Source: a virus
Lineage: Duplodnaviria > Heunggongvirae > Uroviricota > Caudoviricetes
Length of the DNA stretch: 40,519 bases
Reading direction: 5' to 3' (one strand)
Virus record (IMG/VR): IMGVR_UViG_2529293139_000011
Both the position numbers and the translations under genes were made by a program. This document shows positions 1 through 40,519 of the stretch, in pieces. Position 1 is the stretch's first letter, and each line of letters opens with the position of its first letter. The notes beneath the pieces were generated by a model. That model made no database searches. It worked only from the letters and a program-made list of their open reading frames with translations, and had not been told where the DNA came from.

Positions 1-933
1 ATGGACAACGACAAAATTGATCAACACAGCGACGAAATTGAAGTTGAGAGCGAAGAAAAAGAGCGCGGCAAAAAAATAGAAATAGATGAAGACCGACTCC
101 CCTCCCGGGCGATGGCAATTCATGAGCATATCCGCCAGGATGGTGAAAAAGAGCTGGAACGCGACGCAATGGCGCTACTGTGGTCAGCCATTGCGGCGGG
201 TCTGTCGATGGGCGCTTCGTTACTGGCAAAAGGGATATTTCAAGTCGAACTGGAAGGTGTGCCGGGCAGCTTCTTGCTGGAGAATCTCGGTTATACCTTT
301 GGTTTTATTATCGTCATTATGGCCCGCCAGCAATTATTTACCGAAAATACCGTGACTGCGGTACTACCCGTCATGCAAAAACCGACAATGAGCAACGTCG
401 GCTTACTTATACGGTTATGGGGCGTCGTGCTGCTGGGTAATATTCTCGGGACAGGTATTGCGGCGTGGGCATTTGAATATATGCCTATCTTCAATGAAGA
501 AACTCGCGATGCATTTGTCAAAATCGGCATGGATGTGATGAAGAACACCCCCAGCGAGATGTTTGCCAACGCGATCATTTCCGGCTGGCTGATCGCCACT
601 ATGGTTTGGATGTTTCCTGCAGCGGGTGCGGCAAAGATTGTGGTGATTATATTGATGACCTGGCTTATTGCCCTGGGTGACACCACCCATATCGTGGTCG
701 GTTCTGTTGAAATCCTCTATCTGGTGTTTAACGGTACGCTGCACTGGAGCGATTTCATCTGGCCCTTCGCACTACCTACTTTAGCGGGGAACATCTGCGG
801 CGGCACCTTTATCTTCGCGTTAATGAGTCATGCACAGATTCGTAACGACATGAGCAATAAGCGTAAAGCAGAAGCACGCCAAAAAGCAGAACGTGCGGAA
901 AACATTAAGAAAAATTATAAAAACCCGGCATAA
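1..933 (+). CDS. yfdC: Inner membrane protein YfdC (formate/nitrite transporter family); host gene flanking the prophage
   Basis: 310-aa ORF starting at ATG at position 1; product recognised as E. coli YfdC with multiple hydrophobic segments; sits immediately upstream of argW as in E. coli K-12. Confidence 0.85.
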   Translation: MDNDKIDQHSDEIEVESEEKERGKKIEIDEDRLPSRAMAIHEHIRQDGEKELERDAMALLWSAIAAGLSMGASLLAKGIFQVELEGVPGSFLLENLGYTFGFIIVIMARQQLFTENTVTAVLPVMQKPTMSNVGLLIRLWGVVLLGNILGTGIAAWAFEYMPIFNEETRDAFVKIGMDVMKNTPSEMFANAIISGWLIATMVWMFPAAGAAKIVVIILMTWLIALGDTTHIVVGSVEILYLVFNGTLHWSDFIWPFALPTLAGNICGGTFIFALMSHAQIRNDMSNKRKAEARQKAERAENIKKNYKNPA

Positions 934-1008
934 ATGGCGAGGGTTTAAGCAATCGAGCGGCAGCGTACTTACCCCGCACTCCATTAGCGGGTATACTCAT
1001 GCCGCATT

Positions 1009-1083
1009 GTCCTCTTAGTTAAATGGATATAACGAGCCCCTCCTAAGGGCTAATTGCAGGTTCGATTCCTGCAGGGGACACCA
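1009..1083 (+). tRNA. argW: tRNA-Arg (anticodon CCU)
   Basis: 75-nt sequence GTCCTCTTAGTTAAATGGATATAACGAGCCCCTCCTAAGGGCTAATTGCAGGTTCGATTCCTGCAGGGGACACCA; acceptor stem GTCCTCT/AGGGGAC, anticodon loop CT-CCT-AA, T-arm GGTTCGATTCC, 3' CCA. Confidence 0.9.
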
Positions 1084-1178
1084 TTTATCAGTTCGCTCCC
1101 ATCCGTACCAGTCCGCAAAATCCCCTGAATATCAAGCCTTCCGTAGATTCGCAGTTCGTCATGGTTCGCGTCAGATCG

Positions 1179-1244
1179 TTGACAGCCGCACTCCATGACG
1201 GGTAAAAAGTGGATAAAATAATTTTACCCACCGGATTTTTACCC
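1179..1244 (+). promoter_or_regulatory. Putative intS promoter and arm-type binding-site cluster (TTGACA at 1179-1184; GGGTAAAAA at 1200-1208; TTTTACCC at 1222-1229; TTTTTACCC at 1236-1244)
   Basis: Three copies of the TTTTACCC motif (one inverted) packed into the 45 bp directly upstream of the intS ATG, with a -35-like hexamer just before them. Confidence 0.4.
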
Positions 1245-2402
1245 ATGCTCACCGTTAAGCAGATTGAAGCAGCAAAGCCGAAAGAAAAACCATACCGCCT
1301 TCTCGATGGTAATGGCCTGTACCTTTATGTCCCTGTGTCAGGGAAAAAGGTATGGCAGCTTCGCTACAAGATTGACGGTAAGGAGAAAATCCTGACCGTC
1401 GGAAAATATCCGCTTATGACTTTGCAAGAGGCAAGGGATAAAGCATGGACTGCGAGGAAAGAGATCTCGGTTGGCATCGATCCGGTAAAGGCGAAAAAGG
1501 CTTCGTCTAACAACAATTCCTTTAGCGCCATTTACAAGGAATGGTACGAGCACAAGAAGCAAGTCTGGTCAGTAGGATATGCAACTGAACTTGCAAAAAT
1601 GTTTGATGACGACATTTTACCTATCATCGGCGGCCTTGAAATTCAGGATATTGAGCCGATGCAACTGCTGGAAGTAATCCGCAGATTTGAAGATCGCGGT
1701 GCAATGGAGCGAGCCAACAAAGCCCGCAGAAGATGCGGCGAGGTTTTCCGTTACGCTATTGTCACTGGTAGGGCTAAATATAACCCGGCACCTGACCTTG
1801 CTGACGCCATGAAGGGATACCGCAAGAAAAACTTCCCGTTTCTTCCTGCAGACCAGATCCCGGCATTTAACAAAGCACTGGCAACATTTTCAGGAAGCAT
1901 CGTATCGCTCATTGCGACCAAAGTTTTACGCTACACAGCCCTCAGAACAAAAGAGCTTCGTTCCATGCTATGGAAGAACGTCGATTTTGAAAACAGGATT
2001 ATCACCATCGACGCCAGTGTGATGAAGGGACGCAAAATTCATGTGGTTCCTATGTCAGACCAGGTAGTTGAACTTCTCACTACGCTAAGCTCAATCACTA
2101 AACCAGTGTCAGAGTTTGTTTTTGCCGGGCGCAACGATAAGAAGAAGCCAATCTGCGAGAACGCGGTATTACTTGTGATCAAACAAATCGGCTATGAGGG
2201 TCTGGAAAGCGGTCACGGATTCAGGCATGAATTCAGCACGATTATGAACGAGAACGAATGGCCTGCTGATGCTATTGAAGTGCAACTGGCACATGCCAAC
2301 GGCGGATCTGTGCGCGGGATTTACAACCACGCTCAGTATCTCGATAAGCGCAGAGAAATGATGCAGTGGTGGGCAGACTGGCTTGATGAAAAGGTGGAGT
2401 GA
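1245..2402 (+). CDS. intS: Tyrosine-type site-specific integrase (prophage integrase IntS)
   Basis: ORF 1209-2402; start moved to the ATG at 1245 (MLTVKQIEAAKPKEK...), which gives the 385-aa length I recall for K-12 IntS; adjacent to the tRNA att site. Confidence 0.85.
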   Translation: MLTVKQIEAAKPKEKPYRLLDGNGLYLYVPVSGKKVWQLRYKIDGKEKILTVGKYPLMTLQEARDKAWTARKEISVGIDPVKAKKASSNNNSFSAIYKEWYEHKKQVWSVGYATELAKMFDDDILPIIGGLEIQDIEPMQLLEVIRRFEDRGAMERANKARRRCGEVFRYAIVTGRAKYNPAPDLADAMKGYRKKNFPFLPADQIPAFNKALATFSGSIVSLIATKVLRYTALRTKELRSMLWKNVDFENRIITIDASVMKGRKIHVVPMSDQVVELLTTLSSITKPVSEFVFAGRNDKKKPICENAVLLVIKQIGYEGLESGHGFRHEFSTIMNENEWPADAIEVQLAHANGGSVRGIYNHAQYLDKRREMMQWWADWLDEKVE

Positions 2403-2555
2403 TCCACCTTAGCCACTATCGAAGAGCACAAAACCTTGCAATCCAGTACAAAGCTTTGTTTGTCTCAGTTTTGTCTCATCAACCACAGCAAGTCATCGAT
2501 CGATTGAGACTTGGATGATAGACTTCATGCCTTTGATTATTAGCTGATAAAAGAA

Positions 2556-2918
2556 ATGTTAAAGCTATTTGCAAAGTACACCTCGATTGGTGTGCTGAAC
2601 ACACTTATACACTGGGTGGTTTTTGGTGTATGTATCTATGCCGCGCATACAAACCAGGCTCTTGCAAACTTCGCAGGTTTCGTTGTGGCTGTGAGCTTTA
2701 GCTTCTTCGCGAATGCAAAATTCACATTCAAGGCATCGACTACAACGATGCGCTACATGTTATATGTCGGGTTCATGGGAACACTGAGTGCTACTGTTGG
2801 ATGGGCTGCTGATAGATGTTCACTTCCTCCAATTGTCACTCTTGTCACCTTCTCCGCCATCAGCCTGGTGTGCGGTTTCGTCTATTCAAAGTTCATTGTC
2901 TTTAGGGATGCGAAATGA
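2556..2918 (+). CDS. gtrA: Bactoprenol-linked glucose translocase (flippase) GtrA
   Basis: 120-aa small membrane protein ([25 protein letters not shown]...), first gene of a gtr operon; its stop overlaps the gtrB start. Confidence 0.85.
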
Positions 2919-3841
2919 AGATATCTCTTGTAGTTCCTGTCTTCAATGAAGAAGAAACGATACCAATTTTCTATAAAGCGGTACGTGAATTCGAAGAGTT
3001 GAAGCCATATGAAGTGGAAATTGTTTTCATAAATGACGGAAGCAAAGACGCTACGGAGTCAATCATTAACGCTCTGGCTGTTTCAGATCCTCTAGTGGTT
3101 CCGCTGTCATTTACACGAAACTTTGGTAAAGAACCAGCATTGTTTGCAGGGTTAGACCATGCAACAGGAGATGCTGTAATTCCAATTGATGTTGACCTGC
3201 AAGATCCGATTGAGGTTATTCCCCATCTGATTGAAAAGTGGCGGGCAGGCGCTGATATGGTGCTTGCTAAGCGATCAGACCGCTCAACCGATGGTCGTCT
3301 GAAGCGAAAAACTGCTGAGTGGTTCTATAAGCTCCACAACAAAATAAGCAATCCAAAGATCGAGGAAAATGTTGGTGATTTCCGGTTAATGAACCGTGAA
3401 GTTGTCGAAAATATTAAGCTCATGCAAGAACGCAACCTATTCATGAAGGGCGTACTGAGTTGGGTTGGAGGAAAGACTGATGTTGTAGAATATGTTCGCG
3501 CCGAACGCGTGGCGGGCAGCACTAAATTCAATGGCTGGAAATTGTGGAATCTAGCGCTTGAAGGGATAACAAGCTTTTCTACTTTCCCACTTCGTATGTG
3601 GACATATATCGGATTTGTTGTTGCAGCAGCTTCATTCTTCTATGGAGCATGGATGATTGCAGATAAAATACTCTGGGGAAATGAAGTGCGTGGTTACCCA
3701 TCGCTACTTGTCTCCGTACTGTTTTTAGGTGGAATTCAATTAATTGGAATAGGCGTGCTCGGGGAGTACATAGGCAGAATTTATATAGAGGTTAAGAATA
3801 GACCTCGTTATATCATAAAGGGCAATAAAAATGATATTTAG
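2915..3841 (+). CDS. gtrB: Bactoprenol glucosyltransferase GtrB (GT2 family)
   Basis: 308-aa [23 protein letters not shown]... with GT2 DXD-type motifs and C-terminal TM helices; overlaps gtrA and the following gene. Confidence 0.85.
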
Positions 3842-5510
3842 GAACAGACATACTCTTTTATCTATATTCGCTATTTTCATGTTGGTATTTCTTGTTGCAT
3901 TAAATACACCAATGCACTCTGATGACTATAGTTATTACTCACGAGGATTGGGGCTTGATGCGCACATTGCAAATTATATGCACTGGAGTGGGAGGATTGT
4001 AGCAGATTACGTATCTACCGGGATGTTGTCGATTGAGGATCATACCCTTAAGGCCCTCGTCAACTCTATAGGTGTAACATCACTTATTGTTCTCATTGCT
4101 GCAATACCTTCTCAATTATGTAAAGTTGAAATCAAACCATTAGTATTAATTGTTGTTTTTGCTTTATATTGGTCATGTAACCCAAATCTAGGACAGAACT
4201 CGTTCTGGGTTGTAGGAAGCGCGAATTACGCCTGGACTACACTATTTGTTTTATGTTTCATCTATTATTTTTTGAAGTGGATTGAAAACCAAAATACGAC
4301 TAAGATAGTTTCGTTATTTATTCTTGGTTTAATAGCAGGCTGCTCAAACGAAAATACCGCTGTAACTATAGCTCCATTGACAGTTGTTGTTGCAATCTCT
4401 TTATTTTACTTTAAAAAAATAAGATGGCAATATGCTTTATTACCAACGATCGGTGTCATTATTGGTTCTGTGACAATTATTCTTTCACCAGGAAACGCAG
4501 CAAGGGCGAAAAATATTGCGTTCGTTGATTGGTATGCAATGCCGTTAGGTGAGAGGCTAATAGAGCACTTTACTCATAGGTTTTGGTTTGCTTTCACATC
4601 CGCATGGCTTGTAATTGGGCTGCTGGTTATCTGTTCAATTGCATCATATGTTTTTTATCGAAGAAAACTACTTTCATTTTCTAATGCTTCATTATTTGCA
4701 TCAATCTCGTTTTTTGGGTGCTTCCTGCTTGCTAATGCCGCATTGGCTGGTGCTCCATACACTCCTCCGCGATCTTTTAGCATAGGGTTCTGTTTCCTTT
4801 TACTTTGCTTCTCCTGCCTTTTCACTTGGATAAATCAACAGGATGGCAAGATAAAAAGCACTTTATCTTACGCTATTTTATTAGTTTCACTAATTAATTT
4901 CATTGGCTCATATTATTTCGTTTATTCCGCTTATAAAAGAACAACGATCCAGCAGACACTTAGGGAGTCGTCGATTAGAGATGGTAGGAGCAATGGTTTG
5001 AAATCTATTTCTATCCCTGATTATTTCTTTACGCATCTTAAGAATTATAACGATAGATATGATAGATTTCATAATGAGGGAAGCTATGGCAGATACTATG
5101 GTATATCCAAAGCGCCATTACAAAAAGCAACCTTTGACTATTCTGGCATAGCATATAAACCAGTTTACAGTAAAGATGTGCCTCTATACGAGCGCGATAA
5201 TATCAAGTCTATTTTCATGTCACCGCAACAACCATTCATCAGTGGGACATTGATACTTGAGATTTCTAACAATATTGATGGGATTTTATCTCGTGATGGT
5301 GGCGTGAAAATCTTCTTACATATTTTAAAATCAGATGGAAGCATCGTTAACAAGGACTTTTTCCCAACTACTATAGAGCTTAATGGTAGATTCTATGCTG
5401 GAGTTGATCTTTCTGGAGTTGATATAAATGACATTAATAGCCTATTGATTGGTACATTCAATATTCATACGCGTCATCGATATACACAAACACAGATAAA
5501 GATTAATTAA
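3831..5510 (+). CDS. Serotype-specific O-antigen glucosyltransferase, GtrC-like (polytopic membrane N-terminal part plus a soluble C-terminal domain)
   Basis: 559-aa ORF in the third position of the gtr operon; strongly hydrophobic N-terminal ~380 aa, AT-rich codon usage typical of acquired gtrC genes; this family is highly variable so exact specificity is unknown. Confidence 0.65.
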
Positions 5511-5513
5511 TAC

Positions 5514-5532
5514 AGGCCCGAAAGGGCCTTTT
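5514..5532. terminator. Hairpin between the convergent gtrC-like and tailspike genes (GGCCCGAAAGGGCC followed by TTTTT on the plus strand)
   Basis: GC stem with GAAA loop plus a T-run directly after the gtrC-like stop; the tailspike stop lies on the other side. Confidence 0.6.
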
Positions 5533-5534
5533 TC

Positions 5535-7409
5535 CTAGCTGTGCAATGAGATATCCGCACTAACGATAGATGCACTTAGATTTACCAGCACCCCTGCCGC
5601 TGTATAGAATCGCAATATAACAGATTTAGCTAAAAACTCAGGTAGAATAATTGGCCCTCCGGTTGAAGCGGGCCTTATAGTACTGCTTCTAATTGCGTTG
5701 ACTGTAACATGACTTTTAAATGCAACAGTAATCTCTCCAGTCCCCGTGATAGTTGCTGATGCTATAAGTTCAGATGAATCAGTGATTGTTATTGCGCTGT
5801 TATTACTAACTATACGTGCAAACCTATCAAAATCTACCAATAAATCGGTGACATTATCCAGGCCCTGGAAGATTGATGCTCTCGGGGTGCTGATGTTATA
5901 TACAGATATTCCTGACGCTGCGGCTGTGAATCTTATAAATGAACTCGTAGAAGCACCGCCATACAATGTTTCTGAAACTCCATCGATAGTTAATTGTGAG
6001 CAACTACCAAGCAAGAAGGCATTGCTGTCACCGCGGCCCAAAATCTTTATATTTGATACTCGCGACCGTTGGCAATTTAAGGCAATTGGCACAAGTCCGC
6101 CAGTTGTAGGAGTAACCCCAGCCTTAACTTCCATTTCAAACGATACGCCATCAATAACCAATCCAGTCAAAAGCGAGCTGTCATCAGGCGTACCAGCTAG
6201 TCCATATACTGCGTTGCCGTCATATTGTATAACTCTAACATGGCCATTTTTTATCTGACATTGATTGATTACACCATCGGCGGTATTAAGTGCTATCCCC
6301 GCATTAGCTCCGTTTATTATGAAATCATCAACAATTACACGGTTACTTTTCCTTATATTAATGCCCCACATGTTCCTGTCATTAATATTGTTATATCTGG
6401 CAATAATATTTTTAACTATGATGTCTTCACAGAAATCGCCGGCTCCCTGTATTACCGATACATAGACAGCATGCCTTCCCAAATCCCCTTTATCTGCATC
6501 TGCTTCAAAATTAACGCCATCAACGATAATTCTCTTACAGCCACCAAGCAGAACTCCATAGCCGCCAGCAACAACATCAGAGTGATAACGATTCCCTCTT
6601 GAATAGGTATCTCTAATAATACTATCTACACATCGTTGCAAGTACACAGATCCCGTATAGCCGTATGTATCCGACCCGACAATCGATATATTGCTGCTGT
6701 CTGTAAAGGTAATTGCATAGGCAACATTGTTTCCCGTAGCTGGCCCATTTGTTATTAAACCGATACAGCGAAAATCTTTTATTTTTACCCCGGTTTTCGT
6801 GTCCGCAAAAAGAGCCTGACCTTTATTGATGTTAGCTACTGAGCCGCCAAACCCTTGTATTACCTGGTAATCATCATTGATAGTTATTCTAGAATCTATC
6901 GTTTGTGCATCTGATATTTGTACATCTTGGCCATTTGAAAGAACTGCTTGAATACTGTTAGCGTAACCATCTGGTCGTCGGTCGATAGCATCTAAATCTA
7001 GCTGCAGTGTCCCGCGGTGGTTTGTGCCTATTAACTGCGAACCGGTTGATGATATTAAATTTTGCTCGAGCTGATCAGGGTCATACTTCAAAACATTAGG
7101 ATAATAAAACTGCTGCGCACCATATGCATCATAAACAGCCATAGAATGGCCTTGCACAGTTACGAACTTGGCAATCTGTCCGTTATATACCGGGTAACCA
7201 GCAGCGTTAATGATGATTGGTTGCGATACAGGAACGTGAGAGCCGTCTTCGTTCTCCACATAAACCTGAATCTGGTTTTCAGGATTTACAGGATCAGTGT
7301 CAATTTTACCGATATAAATTTTGCCATTGGCAACCGCTTTAAAAGAACGAGCCATAGTGAAGAGTTGCGAAGGCATGCTTACCACAACATTTGCGGTGAT
7401 ATCTGACAT
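5535..7409 (-). CDS. Tailspike protein (P22 gp9-like head-binding domain plus a divergent beta-helix receptor-binding domain)
   Basis: ORF 5535-7457; start moved to the ATG at 7409 ([43 protein letters not shown]...), preceded by GGAG; the N-terminal ~110 aa match the conserved P22/Sf6 tailspike head-binding domain. Confidence 0.85.
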
Positions 7410-7433
7410 TTCATTGCTCCAGACGAATGATAT

Positions 7434-7459
7434 GATGCAACCATGATGTGATTGCATAC
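7434..7459. promoter_or_regulatory. Imperfect palindrome (ATGCAACC...TGATTGCAT) in the divergent mnt/tailspike intergenic region; candidate operator
   Basis: TGCAA / TTGCA inverted half-sites ~11 bp apart between two divergent start codons. Confidence 0.25.
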
Positions 7460-7530
7460 CGAAATGGTACTATTGAGTATTTATCCAGTAGGTTACGATG
7501 CCATTCCACCCAACTGGTGAGGCATCAAGG

Positions 7531-7791
7531 ATGTACAGCAAATACGACGAGGCGCAGTTTCACTTGAGACTTCCGCATGAACTCCACGCGAAAATTAAGC
7601 AGCGTGCGAAGATGAATAACAGGTCGCTGAACTCAGAGATAATTGCAGCGATTGAAGAATCATTGGCTAAACAAAGCTCTGCATCAGTTTACATTGACGA
7701 TGCAGAGCGTATGGCAGAACAACAATCTGATATGGTTAAGAAAATTGTCTTTGATACGCTCAAAGAGCTATATAAAAAAGACAGCAGCTAA
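7531..7791 (+). CDS. mnt: Mnt-like ribbon-helix-helix repressor (Arc/MetJ family)
   Basis: ORF 7498-7791; start placed at ATG 7531 after AAGGA; C-terminal part (...DAERMAEQQSDMVKKIVFDTLKELYKK) resembles P22 Mnt. Confidence 0.7.
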   Translation: MYSKYDEAQFHLRLPHELHAKIKQRAKMNNRSLNSEIIAAIEESLAKQSSASVYIDDAERMAEQQSDMVKKIVFDTLKELYKKDSS

Positions 7792-7808
7792 CCATCCGTG
7801 GCTTTCCG

Positions 7809-10544
7809 TTACTTCTGGTTATCATCACTGTTCATCCAGTACATGATGCCTAGCCTTGATATGGTTTTCTTATCTGATTCTGGAAGTGAGTTGTAAAACG
7901 AGCGCCAAGCAGAAGAGCGTCTTACAGTTGTATCAACGATGCTTTCTGGTGCTTGTTTTACTGCCAGCCTTGCTGCTTTCTGGAATTCTGGTGAGCTAAT
8001 TAGCTTTTCTGCAGATTCAATTGATTCAGCGCCGCCCATCGCCCTGATTTTGCTGGCGACTTTTGCCCCAATTTCTGACCCAGCAACAGCACCTACTGCA
8101 CTGAACGGTCCTGACACAGTTGAACCAACCGCAGTGCCAATGCGTTGGGCATGGTTAGCAACAAATTCATTTGCCGCAGTGACGCGATTAAACCGTTTGA
8201 CGAACTCGTTTAGTCTTCCTGTAGTTATCTCGTAAGATTTTGCATCTTTGATAGCCTTTGCGACCTTATATACATCGTTCAGACCTGACATAGTCTCTTT
8301 TGGTAAATGTCGGGCAAGATTGCGCATCTGCCCGTTTGCTAACATGTTTTGATACCAGTCAGCAAACCCCGCAGGATTAAAATCAGCGCCACGTTTTCCG
8401 TTCGAAAGCATATCCCGAAGACCTGTTCCCAGTAGCTCGGTTCTTAGCTTCCTGGACGGCGTGTTTTGCATCAATTCACGAAATCCTTTGGCATCGCCTT
8501 TCGACATTGCCTGTAGTGCTGTAGTTGCTTTGCGAGAAACATCACCGTTCAGCGTTCTGCCAGTTAGATTAATCATTTGCTCTTCCATGCTTTTTCGCAT
8601 CTGAACAAGCCTCTGAGCAACTTCAAAATCACGTAATGCATTTGTCTCTGACAGCGCCGCCTTTTGATCATCGGCGAGCGAACCGTAAAGCCTCGATAAA
8701 GCAGCGCGATCAGCATCTTTATATGGTCCAGAATTCTTATGAAGTGCATCACCAACAAGTCGTCGTTGCTTATTGAGATTTGCATAAGTTAATGCGCCGT
8801 TCTTGCCTGGATTAACTGCCCGAAAGACTCTCTTTTCAATAGGGTCAAGGTTTTTCATCCCGCCAAGATCTTCTGCCACCTGTTTGAGCATTGACCTTGT
8901 TGATGGTGCATCAATTTTTGCACCTGCAGGCATCGCCTTTTCAACATTGCGATAAAGCTGGTCGCTTCGTTTCATCAGCGCAGACATTCTTCCATTGACC
9001 GTATCAATAAACTTGTCGCTCATACCAAGAGCATCTTTTGCACCGGAAACGCGATCAATTATCTCCCCCGCGCCCTGTGCTAGCTGCCTGATTGCTTCAT
9101 TTTCCTGCACCTGTAGAGCAGAACCCGCACGGGACTTGATTGCTTGCTCAACTGCCTTGTATTGCTCGTTCCCGGAAAAGTGTGAAGGGAGTAATGAATC
9201 AACATTAAGCCTTTCAGCAGACTCCAGAACTTCAGCCTGAGGATTGATATCTAGTTCATCAAGCGATGAAGCGAGATTTGGCCTTTTTTGTGCTGCTACT
9301 GTGCGAACGACTTCCTCTGGGTTCCTCGTCGCAGGCGTCATTGGTACACCTTGTGCTACTCTTGCCTCTGCGGCATGAACCGCAGGACTTGTTGCTGCAG
9401 CGGCATCACCGGAGAATGGTGATGCTTCTGTTGCCGCAGTGGTCGCTCTCTGTGCAGATGTTTTATTGCCACTAATTATATTTGATGCACCACGAACACC
9501 ATGGGTAACGCCATTTATCAGGCCATGCGTAGCAATGTTAAGTCCGGCATTAATAGCGGCATTTTCGGCAAAATCACCCCGTTGATTCGCCGCGTCAGCG
9601 AGAGAACCAATGACCATGTTTCCAGCTACTCCTGCTCCAGGAACAAGATAACCGCCTATTGACTCTCCAGCTTGCGCATAAGGGTCTGTCGGTCGATCTA
9701 CTGGACGATAGACATCGTCCAAAACCTTGGGGCCACCAAGCCCCTGGCTGATTGCATTAATCAGACTTGCGCCACCCTGCAATACGTCAAATGGTATGTT
9801 TACCAGACCACGACCAGCCTGCTCTGCAATTTGCCCTGCACTTTGACCACCTGTGAGCCAATCGCCAGCTTGTTGCATCAATGATGGTTCTTCACGTGCT
9901 GGTTCATTATTGGCCTGATTAACTGTTTGTTGCTGAACAGGTTTCGGTGCGACAGAACTTACGGGTTGAGGTGGCTGCTGACTGGCTGCCTGCTGCTCAA
10001 TCTGAGCAAATGGATTATTTGGGTCTGACTGCACACCTGATGCCGATACTTGTTCGGATGACTGTACTTCCAGTTGTGCAAACGGGTTGTTAGGGTCTTG
10101 CTGAGGATGTACCTTTGCAGAGGTGGCGCGCTGTTCGACTGTTGAGTCTGTCACCGGGTCACCCGCCCATTGAGCAAAGCGATCATCAACGTAACCGCGG
10201 CCTTCAGGTCCTGGCGTATATTCACCACGCTTTGCCTTCATAACGTTGCCGGGACCGTCGTGATAAGCCTGAAGAGCGTCACGCCAGTTACCAAACTGCT
10301 GGTACATCTTTGCCAGATAGCGCGCGCCAGCGTCAGCCTGATATTCGGGGTTTTGCATTTGCTCATCGGTATAACCCATATCACGCCATGTCCCAGGCAT
10401 GACCTGAGTCAATCCTACAGCCCCGGCGGAGCTTACTGCGGCAGGGTTGTAAGAAGACTCCTTGGCACCCAGTGCAGTCATCAACCCTTCTGGCACACCG
10501 TAACGTGCGCCAGCCTGCTCTAACAAATCACGGTAATTAGCCAT
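7809..10544 (-). CDS. Ejection (DNA-transfer) protein, gp16-position homolog, with an N-terminal lytic transglycosylase (SLT) domain
   Basis: 911-aa ORF, last gene of the ejection-protein block; N-terminus contains SLT-like motifs ([26 protein letters not shown]); middle part is Gln/Pro/Ala-rich and low in complexity. Confidence 0.65.
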
Positions 10545-11876
10545 TTACTGCCCCAAAGATGGAAGATATCCGTAGCGATTAATGAAGTCGATTGACAGCT
10601 CGGGGTGCTGCTTCAGGTAATCTATAGAAGCCTGAGGCGCTTCCACTCGCTTGATACCGTTTTGCTGAACGTACTTACCAACCGCCTCATTACGCTTCTG
10701 GTTGAGCGTGTTCAGGATGACGCCAGCGTTGCGACGAAAGGACTCCTCGCTCTGCGAGTTCTGCAGCGAACCAACAGCCTGGTCGAGCTTTTTGCCCTCG
10801 GCATCAGAAAGTGCGCCCATGCCTCGCATGGCCTGAACCGCTGTCAGGTATGCTTGGGATTTAAAGGTATCAAGTCGTGCCTGAGTGTCTGCAGCCTGTG
10901 AGCCTGGAACGTTGGGGATTACTCCACGTAAGCCTGTAATGCTCTTAAGTGAAGGAGAACTAACGATATCGTTCAGAGTGAACATGCTGGTTGTGAGGGT
11001 GTTGATGCCGTCTTTGTAGCCATCATTTAGCGCTTGCTGCTTCTGCTGCAACTGCTGGTTGTTGGCTGCTATGCGGCTCTGTATTTCCTGGCGCTTCAGG
11101 TCGTTAGTTTCTGCTGATAGCATCCGGTCAAGGCGCTTATTTTCGTTGTTAATGCGGTTTGTTTCTGCGTCCAGATTAATGCGCTGCTGACCTAAATTCG
11201 CCTGGATATCTTGCCCGCGCATTGTGATTGCCTGATTCCGAGCGGCGGTTTGCGAATCCAGATCCTGACCGCGCATGGTAACCTGGCGACCCTGCATTTT
11301 ATCCTGTAGGTCAAAGTATTTTTCGGGTCCGAGACTGTTCATCCCCAGGTGATCGACAAATTCGCCGAACTGCCGCGGGTTCTGTTGGTACATCTGAGCG
11401 ACGTCCTGAGGATTAACGCCAACACGAGCTAACTCACCGGCGTTGTTTTGCAGCCATGATTGCATTGCTTCTGGAGACGATGACGCAAGGCGTGCGCCAG
11501 CCGCTAAGGTGCCGATAGAATTACGCTGATCTTCATCAATGAATCCCATGCCTTTACGAACGGATTCTATCTGGTCTGGATATTGAGTAGCCAACTGACG
11601 CAAAGCACCGCGATCACCAGACGCATAAGCATTAGCGTACGCCTGCTGAAATTCTTTCTGCCGCTGAGCCTGCTTTTCCTGCTGAAACACCCCTGCAATA
11701 CCTGAAAGGCCTTGCAAAGCAGTCAGCCCAACATTGTTAGCGCCTGAACGCTCAATATCATTGTTCTGCCTGATAAGCTGAAGCGTATTGCCGATGTCAT
11801 TTACGCTCGGAGCGTTTGAGTTGACGCCGCCGATACCAGCCAACAATCCGCCGTTTGTTCCTTGCCAAGTAGCCAT
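10545..11876 (-). CDS. Ejection protein, gp20-position homolog
   Basis: 443-aa ORF in synteny with P22 gene 20 (gp14-gp7-gp20-gp16 order); Gln/Asn-rich, coiled-coil-like. Confidence 0.6.
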   Translation of the reverse strand: MATWQGTNGGLLAGIGGVNSNAPSVNDIGNTLQLIRQNNDIERSGANNVGLTALQGLSGIAGVFQQEKQAQRQKEFQQAYANAYASGDRGALRQLATQYPDQIESVRKGMGFIDEDQRNSIGTLAAGARLASSSPEAMQSWLQNNAGELARVGVNPQDVAQMYQQNPRQFGEFVDHLGMNSLGPEKYFDLQDKMQGRQVTMRGQDLDSQTAARNQAITMRGQDIQANLGQQRINLDAETNRINNENKRLDRMLSAETNDLKRQEIQSRIAANNQQLQQKQQALNDGYKDGINTLTTSMFTLNDIVSSPSLKSITGLRGVIPNVPGSQAADTQARLDTFKSQAYLTAVQAMRGMGALSDAEGKKLDQAVGSLQNSQSEESFRRNAGVILNTLNQKRNEAVGKYVQQNGIKRVEAPQASIDYLKQHPELSIDFINRYGYLPSLGQ

Positions 11877-11885
11877 GATTACCCC

Positions 11886-12578
11886 TTAAAACAACGAGCC
11901 AAGCAATCCGATACCAGCACCAATGCCAGCGCCCCAAGGCGTTGATGTTCCCAAAAGGCTGGCAAGACCTGCACCGGCAATCGCACCGGACGTTCCGCCG
12001 CTAATTGCTGTCTGAAGACTTGATGGTTTGTTGGCATTAGCAGCGGCAAGAGCTGCGCTTTGCTGTGCAATGCTGCTCATGTTGTTGGCGTACGTCTGCC
12101 CGGCGTTTGCCTGACCTTGCAGAGCACCAAGCCCAACGTTTGCCAGATTGTTGTAATTGCTCATCTGGTTTGATAACCAAGACTGACCGAGAGTCGGCGC
12201 GATCGTAGCCAGTTGATTGCTTGTGGCTGTCGAACCAAGTCCTCCCGTAGCCTCCGCAGCAGCAAGACTCTGGTAACGCGCCTGACCTGCAAGGTCTTTA
12301 TACTGCTGAGAGTTGTAATACTGATTAAGTGCCTGCCCCTGACCTTCTAAACTGGAAAGGTTCTGAAGCTGGTTAACATACTGCTCCGCAAGCGGCGTGA
12401 ACGGAGCAAGGTTTTTCATGATCGTCTGCCACTGCTGATTTTGCAGGTCTGCGGCATACTTCTGGGCTTCTGCTGCATACTTTGCGCTTTTATCAGAGCT
12501 ACCACCTTTCCCGCCTTTTTCATGGCACCAAGGTTCCTCGCCGCGCAGTTTTCTGCCCAGCTTAAATGCATATAACAT
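11886..12578 (-). CDS. Ejection protein, gp7-position homolog
   Basis: 230-aa ORF in synteny with P22 gene 7; Gly/Ala-rich hydrophobic C-terminus. Confidence 0.6.
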   Translation of the reverse strand: MLYAFKLGRKLRGEEPWCHEKGGKGGSSDKSAKYAAEAQKYAADLQNQQWQTIMKNLAPFTPLAEQYVNQLQNLSSLEGQGQALNQYYNSQQYKDLAGQARYQSLAAAEATGGLGSTATSNQLATIAPTLGQSWLSNQMSNYNNLANVGLGALQGQANAGQTYANNMSSIAQQSAALAAANANKPSSLQTAISGGTSGAIAGAGLASLLGTSTPWGAGIGAGIGLLGSLF

Positions 12579-12580
12579 GG

Positions 12581-13036
12581 CTATCTCCCGTGATTCAGGA
12601 AGTCGATTAGTTCTTCGCGTGTGGCGCTGTAAAAAGTCACGTCATCCACGCCTTTAAAGTATTTCTTGATGGTTCCGACACGCTTAAGGCCAATCATTGC
12701 GCAGTAAATCTGCCCGTGGCGGAATTTGCGTGCGGCGAACGATGTGACGCACTGAACGGTGGTGTTAGTCAGAATGTATTGCCAGAAAGCCATCCCGATT
12801 TCCTTGCTGAAGCCGCGAATCTCTGGCAGGTACATGGCGTGGCAATCGAATGTAAGCGGCTGAATCTCCTGATAGTAAACAATGCCGCCAAACTGACCGT
12901 GCACGTTAACCTCAAAGTAACGGCATTCAGGCTTGTAGTCGTATCCATCACCGTTGTTGCTACCGGCGATAATGTCAGGGTGATTTCCGACTGCTTCGAT
13001 CAGGTCGATGTTTCGCGTTGGTTTGAACTGAATCAT
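12581..13036 (-). CDS. gp14-position protein (head/ejection-associated)
   Basis: 151-aa ORF between the tail needle and the gp7-like gene; assigned by synteny only. Confidence 0.5.
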   Translation of the reverse strand: MIQFKPTRNIDLIEAVGNHPDIIAGSNNGDGYDYKPECRYFEVNVHGQFGGIVYYQEIQPLTFDCHAMYLPEIRGFSKEIGMAFWQYILTNTTVQCVTSFAARKFRHGQIYCAMIGLKRVGTIKKYFKGVDDVTFYSATREELIDFLNHGR

Positions 13037-13884
13037 TACTGCTCCGCGATTATCTTGATGGTTGTGGCAGTAAACGCCGCACCATTTGACTGAATGGTTA
13101 ACGTGCTGCCATTTGTGGCAAGAAAGCCGTCTTTATCCACGCTGAAGAACGTAGCTAACAGGATGTTGTCGGTTGTTGTCGCCGCATTACGACTGCTGAC
13201 CAACGTGTCAGGAACAGAGCCGGAAAATGTTAGCTGCATTGACCTGTTGGCGGTTCCGCTGGGCCACGTCCCGACAATCGACAGCTTGAAGAACAAGGTT
13301 TTGTTCTCGTTGAACACAACCATCTTGTTGTTAACGGTGTCGAAGAATGGTGCCAACGAGCCGGATGACGGCGTGAGCGTTTTCAGTAGGCTAACAAGGT
13401 TGGTCGGCGCTGTCGGAATGGTTACTGATACGCCAGAGTAAACAACCTCTGACTTCTTGCGCGTGGTTGCATAATCCAGAGCATCAATGCGCGATTCATG
13501 ATCTGAAACCTGCGATTCCAGCGACTGAACTCTGGTATCAAGCGACGCAATATCGCTTTCATTCTGAGCGATTCGCGTTTCATGTTCCTGAAGAGTTGAT
13601 TCTGCCTGGCTGATTCGCTCCTCATGATTAACAAGCGTTGCTTCCGCAGCAGAAATTCGCTGCTCATGGTCAGCGAGAATCACATCCTGCTCATCGTTCC
13701 TGACCTGTGCATCATAAGCGCCCTGTCCGGCCTCGTTGGCCTTGTTAGCCACGTTACCAACATCAGTACCTTGCGCGATAACGTACAGCAGATACGACTG
13801 CGAGAAGATATTGCGTGGAAGGACTGATGTATCGAGCCGCGTAGCCTGGATGATTACCGGCACATTGAGATTCGAATCCGCCAT
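13036..13884 (-). CDS. Tail needle protein (gp26-like N-terminus and coiled coil, with a C-terminal knob domain)
   Basis: 282-aa ORF; N-terminus [43 protein letters not shown] matches P22 gp26; heptad repeats in the middle; extra C-terminal domain as in Sf6-type needles. Confidence 0.8.
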
Positions 13885-15302
13885 TACTCAATCCTTATCT
13901 GGCAGCCAGACAGAGTGACAGGTGACTTCGTGATAATGCGCAATTTGAAGCCGACATTTTTCCTGATGCGCCCTACTCGCTTCCACAAAACACGTTTGTC
14001 GTAAACGAACGGTTCATTCTGCTCAATCATCTGCTCACGCCCGTAATTGATGCCGTCAGTGGTTGCAGAGAGGAACAGGCGGTCGGCGTACTGAGCTACG
14101 CCAGTGGATGATTCCACCTCCAGATCGAAGCATCTGGCGTTATCCGCTTTGAACAGTGGAGTAAACAGCAGGTGTTCCTGTTGCTTGTCGTACTGGCTGC
14201 TGATATCGAACTGCAGTTTCCCGGTAACAGATTCCAGCTTATCGCCGCACGTTATCTGATTGCCTTCGTAAATGAAGTCGATAGCGCGGTACACATCGTC
14301 ATATAAGCCTGTTTTCAGCACACACCATTGCGGACCATTGGCGCTTGAAGATGCGTCGTACACGAGGACGTGGCGCGGAAGGTGGATAATCAGCAGTTCA
14401 TGCGCATCAAATCGCAGCGATTCCATCACACCATCAGCCAGTTCATCAGCAGTGTAGGAGCGGAGGATTTTCTCAATGCTCGCGCTGGCGATTGGTGATA
14501 CCTGACCGGAACCGATGATGTACACAGACGGCGCACCTGTTGCCGGATTGCTGATGAACGCATAAGAATCGGCGAACGGCGTTTTGCAGTAAGTTCCGGC
14601 AATGCCTTTCTGCACCATCAGCGATGGTTGTGCAACATACAAAGCAGCCCCAACAGTGGTTGCACCAGTCAGGGAGAAATATTCAATCGTCGACGAACCA
14701 AAGCAGACTATGAAGTCTCGCCATGTACCGATGCCGATGATTCCGTCAGGCTGAGACTCTGCGCGATATTGTGCGCTGTAGCGGTCAGGATGCGATTCGT
14801 CTTCAAGGTCAGTGATAAACCATGAATCAGTGCCGTCTTTTGACCACGCATAACGCCCACGTAAACGAGTAATGTCGCGAACCGAACCTAACTCATACTG
14901 CGTGAATCCGCTGTCTGTAGGCCAGTTTGAGACGGTTTTAACCGTGCCATCATAGCGGTATTCGACCAGTTGCCCGTTAACACCTACCGCCTGTGATGTC
15001 CGACCATGTGCCATTGATACGCGACCACTTCCGGCAACATCACCGACTTCACTTTCGCCTTTGTACAGCTTGCCACCACACACGCGATAAACAGCATTCT
15101 GCGCCATGTTGTACTCGACGCCACGCGATACGCCGTTCACATCAGAACGTTTGGCAATGCCCGGGAATGAGCGAAGATATCCGCTGCTGTTCAGGATTTC
15201 TTTGGGTGTAGCCAACATATTCACTGGCAGATAGTCGATATAGTCGGCGTTTCTGAAGTCTTTGCCGACACCTTTCATAAGCGGAAGTTGCTGAATAGGC
15301 AT
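13884..15302 (-). CDS. Tail hub protein (gp10-like)
   Basis: 472-aa ORF, same length and position as P22 gp10. Confidence 0.75.
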
Positions 15303-15310
15303 TTATTCAC

Positions 15311-15793
15311 CTATGCGTTTGGGATATCGCCATCAATCAGAGGGAGATCGCCTGGATAATATCGGTCAGATGTGAACACGTCATATTTATTACCCTGTCC
15401 TACAGGAAAATCTCCACGTCGTCGCATTGAAGGAACAACCAGAGTGTCGGTCATCAAGGCATCATATGAGCGTTGGGCGTTACTGAGAACTTGCGGAGTT
15501 GGTTCAAGGCTGTAATCAGATAGCATTCTCAGCAATAACTGATAGCCTACTGCGTGTTTGTATTTTCTTGGAAGACCTGACTCATCATCTGGTAATGGCT
15601 GCTCATCTCCAGTTGAGAAAGCGTAACCAATGTCGCCGGGGTTAATCATCCACTCGGACATCATATCTTCCAGATCATTTACACCATCTTCAATTGATTG
15701 CGGCTCAACATCAGTCAGCGATGCATTAGAAGCAATAGCAAACTTACGAAGCGCAAAAAGGACGATCTCACCCTTTGTCAGTACTGTTGCCAT
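15311..15793 (-). CDS. Tail accessory / head-completion protein (gp4-like)
   Basis: 160-aa ORF downstream of the coat gene; size and position as P22 gp4. Confidence 0.7.
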   Translation of the reverse strand: MATVLTKGEIVLFALRKFAIASNASLTDVEPQSIEDGVNDLEDMMSEWMINPGDIGYAFSTGDEQPLPDDESGLPRKYKHAVGYQLLLRMLSDYSLEPTPQVLSNAQRSYDALMTDTLVVPSMRRRGDFPVGQGNKYDVFTSDRYYPGDLPLIDGDIPNA

Positions 15794-15953
15794 TGTCTGC
15801 CGCCTTACGACCTCGCTTACTGGTCGGTTTCAATTCATCAACTGAGGCAACAAAGCCCAACTTTTCGAAAAACTGGAAGTCTTTTTCTGCGATAACGGCC
15901 TGTACATGCCCGGATTCGTTATCTGCGGCAAGGAATACACTCATGCGATCCAT
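15768..15953 (-). CDS. Small hypothetical protein between the coat and gp4 genes
   Basis: 61-aa ORF in the operon gap; no recognisable motif. Confidence 0.3.
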   Translation of the reverse strand: MDRMSVFLAADNESGHVQAVIAEKDFQFFEKLGFVASVDELKPTSKRGRKAADNGNSTDKG

Positions 15954-15995
15954 ATTTTTTCCTTAAAACATAAAAGGGGCGTAAGCCCCTTGTTA

Positions 15996-17267
15996 TTACG
16001 GATTACCGAAGAACTGACCGCCCATGTGAGGGTTAAAGCACACATATGCAGGCAGTAAGTCAAAGCGCATTTTTTGCACGTTGGCATCGCCATCTGCGTA
16101 TTTATGTACGCGGATGGAGAAACCTTCATATGTTGCAACAGCAGAATCAATACTGTGCAGTTTCGGCAGTGGGATAGAGCCAAGTCCACAGAAGAACTTG
16201 TTATAGAACAGGTTTGGCTTCATTGTCTGGCTAGCAGTGCCTACCACAGATACGGCATCGCCTGCCGCTACCTGACGACTTACAGAGTTGTACTGCGGGT
16301 TTGTAGTGTCATAAATCGGAACACCAGAAAGCGTAACCGTCACATCGCCACTGCTGTCTGAATCAGCATCAGCAGTAACCGTTGCTGTGAAGCTAATTGG
16401 TGTGGCTCCGTTATACAACGCCTGTTTGGTCTGCTGTTGCAGCCAGTAGGTATTGGTGAATTTAACCTGATCACCAGCTTTCAGGAAACCTGTAACGCTG
16501 GCTGTCGCCCCGGTCAATGTTACAGTGAACTGGTATGAGTCTTTAACTGCGTTATAGGTAACAGTTGGCTGTGTTTTGACTGTCAGTGTTCCGCCAAATG
16601 CCCCCTGCGTACGAGAGGCAAGCCCATTAGACATCAGTGCGCGAATGCCGCCAAAATTGGTTGGGATCTGCGCATTCTCCCATGCAGTACGAACCAATTG
16701 ATCTGAAGCGTGCAAACCAGTCTGCGCATCAGCAAGTCGCTGTGCAGACCATGGATCCATTACAGCATAGTTTTCACCTTCATTAACGCCGAGGTCTTTC
16801 AGGAAAGATGCCGTCTGCGCAACATCAGACCATTTGGTGATTGGAGTATTGGGGCTACCAAGTGACAACGCACCGTTATTCATCATGAAGTGAGCAAGCT
16901 CTGTTTCAAGGTCGGTAACGATTCGCTGGCGAACCGGCGCGAGAATTTCCTCCAGTTGGTTAAGCTTGATCGCTTCCTCCAGTTGCTGATATTCAACAGC
17001 AACAGTGATGTAGTTACCTACACGCCCCGTAGCTTTACCTGAGATCAGGTTGTTTTTATTTTGCCCTGAAATATCACCAGTGGGAGTACGGAGGGATGAG
17101 AATTGATGCGGACGTTTAAAGCTAACGCTATCGCCAGTGCTGGAGTTGATTTCACCTGCCAGCAACTGACGGTCTACGGTTTTCGCCAGAACTAAATCTG
17201 ACATAAAACCCGGAAGGAATTTTTTCAGAACGATTTGACTGACGTTACTATCGAGATTGTTAGGCAT
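15996..17267 (-). CDS. Major capsid (coat) protein, P22/Sf6 type
   Basis: 423-aa ORF MPNNLDSNVSQIVLKKFLPGFMSDLVLAKTVDRQ... recognised as an Sf6-type coat protein; follows the scaffold gene. Confidence 0.85.
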   Translation of the reverse strand: MPNNLDSNVSQIVLKKFLPGFMSDLVLAKTVDRQLLAGEINSSTGDSVSFKRPHQFSSLRTPTGDISGQNKNNLISGKATGRVGNYITVAVEYQQLEEAIKLNQLEEILAPVRQRIVTDLETELAHFMMNNGALSLGSPNTPITKWSDVAQTASFLKDLGVNEGENYAVMDPWSAQRLADAQTGLHASDQLVRTAWENAQIPTNFGGIRALMSNGLASRTQGAFGGTLTVKTQPTVTYNAVKDSYQFTVTLTGATASVTGFLKAGDQVKFTNTYWLQQQTKQALYNGATPISFTATVTADADSDSSGDVTVTLSGVPIYDTTNPQYNSVSRQVAAGDAVSVVGTASQTMKPNLFYNKFFCGLGSIPLPKLHSIDSAVATYEGFSIRVHKYADGDANVQKMRFDLLPAYVCFNPHMGGQFFGNP

Positions 17268-17278
17268 TTATCTTTTCC

Positions 17279-18163
17279 TTATTCGATTTTTGCGCCGGGG
17301 CATAATTTGTTGAATTCGTCTTGTTTCGCATCAGCACCGCCACCACGTACTTCCGGCTCTGGCTTGATGGCTTTCTTTGGTTTTGGAGCAAGGCTTACCT
17401 GTTTGCTAATCTGCCCCAAGAGGAATGCTGCGCGAATTGGATCTGTCTCAGCGGCTACACGCTGGCGTAATTGCTGGCTCTTACCTAAGCCATAGGCGAG
17501 TAGTTCAGAGCCTTCGTCTGCACAGTGAATGATGATTTCCTGCTGAATTGGTGGTAGCTCACTAAGAACAATGGCTTCCATTTCCTGATAATCTTTCACA
17601 GGAAGTTTGGCTGCCCGTTGTTTATGCGCTTCTACCCTTTGCTGGAAACGCTGCTGGTATTCCTGTTGCTGACGTAGTTTTTGTTGCTGCTGCTGTTCGA
17701 CACGGCCTTTTTTCTCATGCCAATCAGTCAATGCCTGTTCAAACGCCTGTTCGTCATAATCACACGACTCAAGAGTCGGTTTTGGTGGAATAGCGTCTGG
17801 TTGTGGTTGCTGATGTTCCGCAGGCTTGGCTAATGCTTCCTCAAGCTGGCGGCGCAACTCACGGTTTTCTTTCTGTGTTTCTTTGAAGCCTTTGCGAAGA
17901 TCCTTCACCCATTGCGGTGCAGGTTGCCCGTCAATGTGATCATCATCGTCAGCGTTAAGCTGAATTTCTTCATCACCAATACGCAAGGCGTAATCTTCTG
18001 GTGTCTCTTCGGTTTTTTCAGGCTCAGTTGCCACCTCTTTACCGTTGTCATCCTGGCTTTCATTTTCAGGCTGTGACTCTGTTTGGATGATGGTTTCTTC
18101 TGCATTTTCCTGTGTTTCAGACAGGTCAATAACCTGACCGTCGATGATCAGTTCGTTTTCCAT
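17279..18163 (-). CDS. Scaffolding protein
   Basis: 294-aa acidic, helical, Gln/Glu-rich ORF between the portal and coat genes. Confidence 0.75.
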   Translation of the reverse strand: MENELIIDGQVIDLSETQENAEETIIQTESQPENESQDDNGKEVATEPEKTEETPEDYALRIGDEEIQLNADDDDHIDGQPAPQWVKDLRKGFKETQKENRELRRQLEEALAKPAEHQQPQPDAIPPKPTLESCDYDEQAFEQALTDWHEKKGRVEQQQQQKLRQQQEYQQRFQQRVEAHKQRAAKLPVKDYQEMEAIVLSELPPIQQEIIIHCADEGSELLAYGLGKSQQLRQRVAAETDPIRAAFLLGQISKQVSLAPKPKKAIKPEPEVRGGGADAKQDEFNKLCPGAKIE

Positions 18164-18176
18164 TGATTACTCCTGG

Positions 18177-20303
18177 TTAACTCGGCATTAAGTCTGCCGG
18201 TGACTGTGGTGGTGACTGGAATTGCTGTTGTTGTGACTCGGCGACATCTTTCAGCAGGCGTATTGCCTCCATCACTGCTTTGTCATCGATGTTTCTGGCT
18301 TGAGCCAATTTATAGACAGTGTTTGCCTGACTCTCCATCGCATCCTGCTGGGCAGTAAATGCTTTGATTTGAGTTTGAGCAGTTTCGTTAGTTGCTTTTT
18401 GCGCTTCTGCCTGCGCTGCTACCATTTGCGCCTGAGCGAGAACCATTTCAGGATTTGGCTGGCTTTGTGCTGCCATTTGCGCCTGTTGAACAATCTGCTG
18501 CTCTTTCTCATTGCGTGGTTTTGCAATACCAGATATCAGCAGTTGGTTGCGGTTGTACTCTTTGAAGTCATCAAGGCCTTCGCCATCGATATTGTCCAGA
18601 ATAATACCCTGAATTGCCGGGCGCATTGGGTCTGTTGGAAGCATAGAGCTAAGGACATTTGTCAGTACAGAAACCGTTGCATCACGTCGTGCTGTGTAGC
18701 TTGGTCCAACATCAACCGTCACATCGTATCGACCGACAGAAAGGTCATTTAACGCAACAACAGCCCCTGTTTGCCTGTCAACAACCTGTGCGCTCAGGAC
18801 AGCGATATCATCACTTCCATCTTCGTTAACGATGCGCACTTCACGTTCTGAACCGTACACTTCACGCGCCATTGACAGCCATACTTCACCAGCGCGTTTA
18901 AGACTTTTCGCCATATTGTCCAGATAGATAAACGAAGCCATATCTGCTCTGTTCATCAAGTTGTTAACCGTTTCCTGAGCAATATTACTTGGCATCTGCT
19001 GCATGGCCTGACTGCCGCCTGTAACCTCCTGAATATCAGCACTGGTTTGCTGTAGTAATGCAGCCAATGCCTGATTCATAACCGCAGGCTGTGTATATCC
19101 TGCCGGGGTAGCTCCAGCGATAATGTTGCCAGATTTATCTCTCACTTCGCGCAACGGCAAGAACGCTGGGCGTTTCTTGTTGCGAGCCTCCCAGTGCTTC
19201 TCAAGTCCACGAATTTGCTCCATGCCAACTATAGGGATCTGACCGGGGTCTTGTGCTGCAGTATCAGCCAGCATTGAAACCTGAAGGTTGTACAAACGCT
19301 GTGGATCCATTGCTTTTGCAATGTGCCCTTCGACACGCTCAATGTCATCAATGAACCAGCGTTTTCCATAAACCGGGATGAGGGGGATATGCTCACCAGG
19401 AATACGTCGAGGTTTCTCAAGGAAACCATCACCATCCACTACGGATACATACACACGACGGCGCTTCACTGAGCGCCTTGCCACTTCCTGAAATCCAGCT
19501 ATTGCCAGTTCATCTTCAATATCTTCAACCTGATCACTGTCGTATGTTGCAATCTCTCCAGTGATTGGATGTCGATAACTGATGACGTCAACAGACTCTT
19601 TACGAACTTCGTAATACTTCGCTATGTAAATAACATCTGCATCAAACCAGTCATATTCCCAACTGGTCATAGACGTTACATCCAAAGAAGCAGGAGGTTT
19701 CTTTCCGTATTCAGCCTCATATTTTTCAGGTGACAACGAATACATGCAGAACGCCCACAACGCGTCAGATTTGTCGTACTTCTTAGCGTCAGGGTCAAAC
19801 CACACAGAGCGCGACGGGTCGTATATTGGTTCAATAGCAATGCGCTGACGATCGTCCATGGGGTCGTATTCATTGACCAGCATCGACGTCAAACGGAAGC
19901 AACCGAAACCACCAGTAGCAGCGTCGTCAAATGCATTATCGCAAGCCTCACCGCCATCAGTTTCTTCGTAGTCAGCACGGAACAGACCATTTAATTTATT
20001 GGCTAACTCTTCGCTTGCCTCTCTGTCACCAGGACGAAACTTAACGGTGATTCTGTTATTGCGGTATTCTGCAATGATGCGGTTAAGTTCAGTTGCTACC
20101 TTATTGATTTCAAACTTAGGATACTTCTCGAACTGCTCATCAAGCTTAGTCCCAGCCGCCGTTGCTCCTTCCCATTGACCTCCGGGGACACGAGCAAACC
20201 TCGTAGCTTCAATGCACTTTTCGCGCACTTCCTGCTGTGGAGAATAGGCGCGGTCAAACCTGAGCATGATCCGCTCATGTTTTTTCTCTAATGTCTCTGC
20301 CAT
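18177..20303 (-). CDS. Portal protein
   Basis: ORF 18177-20375; start moved to the ATG at 20303 (MAETLEKKHERIMLRFDRAYSPQ...) just after the terminase stop, giving 708 aa; aligns with P22-type portal proteins (e.g. KRRRVY, GEHIPLIPVYG) and has a long C-terminal helical barrel. Confidence 0.85.
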   Translation of the reverse strand: MAETLEKKHERIMLRFDRAYSPQQEVREKCIEATRFARVPGGQWEGATAAGTKLDEQFEKYPKFEINKVATELNRIIAEYRNNRITVKFRPGDREASEELANKLNGLFRADYEETDGGEACDNAFDDAATGGFGCFRLTSMLVNEYDPMDDRQRIAIEPIYDPSRSVWFDPDAKKYDKSDALWAFCMYSLSPEKYEAEYGKKPPASLDVTSMTSWEYDWFDADVIYIAKYYEVRKESVDVISYRHPITGEIATYDSDQVEDIEDELAIAGFQEVARRSVKRRRVYVSVVDGDGFLEKPRRIPGEHIPLIPVYGKRWFIDDIERVEGHIAKAMDPQRLYNLQVSMLADTAAQDPGQIPIVGMEQIRGLEKHWEARNKKRPAFLPLREVRDKSGNIIAGATPAGYTQPAVMNQALAALLQQTSADIQEVTGGSQAMQQMPSNIAQETVNNLMNRADMASFIYLDNMAKSLKRAGEVWLSMAREVYGSEREVRIVNEDGSDDIAVLSAQVVDRQTGAVVALNDLSVGRYDVTVDVGPSYTARRDATVSVLTNVLSSMLPTDPMRPAIQGIILDNIDGEGLDDFKEYNRNQLLISGIAKPRNEKEQQIVQQAQMAAQSQPNPEMVLAQAQMVAAQAEAQKATNETAQTQIKAFTAQQDAMESQANTVYKLAQARNIDDKAVMEAIRLLKDVAESQQQQFQSPPQSPADLMPS

Positions 20304-20305
20304 GT

Positions 20306-21718
20306 TTACCAACCGGAGGATGAGGGAACGTATATTTCTGTTTCTTCGCGGACCAATGCCGGGCAATGCATACACATCATCAGCGCATCAGCCAGGTTAG
20401 GAGATGGAATACCGAGCTTCTGCTTCATTTCGACCTTAGTCATAAGCTCCAGCTTCCCGTTGTTATTGAATTTGCGCTGAATCTGCGTCAGTTCTGCAAA
20501 CAGCTTCTCCAGCATCTTCTCGTCTATCGCTTCTTTGTCGAAGCTCAGCATGTCGTCGGGGTCTGCATACTCACCGTGGACAACCGCCCGATATGTCAGA
20601 TACAGCCTGTCAGCCAGCGCGTAATAGAATTGCGCTCGCTTATTGCGGAATACATCGCCAATAGTGCGAACGTTGTCGCCCTGTACGACTTCATCAGCCC
20701 ATGCTCCGGCCTGATAAGGCCCATCTTCATCGAATGGCGATTCGCTGCCCTTGAACATCGTGGCGGTGATTTTCTTACCGGAGAATGCTTCCGTTGTCTG
20801 TCTGCGTAGCCCTGCACCGACACCATCACCATCCCACAGGTAGTGGTCAGCGCCGTCTTCAATCGCCAGAGAAGTAGCCCAGTCAGCACCCTCGTTGATG
20901 TCCATCAGCAGGCCTTCGGCAATGCGTTTAACTACCGAACCGTGGCGCGATGCATAACCTTTAGCATCCGGTCCTGTATCTGACGGGTCATGCGCAGAGA
21001 CAACAGCGCCTTTCGCTTTCCATCCGAGTTTCTTGTGCGCATCGGTTGCGGCTTCAAGCCATTCACGTTTGATGATTGCCATATCACTTGCGCTCACTGG
21101 CTCACCAAGCCAGATGTGACGATACAGTGTCGGATTTCTGCGTTTACACTCTTCCATCTCCAGACGGAGAACTTCAGGAAAATGCGGGTTGTCGGTGTAG
21201 TTCACTGTCAGCAGACAAATATCATCGGGAGGATTTACGACGAATCGCTGATAGGTATCGTCGAGTATGTTCTTCGGGTTAAAGCTCACCCATATTTCGG
21301 AAAACGGCTTGCGGATGGTTGGTATCAGGATGTCCCATGATTCCTTCGTTACCGCTTCCGCTTCTTCCACCCAGCAGATATCAATGCCTTCGAGCGATTT
21401 AATCTTCGTCGGGTTGTTTTTTATGCCGTAGAACATGAATTCAGCATTCGTTCCGAGATGACGAATCATGGAACGCTGAATTTCAAACTCAGCCGAATAC
21501 CCTTCCCGCTCTATGGTGTCTTCAAGCAGCCGGATTACCGAATCGCTGATACTGTTTTGCAGTTCACGAGCGCAGAGAATACGCACTGGCTGCCGACGCG
21601 CCGCTTCAACAAGCAGCCTCGCAATTGCCCATGACTTACCGCTACCTCGACCGCCTTTGGCGACTTTGTAGCGATGCGCCTCAATGAACGGTTCAAAGAT
21701 AGGATTAATCGAGGTCAT
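20306..21718 (-). CDS. Terminase large subunit
   Basis: 470-aa ORF with an N-terminal Walker A motif (VAKGGRGSGKS) and a C-terminal nuclease domain; follows the small subunit. Confidence 0.85.
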   Translation of the reverse strand: MTSINPIFEPFIEAHRYKVAKGGRGSGKSWAIARLLVEAARRQPVRILCARELQNSISDSVIRLLEDTIEREGYSAEFEIQRSMIRHLGTNAEFMFYGIKNNPTKIKSLEGIDICWVEEAEAVTKESWDILIPTIRKPFSEIWVSFNPKNILDDTYQRFVVNPPDDICLLTVNYTDNPHFPEVLRLEMEECKRRNPTLYRHIWLGEPVSASDMAIIKREWLEAATDAHKKLGWKAKGAVVSAHDPSDTGPDAKGYASRHGSVVKRIAEGLLMDINEGADWATSLAIEDGADHYLWDGDGVGAGLRRQTTEAFSGKKITATMFKGSESPFDEDGPYQAGAWADEVVQGDNVRTIGDVFRNKRAQFYYALADRLYLTYRAVVHGEYADPDDMLSFDKEAIDEKMLEKLFAELTQIQRKFNNNGKLELMTKVEMKQKLGIPSPNLADALMMCMHCPALVREETEIYVPSSSGW

Positions 21719-22155
21719 TTTCCGAATAGAGTGCTCATCGGTGATGTTTCAATCTGGATTGCGCCGCCGTCTTTGCCTGTTAGCTCGTGATCAACCTTGT
21801 CGCGCCATTTATCCTTCTGTCGGTTCTTAAGCCAGAAGATGGCAGCGGTTGTATCAGGCGGGTAATACTTCTCAAGCGGAGTTTCGACAATTCTGTTTTC
21901 AATAACACGAATATCGATGTCTGGAGCCACGAAGCCCATAGCTCGTTGATAAAGACGATCACTAACTTCTGCATCAGCGACGGCCTTACCCTTTTTTATG
22001 GACTCCGAAAACTCAGGATAATCAAGCTTCCACTTGTTAATAGTTGACTCACTGACTTCGAAGAAATCAGCAAGCTCTGCATCGGTGTAGCCCAGCAAGC
22101 ACAGTTTGCGTGCCTGTTCGGCATACGCCTCTTGATACTTTGTTGGGCGCGCCAT
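21715..22155 (-). CDS. Terminase small subunit
   Basis: 146-aa ORF with an N-terminal HTH-like segment (GYTDAELADFFEVSESTINKW) directly upstream of and overlapping the large subunit gene. Confidence 0.7.
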   Translation of the reverse strand: MARPTKYQEAYAEQARKLCLLGYTDAELADFFEVSESTINKWKLDYPEFSESIKKGKAVADAEVSDRLYQRAMGFVAPDIDIRVIENRIVETPLEKYYPPDTTAAIFWLKNRQKDKWRDKVDHELTGKDGGAIQIETSPMSTLFGK

Positions 22156-22157
22156 GT

Positions 22158-22400
22158 TTATGCTCCTGTGGTGAACAGGTCTAACGCTTCCTTCGATTTA
22201 CGTACCGCTTCGATTGTGCGGGTCGTGATATCTGAATTAGCGCCGCCTGACTGGAAGTGAATTTTGAATAGCTCAAGCTTCAGCTCGTCAGTGCCAATAA
22301 ATTGAAATGCTTCCTCTGCGGCTGCGTTCTGGTTCATGACCAGCTTGTAAATCTCTAACTGGAATTTCTGTTCTTCAGTCATGGGAATAATCTCTGCCAT
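22158..22400 (-). CDS. Hypothetical protein upstream of the terminase genes
   Basis: 80-aa ORF, helical and acidic; no recognised family. Confidence 0.4.
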   Translation of the reverse strand: MAEIIPMTEEQKFQLEIYKLVMNQNAAAEEAFQFIGTDELKLELFKIHFQSGGANSDITTRTIEAVRKSKEALDLFTTGA

Positions 22401-22703
22401 TGTTGGCTCCGTTTATCCGTTAAAAGGGATATCAGTTAAGTTATCCCGTGTAGGGTATAAGCCATTGTCGAGACCACTCATTGAATGGTCTCTGCAATAA
22501 CCGATGTCTTTCCATCAGTCCGCCACCACAAAGAATCTTTTTTGCCATAAGGCAGGAGGTTCATCTTTCAGTGGCTGCCAGTGTTATTTCCCCACTTACT
22601 GGCTTGGGTTGTATCGCTGTACTGCCGTTAATTAGTAACCAGAAATTAACTCCGGTTTCATTATCAAGCCAACCCGTAGATAGGCTTTGTAATGCCTACA
22701 TGG

Positions 22704-23183
22704 TTAAATGATTTGCCAGTCTTCAGCCATCAGGTCGCCAATGGATGGAACCCATGTAGCAAGGAGGTTCTGTGAGTTTTTCAATACAAGCGTGTCATTG
22801 AAAGTTGGCTCGCCAACATATTCGCCAAAGCCATAACCCAACGCAGACGCTAATTTTTCCCCTTTCACGAGATAAACAAACTGGTCTTTCCCATTCCATC
22901 CTGCCCGCTGCAAACTTTTGCCCTGTTTTAACGCTTCCATGGCAAGGCCGAAACTTAGTCCTGATACCGGACGATAAGCCTTTTCGAATACTTCTTTTGG
23001 ACTCCAGCTAACGTAGCCATCAAAGCGATCGGTGTTAGGTTTTCCGCCATCCAGATATTCAACCAGATAGCCTTCGTCCTCGCCGTTTTCTCCGGCAGGA
23101 AGCTGCCAGCCACGAAAATCGTTATATGCCTGTCTCGTCATCGGAAAGGCGTTAATCAGTTTTACGCCAATATGCTGGGTCAT
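22704..23183 (-). CDS. DUF2829-domain protein (C-terminal half resembles the family that includes Thoeris anti-defence Tad2) with an N-terminal extension
   Basis: 159-aa ORF; the C-terminal region EALKQGKSLQRAGWNGK...WVPSIGDLMAEDWQII matches the DUF2829 pattern as I recall it (K.G....R..W, W.PS..DL.AEDW); lies between the lysis cassette and terminase. Confidence 0.5.
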   Translation of the reverse strand: MTQHIGVKLINAFPMTRQAYNDFRGWQLPAGENGEDEGYLVEYLDGGKPNTDRFDGYVSWSPKEVFEKAYRPVSGLSFGLAMEALKQGKSLQRAGWNGKDQFVYLVKGEKLASALGYGFGEYVGEPTFNDTLVLKNSQNLLATWVPSIGDLMAEDWQII

Positions 23184-23204
23184 AAAATTACCTATAGAGT
23201 TGGG

Positions 23205-23227
23205 AATAAAAAGCCCCGCATCGCGAG
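23205..23227 (-). terminator. Putative intrinsic terminator after Rz (minus-strand GC stem followed by CTTTTTATT)
   Basis: Minus-strand sequence CCTCGCGATGCGGGGCTTTTTATT immediately after the Rz stop. Confidence 0.4.
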
Positions 23228-23261
23228 GATCATTAAATTGACTTTGTGATTTGCAAAAAAA

Positions 23262-23699
23262 TTATTTCAGGCATTGCGTCCTGATGTACTCCTGCAGGTA
23301 GTTAACCTGCGCGGTTATCTTGTCGATTCCACTTCGGAGACGGTAATAATTGAGTTCAGCATCTGCTGTAAGTCCTGGGCTTTCTCCATCGCCCATGCTG
23401 CTGGCTCTGGCCGTTGACTTTGCACAGGTGGCGGCGACTTGCAGGCGCTTACGACCAGCAGAAACATCAGCACGGAGACTTTCGATAGTCGCGTTAGCAT
23501 CAGCAAGCTCCTTTGTATATCTGGCATCGAGTTCTGCTACATCACGTTGACGCTTCTGCATATCAGCGATGATGGATGTGGCCTTATCGCGCTGGTCTTT
23601 GTAGGCGATGGCGTTATCACGGTAATGATTAACAGCCCATGACAGGCAGACGATGATGCAGATAACCAGAGCGGAGATAATCGCGGTTACTCTGCTCAT
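23262..23699 (-). CDS. Rz: Inner-membrane spanin Rz
   Basis: 145-aa ORF with an N-terminal TM segment and coiled coil, immediately after the endolysin gene. Confidence 0.8.
23315..23500 (-). CDS. Rz1: Outer-membrane lipoprotein spanin Rz1, embedded in Rz in the +1 frame
   Basis: ORF 23315-23527; start placed at the internal ATG giving [25 protein letters not shown]...; lipobox VVSAC and Pro-rich tail. Confidence 0.65.
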
Positions 23700-24172
23700 A
23701 CCTCAATCTCTCTGACTGTTCCGCCAGCTTCTTTGAATTTTGTAATCAGGCTGTCAGCCTTATGCTCGAACTGGCCATAACCAGCCCCGGGCAACGAAGC
23801 CCAGATATTGCTGCAACGGTCGATTGCCTGACGGATATCACCGCGATCAATCATCGGCAAAGCGCCACGCTCTTTAATCTGTTGCAATGCCACAGCGTCC
23901 TGGCTTTTCGGAGAGAAGTCTTTCAGGCCAAGCTGCTTACGGTATGCATCCCACCAACGTGAAAGAAGCTGGTAACGTCCGGCTGCTGTTGATTTGAGTT
24001 TGGGGTTTAGCGTGACAAGTTTGCGAGGGTGATCGGAGTAATCAGTGAATAGCTCTCCGCCAACAATGACGTCATAACCATGATTTCTGGTTTTCTGCCG
24101 TCCGTTATCAGTTCCCTCTGACCACGCCAGCATATCGAGGAACGCCTTACGTTGATTATTGATTTCCACCAT
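23696..24172 (-). CDS. R: Endolysin R (lambda-type lytic transglycosylase)
   Basis: 158-aa [42 protein letters not shown]... recognised as near-identical to lambda R. Confidence 0.9.
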
Positions 24173-24479
24173 CTTCTACTCCGGCTTTTTTAGCAGCGAA
24201 GCGTTTGATAAGCGAACCAATCGAGTCAGTACCGATGTAGCCGATGAACACGCTCGTTATATAAGCGAGATTGCTACTTAGTCCGGCGAAGTCGAGAAGG
24301 TCACGAATGAACCAGGCGATAATGGCGCACATCGTTGCGTCGATTACTGTTTTTGTAAACGCACCGCCATTATATCTGCCGCGAAGGTACGCCATTGCAA
24401 ACGCAAGAATTGCCCCGATGCCTTGTTCCTTTGCCGCGAGAATGGCGGCTAACAGGTCATGTTTTTCTGGCATCTTCAT
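24156..24479 (-). CDS. S: Holin S (lambda S107/S105 type)
   Basis: 107-aa [37 protein letters not shown]... recognised as near-identical to lambda S, with the dual-start MKM motif. Confidence 0.9.
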
Positions 24480-24599
24480 GTCTTACCCCCAATAAGGGGA
24501 TTTGCTCTATTTAATTAGGAATAAGGTCGATTACTGATAGAACAAATCCAGGCTACTGTGTTTAGTAATCAGATTTGTTCGTGACCGATATGCACGGGC

Positions 24600-24640
24600 A
24601 AAACGGCAGGAGGTTGTTAGCGCAGCCTCTTGCCACCCGC
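24600..24640 (-). terminator. tR'-like terminator (minus-strand GGCAAGAGGCTGCGCTAACAACCTCCTGCCGTTTTGCC)
   Basis: Hairpin plus U-tract matching my recollection of the lambda tR' / 6S RNA 3' end, upstream of S. Confidence 0.55.
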
Positions 24641-24774
24641 TTTCACGAAGCCAGCCATTGCGCTGGTTTTCTTTTATGCAAAGCACACCGCACCGTAGCC
24701 ACAGCGGATAAGGTGATTATTTTTGTCTGTCTGGTATTTGGCTTGATGTGCTTTCAGAAAGGCCGTGCTTAAAA

Positions 24775-24808
24775 CGCAAAAAGCCCCGAGCTATTAACTC
24801 AGGGCTTT
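24775..24808 (-). terminator. Promoter-proximal hairpin with U-tract downstream of pR' (minus-strand AGCCCTGAGTTAATAGCTCGGGGCTTTTTGCGTTTT)
   Basis: 8-bp stem with one G-U pair, 7-nt loop, then TTTTTGCGTTTT, ~30-60 nt downstream of the predicted pR' start. Confidence 0.5.
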
Positions 24809-24841
24809 ATTTAACGAGTGCATTTATCCATCGTTGAGTCA

Positions 24842-24870
24842 AATTTACCCAACTTTATTCAAAAAGTCAA
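24842..24870 (-). promoter_or_regulatory. Late promoter pR' (-35 TTGACT at 24865-24870, -10 TAAATT at 24842-24847) with the Q engagement (qut) region
   Basis: Minus-strand TTGACTTTTTGAATAAAGTTGGGTAAATTTGACTC closely matches lambda pR' as I recall it; located between Q and S. Confidence 0.75.
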
Positions 24871-24912
24871 TATTATGCCGTTAATATGTTGCCATCCGTG
24901 GCAATCATGCTG

Positions 24913-25536
24913 CTAACGTGTGACCGCGTTCAAAATGTTGTCTGCGATTGACTCTTCCTTGTGGCATTGCGCCACCAGAGCGTCATACAGCGGCTTAACA
25001 GTGCGTGACCAGGTGGGTTGGGTAAGGTTTGGGATTAGCATCGTCACAGCGCGATATGCTGCACTTGCTGGCATTCTTGAATAGCCGACACCTTTGCATC
25101 TTCCGCATTCTTTCTCAACAACTCTCCCCCACAGCTCTGTTTTGGCAATATCAACCGCACGGCCTGTACCGTGGCAATCTCTGCATCTTGCGCCCGGCGT
25201 CGCGGCACTACGGCAATAATCCGCATAAGCGAATGTTGCGAGCACTTGCAGTACCTTTGCCTTAGTATTTCCTTCGAGCTTTGCCACACCACGGTATTTC
25301 CCCGATACCTTGTGTGCAAATTGCATCAGATAGTTGATAGCCTTTTGTTTGTCGTTCTGGCTGAGTTCATGCTTACCGCAGAATGCAGCCATTCCGAATC
25401 CGGCTTGTGATTGCGCCATCCCCATAGCAGCCATCACATCAGTACCGGAAAGAGAGTCAGAAGCCGTGGCCCGTGGTGAGTCGCTCATCATCGGGCTTTT
25501 TGGCGAATGAAATTTAGCTACGCTTTCGAGTCTCAT
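24913..25536 (-). CDS. Q: Late gene antiterminator Q (lambda type)
   Basis: 207-aa [34 protein letters not shown]... with a Cys-rich zinc-binding region; recognised as lambda Q-like. Confidence 0.85.
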
Positions 25537-26198
25537 GCGCCTTCTCCCTGTACCTGAATCAATGTGAGGTTTCCGCAGAACACTGCGCCGGTATCGATAT
25601 ACATCTGGTTGGCAAACTTGAGTGGTTTCACTGCTGGCGTATGACCAAAGATGAACGTGTCCGCGCCTTTGATTTCTTTCACGATCCCGTCTTGTGAGTT
25701 GCTGATTCGTTCGCGGTTCCAGATTACCTGCTGATGATCAACTGGCTTTCCAAACTCGTATTCGTCACAAGGATAATCGGCGTGGCAGATGACATATTTT
25801 TTATCTTTGCTCACCAGTTCGATGATTAACGGAAGTTCATCTGCTTTATGGGCAAGAGCTTTAGCCAGAATTTCTTTGTCGTAATCGAGATTAAAGAACC
25901 AGCCACCGCCATTAAGCATCCAGTGATTGACGTTTCCGCGCTCTGATAAGCCATCAATCATCATTTGCTCATGGTTTCCACGTACAGCTCTGAACCAGGG
26001 GAATGTGATTAATTCCAGGCATTCGACGTTCTCTGTACCGCGATCGACCAAATCGCCAACCGAGATAAGCAGGTCTTTTTTGGTGTCGAATCCTATCGTC
26101 TCCAGTTTTTTCATCAGGTTCGTGTAGCATCCGTGCAGATCGCCAACTACCCAAATATTTCGGTATTTGCTGCCATCAATTTTTTCGTAATAGCGCAT
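25533..26198 (-). CDS. Ser/Thr protein phosphatase (lambda PPase / NinI-like)
   Basis: ORF 25533-26273; start placed at the ATG at 26198 ([25 protein letters not shown]...) after GGAG; metallophosphatase motifs GDLHG, GDLVDRG, GNHE. Confidence 0.85.
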
Positions 26199-26382
26199 CT
26201 CTTTCACTCCATCCGCGATGAACCATGAGAACGTCGTTGACGATGGCGTGCATTTTCCCGTCTTTATCATCAACGTATTTTCTGACCGTACCGCGACTAC
26301 ATTTCAGTCTGCGTGCTACTTCTGTCTGGTTTCCGTATGCTTCAACAAGCAGGTCTGGAATGGTTTTTACTGAGAACGTCAT
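26176..26382 (-). CDS. ninH: NinH
   Basis: 68-aa [40 protein letters not shown]... recognised as lambda NinH. Confidence 0.8.
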
Positions 26383-26990
26383 GCGGCCTCACTTCTGCTA
26401 TTTCGCAGGTCTTTGAGTTTCTGTTGGTACTCTGCCTTGATCGCCTTGCACTCTTCGATAGTCCAGCGATGGCGGTTATGGTTTGATTCGATTTCGTCTA
26501 CTGCTTCCTGCCCGATTCGGTTAATCAGTTCGACGCGATACGGAACGAGATTTCCGCTTTTGTGCTGGTTGCACACCACGCATTGCTTGTGAATATTGCG
26601 TTCATCAAATCGGAGTTGAGGTGCCGCAGCAGTTGTCCGGTAATGTCCGGCATCCCACTGAGCAGACGTGAGCGTTCCGCACGAGATACATGGTAAGTCG
26701 CGGTCTCTTTCTCTGATGAAGGCGTTTACAGCTTGTTGGGCTTGTTTAATCCAGTAACTGCGGGGCTTTAAGGCGAGTTTTCGAATCTTAAGTTTATCTT
26801 TCTGTTTCTGCTCCTCTCGTCGTCGTTTCTTCTCTGCTGCTTTTTCCGCTTTTTCGCGTTCTTTACTTCGTCGTTCGAGTGCTATCTTGGTTCCACACTC
26901 TGGAGAGCACCACCACTGATTAGCGAATGCAGGGTGAAACCATTCCCGGCATTCATCGTTTTTACATCGTCTTCGCGCTGGTTTAGCCAT
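26379..26990 (-). CDS. ninG: NinG (Rap-like Holliday junction endonuclease)
   Basis: 203-aa ORF with a Cys-rich N-terminus and a Lys/Glu/Arg-rich segment, in lambda nin order. Confidence 0.8.
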
Positions 26991-27159
26991 CGTCTTCTTC
27001 CTCGTACATTGAGCTATTCGGATCGCTCATCAGTTCTGCGCAGCAGTGCTCACACACGTGAACTTCCAGCACATGCAGCTTCTGACCGCAGTTAGCGCAC
27101 GTTAATGCCCGCTCGACGCTTTCTTTCTGGTATTGAAGGGATTGGGATGGGCTAAGCAT
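26983..27159 (-). CDS. ninF: NinF
   Basis: 58-aa ORF (below the ORF-track size cut-off) [58 protein letters not shown]; its stop overlaps the ninG start. Confidence 0.65.
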
Positions 27160-27514
27160 TATTGGCGTCCTGAATCATGAGAAAGACAATCATGGCGGCA
27201 CGGAGTGGATTGTCATATGCGACACCAACATTCGGTCCGGCATCATCAAACAAGTCCCTTGCGTTGTCTGTAGCGCACGGCATTGAGGGATTGTCTAAAA
27301 TTATGCTGATGTTGTTTTCAGTGATAATCGGCCATGCGTCTGATGGTCTTTTACAGTAATCAACCGTTTTTATTGCATAACCAGTTTCGTCATCCCACTC
27401 AACACCAACGATTGATGTTCCCAACTTTGCGATTTCGCAATCTTCGGGAGCAAATCCACAGCAAATTGCCACTCGCTTGTTAATTTCAAAATCACTTAAC
27501 TGTGAATAATCCAT
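27152..27514 (-). CDS. NinX-position protein (function unknown)
   Basis: ORF 27152-27556; start placed at the internal ATG 27514 (MDYSQLSDFEINKRVA...), directly after the ninE stop; sits between ninE and ninF. Confidence 0.5.
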   Translation of the reverse strand: MDYSQLSDFEINKRVAICCGFAPEDCEIAKLGTSIVGVEWDDETGYAIKTVDYCKRPSDAWPIITENNISIILDNPSMPCATDNARDLFDDAGPNVGVAYDNPLRAAMIVFLMIQDANNA

Positions 27515-27516
27515 TG

Positions 27517-27693
27517 TCATTTCCTCGCACGATGTCTTAGCCACCGGATATCCCACAGGTGAGCCGTGTAGTTGAAGGTTTTTACGTCAGATTCTTTTGG
27601 GATTGGCTTGGGTTTATTTCTGGTGCGTTTCGTTGGAAGGTATTTGCAGTTTTCGCAGATGATGTCGGTGAAACTTCGTCGCTGTCGCCTCAT
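27517..27693 (-). CDS. ninE: NinE
   Basis: ORF 27517-27783; start placed at the internal ATG giving [58 protein letters not shown], recognised as lambda NinE-like. Confidence 0.7.
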
Positions 27694-28217
27694 GCCGCCC
27701 TCCTGACGCCCTGCCCGATCGCCATCAATGCCGCTTTGGATACGGTAGTAAACATCCGTCGAGGACTGATGAACGGTCGCCAAATCAGCAGCATGGAGCC
27801 TTTGCTGTTTCCCTTCTTCTCCAACCCTGTCGATGGTTCGATAAAATTAATCCGTCCATCAGTGATAATGCGAACTTCGTCGACACTCTCCAGAGCCTTG
27901 CTGAACCATCCGACTGACATATCCTCTGGCACAAGCATAACTACCGTCTGTCGCTGTTGTATGCACTGCTCAGCGGCTTTTTCCACCCACGGCCTGATAT
28001 TGCTGTACGGTGGGTTATTCCAGATTGCACCGTGGCTTACCCACTCAGAATTGAGCGCGTCGTCGGCCTCAGTTAGCCAGTGAGCACACAGAGCATTTTT
28101 GTCGCTCGCTGCCGAATCCAGCCAGAATCCAAACTCAATATCCAGTGCATCAAAAAGCCAAAGCGGCGTTTGCCAGCAGTCCTTGTCGTGTGCTGGCGTA
28201 TTTGATTTGATAGTCAT
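27690..28217 (-). CDS. DNA N6-adenine methyltransferase (phage Dam-like orphan methyltransferase)
   Basis: ORF 27690-28277; start placed at ATG 28217 ([22 protein letters not shown]...), directly after the ninB stop; contains the NPPY catalytic motif (IWNNPPYSN). Confidence 0.75.
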
Positions 28218-28654
28218 GCAGCCCGATCTCCCCATCTCGCTTTCCACTCCAGAGCCAGTCTCGCTTCGTCTGACCACTTAACGCCACGCTCTGTACCGAA
28301 TGCCTGTATAAGCTCTAATAGCTCCGCAAATTCGCCTACACGCATCCTGCTGGTTGACTGGCCTATTACCACAAAGCCATTCCCGGCAAGGTTAGGAACA
28401 ACATCCTGCTGCTTTAATGCTGCGGTAAACACACACTTCCAGCTTTCTGCATCCAGCCAGCGACCATGCCATTCAACCTGACGCGAAACGTCACCAAGGC
28501 AAGCCCAAAGCTTTCGATTCTGGTCTAAGCTGCGGTTGCGTTCCTGAATGGTTACTACGATTGGTTTGGTTGGGTCTGGAAGAATTTGCTGTACCGCGTG
28601 AATAGCGTTTTGCTGATGTACTGGGGATCGAATTTCAAAGGTTAGTTTTTTCAT
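28214..28654 (-). CDS. ninB: NinB (Orf family recombination mediator)
   Basis: 146-aa ORF MKKLTFEIRSPVHQQNAIHAVQQILPDPTKPIVVTIQERNRSLDQNRKLWA... recognised as lambda NinB. Confidence 0.85.
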   Translation of the reverse strand: MKKLTFEIRSPVHQQNAIHAVQQILPDPTKPIVVTIQERNRSLDQNRKLWACLGDVSRQVEWHGRWLDAESWKCVFTAALKQQDVVPNLAGNGFVVIGQSTSRMRVGEFAELLELIQAFGTERGVKWSDEARLALEWKARWGDRAA

Positions 28655-28847
28655 GACTTCCCTCTCTAACAGATTTCAGGTTATTCCACTCCGTTACCGC
28701 ACTGCGATAATTCGCGGCCGCCACAGCAGCGTGGTTAGCGCAGTAGATCTGGCACCCGTTCTCCATGTCGAATATTGTCGGTGATTTTCCGCATTTACAT
28801 TTCTTGGCACGCGGTGCGTCTGAACACATTCCGTTAACGGTGTCCAT
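28635..28847 (-). CDS. Small Cys-rich hypothetical protein upstream of ninB
   Basis: 70-aa ORF preceded by GAGGGGA; four Cys (CKCGK...CQIYCANH) suggest a zinc ribbon. Confidence 0.4.
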   Translation of the reverse strand: MDTVNGMCSDAPRAKKCKCGKSPTIFDMENGCQIYCANHAAVAAANYRSAVTEWNNLKSVREGSHEKTNL

Positions 28848-28871
28848 CAGGATTCCCCTCGTTCTTAATCC

Positions 28872-28902
28872 AATAAAAAAGGGCTACTGTGTAAATAGCC
28901 CC
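28872..28902 (-). terminator. tR2-like intrinsic terminator between the replication genes and the nin region
   Basis: Minus-strand AGGGGCTATTTACACAGTAGCCCTTTTTTATTGG: 6-7 bp GC stem plus T-run directly after the helicase stop. Confidence 0.65.
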
Positions 28903-28928
28903 TGTTATTAGCTCAGTGATGTAGATGG

Positions 28929-30305
28929 TCATACGTCAGCCCCTTGTGCATATCGTCTGCCACGCGCAGCAGGTGCATTTGATGCTGTGCAAATCTGTCT
29001 GGCTTCATCCTGGTCACATGCAACAAAGTGTCCGTTACAGAACCGCTGGTAAACCGTACCAAGCGAGCCAAAACGGTTTTTCGTCACGATGATTTCAGCA
29101 AATGGCGCGGCGCTACTGCTCTCGTCATATACCGCTTCCCGATAGAGCATGATGATTGAGTCTGCGTCCTGTTCAATGCTTCCTGAATCACGCAAATCTG
29201 CGTTTGTCGGGCGTTTGTTTGGTCGCTTCTCAACATCGCGTGAAAGCTGACTCAGGGAAATAACCGGTGTTTTCAGGTCTTTCGCCATCGCCTTCAGGCT
29301 TCCGGAGATGTGAGCAATTGCGAGGTCGTTGCGGTCTGCTTTCGGCTTCTCAATCAGGCCAAGATAATCCGCCATGATGAGTGACAGGTTTGGATTTTCC
29401 TGTTTGTGCCGTTCTGCGATTGAGCGTATTTCTTCGACCGATAACCGCGAGGCATCGACTACCCATACATCCAAATCTGCAAGCTGACTCATGCCGTTAG
29501 CAACGCGCGCCCAGCCTTCGTCATCCATCGATGCAGGATTTCGCAGCACGCTAACCGACATCCTCCCGGCGTTGGCAATACTTCGCTCTGCAATCTGCAA
29601 TGCGCTCATTTCCATCGAGAAAATCAACACTCCGCGCCGGACGTCAGAACCAGGAATAACGCGGCTTGCAACACCTTCGGCAATCTTCAGCGCCAGTTCG
29701 GTTTTACCCATACCAGGACGAGCGGCGATAATCACCAGGTCTTCTGCGTTCATCCCTCCGGTGATGGCGTCAAGTTCGTCGATTCCGGTCTTCAGGGTAT
29801 CTGACTCTTCTCCGTTCCTCAGACGCCTGTCAAGCATGTCAGTGTAGTCGGTGATGATTTCCCCTAACCGTACAGGTTTAACCTCGTCACGGGGCTTTCT
29901 GATGGCTGAAAGACGCTTTACAAGTTCATCCATCGCCTGACTCGATGCGTCGATGGTTCCGCTTTGGATTGGTTCACGCATTTCATCCATGATTTCCAGC
30001 ACCAGACGGCGGTGATAGTTATCCGCGACCATTCCGGCATATCCCTTCAGGTTTGCGGCACTCGGGCAGTTTTTGCTGGTCATCAGGATTGACGTGAAAT
30101 GCCCCTCTCCGCATTCCTCAGCAACCATCAGCGCGTCGATTAGGTTTCTGTTTCTCGCCTGCTTGCGGATAACCTCGAAGGCTTTCCTGTAGAGCGGAAT
30201 TGAAAACGCTTCCGGCTCCAGCGTTGCCAGAACGTCGCTGGCGGTTGGTGTTAATCCACCAATCAGCAGTCCACCAATAACGCTCGCTTCGATATCCTGT
30301 TTCAT
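28929..30305 (-). CDS. Replicative DNA helicase (DnaB family; P22 gene 12-like)
   Basis: 458-aa ORF with Walker A ([13 protein letters not shown]) and DnaB-type C-terminal motifs; follows the O-like gene. Confidence 0.85.
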
Positions 30306-31123
30306 GCAATCCCCCTGTCTGCAAACTTCCCTTCACGTACTCCCGTTAACGAATCTTCCCTCAGCAGGTAATCAAAATCTGCCGTCCAGCCCGTGTCGTT
30401 GTCTCCGAAGTAAAACGGCTTGGCCTGATGCACAAACGCCCTGACATACGCTCTGAAACCGTCCACGTTTGGCGTTTTCAGTTGCGGGATGATTTTCTTC
30501 AGGCGACGTTTGCGTTTCTCGTTGACCGCAACAGCGTGCGGCAGTCTGTCACCGACTTCGGTGTTGTAGGCGTTCAGGAAGGATTCGTAGTCGATGCGTT
30601 CTGCCTTGCGACGTCCAGGTTTAACCTGCCCATCGCCGCCCCCGTTAGGGGGTAAGGGGGTATTTGTATTTATTGTCTTTTGTATATTGTCTTTTGTGTT
30701 TAGCTGACTTGGCTTATACCCATTAGCCGACTTGGCTAATGTTTTATTAGCTGTTTTAGCTAATGTTAAGCTGTCCTGGCTAATCCACTGAGAAACCACC
30801 TTGTTCACTCCGATTTTCACGCCATCAGCAATGAGGAATTTACGCTCAATAAGCTGGCGCTTGGCAGCGCAAACATGAGTGTGATGAATACCTGTCATGG
30901 CTGCTATCTGCGTGTTTGTGAGTCGATCCATCGGCTTATTGAATCCGTATGTCTTGCGCATGATAGCGAGCATCACCTTCAACTGCCGGACAGTTAAATC
31001 AGCCATCAGCAGACTGTCGGTAATCTCGTTAGCAACGCGCATGAAACCATCTTCGGTATCTGCCACGCGATGCTCCACGACCTCCAGTTGAGGCCTGTAA
31101 TCAGCTAACTTAACGACGCCCAT
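30302..31123 (-). CDS. Replication initiation protein (lambda O / P22 gene 18-like)
   Basis: 273-aa ORF with an N-terminal DNA-binding domain; gene contains internal iterons and an AT-rich tract, as lambda O contains ori. Confidence 0.75.
30659..30787. repeat. Putative origin of replication inside the O-like gene: four iterons (approx. AGCTGNNTTGGCTAAT) at 30701-30787 plus an AT-rich tract at 30659-30700
   Basis: tagctgacttggcttatacc / ttagccgacttggctaatg / ttagctgttttagctaatg / ttaagctgtcctggctaatcc next to tatttgtatttattgtcttttgtatattgtcttttgtg. Confidence 0.6.
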
Positions 31124-31271
31124 GTTTCACTCCTGCTTTGGCTAGTCTGTAAACACCAACAAGGCGCTCTGCGAACGCCCTGTTATTTGCTGCGGCTACC
31201 ACTAATCCCTCAGGTGAATCAGGGTGTCGAATCTCTTCTTTTTCCTGGTATTTCTTACGACGTTTTGTCAT
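31110..31271 (-). CDS. Small basic hypothetical protein between cII and the O-like gene
   Basis: 53-aa ORF from ATG 31271 (MTKRRKKYQEKEEIRHPDSPEGL...) with AGGAG 5 nt upstream. Confidence 0.35.
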   Translation of the reverse strand: MTKRRKKYQEKEEIRHPDSPEGLVVAAANNRAFAERLVGVYRLAKAGVKHGRR

Positions 31272-31305
31272 AATTACTCCTGTGGATTGATCCAGTCTTT
31301 CTACA

Positions 31306-31584
31306 TCAGGCCTCAAAACTGTTGCAGCAGTCTTGAGGCTTTTCTTTTGTCAGCACCTTGGCTACTTTCTTTGCCAGTTCCGCCAATTCCTCGTCTTCAA
31401 CACCCCACTCCAGCACAGCCAGAAGCATGGCCATCTTTGGGATAAAACTGTCTTTCCATCGCGAAATTTGCGATTCATTAATCCCTAACGCGTCGGCAAC
31501 CTTTCGCTGACCACGTACAGCAATTCGATTTAGGATGTTGCTTGTAATTGCATTCGCTTTCTTGCGAGTACTTGTAAGTTGCAT
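31306..31584 (-). CDS. cII: CII-like transcriptional activator
   Basis: ORF 31306-31671; start placed at ATG 31584 with AAGGAAA upstream; the motif SQISRWK...IPKMAMLLAVLEWGV matches lambda CII. Confidence 0.75.
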   Translation of the reverse strand: MQLTSTRKKANAITSNILNRIAVRGQRKVADALGINESQISRWKDSFIPKMAMLLAVLEWGVEDEELAELAKKVAKVLTKEKPQDCCNSFEA

Positions 31585-31641
31585 ATGTAAGTATTTCCTT
31601 AACAAATAAGAAGTTATGCGCATCAACTTATGCGCGTTGTA

Positions 31642-31686
31642 TTCCCGCATTTCGGCGGGAATGAGGACCATGACTGTTAAAGAGCG
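31642..31686 (-). promoter_or_regulatory. nutR (boxA CGCTCTTTAACA at 31675-31686; boxB hairpin at 31642-31661)
   Basis: Minus-strand boxA consensus followed by the hairpin TCCCGCCGAAATGCGGGA, between cro and cII; the same boxB sequence occurs in nutL. Confidence 0.7.
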
Positions 31687-31692
31687 GTGTTA

Positions 31693-31887
31693 CTATTTGT
31701 TTTTCTTGTTGCTTGGGAAAGGACGAACTTCCTCTCCAATCACACTGCCATCAGGCTTTACCGTAACCATGATGTTACGTCCTGCCAGAATGGCCTTGCT
31801 GATAGCGCACTGGATTACACCAAAGTCACTGGCTGCTTTAGCCTGTCCATGGATTTTGGCGTAATCGGCAAGTGTCATTCGAATCAT
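31693..31887 (-). CDS. cro: Cro repressor
   Basis: ORF 31693-31893; ATG at 31887 with GGAG 7 nt upstream; [62 protein letters not shown] resembles lambda Cro. Confidence 0.85.
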
Positions 31888-31893
31888 ATGCAC

Positions 31894-31993
31894 TCTCCGT
31901 TATTAACCATGAACAAAGAATACTACAGGTATTCAAAGCAATCAATACTCAGGGTATTTTTAGTTTAAGTACCTTAGCTATTAGAATTAAGCT
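31894..31993. promoter_or_regulatory. OR / pR / pRM region with two palindromic operators: aatactacaggtatt (31919-31933) and aatactcagggtatt (31944-31958)
   Basis: AATAC-N5-GTATT palindromes between divergent cro and cI; candidate pR on the minus strand (TTGATT-17-TATTCT); TAGAAT just before the cI ATG suggests a leaderless cI transcript. Confidence 0.7.
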
Positions 31994-32710
31994 ATGGAAA
32001 ATAAAAAATCACTGACGACAGAACAGCTCGAAGACGCTAAGCGGCTTAAGGCTTTGTATGAGTCAAAAAAGAAAGAATTGGGAATAACCCAATACTCAAT
32101 CGCTGATGAACTGGGTATCACCCAAGGAGCGGTAGGGCATTATCTTAATGGCAGAAACGCGCTAAACGTTGAGGTTGCATCTGGTTTTGCACGATTGTTG
32201 CAAGTCTCAATTGCTGATTTTAGCCAGTCAATTGCTGCCAAGGTTGCAGAACAGGCAGAAAGCCTTAAGAGCGATGCCAACGTAAGGTATGCAGGGGAAT
32301 ACAGAGCAGGAAAGAGGTATCCGGTGTTAAGCAGTATCCAGGCTGGCTCGTGGTGTGAAGCATGCGAACCATACACCATTAAAGACATAGATGTTTGGCT
32401 TGAGTCTGACGCGCATATTCAAGGTAATGCGTTCTGGCTTAAAGTGGAAGGTGATTCAATGACGGCACCGGTTGGGTTAAGCATTCCAGAGGGAACATTC
32501 GTTCTTTTCGATACCGGAAGGGAGGCGATCAACGGCAGCTTGGTCATAGCAAAACTTTCTGACTCTAACGAAGCAACATTCAAGAAGCTGATAATCGACG
32601 GCGGAAATAAATACCTCAAGGGACTTAACCCTGCATGGCCTCTCGTGCCAATCAATGGAAACTGCAAGATTATAGGCGTTGCAATTGAGACAAAACTAAG
32701 GCTGGTTTGA
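31994..32710 (+). CDS. cI: CI-type prophage repressor (HTH plus S24 LexA-like autopeptidase domain)
   Basis: 238-aa ORF with an N-terminal HTH (ITQYSIADELGITQGAVGHYLNG) and C-terminal S24 motifs (GDSMTAP ... KKLI); divergent from cro. Confidence 0.85.
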   Translation: MENKKSLTTEQLEDAKRLKALYESKKKELGITQYSIADELGITQGAVGHYLNGRNALNVEVASGFARLLQVSIADFSQSIAAKVAEQAESLKSDANVRYAGEYRAGKRYPVLSSIQAGSWCEACEPYTIKDIDVWLESDAHIQGNAFWLKVEGDSMTAPVGLSIPEGTFVLFDTGREAINGSLVIAKLSDSNEATFKKLIIDGGNKYLKGLNPAWPLVPINGNCKIIGVAIETKLRLV

Positions 32711-32727
32711 TCACGCAAGGGGCGCTT

Positions 32728-33096
32728 ATGGTTGGAACCGCTATAGCAAGCTTTTTTGGGATGTTGGCAATCTCGACAATTTACGGCTTAGCGCATGCTT
32801 TTATTGCGAAATCTCTATCAGAAAAAATAAGCCAGGCTTGGGCGCATAGATCAGCTCGTTTCATGATTCTGGTGATCATGGCAATACAAGGGATATCTGC
32901 ATTTATCCTCTATGGATCAAGCTTATACCTATTGTATCAAGGCGCGACATTTACGCCTTACACCAGTGATTACGGAACTCTATACGATGGTAGTGAAGAC
33001 ATCTCTATGGCTTGGATCGTCTTTGGCTTATCTATGGCCGTGTCTGTTGTAGCAGACATCATTAAGGTAATTCTCGTCTTAACCTTCGCTGACTAA
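32728..33096 (+). CDS. Small polytopic membrane protein co-transcribed downstream of cI (rexB position); candidate exclusion / abortive-infection protein
   Basis: ORF 32707-33096 with a TTG first codon; start placed at ATG 32728 with AAGGGG upstream; ~4 predicted TM helices; no recognisable similarity to lambda RexB. Confidence 0.5.
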   Translation: MVGTAIASFFGMLAISTIYGLAHAFIAKSLSEKISQAWAHRSARFMILVIMAIQGISAFILYGSSLYLLYQGATFTPYTSDYGTLYDGSEDISMAWIVFGLSMAVSVVADIIKVILVLTFAD

Positions 33097-33227
33097 CTCA
33101 TAATCCCGGCAGCAATAGCTATCGGGATCCACTTCACATATCCCGCATAAAAAGCACTGAACAAGCAGACACCGAAAAAAATAAATATCCTTTGTATTCA
33201 TTTGTTTATCATTATTTCATCAAAAAT

Positions 33228-33268
33228 AAATACCTTGGGTATTTACACAATAAAATACCTACAGTATT
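33228..33268. promoter_or_regulatory. OL / pL region with two palindromic operators: aataccttgggtatt (33228-33242) and aatacctacagtatt (33254-33268)
   Basis: Same AATAC-N5-GTATT consensus and spacing as at OR; candidate pL TTTACA-17-TATTCT overlaps the operators; upstream of nutL and N. Confidence 0.65.
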
Positions 33269-33315
33269 CTTTAGCCATCAGCAGGACGCTGGTAGCCAAA
33301 CGGAACAGATTGGCA

Positions 33316-33357
33316 GGCTCTTTAACATTGATGGGATTGTCCCGCCGAAATGCGGGA
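33316..33357 (+). promoter_or_regulatory. nutL (boxA GGCTCTTTAACA at 33316-33327; boxB hairpin TCCCGCCGAAATGCGGGA at 33340-33357)
   Basis: boxA-like sequence followed by a hairpin identical to the nutR boxB, upstream of N. Confidence 0.7.
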
Positions 33358-33464
33358 ACCAAAGAGTAGTTGGCTTTGGGGTGACGTGAAGTGCAGCTGC
33401 ACGACGGCAACCGGAAGATAAGCACCCGGCGCGTCACCGCCAAAGTCAATCATCGGAGGTCAAC

Positions 33465-33770
33465 ATGACAGTAGTCATTACATATCTGGCTGACGATAAC
33501 GCCAGAAATCGCCGCAGAGCACGCAGACAGGCTCAACGTGAACAGGCAATGCAAGAACAGCGACTGGCGCGAAAGATTGCGCTAAAGCTCTCTGGTTGCG
33601 TCAGAGCAGATAAAGCAGCATCACTCGGAAGCCTTCGCTGCAAGAAGGCAGAAGAAATCGAGCGTAAACAGAATCGTATTTACTACAGCAAGCCACGCAG
33701 TGAAATGGGTGTGACTTGCTCAGGCCGCCAGAAGCGACGCGGAAAATCAATTCCAGCTTATTACGATTGA
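33465..33770 (+). CDS. N: N-type antitermination protein
   Basis: 101-aa ORF with an N-terminal arginine-rich motif (NARNRRRARRQAQREQ) and a C-terminus (ERKQNRIYYSKPRSEMGVTCSGRQKRRGKSIP) resembling lambda N; preceded by GGAGG. Confidence 0.8.
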   Translation: MTVVITYLADDNARNRRRARRQAQREQAMQEQRLARKIALKLSGCVRADKAASLGSLRCKKAEEIERKQNRIYYSKPRSEMGVTCSGRQKRRGKSIPAYYD

Positions 33771-33778
33771 GGTGAGCC

Positions 33779-33943
33779 ATGCTCAAGAAAGTCAAACGCC
33801 GACTTTACAAAGAAGGTAGATATTCATGCCAATTGCCAAAATGCGACACAACAAAATGGAGTGTCGATGATTGGTGTAACTGGATAGATAGATACGGAAC
33901 TTGGTGGGAACGTATTTATTTTCGCGGCAAACCACTTATTTGA
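33779..33943 (+). CDS. Small Cys/Trp-rich hypothetical protein downstream of N
   Basis: 54-aa ORF MLKKVKRRLYKEGRYSCQLPKCDTTKWSVDDWCNWIDRYGTWWERIYFRGKPLI, translated by hand (below the ORF-track size cut-off). Confidence 0.3.
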   Translation: MLKKVKRRLYKEGRYSCQLPKCDTTKWSVDDWCNWIDRYGTWWERIYFRGKPLI

Positions 33944-33951
33944 GGTGAGAT

Positions 33952-34038
33952 ATGGAAGAAGAATTTGAAGAGTTCGAAGAGCATCCGCAGGATGTGATGG
34001 AACAATACCAGGACTATCCGTATGACTACGACTATTGA
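33952..34038 (+). CDS. Very small, highly acidic hypothetical peptide
   Basis: 28-aa ORF MEEEFEEFEEHPQDVMEQYQDYPYDYDY with GAGGTGAG upstream. Confidence 0.25.
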   Translation: MEEEFEEFEEHPQDVMEQYQDYPYDYDY

Positions 34039-34222
34039 TAAGAATCAATGGTGTGGACAATTCAAACGATGCAATGGATGCAAGTTGCAATCGGAATGCA
34101 TGGTTAAGCCTGAAGAAATGTTTCCTGTAATGGAAGATGGGAAATATGTCGATAAATGGGCAATACGAACGACGGCAATGATTGCCAGAGAACTTGGTAA
34201 ACTGAACAACAAGGCTGCCTGA
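34022..34222 (+). CDS. Small Cys-rich hypothetical protein
   Basis: 66-aa ORF with CGQFKRCNGCKLQSEC; early-left operon. Confidence 0.4.
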   Translation: MTTTIDKNQWCGQFKRCNGCKLQSECMVKPEEMFPVMEDGKYVDKWAIRTTAMIARELGKLNNKAA

Positions 34223-34261
34223 TGGTGGCCTTTATTTTTGGCATAAACAACAGAGGCTAAC

Positions 34262-34558
34262 ATGGAATTTAAAGGTACTGAAGGTAAGTGGGAAATAATG
34301 ATGGATGGCGATGAGATTAAAATCATCCAGGCAGACTCTCTTGAAAATGGCGCAGGCTGGCGTTCGTATATTGCAATCTGTGAGGAAGTTCAATGCATTG
34401 AAGATGCCAATCTAATAGCGGCAGCACCTGACCTTCTCGAAGCACTTCAGTTATTACTTAAGCAATCCAAAAATAGAACAACGACAACATATCCAGAATG
34501 GTATGGAGCTGTTAATAAAGGTTTTGCAGCAATCATCAAGGCTCTGGGAGGTGAGTAA
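34262..34558 (+). CDS. Hypothetical protein
   Basis: 98-aa ORF in the early-left operon. Confidence 0.45.
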   Translation: MEFKGTEGKWEIMMDGDEIKIIQADSLENGAGWRSYIAICEEVQCIEDANLIAAAPDLLEALQLLLKQSKNRTTTTYPEWYGAVNKGFAAIIKALGGE

Positions 34559-34758
34559 TGTGCGAGTTTTACGAAGCAGATATCAAACGCCCAGAAATGG
34601 CAAGTGATGCGACATTACGTGATTACTTCGCGGCAAAGGCTATGCAAGCAATGATTAGCAATCCATCGATTATCGATAATGATTCTGATGGAGCTGTTAA
34701 TTATGCAGCAAGCGCTGCATATAAGTTTGCAGACGCAATGCTCAAAGCTCGCGAATAA
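34558..34758 (+). CDS. Hypothetical protein
   Basis: 66-aa ORF preceded by GGTGAG; its start overlaps the previous stop. Confidence 0.4.
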   Translation: MCEFYEADIKRPEMASDATLRDYFAAKAMQAMISNPSIIDNDSDGAVNYAASAAYKFADAMLKARE

Positions 34759-34763
34759 GCACT

Positions 34764-34791
34764 GTGTATTCATTCCAACGAGTGAATACAC
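34764..34791. repeat. Perfect 9-bp inverted repeat GTGTATTCA-N10-TGAATACAC
   Basis: Read directly from the sequence; no T-run follows, so it is a candidate protein-binding site or RNA stem-loop. Confidence 0.5.
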
Positions 34792-34852
34792 GGAGCAATG
34801 TCGCTCGTAACTAAACAGGAGCCGACTTGTTCTGGTTATTTGAAATCTTCTT

Positions 34853-34880
34853 TGCCCTCCAGTGTGAGGGCAATTTTTTT
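34853..34880 (+). terminator. Intrinsic terminator in the early-left operon (TGCCCTC-cagtgt-GAGGGCA followed by ATTTTTTT)
   Basis: 7-bp GC stem plus T-run about 12 nt upstream of the next gene's RBS. Confidence 0.6.
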
Positions 34881-34892
34881 GACGGAGGATAT

Positions 34893-35861
34893 ATGAGTGA
34901 AGTAACAGATTTAGTTGTTATTGAAAAAGCAAATGCAATGACTGTATTTCAGTCTGCCGACCAGATTGAAGAAATCCTTCAAAAGGTTGAACGTGAAGTT
35001 ATGTCCTTTGTGCCTGATATCACAACGGCAAAGGGCAGAAAGGAGATCGCTTCTCTGGCGTATAAAGTTGCGCAGACGAAAACATATCTCGATGGTCTTG
35101 GCAAAGACCTTGTTGCTGAACTGAAGGAAATTCCAAAGCTAATTGATGCTAACCGCAAGACAGTGCGTGATCGCCTTGATGAGCTGAAAGCCAAGGCGCG
35201 CCAGCCTCTTACTGATTATGAGGAAGAACAGGCGCGGATTAAAGCCGAAGAAGAAGCTAAGGCAGCAGCTGAAGCTCTCGCAAAGCAAATTGAGTCTGAC
35301 CATGAAATAGCTATTTTGATGGATCGCGAATTTGACCGCCAAAGAGAAGAGGCAAGACTCAAAGCGGAGCAGGAAAAGCGAGAGCATGAAGAACGATTAA
35401 AAAGAGAAGCTGAAGAGAAAGCCAGAGCAGAAGCCGAAGCAAAGGCAAAAGCCGAAATTGAAGCAGCAGCAAGGCGAGAAGCAGAAGCTAAGGCCGCAGC
35501 GGAACGTGCAGAGCGTGAACGCATTGAAGCCGAGCAACGAGCACAGCGCGAAGCAAAAGAGGCAGCAGAACGAGCTGAAAGAGAAAAGCAGGCAGCAATT
35601 GAAGCAGAACGCAGAAAAGCACAGGAGGAGGCTGAACGAATCCGGCGCGAGGCTGAAGCAAAAGAGCAAGCCAGAATAGCAGAAGAAAAAAGAATCAAGG
35701 AAGAAGAAGAGCGTAGAGCAAAGGATAAAGCTCACCGGAAAGAAGTAAATAACAAAATACTTGCTGACCTTATCAAGGTTGGCGCATCAGAAGATGTTGC
35801 TAAAAATATCATAACAGCCATCGTAAAAGGCGAAGTATTCGCAACAAAAATAACCTACTAA
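34893..35861 (+). CDS. Coiled-coil protein with a long low-complexity Ala/Glu/Lys/Arg repeat region; function unknown
   Basis: ORF 34827-35861; start placed at ATG 34893 after GGAGG; central ~180 aa are EAEAKAKAE / RREAEAK-type repeats. Confidence 0.6.
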   Translation: MSEVTDLVVIEKANAMTVFQSADQIEEILQKVEREVMSFVPDITTAKGRKEIASLAYKVAQTKTYLDGLGKDLVAELKEIPKLIDANRKTVRDRLDELKAKARQPLTDYEEEQARIKAEEEAKAAAEALAKQIESDHEIAILMDREFDRQREEARLKAEQEKREHEERLKREAEEKARAEAEAKAKAEIEAAARREAEAKAAAERAERERIEAEQRAQREAKEAAERAEREKQAAIEAERRKAQEEAERIRREAEAKEQARIAEEKRIKEEEERRAKDKAHRKEVNNKILADLIKVGASEDVAKNIITAIVKGEVFATKITY

Positions 35862-35885
35862 TAAAACCAACATAAGGAACCACCC

Positions 35886-36017
35886 ATGATTTACGCAATC
35901 GCGGGAGGCGCTCGCATGGGTGCCTTCCAACTAAATGAATCTTTACTTGAACGAATCACCCGTAAATTACGTGACGGATGGAAAAGAGTTGAGGTCTTAT
36001 TATGCGCAATGAAATAG
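35886..36017 (+). CDS. Small hypothetical protein
   Basis: 43-aa ORF with AAGGAA upstream, translated by hand. Confidence 0.25.
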   Translation: MIYAIAGGARMGAFQLNESLLERITRKLRDGWKRVEVLLCAMK

Positions 36018-36154
36018 CCATCAATCACCAGATGCTTCGTGCAGCACAAAACAAAGCAGTAATAGCCAGATTTATTGGTGATTCAAAAATGTGGCTTGAA
36101 GCAAATAAAGAGATGAAATCAGCTATCAACCTTCCGTGGTATCGCAGGAAATGA
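36002..36154 (+). CDS. Small hypothetical protein
   Basis: 50-aa ORF MRNEIAINHQMLRAAQNKAVIARFIGDSKMWLEANKEMKSAINLPWYRRK, translated by hand. Confidence 0.25.
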   Translation: MRNEIAINHQMLRAAQNKAVIARFIGDSKMWLEANKEMKSAINLPWYRRK

Positions 36155-36309
36155 GTTTTACAGATAACTGGTCAGACGAAGAATTCATTCGTCAGATGAA
36201 AGAATTAATCGGTAACGAAGGAGATATTCATGTCACTTGCAACCACAGTGAAGGAGAGCAAGTTACAGAGACGCATGTACACGCAGAAAGCTCTCTGGTA
36301 TCGCCATAA
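36151..36309 (+). CDS. Small hypothetical protein
   Basis: 52-aa ORF MSFTDNWSDEEFIRQMKELIGNEGDIHVTCNHSEGEQVTETHVHAESSLVSP, translated by hand. Confidence 0.25.
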   Translation: MSFTDNWSDEEFIRQMKELIGNEGDIHVTCNHSEGEQVTETHVHAESSLVSP

Positions 36310-36410
36310 TGGCGACCGCGAAGGAATGCGGGTATGCCTTAATTTGTCCCGAGTCGAAGTATTAAATCAGCGTTATTTTCTTGGGCCGTGTCCATTCTGA
36401 GATCAAACAT

Positions 36411-37016
36411 ATGAGCAAAGAATTTTATGCAAGGCTGGCAGCCATTCAGGAGAATCTGAACGCGCCAAAGAATCAGTACAACTCATTCGGTAAATATAAA
36501 TACAGAAGCTGCGAAGACATTCTTGAAGGCGTTAAGCCGTTACTGAATGGCCTGTTTTTATCAATCAGCGATGAAGTTGTGTTGATTGGAGAACGGTATT
36601 ACGTGAAAGCAACGGCAACTATTACTGATGGCGAAAACAGTCATACGGCAACCGCTCTTGCACGAGAGGAAGAAAGCAAGAAAGGAATGGATTCTGCACA
36701 AGTTACTGGAGCTACAAGCTCTTATGCACGCAAGTATTGCCTCAATGGTTTGTTCGGCATTGATGATGCGAAAGATGCAGATACCGACGAGCATAAACAT
36801 CAGCAGAACGCAGCAGCAAAGCAATCAAAGCCATCACCTACACCTGAACAGGTTCTAAAAGCATTCACTGACGCAGCATTGCAGAAAAACACCGTGGAAG
36901 AGCTTAAACAGGCGTTCGCCAAAGCGTGGAAGATGCTCGAAGGCACACCGGAGCAGCACAAAGCGCAGGACGTTTACAACATCAGACGAGACGAATTAGA
37001 AGGAGCGGCTGCTTAA
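36411..37016 (+). CDS. erf: ERF-family single-strand annealing recombinase (P22 Erf-like)
   Basis: ORF 36381-37016; start placed at ATG 36411 (MSKEFYARLAAIQENLNAPKNQYNSFGKYKYRSCEDILEG...); N-terminal domain recognised as Erf. Confidence 0.8.
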   Translation: MSKEFYARLAAIQENLNAPKNQYNSFGKYKYRSCEDILEGVKPLLNGLFLSISDEVVLIGERYYVKATATITDGENSHTATALAREEESKKGMDSAQVTGATSSYARKYCLNGLFGIDDAKDADTDEHKHQQNAAAKQSKPSPTPEQVLKAFTDAALQKNTVEELKQAFAKAWKMLEGTPEQHKAQDVYNIRRDELEGAAA

Positions 37017-37399
37017 TGGCACATTCGATTACTGTAAGACTAAACAAGCCCGCAAGAGAGTTTCAGGCCGGGGAAAATATCGGATTCAACATCCGTGCTG
37101 GCGTTCAGTATTACGATCGCCAGACAAAAAAGAAAGAATGGACAAACTACAGCGCCGTTGTATTTGCCAAGCCGGGAGCGCAAGCGGATTACTACCGTAG
37201 TGTTCTTGTTGAAGGTTGCATTGTGGAAATTACCGGAGAAAACATCAGGGTTGATGTTTATCATGGGCAAAATGGTCAATCAATCACTCTTGAATTACTG
37301 AATGCAAAGATTGGATTTGCAACTTCAGGAAACAGCCAACAGCAGCAAAGTAGCAATCATCAAAATAATCCTGAATACGACGATTCCATCCCATTCTGA
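37016..37399 (+). CDS. ssb: Single-stranded DNA-binding protein
   Basis: ORF 36926-37399; ATG at 37016 overlaps the erf stop (TAATG); OB-fold-like N-terminus, Gln-rich linker and acidic C-terminal tail ending DDSIPF. Confidence 0.7.
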   Translation: MAHSITVRLNKPAREFQAGENIGFNIRAGVQYYDRQTKKKEWTNYSAVVFAKPGAQADYYRSVLVEGCIVEITGENIRVDVYHGQNGQSITLELLNAKIGFATSGNSQQQQSSNHQNNPEYDDSIPF

Positions 37400-37422
37400 T
37401 TTAGAAAAATAAGGATTTAATT

Positions 37423-37716
37423 ATGCCAGCGCCTCTGTATGGTGCGGACGACGCGCGCCGCTGTTCCGGCAATTCCGTATCGGAGGTGCTGGATAAATTC
37501 AGAAAAAACTACGATCGGATAATGTCGCTACCGCAGGAAACGAAAGAGGAAAAGGAATTTCGCCATTGTATATGGCTTGCAGAGAAAGAAGAACGCGAGC
37601 GAATTTACCAGACATCAATCCGACCATTCCGCAAAGCCACATATACCCACTTCCCTGAAATTGACCCGCGCCTGCGTAATTACCGATCACGCTATGGCGC
37701 TATCAGTAATGACTGA
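37423..37716 (+). CDS. Hypothetical protein
   Basis: 97-aa ORF with AAGGA upstream. Confidence 0.45.
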
Positions 37717-37726
37717 GGAATTTACC

Positions 37727-37894
37727 ATGAGAGGACTTGCATACAATCCCGGCATTCTTCCGGCAGAAATGATTATTCGCCAACGCGTAAAGCCAATGCC
37801 ATCGAGAGAGGAATTGCTTAAGAGAAATTCTTTTCCGTCAGTGAATCAAAACAAATATCTGAATGCGATGTGGCGTAAAGGAGGCAAGCAGTGA
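37727..37894 (+). CDS. Small hypothetical protein
   Basis: 55-aa ORF from the internal ATG at 37727 (within ORF 37577-37894) preceded by GAGGAA. Confidence 0.35.
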
Positions 37895-38145
37895 GTAATT
37901 CAGCACGACTACAGCTTGCTTTTTCACCGCTATCAAAAACTATCATGCTGGCAAAAATGCGCGATGTTGAAGGTGGACGTATGCGCGTTGGCAATGATCC
38001 AGGTCGTGATGTTACCAATGAGGCTGCTCAATTGGTGTGGCAACTGGTCATGGCTGAAGGTGGTGAGATAGTGTGGGAGCTGGATGATGGTTCTCGCATG
38101 GTGTTGAAGGCAGAAAAGCAGGAGGCAACCAGTGAGCAAGATTGA
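37891..38145 (+). CDS. Hypothetical protein
   Basis: 84-aa ORF with GTG start preceded by AAGGAGG. Confidence 0.45.
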
Positions 38146-38824
38146 TTATCAGGCACTGCGTGAAGCGGCAGAGAAAGCCGGTGAAGATAAGTGGCAGGCT
38201 AAAAAAATAAATGGTGATTTTTTCGTTATTCGTCACGGTAGTTATACAAGACAGCATGGCTACACATCGTATCAACCCATTGCGGAGATTGATTGTAAGT
38301 CAGTCCGGGATTTTGTTGCCAAGGCTAATCCGGCTACCGTGCTTGCGCTTCTTGATGAACTGGAAGCTCAAAGCAAACGCATTGCAGAGCTGGAGAAAAA
38401 AGCTGCACCAGATTCGTTTGGCATCATCGGTGAAAATATTCGAACACAGGATAATCGAATAACGTCAGACCCTATGTTTTGTGTGTATCAAAAGCGCGAA
38501 ATCGTTGTTGATGCTGATTATGACTATGACCGGATTGTCTGGGTTGATGAAGATGGTAATGAAGCCAATAAACGCCAAAGTCGTCGTCTCGAACTACTTC
38601 ACGAAAACTTTCGAGAGCCACCAGAAAAATGGCGGCGCGTTGCTGTGAAAGATATTGATGAATTCGTTACCTGCTGTTTCACCGAACAGGGTTGTAAATA
38701 CTACCTAGCAGCCAATGGTCACAATCTTCGCTTGCCATTTATATATGTAAAAAGCGGTTTCAGGAACGCTGAATATATCGGCATAAGAAACTGGCTTGCT
38801 GGCATTCGCATCAAAGGAGAGTGA
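38132..38824 (+). CDS. Ead/Ea22-like protein
   Basis: 230-aa ORF (GTG start after AGGAGG); the N-terminal helical segment NPATVLALLDELEAQSKRIAELEKK is typical of Ea22-like prophage proteins as I recall them. Confidence 0.55.
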   Translation: MSKIDYQALREAAEKAGEDKWQAKKINGDFFVIRHGSYTRQHGYTSYQPIAEIDCKSVRDFVAKANPATVLALLDELEAQSKRIAELEKKAAPDSFGIIGENIRTQDNRITSDPMFCVYQKREIVVDADYDYDRIVWVDEDGNEANKRQSRRLELLHENFREPPEKWRRVAVKDIDEFVTCCFTEQGCKYYLAANGHNLRLPFIYVKSGFRNAEYIGIRNWLAGIRIKGE

Positions 38825-38825
38825 T

Positions 38826-39068
38826 ATGGCAACTTTGACAAAAAAGGAACAGGCATGGTTGAGCGAATTACAGAACGTTCTTGATCGCTGCCCGTCACCG
38901 AAAAAATTGGTTTTTACACCATTGGCGATAAAAGCATTTACCTGTATGACCTGCGCCGCATGGATGAAATCATGGAGGCTCTTGATAATCGTTCGTCGAT
39001 GGATTGGTGTGTTGCTGTTCATGATATGAATGCAGGGTTTGATGAAAAGATTTTGTTCCCCTCATCAG
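38826..39068 (+). pseudogene. Possible frameshifted small gene (frame change at or near the A6 tract at 38901-38906)
   Basis: Frame 0 from ATG 38826 gives MATLTKKEQAWLSELQNVLDRCPSPKK... then an implausible tail; the -1 frame from the A-run gives protein-like ...IGFYTIGDKSIYLYDLRRMDEIMEALDNRSSMDWCVAVHDMNAGFDEKILFPSSVESTAG ending at 39068. Confidence 0.35.
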
Positions 39069-39098
39069 TTGAAAGCACTGCGGGTTAAGGAGTAACAC

Positions 39099-39695
39099 AT
39101 GACCACTATTACCAAAGAACGTATTGAATTGTTCATTAAAAATCCGCTTGAAAACGGACTTACCCGTGGCGAACAAATGGAACTGGCACGAATTGCTCTG
39201 GCATCGCTGCAACGCGAACAGATTCGCCACGAGCATGCCAAATGGTCTGACTCCACATTTGGCTGCGTTGGCCCCATTGGTCCGCTGAAACATCTCTCAA
39301 AAGAGGCACTGGAAGCCGCAGCCGAACCAGACGATCTTAGCGAGTGGGCTGATATGCAGTTTCTGTTGTGGGATGCACAGCGCCGTGCTGGCATCAGCGA
39401 TGCTGAAATTACCGCTGCTATGGAAGATAAATTGAAGATCAACATGGAGCGCCAGTGGCCTGAGCCAAAAGATGGTGAGCCTCGCTTGCACATTAAAGAA
39501 CCCGGCAACTCTCCGGTAATTCCGGATGGTTGGGTTATGGTGCCGAAGGAGTTAACCCCGGAAATGATGAGAGCCGTTCAGATTAGAAGTGAGCTTGGAG
39601 GGTATGCCACTTCCAATCTATCTGGTGCATACAATATGTTTTCTGAGTTCTGGAATGTTGCTGTCTCAGCTGCGCCTAAGGTGGATGATTTATGA
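39099..39695 (+). CDS. DUF550/DUF551-type prophage protein (putative MazG-like nucleotide pyrophosphohydrolase domain)
   Basis: 198-aa ORF; family assignment is from memory of lambdoid prophage annotations and is tentative. Confidence 0.45.
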   Translation: MTTITKERIELFIKNPLENGLTRGEQMELARIALASLQREQIRHEHAKWSDSTFGCVGPIGPLKHLSKEALEAAAEPDDLSEWADMQFLLWDAQRRAGISDAEITAAMEDKLKINMERQWPEPKDGEPRLHIKEPGNSPVIPDGWVMVPKELTPEMMRAVQIRSELGGYATSNLSGAYNMFSEFWNVAVSAAPKVDDL

Positions 39696-39994
39696 ATCTA
39701 TATCGCTGCCCATTCTGTGGTTCCACTGTGCTTAACATCGGATACTCATTCAGTATCAGAGGGAAAATGCGCTATGTGTCATGCAAATGTGGTGCCCAAG
39801 GACCAGAAAAACGAACTAAATCTGAAGCGATTTCTTCATGGAATAGTCGAATGAAAGTATGGGTTTATGATCCAGAAACCATATTAAACGCTGAAGAGCG
39901 CAGGAGAACGGAAGTCTATATTCATAACCTTAATGAAGATGGATTTACACCAGTGCTTGTAAAGGCTACTCCGCAGGAGGTTAACCATGGCTAA
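39692..39994 (+). CDS. lar: Lar-family restriction alleviation protein (zinc ribbon)
   Basis: 100-aa ORF MNLYRCPFCGSTV...CKCGAQGPEKRTKSEAISSWNSR; the CPFCG...C.CGA...EAI..WN.R pattern matches Lar-like proteins. Confidence 0.6.
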   Translation: MNLYRCPFCGSTVLNIGYSFSIRGKMRYVSCKCGAQGPEKRTKSEAISSWNSRMKVWVYDPETILNAEERRRTEVYIHNLNEDGFTPVLVKATPQEVNHG

Positions 39995-40094
39995 CCTGCA
40001 ACTTGCCGTCAAAGGTGAATAACAATCCTCGCACTCGCGGGGATTTCTTTTATCTGAACTCGCTACGGCGAGTTTTGTTTTATGGAGATGATAA

Positions 40095-40262
40095 ATGCAC
40101 TTCCGAGTCACAGGTGAATGGAATGGAGAACCATTCAACAGAGTTATCGAAGCAGAGGACATCAACGACTGCTATAACCACTGGATGATATGGGCGCAGA
40201 TAGCGCATGCAGACGTAACCAATATTCGAATTGAAGAACTGAAAGAACACCAAGCCGCCTGA
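40095..40262 (+). CDS. Small hypothetical protein
   Basis: 55-aa ORF MHFRVTGEWNGEPFNRVIEAEDINDCYNHWMIWAQIAHADVTNIRIEELKEHQAA with GGAG 7 nt upstream, followed by a terminator. Confidence 0.4.
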   Translation: MHFRVTGEWNGEPFNRVIEAEDINDCYNHWMIWAQIAHADVTNIRIEELKEHQAA

Positions 40263-40276
40263 TGGCGGTTTTTATT
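40254..40276 (+). terminator. Intrinsic terminator (GCCGCC-tgat-GGCGG followed by TTTTTATT)
   Basis: GC hairpin plus T-run overlapping the stop of the preceding small ORF, upstream of torI. Confidence 0.6.
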
Positions 40277-40283
40277 GCCTGAT

Positions 40284-40299
40284 TTGCAGGTTCGATTCC
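40284..40299 (+). repeat. 16-nt direct repeat (TTGCAGGTTCGATTCC) identical to the argW T-arm segment at 1054-1069; candidate att core or att-related site
   Basis: Exact 16-mer match to the tRNA found by eye; lies 19 nt upstream of the torI start. Confidence 0.5.
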
Positions 40300-40318
40300 C
40301 TATTCGGAGATAGCACTC

Positions 40319-40519
40319 ATGCAACACGAACTACAGCCTGATTCACTGGTTGATTTGAAATTCATCATGGCCGATACTGGCTTCGGTAAAACCTTCATCT
40401 ACGACCGGATTAAGTCCGGCGACCTGCCAAAAGCCAAAGTTATCCACGGACGAGCAAGATGGTTATATCGTGACCATTGTGAATTCAAAAATAAGCTCTT
40501 AAGCCGCGCTAATGGGTAA
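40319..40519 (+). CDS. torI: TorI-type excisionase / recombination directionality factor
   Basis: 66-aa ORF MQHELQPDSLVDLKFIMADTGFGKTFIYDRIKSGDLPKAKVIHGRARWLYRDHCEFKNKLLSRANG recognised as E. coli TorI (AlpA/Xis-like winged helix); the window ends at its stop codon. Confidence 0.85.
   Translation: MQHELQPDSLVDLKFIMADTGFGKTFIYDRIKSGDLPKAKVIHGRARWLYRDHCEFKNKLLSRANG

Follow-up and report, generated by a model that had tools for sequence, protein, structure and literature searches.

Background

The closest described relative of the locus reported here is the control region of coliphage HK620 (GenBank AF335538; Clark, Inwood, Cloutier and Dhillon 2001, J Mol Biol 311:657), and the HK620 record annotates OR1-3, OL1-3, pR, pL, nutL, nutR and tR1. 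Literature searches on the operators and boxB of HK620 or mEpX2, and on CI, Cro and N of this immunity type, retrieved no experimental study. Likewise, no structural or biochemical study of the HK620-type N motif/boxB pair was found in the literature.

We studied this region in the window, that is, the whole stretch of 40,519 nucleotides of viral DNA that was analysed. We identify the region as the ordinary control region for lysis and lysogeny of a P22-like coliphage. It is already known; the same operators and N-utilisation sites have been present in the HK620 record since 2001. Judging from the sequence comparisons, it is almost certainly a genetic switch of lambda architecture that belongs to the HK620 immunity group (immHK620) and is flanked by a separate N/nut antitermination module.

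The control region and its distribution

Positions 31262-33656 are 98.2% identical in DNA sequence to HK620, and the repressor, Cro and the operators are essentially identical to those of HK620. The genes of the region are listed below.

31306..31584, minus strand: cII, activator for establishing lysogeny (Pfam Phage_CII, E = 9e-45; HK620 cII)
31693..31887, minus strand: cro, 64 aa, of the lambda Cro fold family (Pfam Cro, E = 4e-26)
31994..32710, plus strand: cI repressor, 238 aa, with a lambda-like HTH N-terminal domain and an S24 autocleavage domain (Pfam HTH_3 and Peptidase_S24)
32728..33096, plus strand: hkaS homologue of unknown function (PHROG 6534, E = 5e-79; HK620 hkaS)
33465..33770, plus strand: N, 101 aa, mosaic (PHROG 271 'anti-termination protein N-like', E = 4e-36)

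The hkaS product is a small hydrophobic protein, encoded in the same orientation as cI at the position of lambda rexAB; it had no match in Pfam (E <= 0.01) or PADLOC. No Pfam family matched N at E <= 0.01. The same region was also found in HK140, HK630, mEpX2, HZ41, HF4s and some Stx2c phages, and in 146 of 5426 complete E. coli genomes (~2.7%).

Operators and promoters

The palindrome AATACNNNNNGTATT (AATAC-N5-GTATT) occurs exactly four times in the 40.5-kb window, where 0.03 copies are expected, and four copies were reached in none of 100 shuffles. One pair lies between cro (minus strand) and cI (plus strand) and the other about 200 bp upstream of N (plus strand), and the start-to-start distance is 25 bp within each pair. 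A reading of the DNA made from the sequence alone (hereafter, the sequence-only reading) had described four 15-bp palindromes of one consensus, paired at about 25 bp; all four are exact matches, and the spacing holds for both pairs. In lambda's 17-bp numbering the half-site is nAATAC, and the core is 15 bp. The perfect sites and the predicted promoters are as follows.

31919..31933: OR1, AATACTACAGGTATT, perfect, overlapping the PR -10; same as HK620 OR1, half-sites invariant in relatives
31944..31958: OR2, AATACTCAGGGTATT, perfect, overlapping the PR -35 by 2 bp and abutting the PRM -35; half-sites invariant
33229..33243: OL2, AATACCTTGGGTATT, perfect, overlapping the PL -35 by 2 bp; same as HK620 OL2, half-sites invariant
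33254..33268: OL1, AATACCTACAGTATT, perfect, overlapping the PL spacer and -10; same as HK620 OL1, half-sites invariant
31910..31945, minus strand: predicted PR, with -35 TTGATT (31945-31940), 17-bp spacer and -10 TATTCT (31922-31917); same as HK620 pR
33242..33270, plus strand: predicted PL, with -35 TTTACA, 17-bp spacer and -10 TATTCT; within the HK620 pL annotation
31959..31987, plus strand: putative PRM, with a weak -35 TTTAGT and -10 TAGAAT (31982-31987), by direct reading

The predicted PL was the sole promoter-like match of the scanner in 31200-33900. Because the predicted PR, with 8 of 12 consensus positions, scored slightly below the threshold, PR and PRM were read by eye; this reading agrees with the HK620 annotation, and the operators overlap all three predicted promoters. 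The ATG of cI lies 7 nt downstream of the predicted PRM -10, which implies a leaderless cI mRNA; GTATTAGAAT followed by ATG 6-7 nt later is conserved in Serratia OS31 and Erwinia phage Eho49.

The layout is that of a lambdoid switch, with divergent cI and cro and sites at 31919, 31944 and 31968 spaced by 25 and 24 bp. The operator centres are 19, 43 and 68 bp from the cI ATG, compared with 19, 42 and 66 bp in lambda. For a polymorphism analysis, 31 distinct immHK620 sequences, collected with boxB as the search pattern and oriented by cI, were aligned. None of the 60 half-site positions varied, while variation was seen at 4 of the 30 positions in the central spacers and at 30 of the 235 remaining non-coding positions (Fisher p = 0.0007).

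CI and the operators are inherited together. In IMG/VR, the four perfect operators were found only with a CI at 99.6-100% identity (30/30 contigs), and they were absent from 49 contigs that have the same nut sites but other repressors. More distant relatives, OS31 and Eho49 (CI 65-71% identical), have three plus three sites with the same consensus and the same spacing. In Fostie (CI 62% identical) the consensus is related but shifted, reading A(G/C)TAC-N5-GTA(C/T)T, and OL is not cleanly resolved; ENT1 and Midgardsormr38 have TATAC-N5-GTATA-like sites. No operators of the AATAC-N5-GTATT family were found in ENT39118.

CI, Cro and immunity specificity

The best solved relative of CI is the lambda repressor (3bdn, E = 3e-52). 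The CI proteins of mEpX2, HZ41 and HF4s are 100% identical to the CI of the window and that of HK620 is 99.6% identical; identity is 43% with lambda, 40% with P22, 52% with 434 and 41% with the phi21 (DE3) repressor. When CI is aligned with lambda and P22-type repressors, Ala117-Gly118, Ser155 and Lys197 do not vary. Cro has 61% identity with lambda Cro, and among solved structures those of lambda Cro, 1cop and 6cro, come closest to it. The recognition helix of Cro reads Q-C-A-I-S-K, with Gln (H1), Ala (H3) and Lys (H6). In the Cro 'evolutionary code' (Hall, Lefevre and Cordes 2005; described in PMC6649833), these residues predict A+2, A+5 and C+6, respectively, in agreement with the observed half-site nAATAC.

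A comparison of CI and the operators with known lambdoid groups had been proposed as a check on the sequence-only reading; it gave a match to HK620 and none to lambda, P22, 434/Sf6 or phi21. Judged by the CI identities, the Sf6 operators and the boxB and N motifs of lambda, Sf6 and phi21, the phage belongs to none of these four groups in immunity or N specificity. The suggestion that the immunity specificity may be unlike that of lambda, P22 and Sf6 agrees with the CI identities (43% for lambda and 40% for P22) and with the 434-type operators of Sf6. By sequence, the immunity differs from that of lambda, P22, 434/Sf6 and phi21, and the phage would be heteroimmune to lambda. It is assigned to the HK620 immunity group and should then be homoimmune with prophages such as HK620, HK140, HK630 and mEpX2.

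nut sites and the N protein

The following sites were assigned on the two sides of the immunity region; one nut site lies downstream of each predicted early promoter, PR and PL.

31642..31686, minus strand: nutR, with boxA CGCTCTTTAACA (31675-31686), 14-nt spacer and boxB (31642-31660); same as HK620 nutR
33316..33357, plus strand: nutL, with boxA GGCTCTTTAACA (33316-33327), 12-nt spacer and boxB (33340-33357); exactly the same as HK620 nutL
31618..31635, minus strand: candidate tR1 hairpin GCGCAU-AAGUUG-AUGCGC, just downstream of nutR, with a putative terminator function

In both nut sites boxB is UCCCGC-CGAAAU-GCGGGA. The 19 nt of TCCCGCCGAAATGCGGGAA are identical in nutR and nutL, and the repeat finder reported them as a 100% complementary inverted repeat. 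The two boxA sequences differ at the first base and have GCTCTTTAACA in common. The description of a boxA and an identical boxB on both sides was accurate. The nutR site lies outside the span 31894-33357 that the sequence-only reading gave for the immunity region.

Both boxB copies fold into a G+C-rich stem of 6-8 bp with the loop CGAAAU; an alternative reading is a GAAA tetraloop on a 6-bp G+C stem, with a C·U mismatch as the closing pair. The hairpin was predicted in both contexts; the nutL fold as a whole was no more stable than shuffled sequence (z = -0.5). The repeat finder placed inverted repeats I2 and I3 in nutR. The boxA of nutR was invariant in the 31 distinct related sequences; boxB is necessarily invariant in the same 31 sequences, since they were collected by searching for it. 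No curated Rfam family covered the nut sites in a permissive scan of 30800-34600, in which the sole match, SCARNA7 (E = 0.64), was rejected as chance. The fold of 31590-31660 (minus strand) had z = -3.3, and the tR1 annotated in HK620 maps to 31635-31641, adjoining the candidate tR1 hairpin.

N leads the PL operon and is located 195 bp downstream of the -10 element of PL. Residues 1-32 of the protein contain the HK620-type arginine-rich motif (in DNARNRRRARRQAQREQ; the motif reads NARNRRRARRQAQR), whereas its middle resembles phi21 N and its C-terminal tail that of Sf6. N is 98% identical to HK620 N over residues 1-64; its identity to phi21 N is 65% overall, rising to 96% for residues 37-90. 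The N of the P22-like Salmonella phage L aligned only over residues 47-101 (P22 itself was absent among the matches listed). Lambda, Sf6 and phi21 have boxB and N motifs other than those of the window, which upholds, at the level of these motifs, the proposal that the N specificity may differ from lambda and Sf6. The N of H-19B, called similar in the HK620 record, was ruled out as a member of the same specificity group because its motif is different (RSRRRER).

The N motif and boxB are inherited together. They occurred together in 73 of 79 viral contigs, and the N/boxB module flanks at least 10 other immunity cassettes. Eho49 also has the same N motif and boxB together, and the C-terminus of its N is unrelated. 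We lean towards the view that the HK620-type N motif and boxB form an RNA-peptide pair that is orthogonal to the pairs of lambda, P22 and phi21. The pair is evolutionarily portable, as it is present in E. coli and Erwinia phages whose N C-termini are unrelated and beside at least ten immunity cassettes.

Third operators and alternative readings

Two further, degenerate sites were assigned.

31968..31982: OR3, AGTACCTTAGCTATT, inside PRM, matching 8 of 10 half-site positions; same as HK620 OR3, invariant in the 31 sequences
33184..33198: proposed OL3, AATATCCTTTGTATT, matching 9 of 10 half-site positions, 45 bp from OL2

The sequence-only reading had recognised just two operators per side. Two perfect sites are indeed present on each side, but the reading was too cautious, as degenerate third sites are present on both. 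In a bipartite switch, only the perfect sites would bind the repressor and the third sites would be fortuitous, which would fit the two mismatches in OR3 (about 16 such 8/10 sites are expected by chance per window), the unusual 45-bp distance of OL3, and the polymorphism test, which is without power at a single site (p = 0.26, not significant, for OL3 alone). Because of the number expected by chance, the argument for OR3 comes from its position and conservation and not from its match: it is 24 bp from OR2 with its centre 19 bp from the cI ATG, exactly lambda-like, it does not vary among the relatives, and OS31, Eho49 and Fostie each have a third OR site that is likewise spaced by 24 bp. The OL of Eho49 has three perfect sites. 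On the left side of our locus, a 22-nt repeat is common to the OL3 candidate and OL2, and the repeat finder grouped 33184-33198 with OL2, OL1 and OR2 (family D1). We thus regard a bipartite switch as quite unlikely and prefer three sites per side. The position of the third left site is another matter, since the positions in the HK620 record match ours except for the proposed OL3. The annotated OL3 maps to 33206-33222, 23 bp from OL2, and on that placement 33184-33198 would be part of the annotated tIMM terminator. Besides the GenBank annotation of AF335538 itself, the 23-bp spacing, which would mirror the tight OL array of lambda, and an A+T-only hairpin, AAATAAATA...TATTCATTT, that can be drawn by direct reading across 33179-33209 speak for the annotated placement, but the terminator scanner reported nothing at 33179-33209. 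Moreover, the annotated OL3 is a poor consensus match, with all 15-mers starting at 33195-33228 scoring at most 5 of 10 half-site positions, and 33184-33198 is the sole one-mismatch site in the window. Three of the 17 annotated positions are polymorphic in close relatives, whereas the half-sites of 33184-33198 are invariant in the 31 sequences. In OS31, a site with 8/10 matches shows an equal spacing of 45/25; as this site is 8/15 identical and lies in homologous DNA, it is not independent evidence. We consider the annotated placement unlikely: OL3 is most likely at 33184-33198, and the published HK620 OL3 is probably misplaced by ~22 bp.

The paired hairpins assigned to boxB are G+C-rich stem-loops, and as such they might be terminators or RNase III processing sites that flank the immunity region by chance. 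However, no U-run follows either hairpin, and the terminator scanner made no call. Each is preceded, at 12-14 nt, by a boxA very similar to the boxA sites of phi21, and nutL occupies the exact slot of the phi21 boxB in otherwise near-identical DNA. The hairpin also co-occurs with one N arginine-rich motif across genera and at least 10 immunity modules. A role other than that of nut sites is very improbable, and we retain the nut assignment.

Proposed mechanism

By homology with lambda, CI dimers would bind the 15-bp core AATAC-N5-GTATT, presumably with cooperativity as in lambda, and CI at OR1/OR2 and OL1/OL2 would occlude PR and PL. At OR2, CI would abut the weak PRM -35 and probably activates the leaderless cI-hkaS transcript. 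The weaker OR3 inside PRM would allow autorepression by CI and shut-off of cI by Cro, and OL3, most likely at 33184-33198, would be the third left site. Since the LexA-type Ala-Gly site and the Ser/Lys dyad are kept in CI, RecA-stimulated autocleavage should induce the prophage. The PL and PR transcripts would both carry boxA and the identical boxB hairpin. The arginine-rich motif of N may then bind boxB, with host Nus factors at boxA, and N and Nus together would make RNA polymerase resistant to tR1 and downstream terminators.

The finding has little significance beyond annotation. The phage or prophage can also be placed in the HK620-type N/nut group. Modest by-products are a better-supported position for OL3 and a clean natural case of coupled RNA hairpin/peptide replacement relative to phi21. 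If the N/boxB pair is truly orthogonal, it could serve as an additional N-boxB tethering pair.

Comparison with known systems

HK620 has the same gene order, cII-cro-cI-hkaS-N, identical OR1-OR3, OL1-OL2, PR, PL, nutL and nutR sequences, and a cro-to-nutL interval that is 98% identical, with scattered single-base differences. The HK620 N diverges from the N of the window after codon 64, and the C-terminus in the window is phi21/Sf6-like.

Lambda and the window have in common an OR of three sites at almost equal distances from the start of cI, the leaderless-type PRM, the S24 cleavage residues and, in the operators, the central base pair and A2, A5 and C6 of the half-site. The lambda half-site consensus is TATCAC. 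Positions 3-4 are AT in the window and TC in lambda, and the recognition helices differ both in CI (QGAVGHY in the window, QSGVGAL in lambda) and in Cro (QCAISK and QSAINK, respectively). In addition, the distance from OL3 to OL2 is 45 bp in the window and 20 bp in lambda, and lambda rexAB is replaced by hkaS. Sf6 shares the P22-like virion module and the overall layout of the immunity region; unlike in the window, its operators are of the 434 type, ACAARNNNNRTTGT, and its N motif and boxB, GCCCUGAAGAAGGGC, are of the lambda type.

In phi21, the PL leader, boxA and N codons 34-90 are ~97-98% identical to those of the window (~96-98% when N is compared over residues 37-90), and the nutL flanks are nearly identical. 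Only boxB and N codons 1-33 are replaced. The phi21 boxB is UCUCAA-CCUAACC-GUUGAGA in nutL and UCACCU-CUAACC-GGGUGA in nutR, compared with UCCCGC-CGAAAU-GCGGGA in the window, although the hairpins of both phages have a six-base loop. Residues 1-32 of N are DNARNRRRARRQAQ in the window and GTAKSRYKARRAEL in phi21. As judged by this alignment, an RNA site and the peptide predicted to read that site have been replaced together in the window relative to phi21.

Identification of the immunity region

The genes follow the order of a lambdoid immunity region, reversed relative to the usual lambda map; elsewhere the window carries a P22-like (Lederbergvirus) genome whose virion genes are of the Sf6/HK620 type.

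Features of the immunity region
31306-31584, minus: cII (Pfam Phage_CII), with replication genes alongside
31642-31686, minus: nutR (boxA CGCTCTTTAACA, 14-nt spacer, boxB)
31693-31887, minus: cro (Pfam lambda Cro family)
31945-31940 and 31922-31917, minus: predicted PR (-35 TTGATT, 17-bp spacer, -10 TATTCT)
31968-31982: OR3 (AGTACCTTAGCTATT, 8/10 half-site positions)
31994-32710, plus: cI (Pfam HTH_3 and Peptidase_S24)
32728-33096, plus: homologue of HK620 hkaS, a 122-aa hydrophobic protein (PHROG 6534, unknown function)
33184-33198: OL3 candidate (AATATCCTTTGTATT, 9/10 half-site positions)
33242-33247 and 33265-33270, plus: PL predicted by the promoter scanner (-35 TTTACA, 17-bp spacer, -10 TATTCT)
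33316-33357, plus: nutL (boxA GGCTCTTTAACA, 12-nt spacer, identical boxB)
33465-33770, plus: N (PHROGs 'anti-termination protein N-like')

The cro-cI intergenic region is 106 bp, and 368 bp of non-coding sequence separates the hydrophobic ORF from N. By megablast, 16 phage records (four phages being counted under two accessions each) matched 31300-33800 with coverage of 80% or more and 97.8-98.9% identity; these are HK620, HK140, HK630, mEpX2, HZ41, HF4s, 611R6, phi296, phi367, and two Stx2c phages. The CI protein is 100% identical to those of mEpX2, HZ41, and HF4s and 99.6% identical to that of HK620, and of 5426 complete E. coli genomes, 146 carry the immunity region at ≥80% coverage.

Direct alignment of 31262-33656 with coliphage HK620 gave 98.2% identity. 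The HK620 record (AF335538) annotates OR1-3, OL1-3, pR, pL, pRE, tR1, tIMM, nutL, and nutR; the alignment placed OR1 at 31918-31934, OR2 at 31943-31959, OR3 at 31967-31983, OL2 at 33228-33244, OL1 at 33253-33269, nutR at 31641-31686, and nutL at 33316-33357. Apart from one extra right-hand operator, these are the sites of the sequence-only reading, which had described AATAC-N5-GTATT operators and matching boxB hairpins at 31894-33357. The observation is confirmed and its interpretation supported; the immunity type, that of HK620 (immHK620), had been described and annotated before. In the searchable literature, we found no experimental study of the immHK620 repressor, operators, or N protein. 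Our additions are minor: both third operators, with a probable correction to OL3 of HK620, backing for the operator consensus from polymorphism and from relatives, and documentation of the portability of the N motif and boxB.

The hkaS homologue lies directly 3' of cI, in the slot of rexAB in lambda, and is therefore presumably made in lysogens. It had no match in Pfam or PADLOC, and could have a superinfection-exclusion or lysogenic-conversion function. Just past its stop codon is a strong hairpin (AUCCCGG-CAGCAAUAGCUA-UCGGGAU, 33103-33129, plus strand) without a U-tail, possibly a transcript-stabilising or processing element, or the true end of the cI-hkaS transcript. A DUF5484 mini-gene (33779-33943, plus) is located directly downstream of N, and 34827-35861 (plus), further on, encodes a protein of 344 aa in which a long, highly charged segment, rich in Glu, Ala, Lys, and Arg, is probably a coiled-coil.

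Operators and promoters

In 40.5 kb there are exactly four copies of the palindrome AATACNNNNNGTATT (31919, 31944, 33229, and 33254; 0.03 expected), arranged as two pairs with 25-bp spacing within each, in agreement with the arrangement first described. The repeat finder reported the 45-nt OR1-OR2 block as an inverted copy of OL2-OL1 with 73% complementarity (repeat I1). These four perfect sites stood; the remark that only two operators were clearly identifiable per side was over-cautious, as third sites are found at OR3 and, probably, at 33184-33198 for OL3. Sites of 8/10 quality are common by chance (16 expected per window), and the specificity of OR3 comes from its position: it is 24 bp from OR2, and the distance from its centre to the cI ATG, 19 bp, is the same as for lambda OR3. 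For the three operators together, the centre-to-ATG distances are 19, 43, and 68 bp in the window, compared with 19, 42, and 66 bp in lambda.

PL was the sole promoter called by the scanner. PL and PR have the same -10, TATTCT, and at both the spacer and the greater part of the -10 are covered by the promoter-proximal operator; the second operator and the -35 have 2 bp in common. In Serratia phage OS31, Erwinia phage Eho49, and the window, OR3 runs into GTATTAGAAT (GCTATTAGAAT in the window), with the cI ATG 6-7 nt on. This suggests that the predicted PRM -10, TAGAAT (31982-31996 region), is conserved. Its end is 7 nt from the cI ATG and a Shine-Dalgarno sequence is absent, so that the cI mRNA is probably leaderless, as in lambda.

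The next-closest CI proteins are those of OS31 (71% identical), Eho49 (65%), Fostie (62%), and Midgardsormr38 (58%), together with Cronobacter ENT39118 and Enterobacter ENT1. OS31 carries the AATAC-N5-GTATT consensus at three OR sites, spaced 25/24 bp, and at three OL sites, spaced 45/25 bp; its OL region is homologous DNA, so that the 45-bp spacing is not independent support for OL3. Eho49 has 3 + 3 sites, five of them perfect, and ENT1 and Midgardsormr38 have TATAC-N5-GTATA variants. In Fostie (L004, 1500-2660), the recognition helix of CI is nearly identical to ours, the three OR sites have the form A(G/C)TAC-N5-GTA(C/T)T, and the left operon contains no recognisable N gene; this phage may represent a neighbouring specificity inside the same operator family.

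A scan of IMG/VR for the boxB core supplied 31 distinct HK620-class sequences, which we aligned. None of the 60 half-site positions of the six operators (both third sites included) was variable, as against 4/30 in the central N5 spacers (Fisher p = 0.011) and 30/235 at other non-coding positions (p = 0.0007). All polymorphisms within operators sit in the non-contacted centre.

Position of the third left operator

OL3 of the HK620 record corresponds to 33206-33222 (TTATCATTATTTCATCA), which has almost no match to the operator consensus and is polymorphic at 3 of 17 positions among the 31 sequences; no 15-mer starting from 33195 to 33228 scored above 5/10 for operator half-sites. The site at 33184-33198 is the sole one-mismatch operator site in the whole window. 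The repeat finder assigned it to the same family as OL2, OL1, and OR2; its match to OL2 is 18 of 22 bases and takes in the AAAAATA flank. It is 45 bp from OL2, that is, 24 bp plus two helical turns, so that the helical phase to OL2 would be kept. For OL3 alone, the half-site polymorphism test gave p = 0.26, a single site having no power. The site at 33184-33198 is the probable, though not proven, OL3, which would correct the HK620 record. This site is 22 bp farther from PL than the annotated one, within the annotated 'tIMM' terminator, an A+T-only hairpin not called by the terminator scanner.

Recognition by CI and Cro

Among solved structures, the nearest to CI is lambda repressor (3bdn, E = 3e-52) and the nearest to Cro is lambda Cro (1cop, 6cro). 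In lambda 17-bp numbering, the half-site is n1-A2-A3-T4-A5-C6. The lambda consensus is T-A-T-C-A-C; A2, A5, and C6 are thus kept, and positions 3-4 are changed. In CI (lambda numbering), Gln33, Gln44, and Asn55 are kept and Ser45 is replaced by Gly; the roles of these residues in lambda are known from the 1LMB complex. Repressor binding, cooperativity, and PRM activation would follow lambda by homology. The alignment shows no change at the Ala-Gly cleavage site or in the Ser/Lys dyad, and RecA-dependent induction is therefore expected.

The Cro recognition helix is Q-C-A-I-S-K, compared with Q-S-A-I-N-K in lambda. The Cro 'evolutionary code' links Gln H1 to A at +2, Ala H3 to A at +5, and Lys H6 to C at +6 (PMC6649833), and these bases are present in the half-site. 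The changed residues H2 and H5 plausibly read the two changed base pairs.

The nut sites and N in comparison with known systems

The nutL and nutR coordinates of the sequence-only reading held, and the boxB (TCCCGCCGAAATGCGGGAA, 19 nt) is 100% identical on both sides. It folds into a G+C-rich stem of 6-8 bp with the loop CGAAAU. N-dependent antitermination would operate by homology to lambda.

An inverted boxB pair was found in 79 IMG/VR contigs, 73 of which encode the N motif at 82-100% identity, and by boxB-to-boxB distance the contigs form 12 classes. CI at 99.6-100% identity together with the four perfect operators is confined to the class of ~1696 bp (30 contigs); in the other 49 contigs, these operators are absent and the repressor is either not detectable or 33-52% identical. 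The same boxB pair and N motif are found around at least 10 other immunity cassettes (IMG/VR loci L012-L131), with boxB-to-boxB distances of about 1155, 1231, 1249, 1282, 1396, 1740, 2009, 2291, 2862, 2968, and 2990 bp; in several of these, a homologue of our CI was not detectable. Immunity specificity and N specificity thus behave as separate modules that assort independently, each inherited along with its own nucleic-acid target, and the N motif with boxB is a portable unit.

N is a three-part mosaic of an HK620-type RNA-binding end (residues 1-64, 98% identical to HK620), a phi21-like middle (residues 37-90, 96% to phi21), and an Sf6-like C-terminal tail (...GRQKRRGKSIPAYYD, resembling Sf6 gene 37); the C-terminus of HK620's own N is unrelated. 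We aligned the PL-nutL-N region with the imm21 DNA of phage DE3. From about +1 to the end of boxA, the leader matches at 55/56 positions, whereas boxB is UCCCGC-CGAAAU-GCGGGA in the window and UCUCAA-CCUAACC-GUUGAGA in phi21; N codons 1-33 are unrelated and codons 34-90 about 98% identical. Because boxB and codons 1-33 are replaced between near-identical flanks, the hairpin and the N peptide expected to read it are, on this alignment, swapped together relative to phi21. The motif, DNARNRRRA(K/R)R, and the boxB loop recur in Eho49, whereas the rest of its N is unrelated. The N proteins of lambda and Sf6, in contrast, carry the motif MDAQTRRRERRAEKQAQW with the boxB loop GAAAA/GAAGA, and that of H-19B carries RSRRRER.

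Follow-up and report, generated by a model that had tools for sequence, protein, structure and literature searches.

What does the single small gene behind the repressor gene of an HK620-type prophage do? In lambdoid prophages, the interval from cI to pL is transcribed continuously in the lysogen, and where its genes have been studied (rexAB, bstA) they have defence functions. The DNA analysed here is a stretch of 40,519 nucleotides from a Caudoviricetes virus (IMG/VR record IMGVR_UViG_2529293139_000011), referred to below as the window at its full length. It harbors one gene in this interval, hkaS, which has been carried as "unknown" since 2001. If the gene product, HkaS, excludes phages, it would be the founder of a new sequence family of inner-membrane exclusion factors that consist of one protein, with bearing on the prediction of phage host range and on the use of phages in therapy against E. 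coli and STEC. If hkaS is unrelated to exclusion, it would be a counter-example to the view that genes next to a repressor gene serve in defence.

The region is composed of the following elements (coordinates are those of the window):

31918..31983, no strand: operators OR1 (31918-31934), OR2 (31943-31959) and OR3 (31967-31983), exact matches to the HK620 operators (AF335538)

31994..32710, + strand: cI repressor gene, 238 aa, with HTH_3 (PF01381) and Peptidase_S24 (PF00717) domains, PHROG 4; first cistron

32717..32722, + strand: Shine-Dalgarno sequence AAGGGG of hkaS, read off the sequence, 5 nt before the ATG

32728..33096, + strand: hkaS coding sequence, 122 aa plus stop, assigned as the cistron that follows cI and closes its operon; predicted three-TM inner-membrane protein

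33103..33128, + strand: stable hairpin AUCCCGG-CAGCAAUAGCUAU-CGGGAU, 7 nt past the hkaS stop, present in both the MFE and the centroid fold

33179..33209, + strand: tIMM, annotated in HK620 as putative terminator of the cI mRNA and matched exactly here; AT-rich hairpin with a T-rich tract behind it

33206-33222, 33228-33244 and 33253-33269, + strand: OL3, OL2 and OL1, exact matches to the HK620 features

33242-33277, + strand: pL, exact match to HK620; it opens the N operon and bounds the cI-hkaS unit on the downstream side

By sequence comparison, the open reading frame behind cI is hkaS of coliphage HK620, i.e., a gene that is already annotated (AAK28867, product "unknown"). The two proteins are 97% identical, the cI proteins 99.6% identical, and the cI-hkaS-pL stretch as a whole shares 98% of its nucleotides with HK620; the PHROG 6534 profile matches residues 1-122 of 122 with an E value of 4.6e-79. 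The gene is also annotated in HK630, mEpX2, HK140, HF4s and Stx2c phages. In the list of open reading frames of the window the + strand frame spans 32707-33096, and the start is placed at the ATG at 32728 rather than at the upstream TTG at 32707 because diverged homologues retain the ATG and the ribosome-binding site, not the TTG extension. A purine-rich Shine-Dalgarno sequence is found at the equivalent position in each of the diverged homologues, also where the gene has a different genomic context. The ATG follows the cI stop (32708-32710) by 17 nt, and about 80 nt separate the end of the gene from tIMM, OL3 and pL. The preliminary description of this locus, made from the DNA alone, had placed a product of about 122 aa directly downstream of cI, with AAGGGG as ribosome-binding site and a likely ATG at 32728, and these assignments are borne out.

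Transcription diverges from the pR/pRM switch at 31918..31983, with cro leftward and cI-hkaS rightward in the orientation of the window. Sequence scans revealed no promoter- or terminator-like site between cI and hkaS, no promoter belonging to hkaS itself, which would borrow pRM, and nothing like an internal pLIT promoter. No other open reading frame in 32710-33240 has a family match in Pfam or PHROGs. In relatives, insertions are found only beyond nutL and never between hkaS and pL. The gene is almost certainly the second and last of the cI (pRM/pRE) operon in an HK620-type immunity region of a P22-like prophage. It lies in the slot that rexAB occupies in lambda and is the sole gene from cI to pL, with no RexA partner, as the preliminary description had it. 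From the absence of any site between cI and hkaS, together with the placement of tIMM after hkaS in HK620, expression in the lysogen can be soundly inferred; co-transcribed with cI, hkaS would be made continuously.

The hairpin at 33103..33128 is not followed by a U-run and is possibly a stabiliser of the 3' end or part of a terminator. The Hafnia-type lineage retains this hairpin with two loop changes, other lineages have a different hairpin at its position, and in the Buttiauxella lineage (L012) the hairpin after hkaS is a canonical intrinsic terminator, such that a hairpin or terminator is found 3' of the gene in every lineage. The tIMM element remains putative because a consensus scan calls no intrinsic terminator at 33179..33209, and pL is also called independently as a promoter (TTTACA-17-TATTCT at 33242-33270). 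A minus-strand open reading frame at 33079-33201, considered as a partner or toxin gene, is probably non-coding: it has no Shine-Dalgarno sequence, is polymorphic for a frameshift and has not been kept in diverged lineages. An Rfam scan of 31500-34000 gave no credible match. Two published elements were set aside, i.e., the svsR sRNA (PMC12803456), which is located at a cI 3' end but belongs to an icd-integrated prophage and displays no visible link to this region, and the "phage repressor" resistance gene of E. coli Nissle (PMC5987069), a 410-bp amplicon that is too short for the 717-bp cI of the window.

HkaS is, with near certainty as judged by modelling, a protein of three TM helices with no soluble domain. 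Kyte-Doolittle maxima are found at about residues 3-27, 45-70 and 93-121, and the AlphaFold2 model (pLDDT 89.5) displays long helices at 2-29, 41-74 and 89-121, in addition to a short helix (31-38) and a beta-hairpin (78-86). The predicted orientation is N-out/C-in, i.e., with a periplasmic N-terminus and a cytoplasmic C-terminus. A positive-inside pattern consistent with this orientation is seen in all nine of nine diverged homologues, where loop 1 contains 4-6 K/R residues and loop 2 contains 0-1 K/R and 2-4 D/E. The membrane nature of the product, as given in the preliminary description, is supported by hydropathy, model and charge pattern. Its count of about four TM helices is replaced by three on the basis of the first two of these.

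The predicted cytoplasmic loop is 17 residues long, basic, and includes the short amphipathic helix as well as a conserved stretch, K33..Q36.W38.H40..A43R44F45. On the opposite side, the predicted periplasmic beta-hairpin of roughly 20 residues is acidic. Three polar residues within the membrane, Q54, D110 and K113, are invariant, as is the C-terminal sequence VLTFAD. Conservation is unevenly distributed: the periplasm-facing halves contain 12 invariant columns out of 64, compared to 24 out of 58 in the cytoplasm-facing halves (Fisher p = 0.009).

Searches for relatives of known function were uninformative. Neither Pfam nor NCBIfam contains a family that matches HkaS (a TssN hit in Pfam, E = 0.066, was below the cut-off and was rejected), PADLOC-DB v2 defence models gave no match at E ≤ 10, and a sequence profile search of the PDB gave none. 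Fold searches with the model retrieved generic helical bundles and nothing informative. Profile comparison with lambda RexB yielded an hhalign probability of 0.6%, and RexB matches were absent from Pfam, PHROGs and PADLOC; the corresponding probabilities were 1.6% for lambda SieB and 0.3% for type A SieA of P22, with no match to a SieA PHROG. The earlier statement that there is no obvious similarity to RexB agrees with these values, all below 2%. [quoted passage not shown] A word-indexed search identified 12 clusters, with identities no lower than 52%, and a full HMMER search of 1.84 billion representative proteins found one 50%-identity cluster in addition to one 44-aa fragment; from these two results the family is not extendable. 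All cluster members are from Enterobacterales prophages. The gene is tightly linked to its repressor: among 5426 complete E. coli genomes, 146 harbor hkaS and an HK620-type cI in a 1:1 relation (147 places for each gene), i.e., hkaS occupies the cI-pL slot in about 2.7% of them, and the linkage holds in 16 of 16 phages. The gap between the two genes is 17-20 nt in all cI-linked copies. The gene is carried on podovirus (HK620), siphovirus (HK630, mEpX2, HK140) and Stx2c phage backbones.

Substitution patterns indicate that hkaS is under purifying selection, with dN/dS values of 0.14-0.2 where dS is unsaturated, and its dS value, 0.69, is on a par with the 0.74 of cI. Among close alleles, the variable codons of hkaS are 26 nonsynonymous to 24 synonymous, compared to 8 to 42 in cI (p = 0.0003). 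Most of the changes in HkaS among these alleles are conservative, with swaps within I/V/L/M or between S and T.

A second genomic position was found in two diverged lineages (L127 and L129), where an hkaS homologue of 58-61% identity follows a cluster of phage tRNAs and precedes the genes for a P21-type holin, a lysozyme and a spanin. These copies have only the ribosome-binding site and the open reading frame in common with the cI-linked ones, and hkaS therefore acts as an autonomous single-gene moron. The gene thus occurs, as expected of a moron, at differing non-homologous positions (the cI slot and the tRNA-to-lysis slot). A compositional moron signature is absent, the GC content of about 0.44 not being distinct from that of cI. 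In effect, hkaS is a 369-bp orphan that moves with little beyond its own ribosome-binding site and has no detectable relatives.

Taken at a probability of roughly one in three, the leading interpretation is that HkaS is a lysogen-expressed inner-membrane protein that would exclude superinfecting phages at the cytoplasmic membrane. HkaS would insert into the inner membrane and stop superinfecting phages at the genome-delivery step, either by disturbing the membrane conduit of the incoming phage or by shielding an entry factor of the host in that membrane. It would not work as a RexA-triggered channel of the RexB type. P22 SieA, HK97 gp15 and DicB are examples of exclusion at the cytoplasmic-membrane step.

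This interpretation is based on analogy in position and architecture. The cI-N interval is a documented defence hotspot of prophages, e.g., for rexAB and bstA (PMC8585504). [quoted passage not shown] Lambda RexB resembles HkaS in its slot between cI and tIMM/pL, in its presumed expression from pRM/pRE in the lysogen and in being a small polytopic inner-membrane protein. However, RexB has 144 aa, four TM helices and RexA as partner, while HkaS has 122 aa and three; because of this difference in TM helices and the lack of a sensor partner, the analogy with RexB is weak. P22 SieA is the closer analogue, and the closest found in architecture and, as far as the putative mechanism of HkaS goes, in mechanism. 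It is a single small prophage-expressed protein of roughly 162 aa for which three TM helices are predicted; it lacks a soluble domain and stops DNA delivery at the inner membrane without the aid of other proteins (PMC10883804). SieA differs from HkaS in length (162-164 aa), in its location in the late-region "ant moron" and in having its own promoter.

The evidence from sequence variation points in both directions. The lower conservation of the periplasm-facing halves was counted in favor of exclusion. Amino-acid polymorphism in excess of that in cI fits an interface that evolves against phage partners, but relaxed constraint would give an equal pattern, and the conservative nature of the swaps is expected from neutral drift of TM helices, which counts against exclusion. 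The best-conserved face of HkaS is cytoplasmic, which is not an obvious prediction for a protein that blocks a periplasmic conduit. A slot in the late operon beside the lysis genes, as in L127 and L129, would imply late lytic expression, at which time a block of phage entry would be of little use. The lack of support from homology also counts against the exclusion reading.

In another reading, the conserved cytoplasmic face points to a host partner. HkaS could be a product of lysogenic conversion that is unrelated to phages, e.g., an orphan immunity protein against pore-forming colicins or microcins, or a protein that modulates a transporter, a sensor kinase or a stress response of the host; this alternative is rather unlikely. 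Colicin immunity proteins of the E1 type are inner-membrane proteins of roughly 110 aa with three TM helices, and HkaS, with the same N-out/C-in orientation and a size in the range of roughly 100-120 aa, matches these as well as small regulatory membrane proteins in size, number of TM helices and absence of a soluble domain. A benefit to the host would also be in line with presumed constitutive expression from the prophage and with retention of the gene in prophages of E. coli, Salmonella, Hafnia and Buttiauxella. On the other hand, none of the Pfam and NCBIfam models matches HkaS, those for colicin and microcin immunity included. The gene is also confined to phage contexts: all 147 of the 147 E. 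coli places are chromosomal, no plasmid-borne or bacteriocin-adjacent copy was found, all contexts examined are lambdoid, and the copy in the window is not beside a bacteriocin gene.

It is unlikely that HkaS instead causes abortive infection by permeabilising the membrane, as a latent pore or holin-like oligomer that is triggered directly by membrane proteins of an infecting phage, e.g., its holin or its ejection proteins. Such a protein would depolarise the cell or lyse it prematurely, like a RexB that functions without RexA or like lactococcal AbiZ. The invariant Q54, D110 and K113 inside the TM helices would suit a pore, as would location in the rexAB slot. The class I holin S105 of lambda also has three TM helices with N-out/C-in topology, at a length similar to that of HkaS. 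However, class I holins typically have a charged C-terminal tail, while HkaS ends in TFAD, and they are found adjacent to endolysin genes, while the lysis genes of the window are elsewhere. Furthermore, HkaS has neither a sensor partner nor a cytoplasmic domain with which to sense infection, and it bears no resemblance to RexB or, at E ≤ 1, to the holin families of Pfam and PHROGs. In one lineage a holin-lysozyme-spanin cassette does lie about 600 nt downstream of hkaS, but in L127 two terminator-like hairpins and another open reading frame separate hkaS from the holin gene, as expected of an unrelated moron.

A role in the phage's own regulation is distinctly unlikely. Here, HkaS would act from the membrane on the life cycle of its own phage and not on other phages, e.g., on FtsH/HflKC-dependent turnover of CII and CIII, on repressor stability or induction, or on the timing of lysis. 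The perfect linkage of hkaS to HK620-type cI, with equal dS values, implies long co-inheritance. In the Buttiauxella lineage, the C-terminal domain of cI and hkaS remain joined even though cro and the part of cI for the N-terminal domain were exchanged. By analogy with lambda, hkaS would be transcribed also from pRE during establishment, and effects of RexB on the proteolysis of phage proteins have been reported. Yet the linkage to the 3' end of cI is explained equally well by plain physical adjacency, the copies in L127 and L129 are away from any repressor gene, and other lambdoid immunity regions do without hkaS, P22 not being known to have a gene in this slot.

A more specific variant, in which HkaS is not an exclusion protein but belongs to the immunity switch as an accessory anchored in the membrane, a three-TM partner that couples the state of the envelope or membrane to repressor function or induction, is highly improbable. 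It would explain why hkaS is never lost from the HK620-type cI operon, why it shares the synonymous divergence of cI, and why it stayed with the C-terminal (cleavage and oligomerisation) domain of cI in Buttiauxella.

Finally, the view that hkaS is no functional gene, i.e., a chance or decaying open reading frame in the 3' untranslated region of cI, could draw on the lack of a known domain and the very narrow spread (12 clusters at 90% identity, one at 50%), but it is effectively refuted by signs of selection, intactness and conservation: the 122-aa length, frame, ribosome-binding site and start are all kept down to 52% identity, dN/dS is well below 1, no disrupted copy was found (0 nonsense or frameshift mutations among about 124 full-length copies), the AlphaFold2 model is confident, and the frame stayed intact upon independent transfer to the second locus. 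Judged by these patterns, hkaS is a real gene, far beyond a chance reading frame. The allele in the window is a minor variant with M51, S93 and M94, which is found in 6 of 110 close copies.

The genes around hkaS, the ORF encoding the membrane protein HkaS, are arranged in the order cro, OR, cI, hkaS, OL/pL and N, where cro and cI diverge from OR; this layout mirrors the lambda map with rexA-rexB behind cI. The features of this region are:

31693-31893, minus strand: cro, divergent, upstream of cI
31994-32710, plus strand: cI repressor, 238 aa, HTH_3/Peptidase_S24, upstream of hkaS
32707-33096, plus strand: mechanical ORF with a TTG start, 129 aa
32708-32710, plus strand: cI stop, read from the sequence
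32717-32722, plus strand: Shine-Dalgarno (SD) motif AAGGGG of hkaS, read from the sequence
32728, plus strand: hkaS start ATG, giving a 122-aa product
33094-33096, plus strand: hkaS stop TAA, read from the sequence
33103-33128: stable hairpin without a U-tract, after the hkaS stop
33179-33209: AT-rich tIMM, from the HK620 annotation
33465-33770, plus strand: N-like antiterminator, downstream of hkaS

The preliminary description had placed a ~122-aa product directly behind cI, with its own AAGGGG ribosome-binding site and a likely ATG at 32728, and the window sequence bears this out (122 aa, 17-nt gap).

In 16 phage records the segment 32600-33300 recurs at 98% identity; among them are HK620, HK630, mEpX2, HK140, HF4s and two Stx2c-converting phages. 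In the record of coliphage HK620 (AF335538) the gene is named hkaS, with the product "unknown", and is located between cI and tIMM ("termination of cI transcript"), behind which come OL3-OL2-OL1/pL. The HK620 elements OR1-3, pR, tIMM, OL1-3, pL and nutL are all found in the window with zero mismatches, and HkaS matches PHROG 6534 ("unknown function") from end to end (E 4.6e-79). Databases already list the gene, either as hkaS or as a hypothetical protein; for similar genes, the parallel in position to rex has been pointed out before. What is new is a predicted three-transmembrane (TM), N-out/C-in model of HkaS, the demonstration that hkaS is under purifying selection and is retained 1:1 with cI, the finding that the protein is an orphan of very narrow distribution, a second (tRNA-lysis) context that proves autonomy, and direct comparisons with RexB, SieB and SieA, all negative.

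The gene is real. Homologues at 82%, 61%, 55% and 52% identity, found in Hafnia, Salmonella, Buttiauxella and metagenomes, are each exactly 122 aa long, with an ATG start and a purine-rich SD at equal distance. For pairs with unsaturated synonymous sites the dN/dS of hkaS is 0.14-0.2, and that of cI in the identical genome pairs is 0.03; dS is alike for the two genes (0.69 vs 0.74), i.e., both diverged together as one block. Among ~128 fetched loci, all copies not cut by a contig end are undisrupted. Of 5426 complete E. coli genomes, 146 contain cI and the same number hkaS (147 places each, all chromosomal), and no HK620-type repressor without hkaS was found in these genomes or in the 16 phage records.

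At the level of close relatives (110 copies of 31994-33096), diversity jumps sharply at the cI/hkaS boundary, from a nucleotide diversity of 0.0059 to 0.013; 96 of the 110 copies show 100% identity in the cI protein, and HkaS occurs as 29 protein variants, with M51I and S93T/M94V as the common variant sites, at high frequency.

The short cI-hkaS gap (17-20 nt across all relatives), the analogy to lambda cI-rexA-rexB and a consensus scan, which revealed neither a plus-strand promoter-like site from OR to pL nor a terminator between the two genes, strongly suggest that hkaS is co-transcribed with cI from pRM, and also from pRE during establishment. The gene is placed for synthesis in the lysogen. 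Diverged lineages harbor another hairpin at the equivalent place behind hkaS; in Buttiauxella this hairpin has the classic form of an intrinsic terminator. Wherever relatives differ in length, the difference falls beyond nutL and never between hkaS and pL. The leader from nutL to the N start (window 33316-33464; equivalents in the fetched loci L017-L097) is a hotspot at which different relatives carry insertions of ~90 to 540 bp; the hkaS-to-N distance varies from 368 to 956 nt, and the hkaS-pL segment is constant.

A minus-strand ORF at 33079-33201, convergent with hkaS and abutting OL3, is probably non-coding tIMM sequence. In ~80 of ~110 close relatives it encodes a hydrophobic 35-aa peptide, MNTKDIYFFGVCLFSAFYAGYVKWIPIAIAAGI(I/M)G; a 1-nt homopolymer change (A-run ~33174-33180) in the window and ~26 others yields a Cys-rich 40-aa version that overlaps the hkaS 3' end. 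This ORF has no SD, and conservation in diverged lineages is restricted to the hairpin-encoded part. Its resemblance to a type I toxin peptide is superficial.

The ~four TM helices proposed initially are replaced by three: hydropathy defines three spans (~3-27, 45-70 and 93-121), and an AlphaFold2 model (8-sequence alignment, mean pLDDT 89.5, pTM 0.76) contains helices 2-29, 31-38, 41-74 and 89-121 and a beta-hairpin at 78-86. A helical hairpin in the middle span is excluded because its 26 residues are too short. In nine of nine diverged sequences loop 1 carries 4-6 Lys/Arg, while loop 2 carries 0-1 Lys/Arg and 2-4 Asp/Glu, so that the positive-inside rule predicts a periplasmic N-terminus and loop 2, and a cytoplasmic loop 1 and C-terminus. 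HkaS lacks a signal peptide, a lipobox and any soluble domain. The invariant residues K33, Q36, W38, H40 and A43-R44-F45 occupy the cytoplasmic loop and TM2 entry; Q54 (TM2), Y67, L69, Y70, T74, G88, W96, F99, D110, K113 and the C-terminal V-L-T-F-A-D are also invariant. Of the 58 cytoplasm-proximal columns 24 are invariant, and of the 64 periplasmic-side columns 12 (p = 0.009).

Searches with HkaS gave no match in Pfam, NCBIfam, PADLOC or PDB sequences, and a profile search against 1.84 billion representative proteins returned one cluster and one fragment only. Profile comparisons gave probabilities of 0.6% for lambda RexB, upholding the lack of obvious RexB similarity noted at the outset, 1.6% for lambda SieB and 0.3% for P22 SieA. 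With RexB, HkaS shares the position but no sequence or architectural criterion, and should thus not be called RexB-like. We class HkaS as a new sequence family among small prophage-expressed inner-membrane accessory proteins, a known kind.

Two metagenomic loci, L127 (2393-4475) and L129 (29-1869), carry a homologue at 58-61% identity with no adjoining repressor. Here, three phage tRNA genes (Met, Phe, Thr) precede hkaS, the last of them by 21 nt, and the lysis genes follow ~600 nt downstream, in the order tRNAs, hkaS, a conserved 72-aa ORF, P21-type holin, phage lysozyme and spanin. This position is the lambdoid late-operon moron slot, the site of stx in Stx phages. These copies have only the SD and the ORF in common with those behind cI; their SD region, aaggacttc(c/t)aaATG, hardly differs from the one in the cI-linked Salmonella lineage. 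In an uncultured Buttiauxella (L012, 2067-3369) hkaS still follows a hybrid repressor, whose N-terminal HTH domain, like cro, is unrelated to the HK620 type and whose S24 C-terminal domain is nearly as in that type, which places a recombination joint inside cI. Together with the podovirus, siphovirus and Stx-phage backbones that carry hkaS, these data identify a self-contained single-gene unit, which needs no phage-encoded partner and is independent of virion type.

The functional discussion thus starts from a gene that is selected, autonomous and never lost, and a three-TM product with short loops only. Ranked first, at a probability of roughly 35%, is that HkaS, made in the lysogen, would act inside the inner membrane to exclude superinfecting phages at the membrane level. 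The ranking is based on anti-phage occupants of the cI-N interval and on a precedent of design. This interval is a recognised hotspot, with rexAB and bstA as characterised anti-phage occupants (PMC8585504); epsilon34 genes 44/45 in the same interval are assumed similar (PMC2629481). The best-characterised precedent is P22 SieA, an inner-membrane protein of ~162 aa with three predicted TM helices, which suffices by itself and prevents DNA delivery through interference with either the conduit of ejection proteins or a host membrane factor (PMC10883804); the same literature also names HK97 gp15 and DicB as precedents. On paper SieA would be closest to HkaS in its workings, but HkaS is outside the SieA family. 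Lacking a soluble domain and a partner, HkaS is ill suited to RexA-like cytoplasmic sensing and well suited to membrane action. Three points weaken the exclusion reading: conservation is on the cytoplasmic and not on the periplasmic face; the late operon is not the most useful place for an entry blocker; and neutral drift in TM helices could also account for the polymorphism. Among close alleles, variable codons comprise 26 nonsynonymous and 24 synonymous in hkaS vs 8 and 42 in cI (Fisher p = 0.0003), and the HkaS changes are mostly conservative I/V/L/M or S/T swaps.

A host benefit, e.g., through immunity to a pore-forming bacteriocin or by modulating a host membrane protein, is the second and an unlikely choice. 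Slightly less probable still is abortive infection through a latent pore or holin-like device, which is suggested by invariant Q54/D110/K113 within the bilayer, a predicted class-I-holin-like topology and the proximity of lysis genes in the second context. A part in the phage's own regulation is improbable, and a non-functional ORF is effectively excluded. A membrane moron behind cI would not surprise a specialist; hkaS is nonetheless common and compact.

The window is a mosaic P22-like (Sf6/HK620-type) prophage adjoining a tRNA-Arg(CCT) gene, which is its likely attachment site; Sf6, HK620 and Kapi1 integrate at argW (PMC8787464). The sizes and order of three consecutive ORFs near this end suggest a candidate gtrA/gtrB/gtrC O-antigen glucosylation cluster. 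For the product of 34893-35861 the sole matches are PHROGs of unknown function (phrog_1376, phrog_21365). These and other features are:

1009-1083: tRNA-Arg(CCT), at the prophage end (window 1009-7457)
1209-2402: integrase-sized ORF
2556-5510: three consecutive ORFs of 120, 308 and 559 aa
5535-7457, minus strand: tailspike-sized ORF
34022-34222: ral homologue
34893-35861, plus strand: 322-aa ORF of the pL operon, extremely E/K/A/R-rich, coiled-coil-like
36381-37016: Erf-type recombinase

Follow-up and report, generated by a model that had tools for sequence, protein, structure and literature searches.

The orf28-ral pair and its accessory neighbours downstream of N in an Sf6/HK620-like prophage

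Layout of the cluster and its flanks

The analysed stretch of DNA, hereafter called the window, is 40,519 nucleotides long and, judging from its sequence, is an Sf6/HK620-like Lederbergvirus, i.e. a prophage of the P22 type, with 97.7% identity to Sf6 across 60% of the 24.9 kb queried. Near its left end lies a tRNA-Arg gene (anticodon CCT; 1009-1083, + strand), and its presence there suggests that the window is a host-flanked prophage, integrated at an arginine tRNA gene, and not the genome of a packaged phage. The cluster under study is bounded upstream by the antiterminator gene N and downstream by an intrinsic terminator, and the features of the region are listed below.

31994-32710, + strand: cI-like repressor gene
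32707-33096, + strand: 129-aa hydrophobic membrane ORF (phrog_6534, E 6e-79), overlapping the stop of the cI-like gene
33242-33270, + strand: promoter-like site, TTTACA/17-nt spacer/TATTCT
33465-33770, + strand: antiterminator N (phrog_271 'anti-termination protein N-like', E 4e-36), upstream boundary
33779-33943, + strand: ORF A, 54 aa; SD GAGGTGA at 33769-33775
33952-34038, + strand: orf28, 28 aa; SD GAGGTGAG at 33942-33949
34022-34222, + strand: ral, 66 aa; SD AGGA at 34010-34013
34211-34242, + strand: terminator-like hairpin (34211-34232) and T-run, a 9-bp stem followed by TATTTTTGGC, overlapping the 3' end of ral
34262-34558, + strand: ORF D, 98 aa; SD AGAGG at 34252-34256
34558-34758, + strand: ORF E, 66 aa; SD GGGAGGTGA at 34546-34554
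34760-34880, + strand: 'boundary sequence' and then a tL2a-like intrinsic terminator (stem 34852-34873, followed by TTTTTTT), downstream end of the cluster
34893-35861, + strand: 322-aa Glu/Ala/Arg/Lys-rich ORF (phrog_1376; homologue of Sf6 gene 33), adjoining the tL2a-like terminator

The + strand thus carries the cI-like gene and N as well as the five ORFs and the gene after the terminator, and homologues of N are annotated as N at the matching place in phages N7 and HF4s. The genes are tightly packed: the stop codon of N falls within the SD of ORF A, the stop of ORF A within the SD of orf28, and the stop of ORF D and the start of ORF E share the sequence TAATG. Each of the five ORFs has a match among known protein families and is for that reason more than a chance ORF, while ORFs on the opposite strand of the cluster gave no family match; searches of PADLOC and NCBIfam with the five ORFs returned no match either. 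The sequence of the hairpin at the 3' end of ral is kept in lambda, Sf101 and N7. As for the downstream end, the matching stretch of Sf6 is annotated 'bsq4; boundary sequence' and 'terminator, homology to phage lambda; tL2A'; a literature search on 'boundary sequences' found nothing.

A preliminary description of this DNA had reported five short ORFs with ribosome-binding sites directly after N, and their coordinates, their + strand and a normally spaced SD for each of them proved correct, as did the placing of the segment in the accessory part of the pL operon downstream of N. The ORFs are also conserved in related phages, the lack of such conservation having been named there as what would speak against them. 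Its statement that none of the five was recognisable is wrong for two of them, the Cys-rich 66-aa ORF being Ral, which that description itself had named as a lambda gene of this position, and the acidic peptide lambda orf28 (see below); concerning ORFs A, D and E, it stands as to function only, their families being already catalogued.

Three observations concern the flanks. The 129-aa membrane ORF occupies the place of lambda rexA/rexB and is a candidate for a lysogen-expressed exclusion or conversion gene. The promoter-like site lies about 200 nt upstream of N, at the expected place of pL. Finally, the HF4s homologue of the 322-aa ORF is annotated 'similar to phage phi80 Agt; Gam antitoxin protein', and one RefSeq genome lists 'cell envelope biogenesis protein TolA' under the match, perhaps for a homologue of the same ORF.

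Identity, coding evidence and linkage of orf28 and ral

The 66-aa ORF matches the Pfam family PF11058 (Ral) over its full length (residues 1-66 on model positions 1-66), with 162.1 bits against a cut-off of 25 and an E-value of 2.2e-48, as well as phrog_1055 'restriction alleviation ral' (E 3e-49). Its product differs from lambda Ral by a single substitution, Q61L (98.5% identity), which identifies 34022-34222 as ral, the sole gene of known function in the cluster. The four cysteines of the pattern W-C-x5-C-x2-C-x5-C, namely C11, C17, C20 and C26, are invariant in alignment A2 and retained in intact homologues of about 50% identity; with 11 basic and 8 acidic residues, the protein is mildly basic. 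A sequence search of the PDB with Ral found no related solved structure.

With Ral, type IA restriction-modification systems such as EcoKI methylate unmodified DNA faster, so that incoming phage DNA is spared cutting, and Ral is a weaker anti-restriction factor than Ocr. Lambda Ral relieves type IA restriction while promoting modification: it stimulates methylation by the enzyme and does not inhibit it (PMC12707154). Given their near identity, the same restriction alleviation and modification enhancement may be expected of the Ral protein of the window.

The 28-aa peptide encoded upstream of ral has the sequence MEEEFEEFEEHPQDVMEQYQDYPYDYDY, exactly as in the preliminary description, where it had been singled out for its acidic and aromatic composition (12 acidic, 7 aromatic and 0 basic among 28 residues). 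All 28 of its 28 residues are identical to those of lambda orf28 (lambdap47, NP_040623), it matches phrog_16060 (E 7e-19), and it overlaps ral by 17 nt, as in lambda, with its stop codon 14 nt past the ral ATG; on these grounds, 33952-34038 is assigned to lambda orf28. The gene usually goes unannotated because it is shorter than the length limits of gene callers, and nothing functional was found in the literature on orf28/lambdap47.

One might hold that so small an ORF is no gene, its apparent conservation hitch-hiking with the 5' region of ral in near-identical phage DNA. Indeed, orf28 is identical in 197 of 265 copies, as the DNA concerned is 95-99% identical among E. coli phages, and it is unannotated in RefSeq and in the P22 record. 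Since most copies sit in such DNA, divergent Ral loci were sought, and the variation of orf28 was followed over 50 distinct nucleotide versions, in which codons 1-18 lie outside the SD and start of ral. Variable sites at codon positions 1, 2 and 3 numbered 11, 11 and 23 overall and 6, 7 and 15 in codons 1-18; relative to the window sequence, pN in these 18 codons ranged from 0.04 to 0.22 and pS from 0.24 to 0.91. Length variants of 22, 23, 25, 26 and 30 aa were found, every one in frame, and even the divergent versions, in spite of such synonymous change, retain the acidic core as well as the frame, start and SD. They are represented by the following peptides.

Providencia: MEEDIEEFDEHPDDDMRQYQDYPYEYDY
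Kluyvera (GTG start): VEDEFDEHPDDDMSRYQDYPYDH
Pantoea: MDEEEFDEHPADDMSQYQDYPYEFDY
Leclercia: MEEEFEEHPQDDMSQYQDYPYEYDY
Erwinia: MEEFDQHPDDDMSQYQDYRYEY

The motif EEF-x-E-HP-x-D-x-M is retained in at least seven genera, namely Escherichia/Shigella, Salmonella, Providencia, Kluyvera, Pantoea, Leclercia and Erwinia. In the C-terminal half (YQDYPY), conservation is confounded, because the SD and the start codon of ral are embedded in it. A conserved RNA structure was considered as another source of the conservation and rejected, as an alignment of 25 sequences gave a consensus energy of -3.4 kcal/mol and no compensatory pairs. Overall, we regard orf28 as a real peptide-coding gene under purifying selection, and hitch-hiking of a non-coding stretch is very improbable.

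The association of orf28 with ral is close. Of 265 loci, 262 have an orf28-like ORF before ral, the remaining three beginning at a contig edge, and in nearly all loci the stop of orf28 lies at the same distance from the ral ATG. A DNA pattern scan for the core of orf28, made independently of ral, recovered 95 copies ahead of ral, 8 ahead of ral pseudogenes (disrupted by a nonsense codon or by an internal deletion that recurs) and 2 at contig edges; among these ca. 105 matches, none lay away from ral or a ral remnant. The association persists where Ral has only 53-65% identity to the Providencia Ral used as alignment reference, i.e. in Pantoea, Leclercia and Erwinia. Where orf28 is shortened, by a stop at codon 20 or by deletion of codons 1-15 with the SD kept, the translated ORF still ends near the ral ATG; in one haplotype (L191), a stop occurs at codon 4. 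Amino-acid changes in Orf28 were seen in 6 of 9 haplotypes with a broken ral vs. 27 of 132 with an intact one, an excess which is suggestive only, since the lineages are not independent.

Three Ral homologues that lie elsewhere than in a lambdoid pL operon (phage GZMU_E2010 and contigs L401 and L402) lack orf28, so that Ral may not need Orf28 in principle. In GZMU_E2010, ral follows an intergenic stretch with promoter-like hexamers, as read by eye.

Several further observations were made on the Ral loci. A recurrent ral pseudogene, with orf28 intact, is present at loci L285, L288, L289, L293, L348, L387 and L389; an internal deletion of about 100 nt fuses 'WCGQ' to the 'WAIRTT' region and looks mediated by a short repeat (TGGTGTGG.CAAT / TGGGCAAT). 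Two 89-aa frameshift fusions (P0297 and P0300) join the first ca. 20 residues of Orf28 to full-length Ral, one of them in a cluster of 76 members, and may be either sequencing errors or real variants. Near-identical lambda ral/orf28 DNA was also met in GTDB contigs L008-L023, L025, L028, L029 and L031, which belong to genome assemblies from unrelated bacteria (Pseudoxanthomonas, Nocardioides, Paenibacillus, Bradyrhizobium and Kitasatospora, among others) and most of which are either short and of low coverage or about 48.5 kb long. These copies look like lambda DNA contamination and, as they made up most of the matches, the GTDB scan for Ral brought little diversity.

ORFs A, D and E and the probable exchange of cassettes

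ORF A matches PF17583 (DUF5484) with 46.5 bits against a cut-off of 27, and phrog_1871 (E 1.7e-22). It is equivalent to Sf6 gene 36, annotated 'similar to phage T4 gene Orf55.4', and a tblastn search retrieved 1040 phage records, of which about 1029 fall under 60% identity and are mostly T4-like; one match that was inspected sits between a glutaredoxin gene and a late sigma factor gene. All the conserved residues of DUF5484 (K6, Y15, P20, W27, W32, I36, D37, G40 and W42) are present in ORF A. Compared with phage N7, the window has lost 19 nt together with the usual stop of this ORF (alignment A1), so that its last ca. 9-10 residues are a non-homologous read-through that terminates within the orf28 SD. 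The two Cys-rich proteins of the preliminary description are ORF A, with three cysteines, and Ral, with four, and the counts stand; none of C17, C22 and C33 of ORF A, however, is a conserved column among 41 members of the family. As its cysteines vary in this way, the richness of ORF A in cysteine was not taken as meaningful, and the idea of a zinc-binding or Cys-rich mini-protein was dropped. By its family match, ORF A is best described as a small Trp-rich DUF5484 protein with relatives mainly in T4-like phages.

ORF D corresponds to phrog_1273; its N-terminal beta part is variable, and the helical hairpin behind it, with the motif EDAxLIAAAPDLLEALQ, is conserved. A direct Pfam search gave no match, and its homologues of 90-97% identity all carry PF27050 (Phage_P22_Y8K6), a family to which ORF D very likely belongs. 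ORF E corresponds to phrog_2201 and phrog_37111, shares the motif TLRDYFAAKAM ... ADAMLKARE and has 1488 homologues, which are without any Pfam family. Its AF2 model (pLDDT 76) has helices at residues 20-34 and 44-65, from which ORF E, a widespread phage protein, is predicted to be a two-helix hairpin; a Foldseek search of this model against BFVD returned uncharacterised phage proteins only.

The exact combination of the five genes is rare: coverage of 80% or more of the 1.5-kb query was reached by no phage record and by a single E. coli genome. Of ca. 280 distinct Ral neighbourhoods, taken from collections of viruses, metagenomes and genomes, 54 have a member of the D family downstream of ral and 24 a member of the E family; the two are found together in 13, with E abutting D in 10 of these, while the ORF A family lies upstream of ral in 30 of 297 neighbourhoods. 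ORFs A, D and E are thus facultative, being present in 9-19% of the Ral neighbourhoods. Concerning the junctions, the sequence TTGAGGTGAG is common to those preceding ORF A and orf28, and in other phages N is fused straight to orf28 via the same sequence; the cassettes have probably been exchanged by recombination at such repeated, SD-containing junctions.

Could ORFs A, D and E be new anti-defence or host-takeover proteins? They are located between N and the cIII/kil/recombination genes, they act as facultative cassettes, the family of ORF A is found mostly in virulent T4-like phages among small ORFs of unknown function, and ORFs D and E are repeatedly met directly next to each other. Location by itself is weak evidence for such roles, however, and the three ORFs have no match in the defence-related PADLOC library; no solved relative of ORF D or ORF E came out of sequence searches of the PDB, the literature on DUF5484 was empty, and the predicted models are of moderate confidence (pLDDT 72 and 76), their fold matches being generic or uncharacterised and so uninformative on this point. 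We therefore regard a role of this kind as doubtful, though the three ORFs are reasonable low-priority candidates for an anti-defence screen.

Possible role of Orf28 and comparison with known systems

As a whole, the cluster is a standard mosaic accessory region of the lambdoid pL operon, mostly already catalogued. We consider it likely that it represents a variable pL accessory segment of an Sf6/HK620-like prophage, made of an orf28-ral core, in which Orf28 may be a translationally coupled partner peptide, and of three interchangeable cassettes. The cluster would be transcribed from pL under N antitermination, with transcription ending at the tL2a-like terminator. Its constant core would be the lambda anti-restriction module orf28 + ral, in which ribosomes finishing orf28 would feed the ral start and the acidic Orf28 would act together with the mildly basic Ral and not alone. 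ORFs A, D and E would be early accessory proteins, a role suggested by their position only.

The coupling could also be the whole function of orf28, the ORF serving as a leader whose translation brings ribosomes to ral or unmasks its start, with a peptide devoid of function. The nearly constant 14-nt spacing between the ral ATG and the orf28 stop fits such a leader, and so do the two truncations mentioned above, both of which leave a short ORF ending at ral, and the non-lambdoid ral genes of L401 and L402, which have an abutting upstream ORF of unrelated sequence. Moreover, in the single window sequence the start of orf28, AUAUGGA (33947-33953), is predicted to pair with UCCGUAU (34014-34020) in the ral start region (z = -2.67), a pairing which closes the whole orf28 coding region. 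Across the alignment, however, this long-range pairing is unsupported: the Pro codon has G, A, T or C as its third base, and compensatory changes amount to zero. A mere leader does not account for the constraint on codons 1-18, well upstream of the ral start region, where pN is far below pS and third-position variation dominates, nor for a peptide motif kept across at least seven genera. A leader without a functional peptide is, in our view, unlikely.

Conversely, Orf28 could be a stand-alone anti-defence or host-inhibiting peptide, for instance a mimic of DNA or of the SSB tail, merely carried beside ral. The purifying selection on the peptide and its place in an early operon known for host-takeover genes would agree with this, the argument for DNA mimicry being one of composition only. 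Among the ca. 105 pattern matches, however, orf28 was not seen apart from ral or its remnants although the region is highly mosaic, and its changes are more frequent where ral is broken, with the reservation on non-independent lineages made above. A folded mimic of the Ocr or ArdA type also seems improbable for 28 residues with two prolines, and no similarity to known anti-defence families was found in Pfam or PADLOC. An independent function of Orf28 is accordingly quite unlikely.

Within the preferred reading of a core in which orf28 and ral may work together, the strongest form would make Orf28 a required peptide partner of Ral in a two-component restriction-alleviation system, which we put forward tentatively, as a possibility rather than an expectation. 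If true, it would shed light on the way in which Ral turns type IA enzymes to de novo methylation, and it would account for the poor performance of ral cloned without full-length orf28. Given that Ral is weaker than Ocr anyway, the plasmid result is not specific evidence on this point. In recombineering, the construct in question, which started at codon 16 of orf28 (primer 4576), had 'little to no effect' on restriction by EcoKI (PMC9410887). In a CRISPRi study of lambda, orf28 was non-essential, the host being one that lacks a functional type I system (PMC10695390). As a by-product of the present analysis, lambda's own orf28 looks like a selected gene tied to ral, and cloning or assaying ral alone may omit part of the system.

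Among known systems, RalR (Lar), encoded by the lambdoid Rac prophage, also serves restriction alleviation and is a functional analogue of Ral. It shows no homology to Ral (E 0.045 for the best local alignment), has no orf28-like ORF upstream and is annotated as an endodeoxyribonuclease toxin; homology to the small genes of Rac (RalR, YdaE, KilR, YdaF, YdaG and RcbA) was looked for and none was found. T4 Stp, Ocr and ArdA are small or acidic phage products which counter type I restriction enzymes. Ocr and ArdA imitate DNA by means of arrays of acidic residues, according to the work cited in PMC9410887. Orf28 has no sequence similarity to Stp, Ocr or ArdA, from which it also differs by its 28 residues with two prolines and by being unseen without Ral.

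The closest counterparts are those of lambda and Sf6. In lambda, the orf28-ral pair (lambdap47/lambdap46) is 100% identical to that of the window for Orf28 and 98.5% for Ral, and the 17-nt overlap, the SD context and the terminator-like hairpin after ral are common to both; on the other hand, lambda has the oppositely oriented sieB between N and the module, where the window carries the DUF5484 ORF, and ea10 downstream, where the window has the D/E pair. Sf6 (genes 37-36-35-34, bsq4 and tL2A) has the same order as the window, i.e. N, gene 36 (DUF5484), an unannotated orf28 and gene 35 (ral), and in both cases ral is followed by one cassette slot, the boundary sequence, the tL2a terminator and the gene 33 homologue. 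The two differ in the length of the DUF5484 ORF, which is greater in the window through the 19-nt deletion, and in the content of the slot, which holds a single 140-aa gene 34 in Sf6 and the pair of ORFs D and E in the window.

Follow-up and report, generated by a model that had tools for sequence, protein, structure and literature searches.

The window, a stretch of 40,519 nt of DNA from a Caudoviricetes virus (IMG/VR record IMGVR_UViG_2529293139_000011), carried on the plus strand a coding sequence of 322 aa at positions 34893 to 35861, assigned by its ORF and by a profile match to the Sf6 gene 33/D3 gp53 family (PHROG 1376). The ORF opened with an ATG at 34893 and closed with a TAA stop codon (35859 to 35861), and a Shine-Dalgarno sequence (GGAGGA, 34884 to 34889, +) could be read 3 nt 5' of the ATG; the original prediction had given the coordinates and the length exactly. 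Seventeen of the 18 nucleotide differences from Sf6 gene 33 were synonymous (P about 1e-10), among them 11 of the 12 in the charged tract. A phmmer search with residues 1 to 165 matched 5,025 cluster representatives at a threshold of E ≤ 1e-3, of which 3,574 remained at E ≤ 1e-10. The synonymous differences and the 3,574 cluster matches together place the ORF far beyond chance as protein-coding; it is a genuine early gene that is conserved among lambda-like phages. A longer ORF starting from TTG at 34827 was rejected because it traverses the terminator and all homologues begin MSE(V/I), and antisense ORFs over the charged tract were set aside as by-products of GAA/GCA-rich codons.

The gene was preceded by an intrinsic terminator (34852 to 34880, +), recognised by its structure and by near-identity as a homologue of lambda tL2 and annotated as tL2A in the Sf6 record. 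Its stem-loop (34852 to 34873; 8-bp stem with 5 G-C pairs) was followed by a T7 run ending at 34880, its computed energy was -13.2 kcal/mol, and the region was nearly identical over about 95 nt to that between ral and ea10 in lambda, just 5' of ea10. The terminator that had been predicted 5' of the gene is a real sequence feature. The flanks conserved with lambda extended until about 12 nt 5' of the start codon and resumed inside cIII. The corresponding lambda slot, between the homologous tL2 and cIII, is occupied by ea10, whose 122-aa product, unlike the 322-aa protein, has no charged helix; no sequence similarity between the two proteins was found (E = 1.5). The N gene is located upstream (per the CUS-3 annotation) and no promoter-like site was found between 33270 and 36157, which, together with the tL2 homology, makes N-dependent expression plausible but does not prove that the gene is expressed only under N antitermination. 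The ORF is best explained as a translated early gene of a P22-like/lambdoid prophage, part of its leftward (PL) operon, standing in the ea10 slot of lambda from tL2 to cIII and read once N antitermination passes tL2.

Immediately 3' of the gene (35886 to 36154, +) were cIII (35886 to 36017) and kil (36002 to 36154), and beyond them a recombination module (36381 to 37716, +) consisting of Erf (36381 to 37016), an HK97 gp40-like ORF of 127 aa (37016 to 37399) and the anti-RecBCD protein Abc2 (37423 to 37716), with Erf, the SSB-like ORF and Abc2 lying 0.5 kb downstream. The earlier placement of the gene upstream of erf was right as to order but loose, as cIII, kil and two small ORFs intervene; a 52-aa ORF occupies 36151 to 36309. 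Among 80 IMG/VR loci, the first two large downstream ORFs included RecT, Erf or a Sak4-like ATPase at 71, and some recombination-type protein at 79. Three phages had the homologue about 10 nt from the next gene: in two of them, D3 and JBD44, that neighbour was Erf, and in the third, an Acinetobacter phage, it was a 252-aa ORF with no annotation, exo coming next in all three; the D3 gp53 gene abuts erf-exo without cIII or kil, whereas the 322-aa gene has both in between. In enterobacterial phages the gene was always in one block with cIII and kil, and the same protein occurred beside different annealing proteins (Rad52-type, ERF-type), a variety of neighbours that argues against a specific phage partner. 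A Rec module is present anyway in about 78% of enterobacterial lambdoid phages, and a 2025 survey that treated the Rec modules of lambdoid phages in detail left the gene out of their membership; the lambdoid synteny with recombination genes may reflect no more than the set order in which PL operon genes follow each other.

The 322-aa protein is an already known sequence, almost identical by alignment to the product of the uncharacterised gene 33 of Shigella phage Sf6 (AAQ12223), which has the same length, differs by one conservative substitution (E270D) and is encoded at the same location, between tL2A and cIII. The same protein was found in mEp043, mEp234, IME10, HF4s, HK544 and Sf101, and the gene was carried by about 10% of complete E. 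coli genomes. The match to phrog_1376 (E = 7.8e-110) joined residues 1 to 322 with profile positions 1 to 362. No Pfam entry exists for the family, which numbered over 3,500 clusters. The 322-aa protein had both the head motifs of the family (PDxSTxKGR ... GKxLVAExK ... PLTxWE) and its C-terminal domain, which is about 42 aa long with I-x-Y at the end. Pseudomonas phage D3 gp53 was 46% identical overall and 52% identical in the head (E = 1e-37), its charged tract and C-terminal domain (DKAHKKAINNEALAALI...ITINY) also aligned, and it differed by an insertion of about 50 aa at the site of the IESDHE segment; the text of the Sf6 record reads 'similar to phage D3 gene Orf53'. Copies in CUS-3, PMV-1 and UPEC129 were frameshifted, which indicates that the gene is dispensable for prophage carriage.

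The three-part layout foreseen for the protein, with a head, an A/E/K/R stretch of about 180 aa and a C-terminal segment, was borne out, the stretch appearing at residues 106 to 288 as 20-residue windows with at least 80% A/E/K/R/Q/D. Alignment and model delimited a conserved N-terminal helical head (residues 1 to 110; 34893 to 35222, +), in which R49, K63, G70 and R88 were invariant among 72 family sequences, the invariant residues lying in the motif PDxSTxKGRKxIAS...SKTYLDxxGKxLVAExK. The head was followed by an aligned helix segment with the motifs PLTxWExEQ and IESDHEhAhLM (residues 111 to 165; 35223 to 35387, +), which was conserved within the subfamily from enterobacteria and Vibrio, whereas Pseudomonas and Acinetobacter homologues had the insertion of about 50 aa in its place. 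Composition and predicted helix then defined the E/A/R/K tract (residues 166 to 280; 35388 to 35732, +; 89% E/A/R/K), and alignment a C-terminal mini-domain (residues 281 to 322; 35733 to 35858, +; H281 ... G-x-S/T-E-x-x-A-K ... I-x-Y-COOH), a 42-aa segment distinct from the tract and conserved family-wide. In an AlphaFold2 model from a 72-sequence alignment (mean pLDDT 86), the head was predicted as a three-helix bundle formed by helices 12 to 38 and 46 to 76 and by the start of a single predicted helix from 81 to 295, about 32 nm long (pLDDT > 90). The N-terminus, described as globular-looking, would be a generic three-helix bundle whose last helix runs on into the tract, and not a separate fold. 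With a net charge of -2 the head was acidic, a charge that gives no hint of simple DNA binding. Fold searches with the model returned generic helical bundles only, and the PDB, searched by single sequence and by family profile, yielded no match below E = 0.018. When the protein was scanned against Pfam, NCBIfam and PADLOC, only weak low-complexity matches appeared (e.g., LmuB, E = 0.02), and a Pfam scan of the 72 family members gave nothing meaningful.

The original prediction took the tract for a coiled coil, which is doubtful: in the best register, at most 25% of heptad a/d positions between residues 143 and 282 were strongly hydrophobic, only 7 of the 115 tract residues were I or L, and opposite-charge pairs at i/i+3 and i/i+4 were enriched (0.57 per residue vs. 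0.36 in shuffles, z = 4.7). The E/K/R content, the enriched charge pairs and the continuous predicted helix are typical of ER/K helices, and the tract has the look of one ER/K-type helix more than of a heptad coiled coil. Its sequence diverged among homologues, with an A/E/K/R/Q/D content of 74 to 94% (12 homologues sampled) and a length of 47 to 162 aa over 72 homologues (median 104, sd 17).

The DNA of the tract had also been called internally repetitive and able to expand or contract. What was found was compositional bias: repeated k-mer counts equalled the codon-shuffled expectation, the longest exact direct repeat in the gene was 12 nt, and Tandem Repeats Finder returned weak arrays only. 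Contraction was real but rare. A 245-aa allele, carried by at least 24 contigs of three mosaic backgrounds, was an exact in-frame deletion of 231 nt between GAAGCTAAGGC-GCAGC copies near 35252 and 35483, consistent with a crossover between the members of an imperfect short direct repeat pair, GAAGCTAAGGC[A/C]GCAGC, 231 nt apart (35252 to 35503, +). A 300-aa allele in phage HK633 had lost in frame a 66-nt segment (35496 to 35561, +) flanked by the repeat GCAGC(G/A)GAACG. The comparison of repeat length among relatives that had been proposed thus yielded two shorter alleles, and most E. coli copies (530 complete genomes) were 969 nt long among the matches listed. Junction searches of 5,426 complete E. 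coli genomes, though blurred and with their pieces joined, turned up no exact junction for either the 231-nt or the 66-nt deletion. The deletions reported in an account of Sf6 evolution are located in the nin region and not in gene 33 (PMC5630979). There is accordingly very little chance that the tract is a contingency locus in which frequent length change varies function: two independent in-frame deletions at short repeats and the spread of the 245-aa allele over several backgrounds point that way, but the repeats were no commoner than in codon-shuffled sequence, the arrays were weak and the listed E. coli copies were mostly of one length. The expectation of expansion and contraction stood for rare losses at short repeats and not for a variable repeat locus.

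Many database records name the protein after TolA, with titles such as 'cell envelope biogenesis protein TolA' and 'TolA' in RefSeq and phage records. TolA domain II and ER/K single alpha-helix domains share with the 322-aa protein a long Ala/Glu/Lys/Arg-rich helix, enriched in i/i+4 charge pairs, but TolA domains I and III have no counterpart in it: the N-terminus (MSEVTDLVVIEKANAMTVFQSADQ) had no hydrophobic stretch that could correspond to the transmembrane anchor of domain I, and no TolA C-terminal domain was present, with no Pfam match at all at E ≤ 1 and none to a TolA model of NCBIfam at E ≤ 0.1. The gene, moreover, is in a phage early operon and not in tolQRA, and the same protein is also labelled antitoxin, tail fibre, fibrinogen-binding protein, integrase and ribosome recycling factor, which indicates that low complexity drives the naming. 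The likeness to TolA that had been noticed is thus one of composition alone, and a TolA-like cell-envelope protein has next to no probability. Distant homology to DUF1351 (PF07083) or Siphovirus Gp157 (PF05565), a check suggested at the outset, is highly unlikely. These are helical proteins of Firmicutes phages encoded just 5' of Erf, RecT or Sak4, so that the genomic position is analogous; DUF1351 is similar in length (308 aa), helical and charged, and a weak 10-column match, AH(R/Q)K.VN, was seen at the start of the C-terminal domain. Against this, the host phylum differs, none of the 72 family members matched PF07083 or PF05565 at E ≤ 0.01, hhalign probabilities were 0.4% with the DUF1351 profile (a shallow profile of 5 sequences, with limited power) and 0.5% with the Siphovirus Gp157 profile (25 sequences), and the significant Foldseek matches among viral models were to the protein's own family alone. 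With probabilities below 1% and no detectable homology, the relationship is largely refuted at the level of sequence profiles.

The phenotype known for the family comes from D3. D3 escape phages become targets of Gabija again when orf53 of D3 is supplied by itself (Hong et al. 2025 preprint, PMC12407980). The gene likewise cross-complements an escaper of JBD30 and makes a transduced cos plasmid sensitive, effects resembling those of Exo-Erf and Mu Gam (PMC12407980). Escape from Gabija is RecBCD-dependent, and the authors proposed that licensing factors keep RecBCD off phage DNA; only three of six licensing factors were counted as end-binding systems (PMC12407980). Gabija licensing is the activity of D3 gp53, tested in D3 only, and the phenotype is transferred to the 322-aa protein as its homologue. 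A 'Gp33' reported as an OLD trigger in HK75 (bioRxiv 10.64898/2026.07.10.737580) was a different protein, encoded by a 56-aa ORF between kil and erf, and HK75 was without the 322-aa gene.

The homology to D3 gp53 hints at a role at DNA ends. By analogy, the protein may be an early accessory factor that alters the access of RecBCD to phage DNA ends, a tentative reading whose chance is put at somewhat less than even. The mechanism at DNA ends through RecBCD, and with it a spacer role for the tract, can be inferred as follows. As an accessory to the programme by which the phage handles DNA ends and recombination, the protein would alter the fate of linear phage DNA ends, most likely by limiting the loading or action of RecBCD. 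The third helix of the head would extend as a long charged ER/K-type spacer, free in sequence and bounded in length, and head and tail would contact DNA or a host partner while the helix keeps both apart. Several points count against this reading: the prophage already has Abc2, a known RecBCD modifier; the gene is dispensable for prophage carriage; the head is acidic and the fold searches gave generic bundles only; the lambdoid synteny may be that of the PL operon in general; the neighbouring annealing proteins vary; and only three of the six licensing factors were counted as end-binding.

The tight synteny with RecT, Erf or Sak4 plus an exonuclease or SSB would also suit a scaffold or mediator within the recombination module, tethering the annealing protein, SSB or replisome components and not antagonising RecBCD. 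A long rigid helix with two end domains would fit a tether, and in Firmicutes phages the slot 5' of the annealing protein holds Mu Gam-like, DUF2483, DUF1351 or Gp157 proteins that are thought to be functionally analogous (PMC8093625). Such a scaffold is nevertheless unlikely, as the annealing proteins found with the identical protein are non-homologous and the SSBs differ, and as licensing of Gabija by D3 orf53 needs no Exo-Erf and extends to a heterologous phage (PMC12407980). The constant block with cIII and kil in enterobacterial phages, and lambda ea10, the slot's other occupant and no recognised recombination gene, would instead suggest a factor in host takeover or lysogeny timing, acting with cIII and kil (e.g., on FtsH, cell division or the envelope) and not at DNA ends. 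That too is quite improbable: neither cIII nor kil is annotated beside the gene in D3, JBD44 or the Acinetobacter phage, where the homologue directly precedes Erf-exo or an unannotated ORF and then exo, and the family's only known phenotype concerns DNA targeting. The wider form of the RecBCD reading, in which the Sf6 gp33/D3 gp53 family is an unrecognised, widespread class that bars RecBCD from linear phage DNA through a head-ruler-tail architecture and triggers Gabija-type defence, is possible though doubtful.

A very large family without a Pfam entry, consistently misnamed in databases (TolA, antitoxin, tail fibre and others), thus adjoins the recombination genes of temperate phages across Proteobacteria. 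The link from its enterobacterial members to D3 gp53 yields a hypothesis, concrete and cheap to test, that connects Sf6 gp33 with RecBCD access and with Gabija/OLD licensing. If RecBCD is not involved, the gene is one more dispensable early accessory gene. If the hypothesis is true, the family would be a class of RecBCD antagonist not known before and a fifth kind of Rec-module component beside Gam, GamL, Abc2 and Mu Gam. It would also be a general trigger for Gabija-type, and perhaps OLD-type, defences, carried by about 10% of E. coli strains and by many Proteobacteria, and would help to account for Gabija and OLD sensitivity among lambdoid and P22-like phages.

The open reading frame at 34893-35861 (+; 322 aa) was a real gene, and its sequence was already known. 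The earlier observation was borne out, and its interpretation in part. As read from the sequence, it ran from ATG at 34893 to TAA at 35861, with GGAGGA at 34884-34889 (+) ahead of the start codon. A longer frame from TTG at 34827 was dropped and the start was placed at 34893, because the longer frame would cross a terminator and every homologue began with MSE(V/I). The protein was found by tblastn in Sf6 (gene 33), mEp043, mEp234, IME10, HF4s, HK544, Sf101 and others. The gene differed from Sf6 gene 33 at 18 nucleotides, of which 17 were synonymous and one gave E270D (synonymous share of random changes 22%; P ~1e-10 for 17 of 18). Twelve of these differences fell within the charged middle tract, so the tract, too, is held at the protein level. 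Two long antisense frames lay over the tract, at 35216-35698 (-; 160 aa) and 35397-35735 (-; 112 aa), with Ser/Ala/Cys/Phe/Leu-rich products from GAA/GCA-type codons read backwards; they probably explain the pair of 'hypothetical proteins' that certain phage records show in this place.

The gene was carried by 530 of 5,426 complete E. coli genomes. A search of 1.8 billion proteins with residues 1-165 alone gave 5,025 cluster representatives at E<=1e-3, of which 3,574 passed E<=1e-10, and the phage matches included Pseudomonas, Vibrio, Klebsiella, Erwinia, Acinetobacter, Shewanella, Sinorhizobium and others. Neither the protein nor 72 relatives matched any Pfam, NCBIfam or PADLOC model. The PHROGs entry, phrog_1376, was annotated as unknown function, and two more PHROGs corresponded to split halves. 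The commonest database name was TolA; antitoxin, putative tail-fibre protein, fibrinogen-binding protein, integrase, ribosome recycling factor, major outer membrane lipoprotein, IgA-specific serine endopeptidase (IgA protease) and colicin import membrane protein also occurred in public records. With so many unrelated names on one family, the names evidently track low complexity. The protein is a known, widespread and uncharacterised early protein.

The local block began with an N-like gene (33465-33770) and ral (34022-34222), followed by two small ORFs and a tL2-like terminator. Directly after the studied gene came cIII (35886-36017) and kil (36002-36154), then two small ORFs, Erf (36381-37016), a 127-aa ORF without a Pfam match (37016-37399, +), Abc2 (37423-37716) and a gene for an Ea22-like protein. 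The counterpart of the 127-aa ORF in HK633 was annotated as similar to HK97 gp40, which has been classed from its predicted fold as a divergent SSB ('SSB-1b'; Zheng et al. 2025). In lambda, the slot of the studied gene is filled by the unrelated ea10 (122 aa). The stretch homologous to lambda broke off about 12 nt short of the start codon and picked up again inside cIII; since lambda-homologous flanks surround both genes in one slot, the studied gene is a mosaic alternative to ea10.

The intrinsic terminator proposed ahead of the gene was borne out by structure and homology, as an 8-bp G+C-rich hairpin (34852-34873, +) followed by seven T. Its folding energy (-13.2 kcal/mol) was unremarkable on its own, as 13 of 200 shuffles folded equally well; the approximately 95 nt holding it were almost identical both to Sf6, whose record labels the matching site tL2A, and to the lambda sequence immediately before ea10. 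A second terminator-like hairpin (34211-34232, +; 9 pairs, then TATTTTT) lay about 640 nt before the tL2-like one and overlapped the end of ral. No promoter-like site was found on the gene's strand within 33270-36157. In lambda, N is needed for transcription past tL1 and tL2. On these two grounds, dependence of early expression on N is a fair inference; the original prediction of expression only under N antitermination went beyond the data in the word only.

Residues 1-110 had ordinary composition, residues 111-165 made up a helical stretch bearing conserved motifs, Glu/Ala/Arg/Lys accounted for 89% of residues 166-280, and residues 281-322 formed a distinct, conserved tail. Windows with at least 80% A/E/K/R/Q/D covered residues 106-288, in agreement with the predicted Ala/Glu/Lys/Arg stretch of about 180 aa and short C-terminal segment. 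Across 72 aligned relatives (35-59% identity), R49, K63, G70 and R88 were invariant; the head motif was PDxSTxKGRKxIAS...SKTYLDxxGKxLVAExKxxPKxIDAxRK...PLTxWExEQ and the tail motif H...G(I/L)(S/T)ExxAKxIIxAIxxGxIPxVxIxY. Head (~130 aa) and tail (~42 aa) were constant in length in the family; the tract ranged from 47 to 162 residues (median 104, sd 17) and was 74-94% A/E/K/R/Q/D in 12 sampled homologues. An AlphaFold2 model with the 72-relative alignment (mean pLDDT 86) predicted helices at residues 12-20, 22-38 and 46-76, an uninterrupted one from 81 to 295, and a short one at 300-311. The N-terminal part, described earlier as globular-looking, was modelled as a three-helix bundle whose third helix would run on for about 32 nm into the tract. 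At the head-tract junction (alignment columns ~113-170), the Pseudomonas (D3, JBD44) and Acinetobacter homologues had about 50 inserted residues (...GIDQIKMRLECRDLDSTELKANIEWLEG...) in place of the IESDHEhAhLM segment of the enterobacterial and Vibrio proteins, so that the two subfamilies differ where head and tract join.

A coiled coil had been predicted for the tract. In residues 143-282, strongly hydrophobic residues occupied at most 25% of the heptad a/d positions in the best register, only 7 of 115 tract residues were Ile or Leu, and opposite-charge pairs at i/i+3 and i/i+4 were enriched (0.57 per residue vs 0.36 in shuffles; z = 4.7). This pattern marks the tract as an ER/K single alpha-helix by sequence rather than a classical coiled coil; Ala-rich packing or oligomerisation of this putative single helix may still occur. 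The likeness to TolA did not extend beyond composition and database naming, as the protein lacked the membrane anchor and the TolA C-terminal domain and matched no TolA family model in Pfam or NCBIfam. Firmicutes phages hold Mu Gam-like, DUF2483, DUF1351 or Gp157 genes in the slot upstream of Erf or Sak4, with analogous functions inferred by the survey authors (PMC8093625). Profiles were built from Oenococcus phage phi9805 gp48 (DUF1351; PF07083 confirmed) and Lactobacillus phage A2 ORF29 (Gp157; PF05565 confirmed), and hhalign against the family profile gave probabilities of 0.4% for DUF1351, the weaker negative because that profile was shallow, and 0.5% for Gp157. Both families are positional analogues rather than detectable homologues. 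The sole hhalign match to DUF1351 was not significant (10 columns, (K/S)AH(R/Q)K.VN(N/D); E=0.17); it joined residues 278-287 (35724-35753) to DUF1351 positions 245-254, at the conserved His opening the C-terminal domain and right after the charged helix in both proteins.

The DNA had been described as internally repetitive and able to expand or contract. Tandem Repeats Finder returned two arrays only, both weak; direct-repeat families were 63-76% identical and the longest exact repeat was 12 nt. Counts of repeated 9- to 12-mers matched codon-shuffled versions (11-mers, 5 vs 4.2; 182 of 500 shuffles equalled or exceeded the observed count), so the repetitiveness was compositional. Contraction at short repeats did occur. 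A 245-aa allele, found in three different mosaic backgrounds (at least 24 contigs), resulted from an exact 231-nt in-frame deletion between GAAGCTAAGGC-GCAGC copies near 35252 and 35483, and HK633 had a 66-nt in-frame deletion covering 35496-35561. Neither junction was found in the complete E. coli genome set and most of the E. coli copies listed were 969 nt, by which a variable-repeat locus was rejected. Some lineages held pseudogenes: CUS-3 (3021-3990 of its locus) and E. coli PMV-1 both had one extra T behind gene position 336 (GAA-T-CAG, no homopolymer), flagged 'frameshifted' in the PMV-1 RefSeq record, and UPEC129 lacked 14 nt. Halves split in this way seem to underlie PHROGs 17211 and 21365. 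Two chimeric E. coli proteins joined residues 1-80 to the Abc2 C-terminus and residues 1-71 to a DUF7446 ORF (the equivalent of 37891-38145); they look like 2.4-3 kb deletions taking out cIII, kil and erf in decaying prophages. Length is stable, and prophage carriage does not depend on the gene.

Homologues adjoined recombination genes in other phages. In the Pseudomonas phages D3 and JBD44 the homologue stopped 8 nt before the Erf gene, with a YqaJ-type exonuclease next; an Acinetobacter phage had an unannotated 252-aa ORF within about 10 nt and then exo, and Erwinia phage Midgardsormr38 had the homologue, cIII, two small ORFs, RecT and exo. The first two downstream ORFs of at least 140 aa were classified in 80 IMG/VR loci (51-60% identity). 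RecT then YqaJ exonuclease occurred in 36 loci, Erf first and then SSB, methylase or another ORF in 21, and at least one Sak4-like AAA_24 ATPase in 8. Any annealing protein (RecT, Erf or Sak4-like) was present in 71 of 80 and any recombination-type protein in 79 of 80, figures to be read against the fixed gene order of the lambdoid early-left operon. A Rec module is in any case found in about 78% of enterobacterial lambdoid phages, and a thorough 2025 survey of lambdoid Rec modules does not name the studied gene among the module components (PMC12315714). The three associated annealing-protein families were mutually unrelated, and the identical 245-aa protein adjoined either a Rad52-type or an ERF-type annealing protein, and the SSBs differed as well. 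This variety beside the gene argues for a host factor or DNA as target, not one specific phage partner.

The Sf6 record itself notes similarity to D3 Orf53. D3 gp53, from a phage of another genus, was 46% identical to the studied protein (head 52%, E=1e-37), and the charged tract and tail also aligned. D3 escapes Gabija only via deletions removing orf52-orf66; orf53 by itself makes D3 escape phages targetable by Gabija again, cross-complements a JBD30 escaper and renders a transduced cos plasmid sensitive (Hong et al., bioRxiv 2025, PMC12407980). Escape requires RecBCD, and the authors propose that licensing factors stop RecBCD loading on phage DNA (PMC12407980). A separate preprint found HK75 'Gp33' sufficient to trigger P2 OLD toxicity and proposed it as a new RecBCD inhibitor (bioRxiv 10.64898/2026.07.10.737580). 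That protein was rejected as the studied one and is distinct from Sf6 'gene 33': it corresponds to an ORF of 56 aa that HK75, a phage lacking the 322-aa gene, carries between kil and erf, and its counterpart here is a 52-aa ORF at 36151-36309 (+; MSFTDNWSDEEFIRQMKELIGNEGDIHVTCNHSEGEQVTETHVHA...), also between kil and erf, with the first 45 residues identical.

Gabija licensing by D3 gp53 is the only functional lead for the family. From synteny and this one homologue preprint, a tentative reading, somewhat short of an even chance, is that the studied protein may act as a head-spacer-tail accessory factor in the DNA-end and recombination programme, and would affect RecBCD access. The gene itself is not novel as sequence; the family comprises several thousand clusters without a curated description, for which the link from the enterobacterial proteins to a Gabija-licensing factor offers a specific, testable lead.

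Follow-up and report, generated by a model that had tools for sequence, protein, structure and literature searches.

The segment from 38826 to 39088 of the window, by which we mean the whole 40,519-nt stretch of DNA analysed here, is a single conserved gene with a lesion of exactly one base in a run of adenines. The missing base is most likely a homopolymer-length sequencing artefact in an old draft assembly, rather than a frameshift of biological origin. A preliminary description of the site had offered three causes, and the evidence favours the sequencing error among them because only homopolymer-length differences were found relative to otherwise identical sequences, a second assembly, seemingly of the same reads, is filled with homopolymer errors, and the run of six adenines (A6) is absent from complete E. 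coli genomes. The main value of this result is quality control: what looks like a pseudogene or a frameshift site ought not to be taken for biology. We suggest annotating the gene as intact (87 aa) or, until the strain is resequenced, as a frameshifted CDS.

The start codon (ATG, 38826-38828) and the A-run were found in the sequence exactly where the preliminary description had placed them, and both protein-like halves, frame 0 before the run and the -1 frame after it, could be read directly (Table 1). Frame 0 encodes MATLTKKEQAWLSELQNVLDRCPSPKK followed by 40 out-of-frame residues (LVFTPLAIKAFTCMTC...FMI) and terminates at 39027-39029; these last 40 residues of the 67-aa product do not resemble any homolog. 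The -1 frame opens just 5′ of the A-run, reads ...KIGFYTIGDKSIYLYDLRRMDEIMEALDNRSSMDWCVAVHDMNAGFDEKILFPSSVESTAG and is terminated by a TAA codon at 39086-39088. The stop of this frame had been assigned to 39068, where in fact a GTT (Val) codon begins, and of the proposed single gene of about 85 aa the single gene holds whereas the length does not, the restored product having 87 aa.

Table 1. Features of the window discussed in the text
Feature	Position	Strand	Remarks
Host formate/nitrite-transporter gene	1-933		start of window
tRNA-Arg(CCU)	1009-1083
Integrase	1209-2402
Three ORFs in gtrA/B/C position	2556-5510		assigned by position and size relative to phage HF4s only
159-aa ORF, Tad2-like (Thoeris anti-defence 2) domain	22704-23183	-	PF11195, E=1.8e-21; between lysis and terminase genes
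Ead/Ea22-like protein, 230 aa	38132-38824	+	upstream neighbour; PF13935, E=4.8e-19
Shine-Dalgarno AGGAG	38815-38819	+	6 nt 5′ of ATG; read from sequence
Frameshifted copy of conserved 264-nt, 87-aa gene (PHROG 1714)	38826-39088	+	263 nt here; aligned to intact CDSs of VSe13, 689R5 and PhiR49_2
Frame-0 ORF as written, 67 aa	38826-39029	+	27 native and 40 out-of-frame residues
A6 homopolymer, site of 1-nt deficit	38901-38906	+	A7 in intact homologs; codes for invariant K27 and neighbouring K26 of RCPSPKKIGFYTIGD
-1 frame segment, native I28-G87 and TAA	38906-39088	+	one residue differs from VSe13 residues 28-87
DUF550, dATP/dGTP pyrophosphohydrolase domain protein, 198 aa	39099-39695	+	downstream neighbour; PF04447, E=3.3e-42
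T5 run, intergenic, upstream of xis	40269-40273	+	window shorter than 11 of 14 near-identical loci, GCA_000812765.1 included

Joining the two halves yielded a protein that matches the PHROG 1714 profile over its full length (E=1.2e-50, residues 1-87 on 1-87 of 87) and is 98.9% identical to a single 87-aa CDS of Salmonella phage VSe13; the pattern is therefore no chance resemblance. No Pfam family matched the repaired protein. The core motif of PHROG 1714, RCPSPKKIGFYTIGD, is present in the window in split form, with RCPSPKK in frame 0 and IGFYTIGD in frame -1, and the C-terminal motif FPS.VESTAG is present in the -1 frame product. In a megablast search of positions 38700-39200 against GenBank phages, the matching segments always exceeded the query by one base. 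VSe13 and the Escherichia phages vB_EcoS-689R5 and PhiR49_2 each carry one annotated 264-nt CDS ("hypothetical protein") with the translation MATLTKKEQAWLSELQNVLDRCPSPKKIGFYTIGD...VESTAG, and the sole frame-changing difference in the alignment is the A-run, with seven adenines (A7) in these three phages and six in the window. The earlier suggestion of one gene cut by a 1-nt indel in an A homopolymer is thus borne out by the intact homologs, which have A7 and one 264-nt ORF. A single uninterrupted ORF of about 82-88 codons, as is found in PHROG 1714, is lacking in the window, where frame 0 ends at 39029 after 67 codons. The frameshift is located after codon 27, inside the most conserved motif of the family, and the 67-aa product as written would therefore be devoid of almost all conserved residues. 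No second lesion was detected in the 60 codons 3′ of the A-run, so that the lesion must be either very recent or not real.

The two overlapping frames could also be read as two small genes overlapping by design, one of 67 aa (38826-39029) and one of 42 aa (38960-39088). Both ORFs do exist mechanically, and the 42-aa product has been called as a gene in 46 blocks from the assembly collection; however, among the ten places listed for it eight are genes cut by a contig end, and the two internal ones come from a draft with deletions in two A-runs (ADUQ01000085.1) and from a contig in which a nonsense change occurs (L122). The 67-aa product, whose last 40 residues are without a homolog, was not on record anywhere in the assembly collection by exact look-up with either start codon, and neither was a 77-aa frame-0 product. 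In addition, the joined sequence matches the 87-aa family from end to end, and the ORFs of the homologs, which come from Salmonella, Klebsiella, Serratia, Aeromonas and Vibrio phages, are always single and about 82-88 codons long. Homologs with two ORFs in the same arrangement, which the preliminary description had named as evidence against a disrupted gene, were looked for and not encountered. The homolog survey refutes the two-gene reading, to which we assign a vanishingly small probability.

Alternatively, A6 might be real and the 87-aa protein be synthesized at a low level, either through -1 ribosomal slippage of tRNA-Lys on AAA AAA or through insertion of an additional A by RNA polymerase. 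The native ...SPKKIGFY... would be regained exactly if the ribosome slipped by -1 on the second AAA or if the mRNA contained one more A, the Lys codons are shift-prone (E. coli has a single tRNA-Lys), and compensatory low-level frameshifting on mononucleotide runs has been documented in other genes (PMC5009743). Moreover, the site shares with the -1 frameshifting of dnaX and IS elements (A_AAA_AAG) an A-run decoded by tRNA-Lys and a -1 shift that joins the native halves. In contrast to these systems, the phase of the run is wrong and AAG is missing: the zero frame is CCG AAA AAA TTG, which gives G_AAA_AAA and no in-phase slippery heptamer X_XXY_YYZ, as had been noted in the preliminary description. 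The review of Atkins et al. states that frameshifting in E. coli occurs far more readily on A_AAA_AAG than on A_AAA_AAA (PMC5009743). The window further differs from them in having neither an upstream SD-like nor a downstream structured stimulator. No hairpin or pseudoknot was evident in the 80 nt after the run (-15.9 kcal/mol compared to a shuffle mean of -16.4, z=0.16), and no Rfam family matched at the site. Transcriptional slippage of high efficiency has been reported for runs of nine A or T (PMC5009743), compared to six adenines in the window and seven in the homologs. The two-frame layout is also not conserved, since 115 of 118 other copies are A7 and in frame and the divergent homologs are single ORFs that hold both halves in one frame. 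In distant homologs the A-run is not conserved at the nucleotide level; the K-K position, encoded by AAG AAA in HMD-P1, AAA AAG in phage 19-1-2 and GGG AAA in Otaku, is conserved as protein and not as an A-run. Trace read-through at A6 is chemically possible, and nothing indicates selection for it. Expression of the 87-aa protein by slippage on a real A6 therefore appears extremely improbable, and for programmed or compensatory frameshifting the chance is at best equally slight. Were it nevertheless true, the site would represent a "savior indel" lowering, and not abolishing, the expression of an early prophage gene that is possibly toxic to the host, an outcome that we regard as very improbable as well.

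Allele frequencies of the run were obtained from IMG/VR with an IUPAC pattern allowing 5-9 bases between conserved flanks, which yielded 113 contig stretches with 114 copies; together with four copies from GenBank phage records, 118 copies besides that of the window were counted. A7 was present in 115 of these, and A6 (vB_EcoM-813R1), A8 and AGAAAAA in one copy each. The A8 and AGAAAAA copies are the IMG/VR contigs L088 and L091; A8 likewise produces a frameshift, and AGAAAAA remains in frame (K to R). The A-run of the window is shorter than in all 27 loci with at least 97% identity (27/27). When genome contigs were scanned with the pattern, the only matches were three contigs that look like contaminants, from MAGs labelled Segatella and Collinsella; the gap in each of them is 7 bases, which is compatible with A7.

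Of the 5426 complete E. coli genomes in RefSeq, 979 (~18%) carry the gene. Among the 60 matches listed from complete E. coli genomes every copy is 264 bp long and annotated, and the best listed match is 99.6% identical, the difference being a one-base gap only. Complete E. coli genomes were further screened with two 70-nt A6 probes, one for each common flank variant, applying a threshold of 99% identity. The A6 allele with either common flank was not detected at ≥99% identity in the 983 records (1172 places) covered, and real slippage at the A-run must therefore be rare. With the 60 listed copies all at 264 bp and A6 missing from the 983 records, the behaviour of a phase-variable (contingency) locus was not observed.

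Elsewhere, A6 was found only in the phage record vB_EcoM-813R1 and in the draft contig ADUQ01000085.1 (GCA_000188835.2). Both copies are also one base short in the second A-run of the gene, and they look like further homopolymer artefacts of the same kind. In these two records (ON470617.2, about 1527-1801, and ADUQ01000085.1, 2868-3129, respectively) the gene is unannotated or a 42-aa stub. Several database variants that are truncated or extended (P0023, P0102, P0103 and others) were considered as products of a frameshift in the A-run and rejected, as they represent recombination or insertion junctions. In P0023, a 76-aa variant with a wide occurrence in Shigella sonnei (832 contigs), the first 22 residues are swapped for an unrelated N-terminus (MVVSAIASTPH-PSPKKIGFY...), which probably reflects a recombination or insertion junction within the gene.

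Look-ups of the exact proteins encoded next to the gene led to scaffold GL871772.1 of the draft assembly GCA_000190815.1, with which the window shares 100% identity over 4888 nt and 21413 nt. Logan contigs of run SRR024130 contain the same prophage, the same host junction and the same A6, and SRR024130 is probably the read set of the window's own strain. Over 4889 + 13334 nt (18.2 kb) these contigs show no substitution relative to the window, but seven runs differ in length by one base, and in the Logan assembly some of these differences interrupt the portal and gp10-like genes; the data of this strain are therefore error-prone at homopolymers, a property seen in the SRR024130 contigs themselves, for which we infer the BioSample link. 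The A6 allele of the window is private to GCA_000190815.1 and its probable read set. A literature search on the assembly and run accessions returned no match.

The assembly of another strain, GCA_000812765.1 (L141), showed no substitution relative to the window over 2187 nt and differed from it in homopolymer length only. The only two differences are A7 instead of A6 at the site analysed here and T6 instead of T5 at 40269-40273, the window being shorter both times. At the T5 run, too, the assembly of the window has probably undercalled a homopolymer.

These data also bear on a real and very recent deletion from A7 to A6 by replication slippage, which would have inactivated a dispensable prophage gene in one strain. 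Mononucleotide runs are hot spots of replication slippage, and homopolymers being genuine mutational hot spots counts against an artefact; the accessory ea region, to which the gene belongs, is dispensable in P22-type phages. Furthermore, A6 is common to the NCBI assembly and the Logan contig of SRR024130, so that the read consensus is A6, which on a platform accurate for 7-mers would point to a real deletion, and the remainder of the prophage looks intact, so that the assembly is not grossly error-ridden. Nevertheless, the agreement of the two assemblies carries no independent weight if both were built from the same reads, and the probable read set demonstrably miscalls homopolymers. In addition, both differences from the otherwise identical 2.2-kb sequence are homopolymer contractions without any substitution, and the lack of A6 in the complete E. 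coli genomes argues that slippage at the run is rare. Taking both sides together, we consider a real deletion unlikely, and equally doubtful that the gene is a young pseudogene encoding a 67-aa product with a junk tail. Even if real, the deletion would be an unremarkable case of a prophage losing an accessory gene that it does not need.

According to the favoured explanation by a homopolymer artefact, the true sequence would contain seven adenines at the site (CCG AAA AAA ATT, P-K-K-I), and the reads would miscall homopolymer lengths in a pyrosequencing-type manner, leading to six adenines in the draft. The lost base would then move the written frame to -1 past codon 27 and create the two overlapping half-ORFs. 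Consensus errors of flow-based (pyrosequencing-type) or nanopore sequencing have the same features, namely a one-base change in a run of at least six without accompanying substitutions, an allele that is private to one draft and absent from finished genomes, and many more such changes in another assembly that was apparently made from the same reads. The likeness differs in one respect, as it is drawn from the error pattern and not from platform metadata of GCA_000190815.1 or SRR024130; we further infer that the A6 call itself is one such read-set error and no real mutation.

A tblastn screen using ORFs from the loci collected beforehand revealed no other convincing split gene in the ~31-32 kb covered by related loci. 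The NCBI consensus is therefore mostly sound and its residual errors are rare, which has to be weighed against an artefact. Four flags raised for split genes were rejected: at 18000 the split scaffold gene lies in the HF4s record itself, at 20280 an intergenic run is located just before the portal start, at 33900 the indel cluster is found in one subject only, and at 40260 an intergenic T-run gave a spurious antisense ORF match. In HF4s (MT833387.1, 3987-4870) the scaffold protein is annotated as two CDSs compared to one intact 294-aa ORF in the window (17279-18163, minus strand). The two differ by a single T within a T-run (window about 18018), and the HF4s record likely contains a frameshift here, caused by an error or by mutation.

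The window spans a complete P22/Sf6-like prophage with its ends cut at the borders of genes, and the gene analysed here is an early-left (ea region) gene of this prophage, which is integrated at the argW tRNA gene. The stop codon of the Ead/Ea22-like gene (38822-38824) ends one base before the ATG, and homologs are equally tightly coupled. Anti-RecBCD protein 2, DUF7446 and Ead/Ea22-like genes are found upstream, and genes for DUF550, a Lar-like protein and Xis downstream; such neighbours are typical for the distal early-left (ea) region of P22-like and lambdoid phages. The xis gene is located at the far end of the window (40319-40519). Since int and xis lie at opposite ends of the prophage, attP is placed between them. 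In L135 and L140, which extend past the window, genes for a LysR regulator and for a GntP permease follow.

The repaired gene shares with members of PHROG 1714, such as ST64T gp10 (NP_720284.1) and the VSe13 protein (QOI68478.1), its length, the invariant residues and the place between Ead/Ea22-like and DUF550/DUF551 (eaA-like) genes. An alignment of 35 homologs revealed C22, P23, S24, P25, K27, G29, T32, Y41, D42, R44, F78 and G87 to be invariant. The AlphaFold2 model shows a confident small alpha/beta fold (pLDDT 85.7) with predicted helices at residues 6-20, 43-54 and 61-67 and strands at 28-32, 37-42 and 71-77, and no significant structural neighbour of the model was found in the PDB. The intact product is presumably a small soluble alpha/beta protein acting as a dispensable early accessory factor, putatively host-directed, as suggested by its position among dispensable early accessory genes.

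Besides lambdoid and P22-like prophages, several groups of lytic phages carry members of the family. It is distributed among P22-like, lambdoid, Chi-like, Avunavirus, Guernseyvirinae, Klebsiella, Aeromonas and Vibrio phages. PHROG 1714 is thus widespread, strongly conserved and confidently folded, without an assigned function or structural relative, which is a mildly interesting by-product of this analysis. Around 90 copies of the 87-aa gene are located on E. coli plasmids (e.g., NZ_CP035876.1, NZ_CP029365.1 and NZ_CP019075.1), those listed being roughly 89-121 kb in size and possibly P1-like phage-plasmids. As vB_EcoM-813R1, which also carries a copy, is classified as a Punavirus, the gene appears to move between lambdoid prophages and phage-plasmids.

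Follow-up and report, generated by a model that had tools for sequence, protein, structure and literature searches.

A copy of an argW segment in the torI leader of a P22-like prophage lies on the phage side of the true attR

The stretch of DNA analysed here (the window, 40,519 nt) holds a prophage integrated at argW, in which a 16-nt segment of the tRNA gene recurs just upstream of the excisionase gene torI. We find that this second copy is a phage-side element of the torI leader and not a crossover site. Comparison with closely related genomes identifies the right end of the prophage as the published KplE1/HK620 attR, with its core predicted to start 74 nt past the window end. The second copy overlaps a conserved box that we propose as a candidate accessory integrase-binding or regulatory site, at somewhat less than even odds. 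For the best explanation as a whole, which combines a phage-side box, an attR beyond the window and an accessory integrase site, we estimate a probability of about 0.5.

The prophage, about 39.5 kb long, is P22-like and related to HK620, Sf6 and HF4s, and it carries a HK620/KplE1/Sf6-type integration module at argW, the sole tRNA gene that ARAGORN detected in the window. At its left end attL comprises argW, the core, the TorI sites, the arm sites and intS, in that order, and torI lies at the right end. The features of the left end are:

1009..1083, + strand: argW, tRNA-Arg(CCU), the integration target on the attL side (ARAGORN)
1054..1069, + strand: first copy of the 16-mer, covering the end of the variable loop, the 5' T-stem, the T-loop and CC; the B (tRNA-side) arm adjoining the att core (sequence)
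1069..1084, + strand: attL copy of the published 16-nt core CTGCAGGGGACACCAT (sequence match; PMC2951348)
1089..1179, + strand: five TorI sites on attL (published spacing and pentamers, PMC2951348)
1089-1096, + strand: TorI site I1, CAGTTCGC
1109-1116, + strand: TorI site I2, CAGTCCGC
1152-1159, + strand: TorI site I3, CAGTTCGT
1162-1169, + strand: TorI site I4, TGGTTCGC
1172-1179, + strand: TorI site I5, CAGATCGT
1179-1184, + strand: -35 element of PintS, TTGACA (sequence; PMC2951348)
1200-1208 and 1211-1219, + strand: IntS arm-type P' sites with the TAAA motif, GGGTAAAAA and GGATAAAAT (sequence; PMC2951348)
1222-1244, + strand: IntS arm-type P' sites with the TAAA motif, TTTTACCC and TTTTTACCC (sequence; PMC2951348)
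1245..2402, + strand: intS, encoding a 385-aa tyrosine integrase of the P4 type and reading away from argW (homology; start taken from the CUS-3 annotation)

The TorI sites of the window keep the spacing (8+12+8 and 8+2+8+2+8) and the pentamers (GTTCG, GTCCG and GATCG) published for attL (PMC2951348), and the five sites are accompanied by TAAA arm-type sites overlapping PintS, all within 1089-1244. The intS product shares 99.5% amino acid identity with the CUS-3 integrase and about 99% with the integrases of HF4s, Louie and Kapi1. All testable defining features of the HK620/KplE1/Sf6 argW integration module are found within the window, and the locus is a member of this well-characterised module. 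Within the core the overlap is probably TGCAGGG, followed by the right half-site GACACCAT; we place it there because an ATGTC/GACAC inverted repeat surrounds these 7 bp in attP (ATGTC-TGCAGGG-GACAC).

At the right end the following features are found:

40095..40262, + strand: 55-aa ORF closing the preceding (early-left) module; PK5074 has it as hypothetical protein WP_000545722
40255..40273, + strand: terminator-like hairpin CCGCC-TGAT-GGCGG followed by a T5 run (sequence, fold)
40275..40287, + strand: TTGC-N5-TTGC, annotated in HK620 as the cII site of a 'phage integration' promoter
40284..40299, + strand: second copy of the 16-mer (sequence)
40287..40300, + strand: conserved T-arm box CAGGTTCGATTCCC, with the family consensus CAGGTTCGATTYCC and GTTCGATTYCC as its most invariant part (comparison)
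40306..40309, + strand: GGAG Shine-Dalgarno sequence of torI, kept in all leaders (sequence)
40319..40519, + strand: torI, recombination directionality factor (excisionase), 66/66 identical to K-12 TorI; its stop is the window end
40514..40519, + strand: beginning of the first arm-type P site for IntS (GGGTAAAAT), which the window end truncates (L001 sequence; the P arm is kept in all relatives)

The sequence TTGCAGGTTCGATTCC occurs exactly twice in the window, at 1054-1069 within argW and at 40284-40299, against a chance expectation of 0.03. None of 100 shuffles gave two or more matches, and no further copy was found with up to two mismatches on either strand of the window; the exact duplication reported in an earlier note on this DNA is thereby confirmed. 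The first copy lies directly 5' of the published att core in argW, sharing one C with it, and the core itself occurs only once in the window. The second copy is situated between the terminator closing the preceding module and the Shine-Dalgarno sequence of torI, ending 19 nt before the start codon. The same note had observed that the tRNA 3' end is absent after it, and this is the case: CCTAT replaces the 3' T-stem, and CTATTCGGAGATAGCACTC leads to the torI ATG at 40319. A tRNA gene or pseudogene at this position was considered and rejected, as ARAGORN reports argW only, the 3' T-stem is missing, and an Rfam search of the 40284 region for a second tRNA or tRNA-like RNA gave no match, only sub-threshold noise. 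A full-text literature search with the 16-mer sequence returned no match.

The earlier note had offered two possibilities for the right boundary, namely that the second copy is a phage-side site or that the true attR core lies downstream of torI, and both turn out to hold. The window does end exactly at the torI stop, as do many IMG/VR prophage contigs, which terminate at the very same base, and the right boundary is missing because the window was cut at this gene end. Over its final 1020 nt the window matches E. coli strain PK5074 at 99.9% identity, and in that strain the sequence continues past the equivalent of 40519: CTGCAGGGGACACCAT starts 74 nt past the torI stop (L001 4095-4110), and dsdC comes next. 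K-12 MG1655 has the same layout between torI and dsdC, where the core carries the annotation pawZ, an argW pseudogene, and CPS-53 stops immediately ahead of pawZ. UTI89, too, has a copy of the core past torI, followed by dsdC. The second P arm site and the attR core (equivalent to 40593-40608) thus fall beyond the window. CTGCAGGGGACACCAT is accordingly predicted at both junctions: the window has the attL copy at 1069-1084, and an attR copy would lie beyond it, as it does 74 nt past the torI stop in PK5074 and K-12. Duplication of the 16-nt core at the KplE1 junctions has been published (PMC2951348), and at the junctions of the Kapi1 prophage a 17-bp duplication consists of CTGCAGGGGACACCAT and one further base, and attP is located between xis and int (PMC8787464). 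The genome records of HK620 and Sf6 annotate the attP core between hkaC/gene 18 (= torI) and int, and the deduction that attP must lie between torI and intS agrees with these annotations and with the Kapi1 junctions (PMC8787464). Both records contain the 16-mer as well, upstream of hkaC/gene 18, which places it on the phage side. The order in the circular phage is box, 293 bp comprising torI and the P arm, core, P' arm and intS.

A different reading of the repeat stands in the GenBank record of CUS-3 (CP000711), where positions 1-16 are labelled 'attL core' and 40192-40207 'attR core', both being TTGCAGGTTCGATTCC. According to this reading the 16-mer pair is the att core, exchange takes place in the T-loop segment, and torI is outside the prophage. 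CUS-3 resembles the prophage described here in its integrase, which is 99.5% identical, and in carrying this 16-nt direct repeat at both of the corresponding positions; it differs in that its record treats the repeat as the att core and omits torI and the real attR. UTI89 contradicts that treatment. Its prophage end is 100% identical to the end of the CUS-3 record, and what comes next is torI, a core with a 1-nt deletion (CTGCAGGGACACCAT, that is, CTGCAGGG-ACACCAT) and dsdC. The CUS-3 boundary therefore leaves out the excisionase gene and the real attR, since UTI89, identical at that point, continues into both. The 1-base deletion in the UTI89-type attR core may be the reason why the other, perfect 16-nt repeat was picked for CUS-3. 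Further evidence runs the same way: the HK620 and Sf6 records hold the 16-mer, torI and the CTGCAGGGGACACCAT core contiguously, the Kapi1 junctions and KplE1 biochemistry put the exchange in CTGCAGGGGACACCAT (PMC8787464, PMC2951348, PMC3509656), and the DNA past the second copy is not the tRNA 3' end. We also rejected the 16-mer as a phage/bacterial junction, as torI comes next and both lie within the HK620 and Sf6 genomes. In-vitro excision works with a 135-bp attR, made with a primer at the torI 3' end, and a 220-bp attL (PMC3509656). In window terms this attR substrate begins at about 40496, with the 16-mer some 200 bp outside it, so that the 16-mer is dispensable for in-vitro excision. Crossover within the 16-mer is already refuted for the relatives, and we give it next to no probability here.

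The repeat itself is already known, being present in K-12 and HK620, and it has been annotated in mutually inconsistent ways. Apart from the CUS-3 labels, the HK620 record has at the same place a 'phage integration' promoter with a cII site (TTGCctgatTTGC), and the Sf6 record has 'pI' and a 'bsq2 boundary sequence'. The locus is like KplE1 (CPS-53) of K-12 in its identical TorI, the same core CTGCAGGGGACACCAT, the 16-mer upstream of torI, an attL with five TorI sites, arm sites and PintS, and the location of intS and torI at opposite ends of the prophage. It differs in that K-12 holds a 10.2-kb remnant (PMC2951348), in contrast to the P22-like prophage of about 39.5 kb found here, and in the gene upstream of the torI leader. 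With the attP of HK620, Sf6 and Kapi1 it shares 97-98% identity over the leader, torI, the P arm and the core, as well as the order of box, torI (hkaC/gene 18), attP core and int, and related virion genes. Those three represent the contiguous attP form; in the window, integration has separated the two parts of the module, and the sequence breaks off at the torI stop.

We compared several hundred loci of TorI relatives drawn from phage records, species-representative genomes and viral contigs. Many modules that target argW, from Escherichia, Salmonella, Citrobacter, Serratia, Erwinia, Pantoea and Edwardsiella, have the consensus CAGGTTCGATTYCC at the same position, its end lying about 18 nt ahead of the ATG; the box is present with 39 distinct Xis proteins and absent with 17. 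Leaders of the Citrobacter, Serratia, Salmonella and Edwardsiella types have CAGGTTCGATTCCC or CAGGTTCGATTTCC at the same position, and variants include CAAGTTCGATTCCC, CCTGTTCGATTCCC and TCAGTTCGATTCCC. In 120 sampled matches, the box with its Shine-Dalgarno sequence always precedes a TorI-family xis. The distance from box to Shine-Dalgarno sequence is fixed and the upstream flank is unconserved. In lineages whose xis genes are 57-60% identical at the nucleotide level the box is identical at 14 of 14 positions (P of about 4e-4 each at the coding-sequence rate), and on these alignments the box is better conserved than the xis coding sequence. Tandem duplicates of the box occur in Erwinia phages and in one further locus (L132). 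The E. coli-type leader TTTTATT(G/A)CCTGATTTGCAGGTTCGATTCCCTATTCGGAGATAGCACTC is almost invariant, and among 5426 complete E. coli genomes 1404 have it together with torI.

The remainder of the module gives this conservation its setting. The P arm is alike everywhere: of its two arm-type sites (ATGGGTAAA-N6-GGGTAAAA, with GGGCATAA replacing the latter in a second subfamily of Xis) the first overlaps the xis stop, and the core TGCAGGGGAC lies about 75 nt past the xis stop across the relatives. The box is common to TorI-type modules (arm GGGTAAAA, P' repeats CAGTTCGC) and to the second Xis subfamily (arm GGGCATAA, P' repeats CATTACC), and both subfamilies use the TGCAGGGGAC core. In the phage collection, IntS relatives of at least 61% identity all use argW and the next are at 38% or below. 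Among argW lineages the box does not track small host differences, the Edwardsiella box having ACAGG where the core implies GCAGG. An E. coli E10 junction was considered as an IntS-mediated event between box and core; it has one G too many to fit any single register, and only a GG microhomology, and was taken to be an ordinary deletion.

One way to account for these observations is that the box has no function and persists as a relic or as a linker at the module boundary. It would go back to a longer, tRNA-like ancestral attP, or to an early rearrangement, that left part of the argW T-arm in place, and it would now be maintained because the leader travels horizontally with the integration module. 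At least four unrelated upstream contexts meet the leader close to its T-run, no more than a few bases away and some 50 nt ahead of the ATG (lambda-like phages have only the terminator piece in common), and because they converge there the 16-mer lies at the left edge of an exchangeable integration module. This edge position and the Sf6 label of a boundary sequence suit a relic or linker. The near-identical leaders before xis genes of two different subfamilies, the existence of alleles without the box, and a polymorphism among E. coli prophages about equal to that of the flanks point in the same direction, as does the finding that removing the 293 bp between box and core would restore the argW 3' end exactly. 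Against this, the box is identical where xis has diverged to 57-60% while the upstream flank is random, its distance to the Shine-Dalgarno sequence is fixed, it has been duplicated in tandem independently, and it is invariant across genera. Several lineages depart from the tRNA at one or two positions and yet retain GTTCGATTCC. We found no simple history of integration or excision that would bring the B arm next to torI: scenarios with tandem lysogens, with a tRNA-like attP as the integration target and with aberrant excision all needed extra ad hoc deletions. We regard a relic as unlikely.

The HK620 and Sf6 annotations raise instead the possibility of a cII-dependent 'pI' promoter. On this view cII would recognise TTGC-N5-TTGC, and transcripts beginning close to the torI Shine-Dalgarno sequence or beyond it would give int without torI while lysogeny is being established, as in the scheme known for lambda pI. 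Lambda pI lies just upstream of xis, after a terminator, and its cII site is located ahead of xis and extends into it. The position found here is the same within the operon, and the second TTGC is the start of the 16-mer. However, canonical cII sites have a spacing of N6 and the spacing here is N5; with 2 occurrences in the window against 4 expected, TTGC-N5-TTGC is no commoner than chance would have it. The repeat is also not conserved, the first TTGC being TTAC in many E. coli loci and the pair being absent from Erwinia, Edwardsiella, Salmonella and Citrobacter leaders that retain the box. Neither TTGC-N6-TTGC straddling a -35 region with a usable -10, as in the lambda-type cII-activated (pI/pRE class) promoters, nor a -10/-35 match was found, and a promoter scan of the torI leader detected no sigma-70-like promoter. 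A pI promoter is therefore improbable as an explanation of the box.

An operator for TorI itself is another possibility: the box holds GTTCG, the pentamer whose mutation abolishes TorI action on attL (PMC2951348), and by binding it the directionality factor would autoregulate torI in the way that TorI represses PintS through I4 and I5. In addition AGGTTCGA matches I4 (TGGTTCGC) at 6 of 8 positions, CAGTTCGAT is found in some lineages (L133, L134), and in leaders of the L259 type a copy of the P'-arm repeat of the same module (TCATTACC) directly precedes the box, an indication that sites for the directionality factor can occur in xis leaders. Nevertheless, the box is unchanged in the second Xis subfamily, where the P'-arm repeats are CATTACC and not GTTCG, and its conservation spans ATTCCC, which is foreign to TorI sites. 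TorI sites would be expected as the 8-mer YAGTTCGY (core GTTCG) in arrays phased at 10 or 20 bp, and the box offers one GTTCG only. The recurrent variant GTTAG, moreover, destroys the CG that is kept in all five mapped TorI sites. Taken together, these features make a TorI operator quite improbable.

Action at the RNA level, through a T-arm mimic or an anti-Shine-Dalgarno hairpin in the torI 5' UTR, fares worse. Edwardsiella-type leaders can form GACAGG-TTCGATTC-CCTGTC, and UUCC is able to pair with GGAG, but the stem is not retained in most lineages, 19 diverse leaders folded jointly with RNAalifold share no consensus structure (0 kcal/mol, 0 pairs), and there is no Rfam match. A fold of the single leader sequence shows mainly the upstream terminator. 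We consider an RNA element very improbable.

The reading that we prefer for the box, an accessory site for the integrase, starts from its likeness to attB. With the overlap placed as above, the argW bases to the left of TGCAGGG read GGTTCGATTCC, which is exactly the conserved part of the box. The attP C half-site is TTCGATGTM in most lineages and the tRNA B site is TTCGATTCC, TTCGAT being common to both, and the recurrent box variant TTAGAT parallels a TTCGAT/TTAGAT alternation in the C sites; the published TorI sites all retain CG. We tie the box to core recognition by the integrase because this is the only module-encoded DNA specificity common to all carriers of the box, and we propose an accessory integrase site because the box is kept where the excisionase and arm specificities differ and the core (argW) specificity is the same. 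According to this proposal, the box would copy the attB B arm (GGTTCGATTCC) as far as the point where cleavage is presumed to occur, and could be bound by the core-binding/catalytic part of the integrase, possibly together with the directionality factor. Its occupancy would then affect the expression of torI or the architecture of attR, for example by keeping torI silent behind the terminator while IntS is present in the lysogen, and the box would take no part in strand exchange. Such a role fits a lysogen like that of KplE1, in which the integrase is constitutive and excision control seems to rely on expression of the directionality factor alone (PMC2951348). On the control of torI itself nothing was found in the accessible literature.

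It should be noted that 17 Xis lineages lack the box and that some of these leaders resemble clean 25-nt deletions between short repeats, which shows that the box is dispensable and speaks against an accessory site. Identical leaders before different xis subfamilies could also reflect recent horizontal exchange and not selection. High-affinity control by the integrase in this system uses arm-type sites (PMC2951348), which is a further point against it. The torI leader contains no arm-type sites. Core-type sites, as is known for lambda Int, are usually weak alone. In other systems recombination proteins also bind outside the minimal att site and regulate genes of the module, as described for P2 Cox, 186 Apl and P4 Vis (PMC7498355) and for TorI on PintS (PMC2951348). 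These operators are arrays of directionality-factor sites one helical turn apart, in contrast to the single box found here, a putative site that resembles an integrase B core arm. A more specific form of the proposal would make the box a functional mimic of the attB B arm, bound by the integrase and bridging to the arm sites at the torI stop some 220 bp away, thereby gating torI or shaping attR. This form lies on the unlikely side; if it is true, the integrase controls its own directionality factor through a core-type site.

Taken as originally posed, as a repeat and a missing boundary, the finding is an ordinary one and was known before. What would be modestly new, judged from sequence comparison, is that the box is conserved throughout the family and matches the attB B arm exactly; no discussion of either was found in the accessible literature. 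Two practical points follow. The 16-nt repeat can mislead the calling of prophage boundaries, as in the CUS-3 record, where the excisionase is left outside the 'phage', and the torI leader holds a strongly conserved box that is identical to the tRNA arm of attB.

The tRNA-like T-arm box in the torI leader, a copy of argW T-arm sequence, is present as a tandem duplicate, CAGGTTCGATTCCCgtCAGGTTCGATTCCC, in Erwinia phage Midgardsormr38 (L006, 1985-2016) and in the compared loci L132, L135, L136 and L139, with a period of 16 nt in each case except L132, where it is 14 nt. The leader box and the argW core are also common to a second Xis subfamily, MRELRDDSLIDMKFM...AKYFYSQINAGKLP, which is encoded by viral contigs L244-L276 with xis at 1501-1701 and is accompanied by GGGCATAA as its arm sites and by CATTACC repeats in the P' arm. 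Leaders of the L259 type additionally have TCATTACC approximately 10 nt 5' of the box.

On the intS side, the P' arm of the window carries GTAGATTCGCAG at 1143-1154, directly left of TorI site I3, and this segment is similar to the C half-site of attP together with the first bases of the overlap, GTAGATGTCTGCAG. The lookalike is confined to the E. coli lineage among the loci compared, and the likeness may be due to chance.

Several features flank the attachment genes at the two ends of the window:

1-933, 310-aa ORF 5' of argW, its ATG being the exact window start
2556-5510, three ORFs of 120, 308 and 559 aa after intS
40024-40045, terminator-like hairpin 5' of a 55-aa ORF
40056-40075, terminator-like hairpin 5' of the same 55-aa ORF
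40255-40268, third hairpin

The first two hairpins stand back to back and, with the third, heavily insulate the stretch leading up to torI. At the other end, the three ORFs that follow intS occupy the position at which relatives have O-antigen modification (gtr-like) genes.

A rearranged locus was found in E. coli E10 (L425, 2509-2547 and 2721-3911), in which torI and the P arm have been deleted and the box plus spacer now abuts the right-hand portion of the core, TTGCAGGTTCGATTCCCTATTCG|GGACACCAT, with GG as the only microhomology at the junction. Since a second P4-like integrase gene comes next, this locus has the appearance of tandem elements sharing argW as their site.

E. coli UTI89 (L303, 2657-2671) carries a CUS-3-like prophage whose attR core reads CTGCAGGGACACCAT, a one-base deletion relative to CTGCAGGGGACACCAT. 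In the CUS-3 GenBank record CP000711 the TTGCAGGTTCGATTCC repeat at the record ends is used as the att core, and for this reason torI was left out of that record. In two further phages a putative small ORF is annotated that extends from the torI end over the attP core:

1775-1915 of L004, hkaB of HK620, small annotated ORF
1775-1915 of L005, gene 17 of Sf6, small annotated ORF

As each ORF spans the core, it would be split on integration. The torI stop codon is the exact end of many IMG/VR prophage contigs (for example L039, L040 and L043), as it is of the window (40519). Through gene-boundary trimming, attR is systematically lost from these torI-ending prophage calls.
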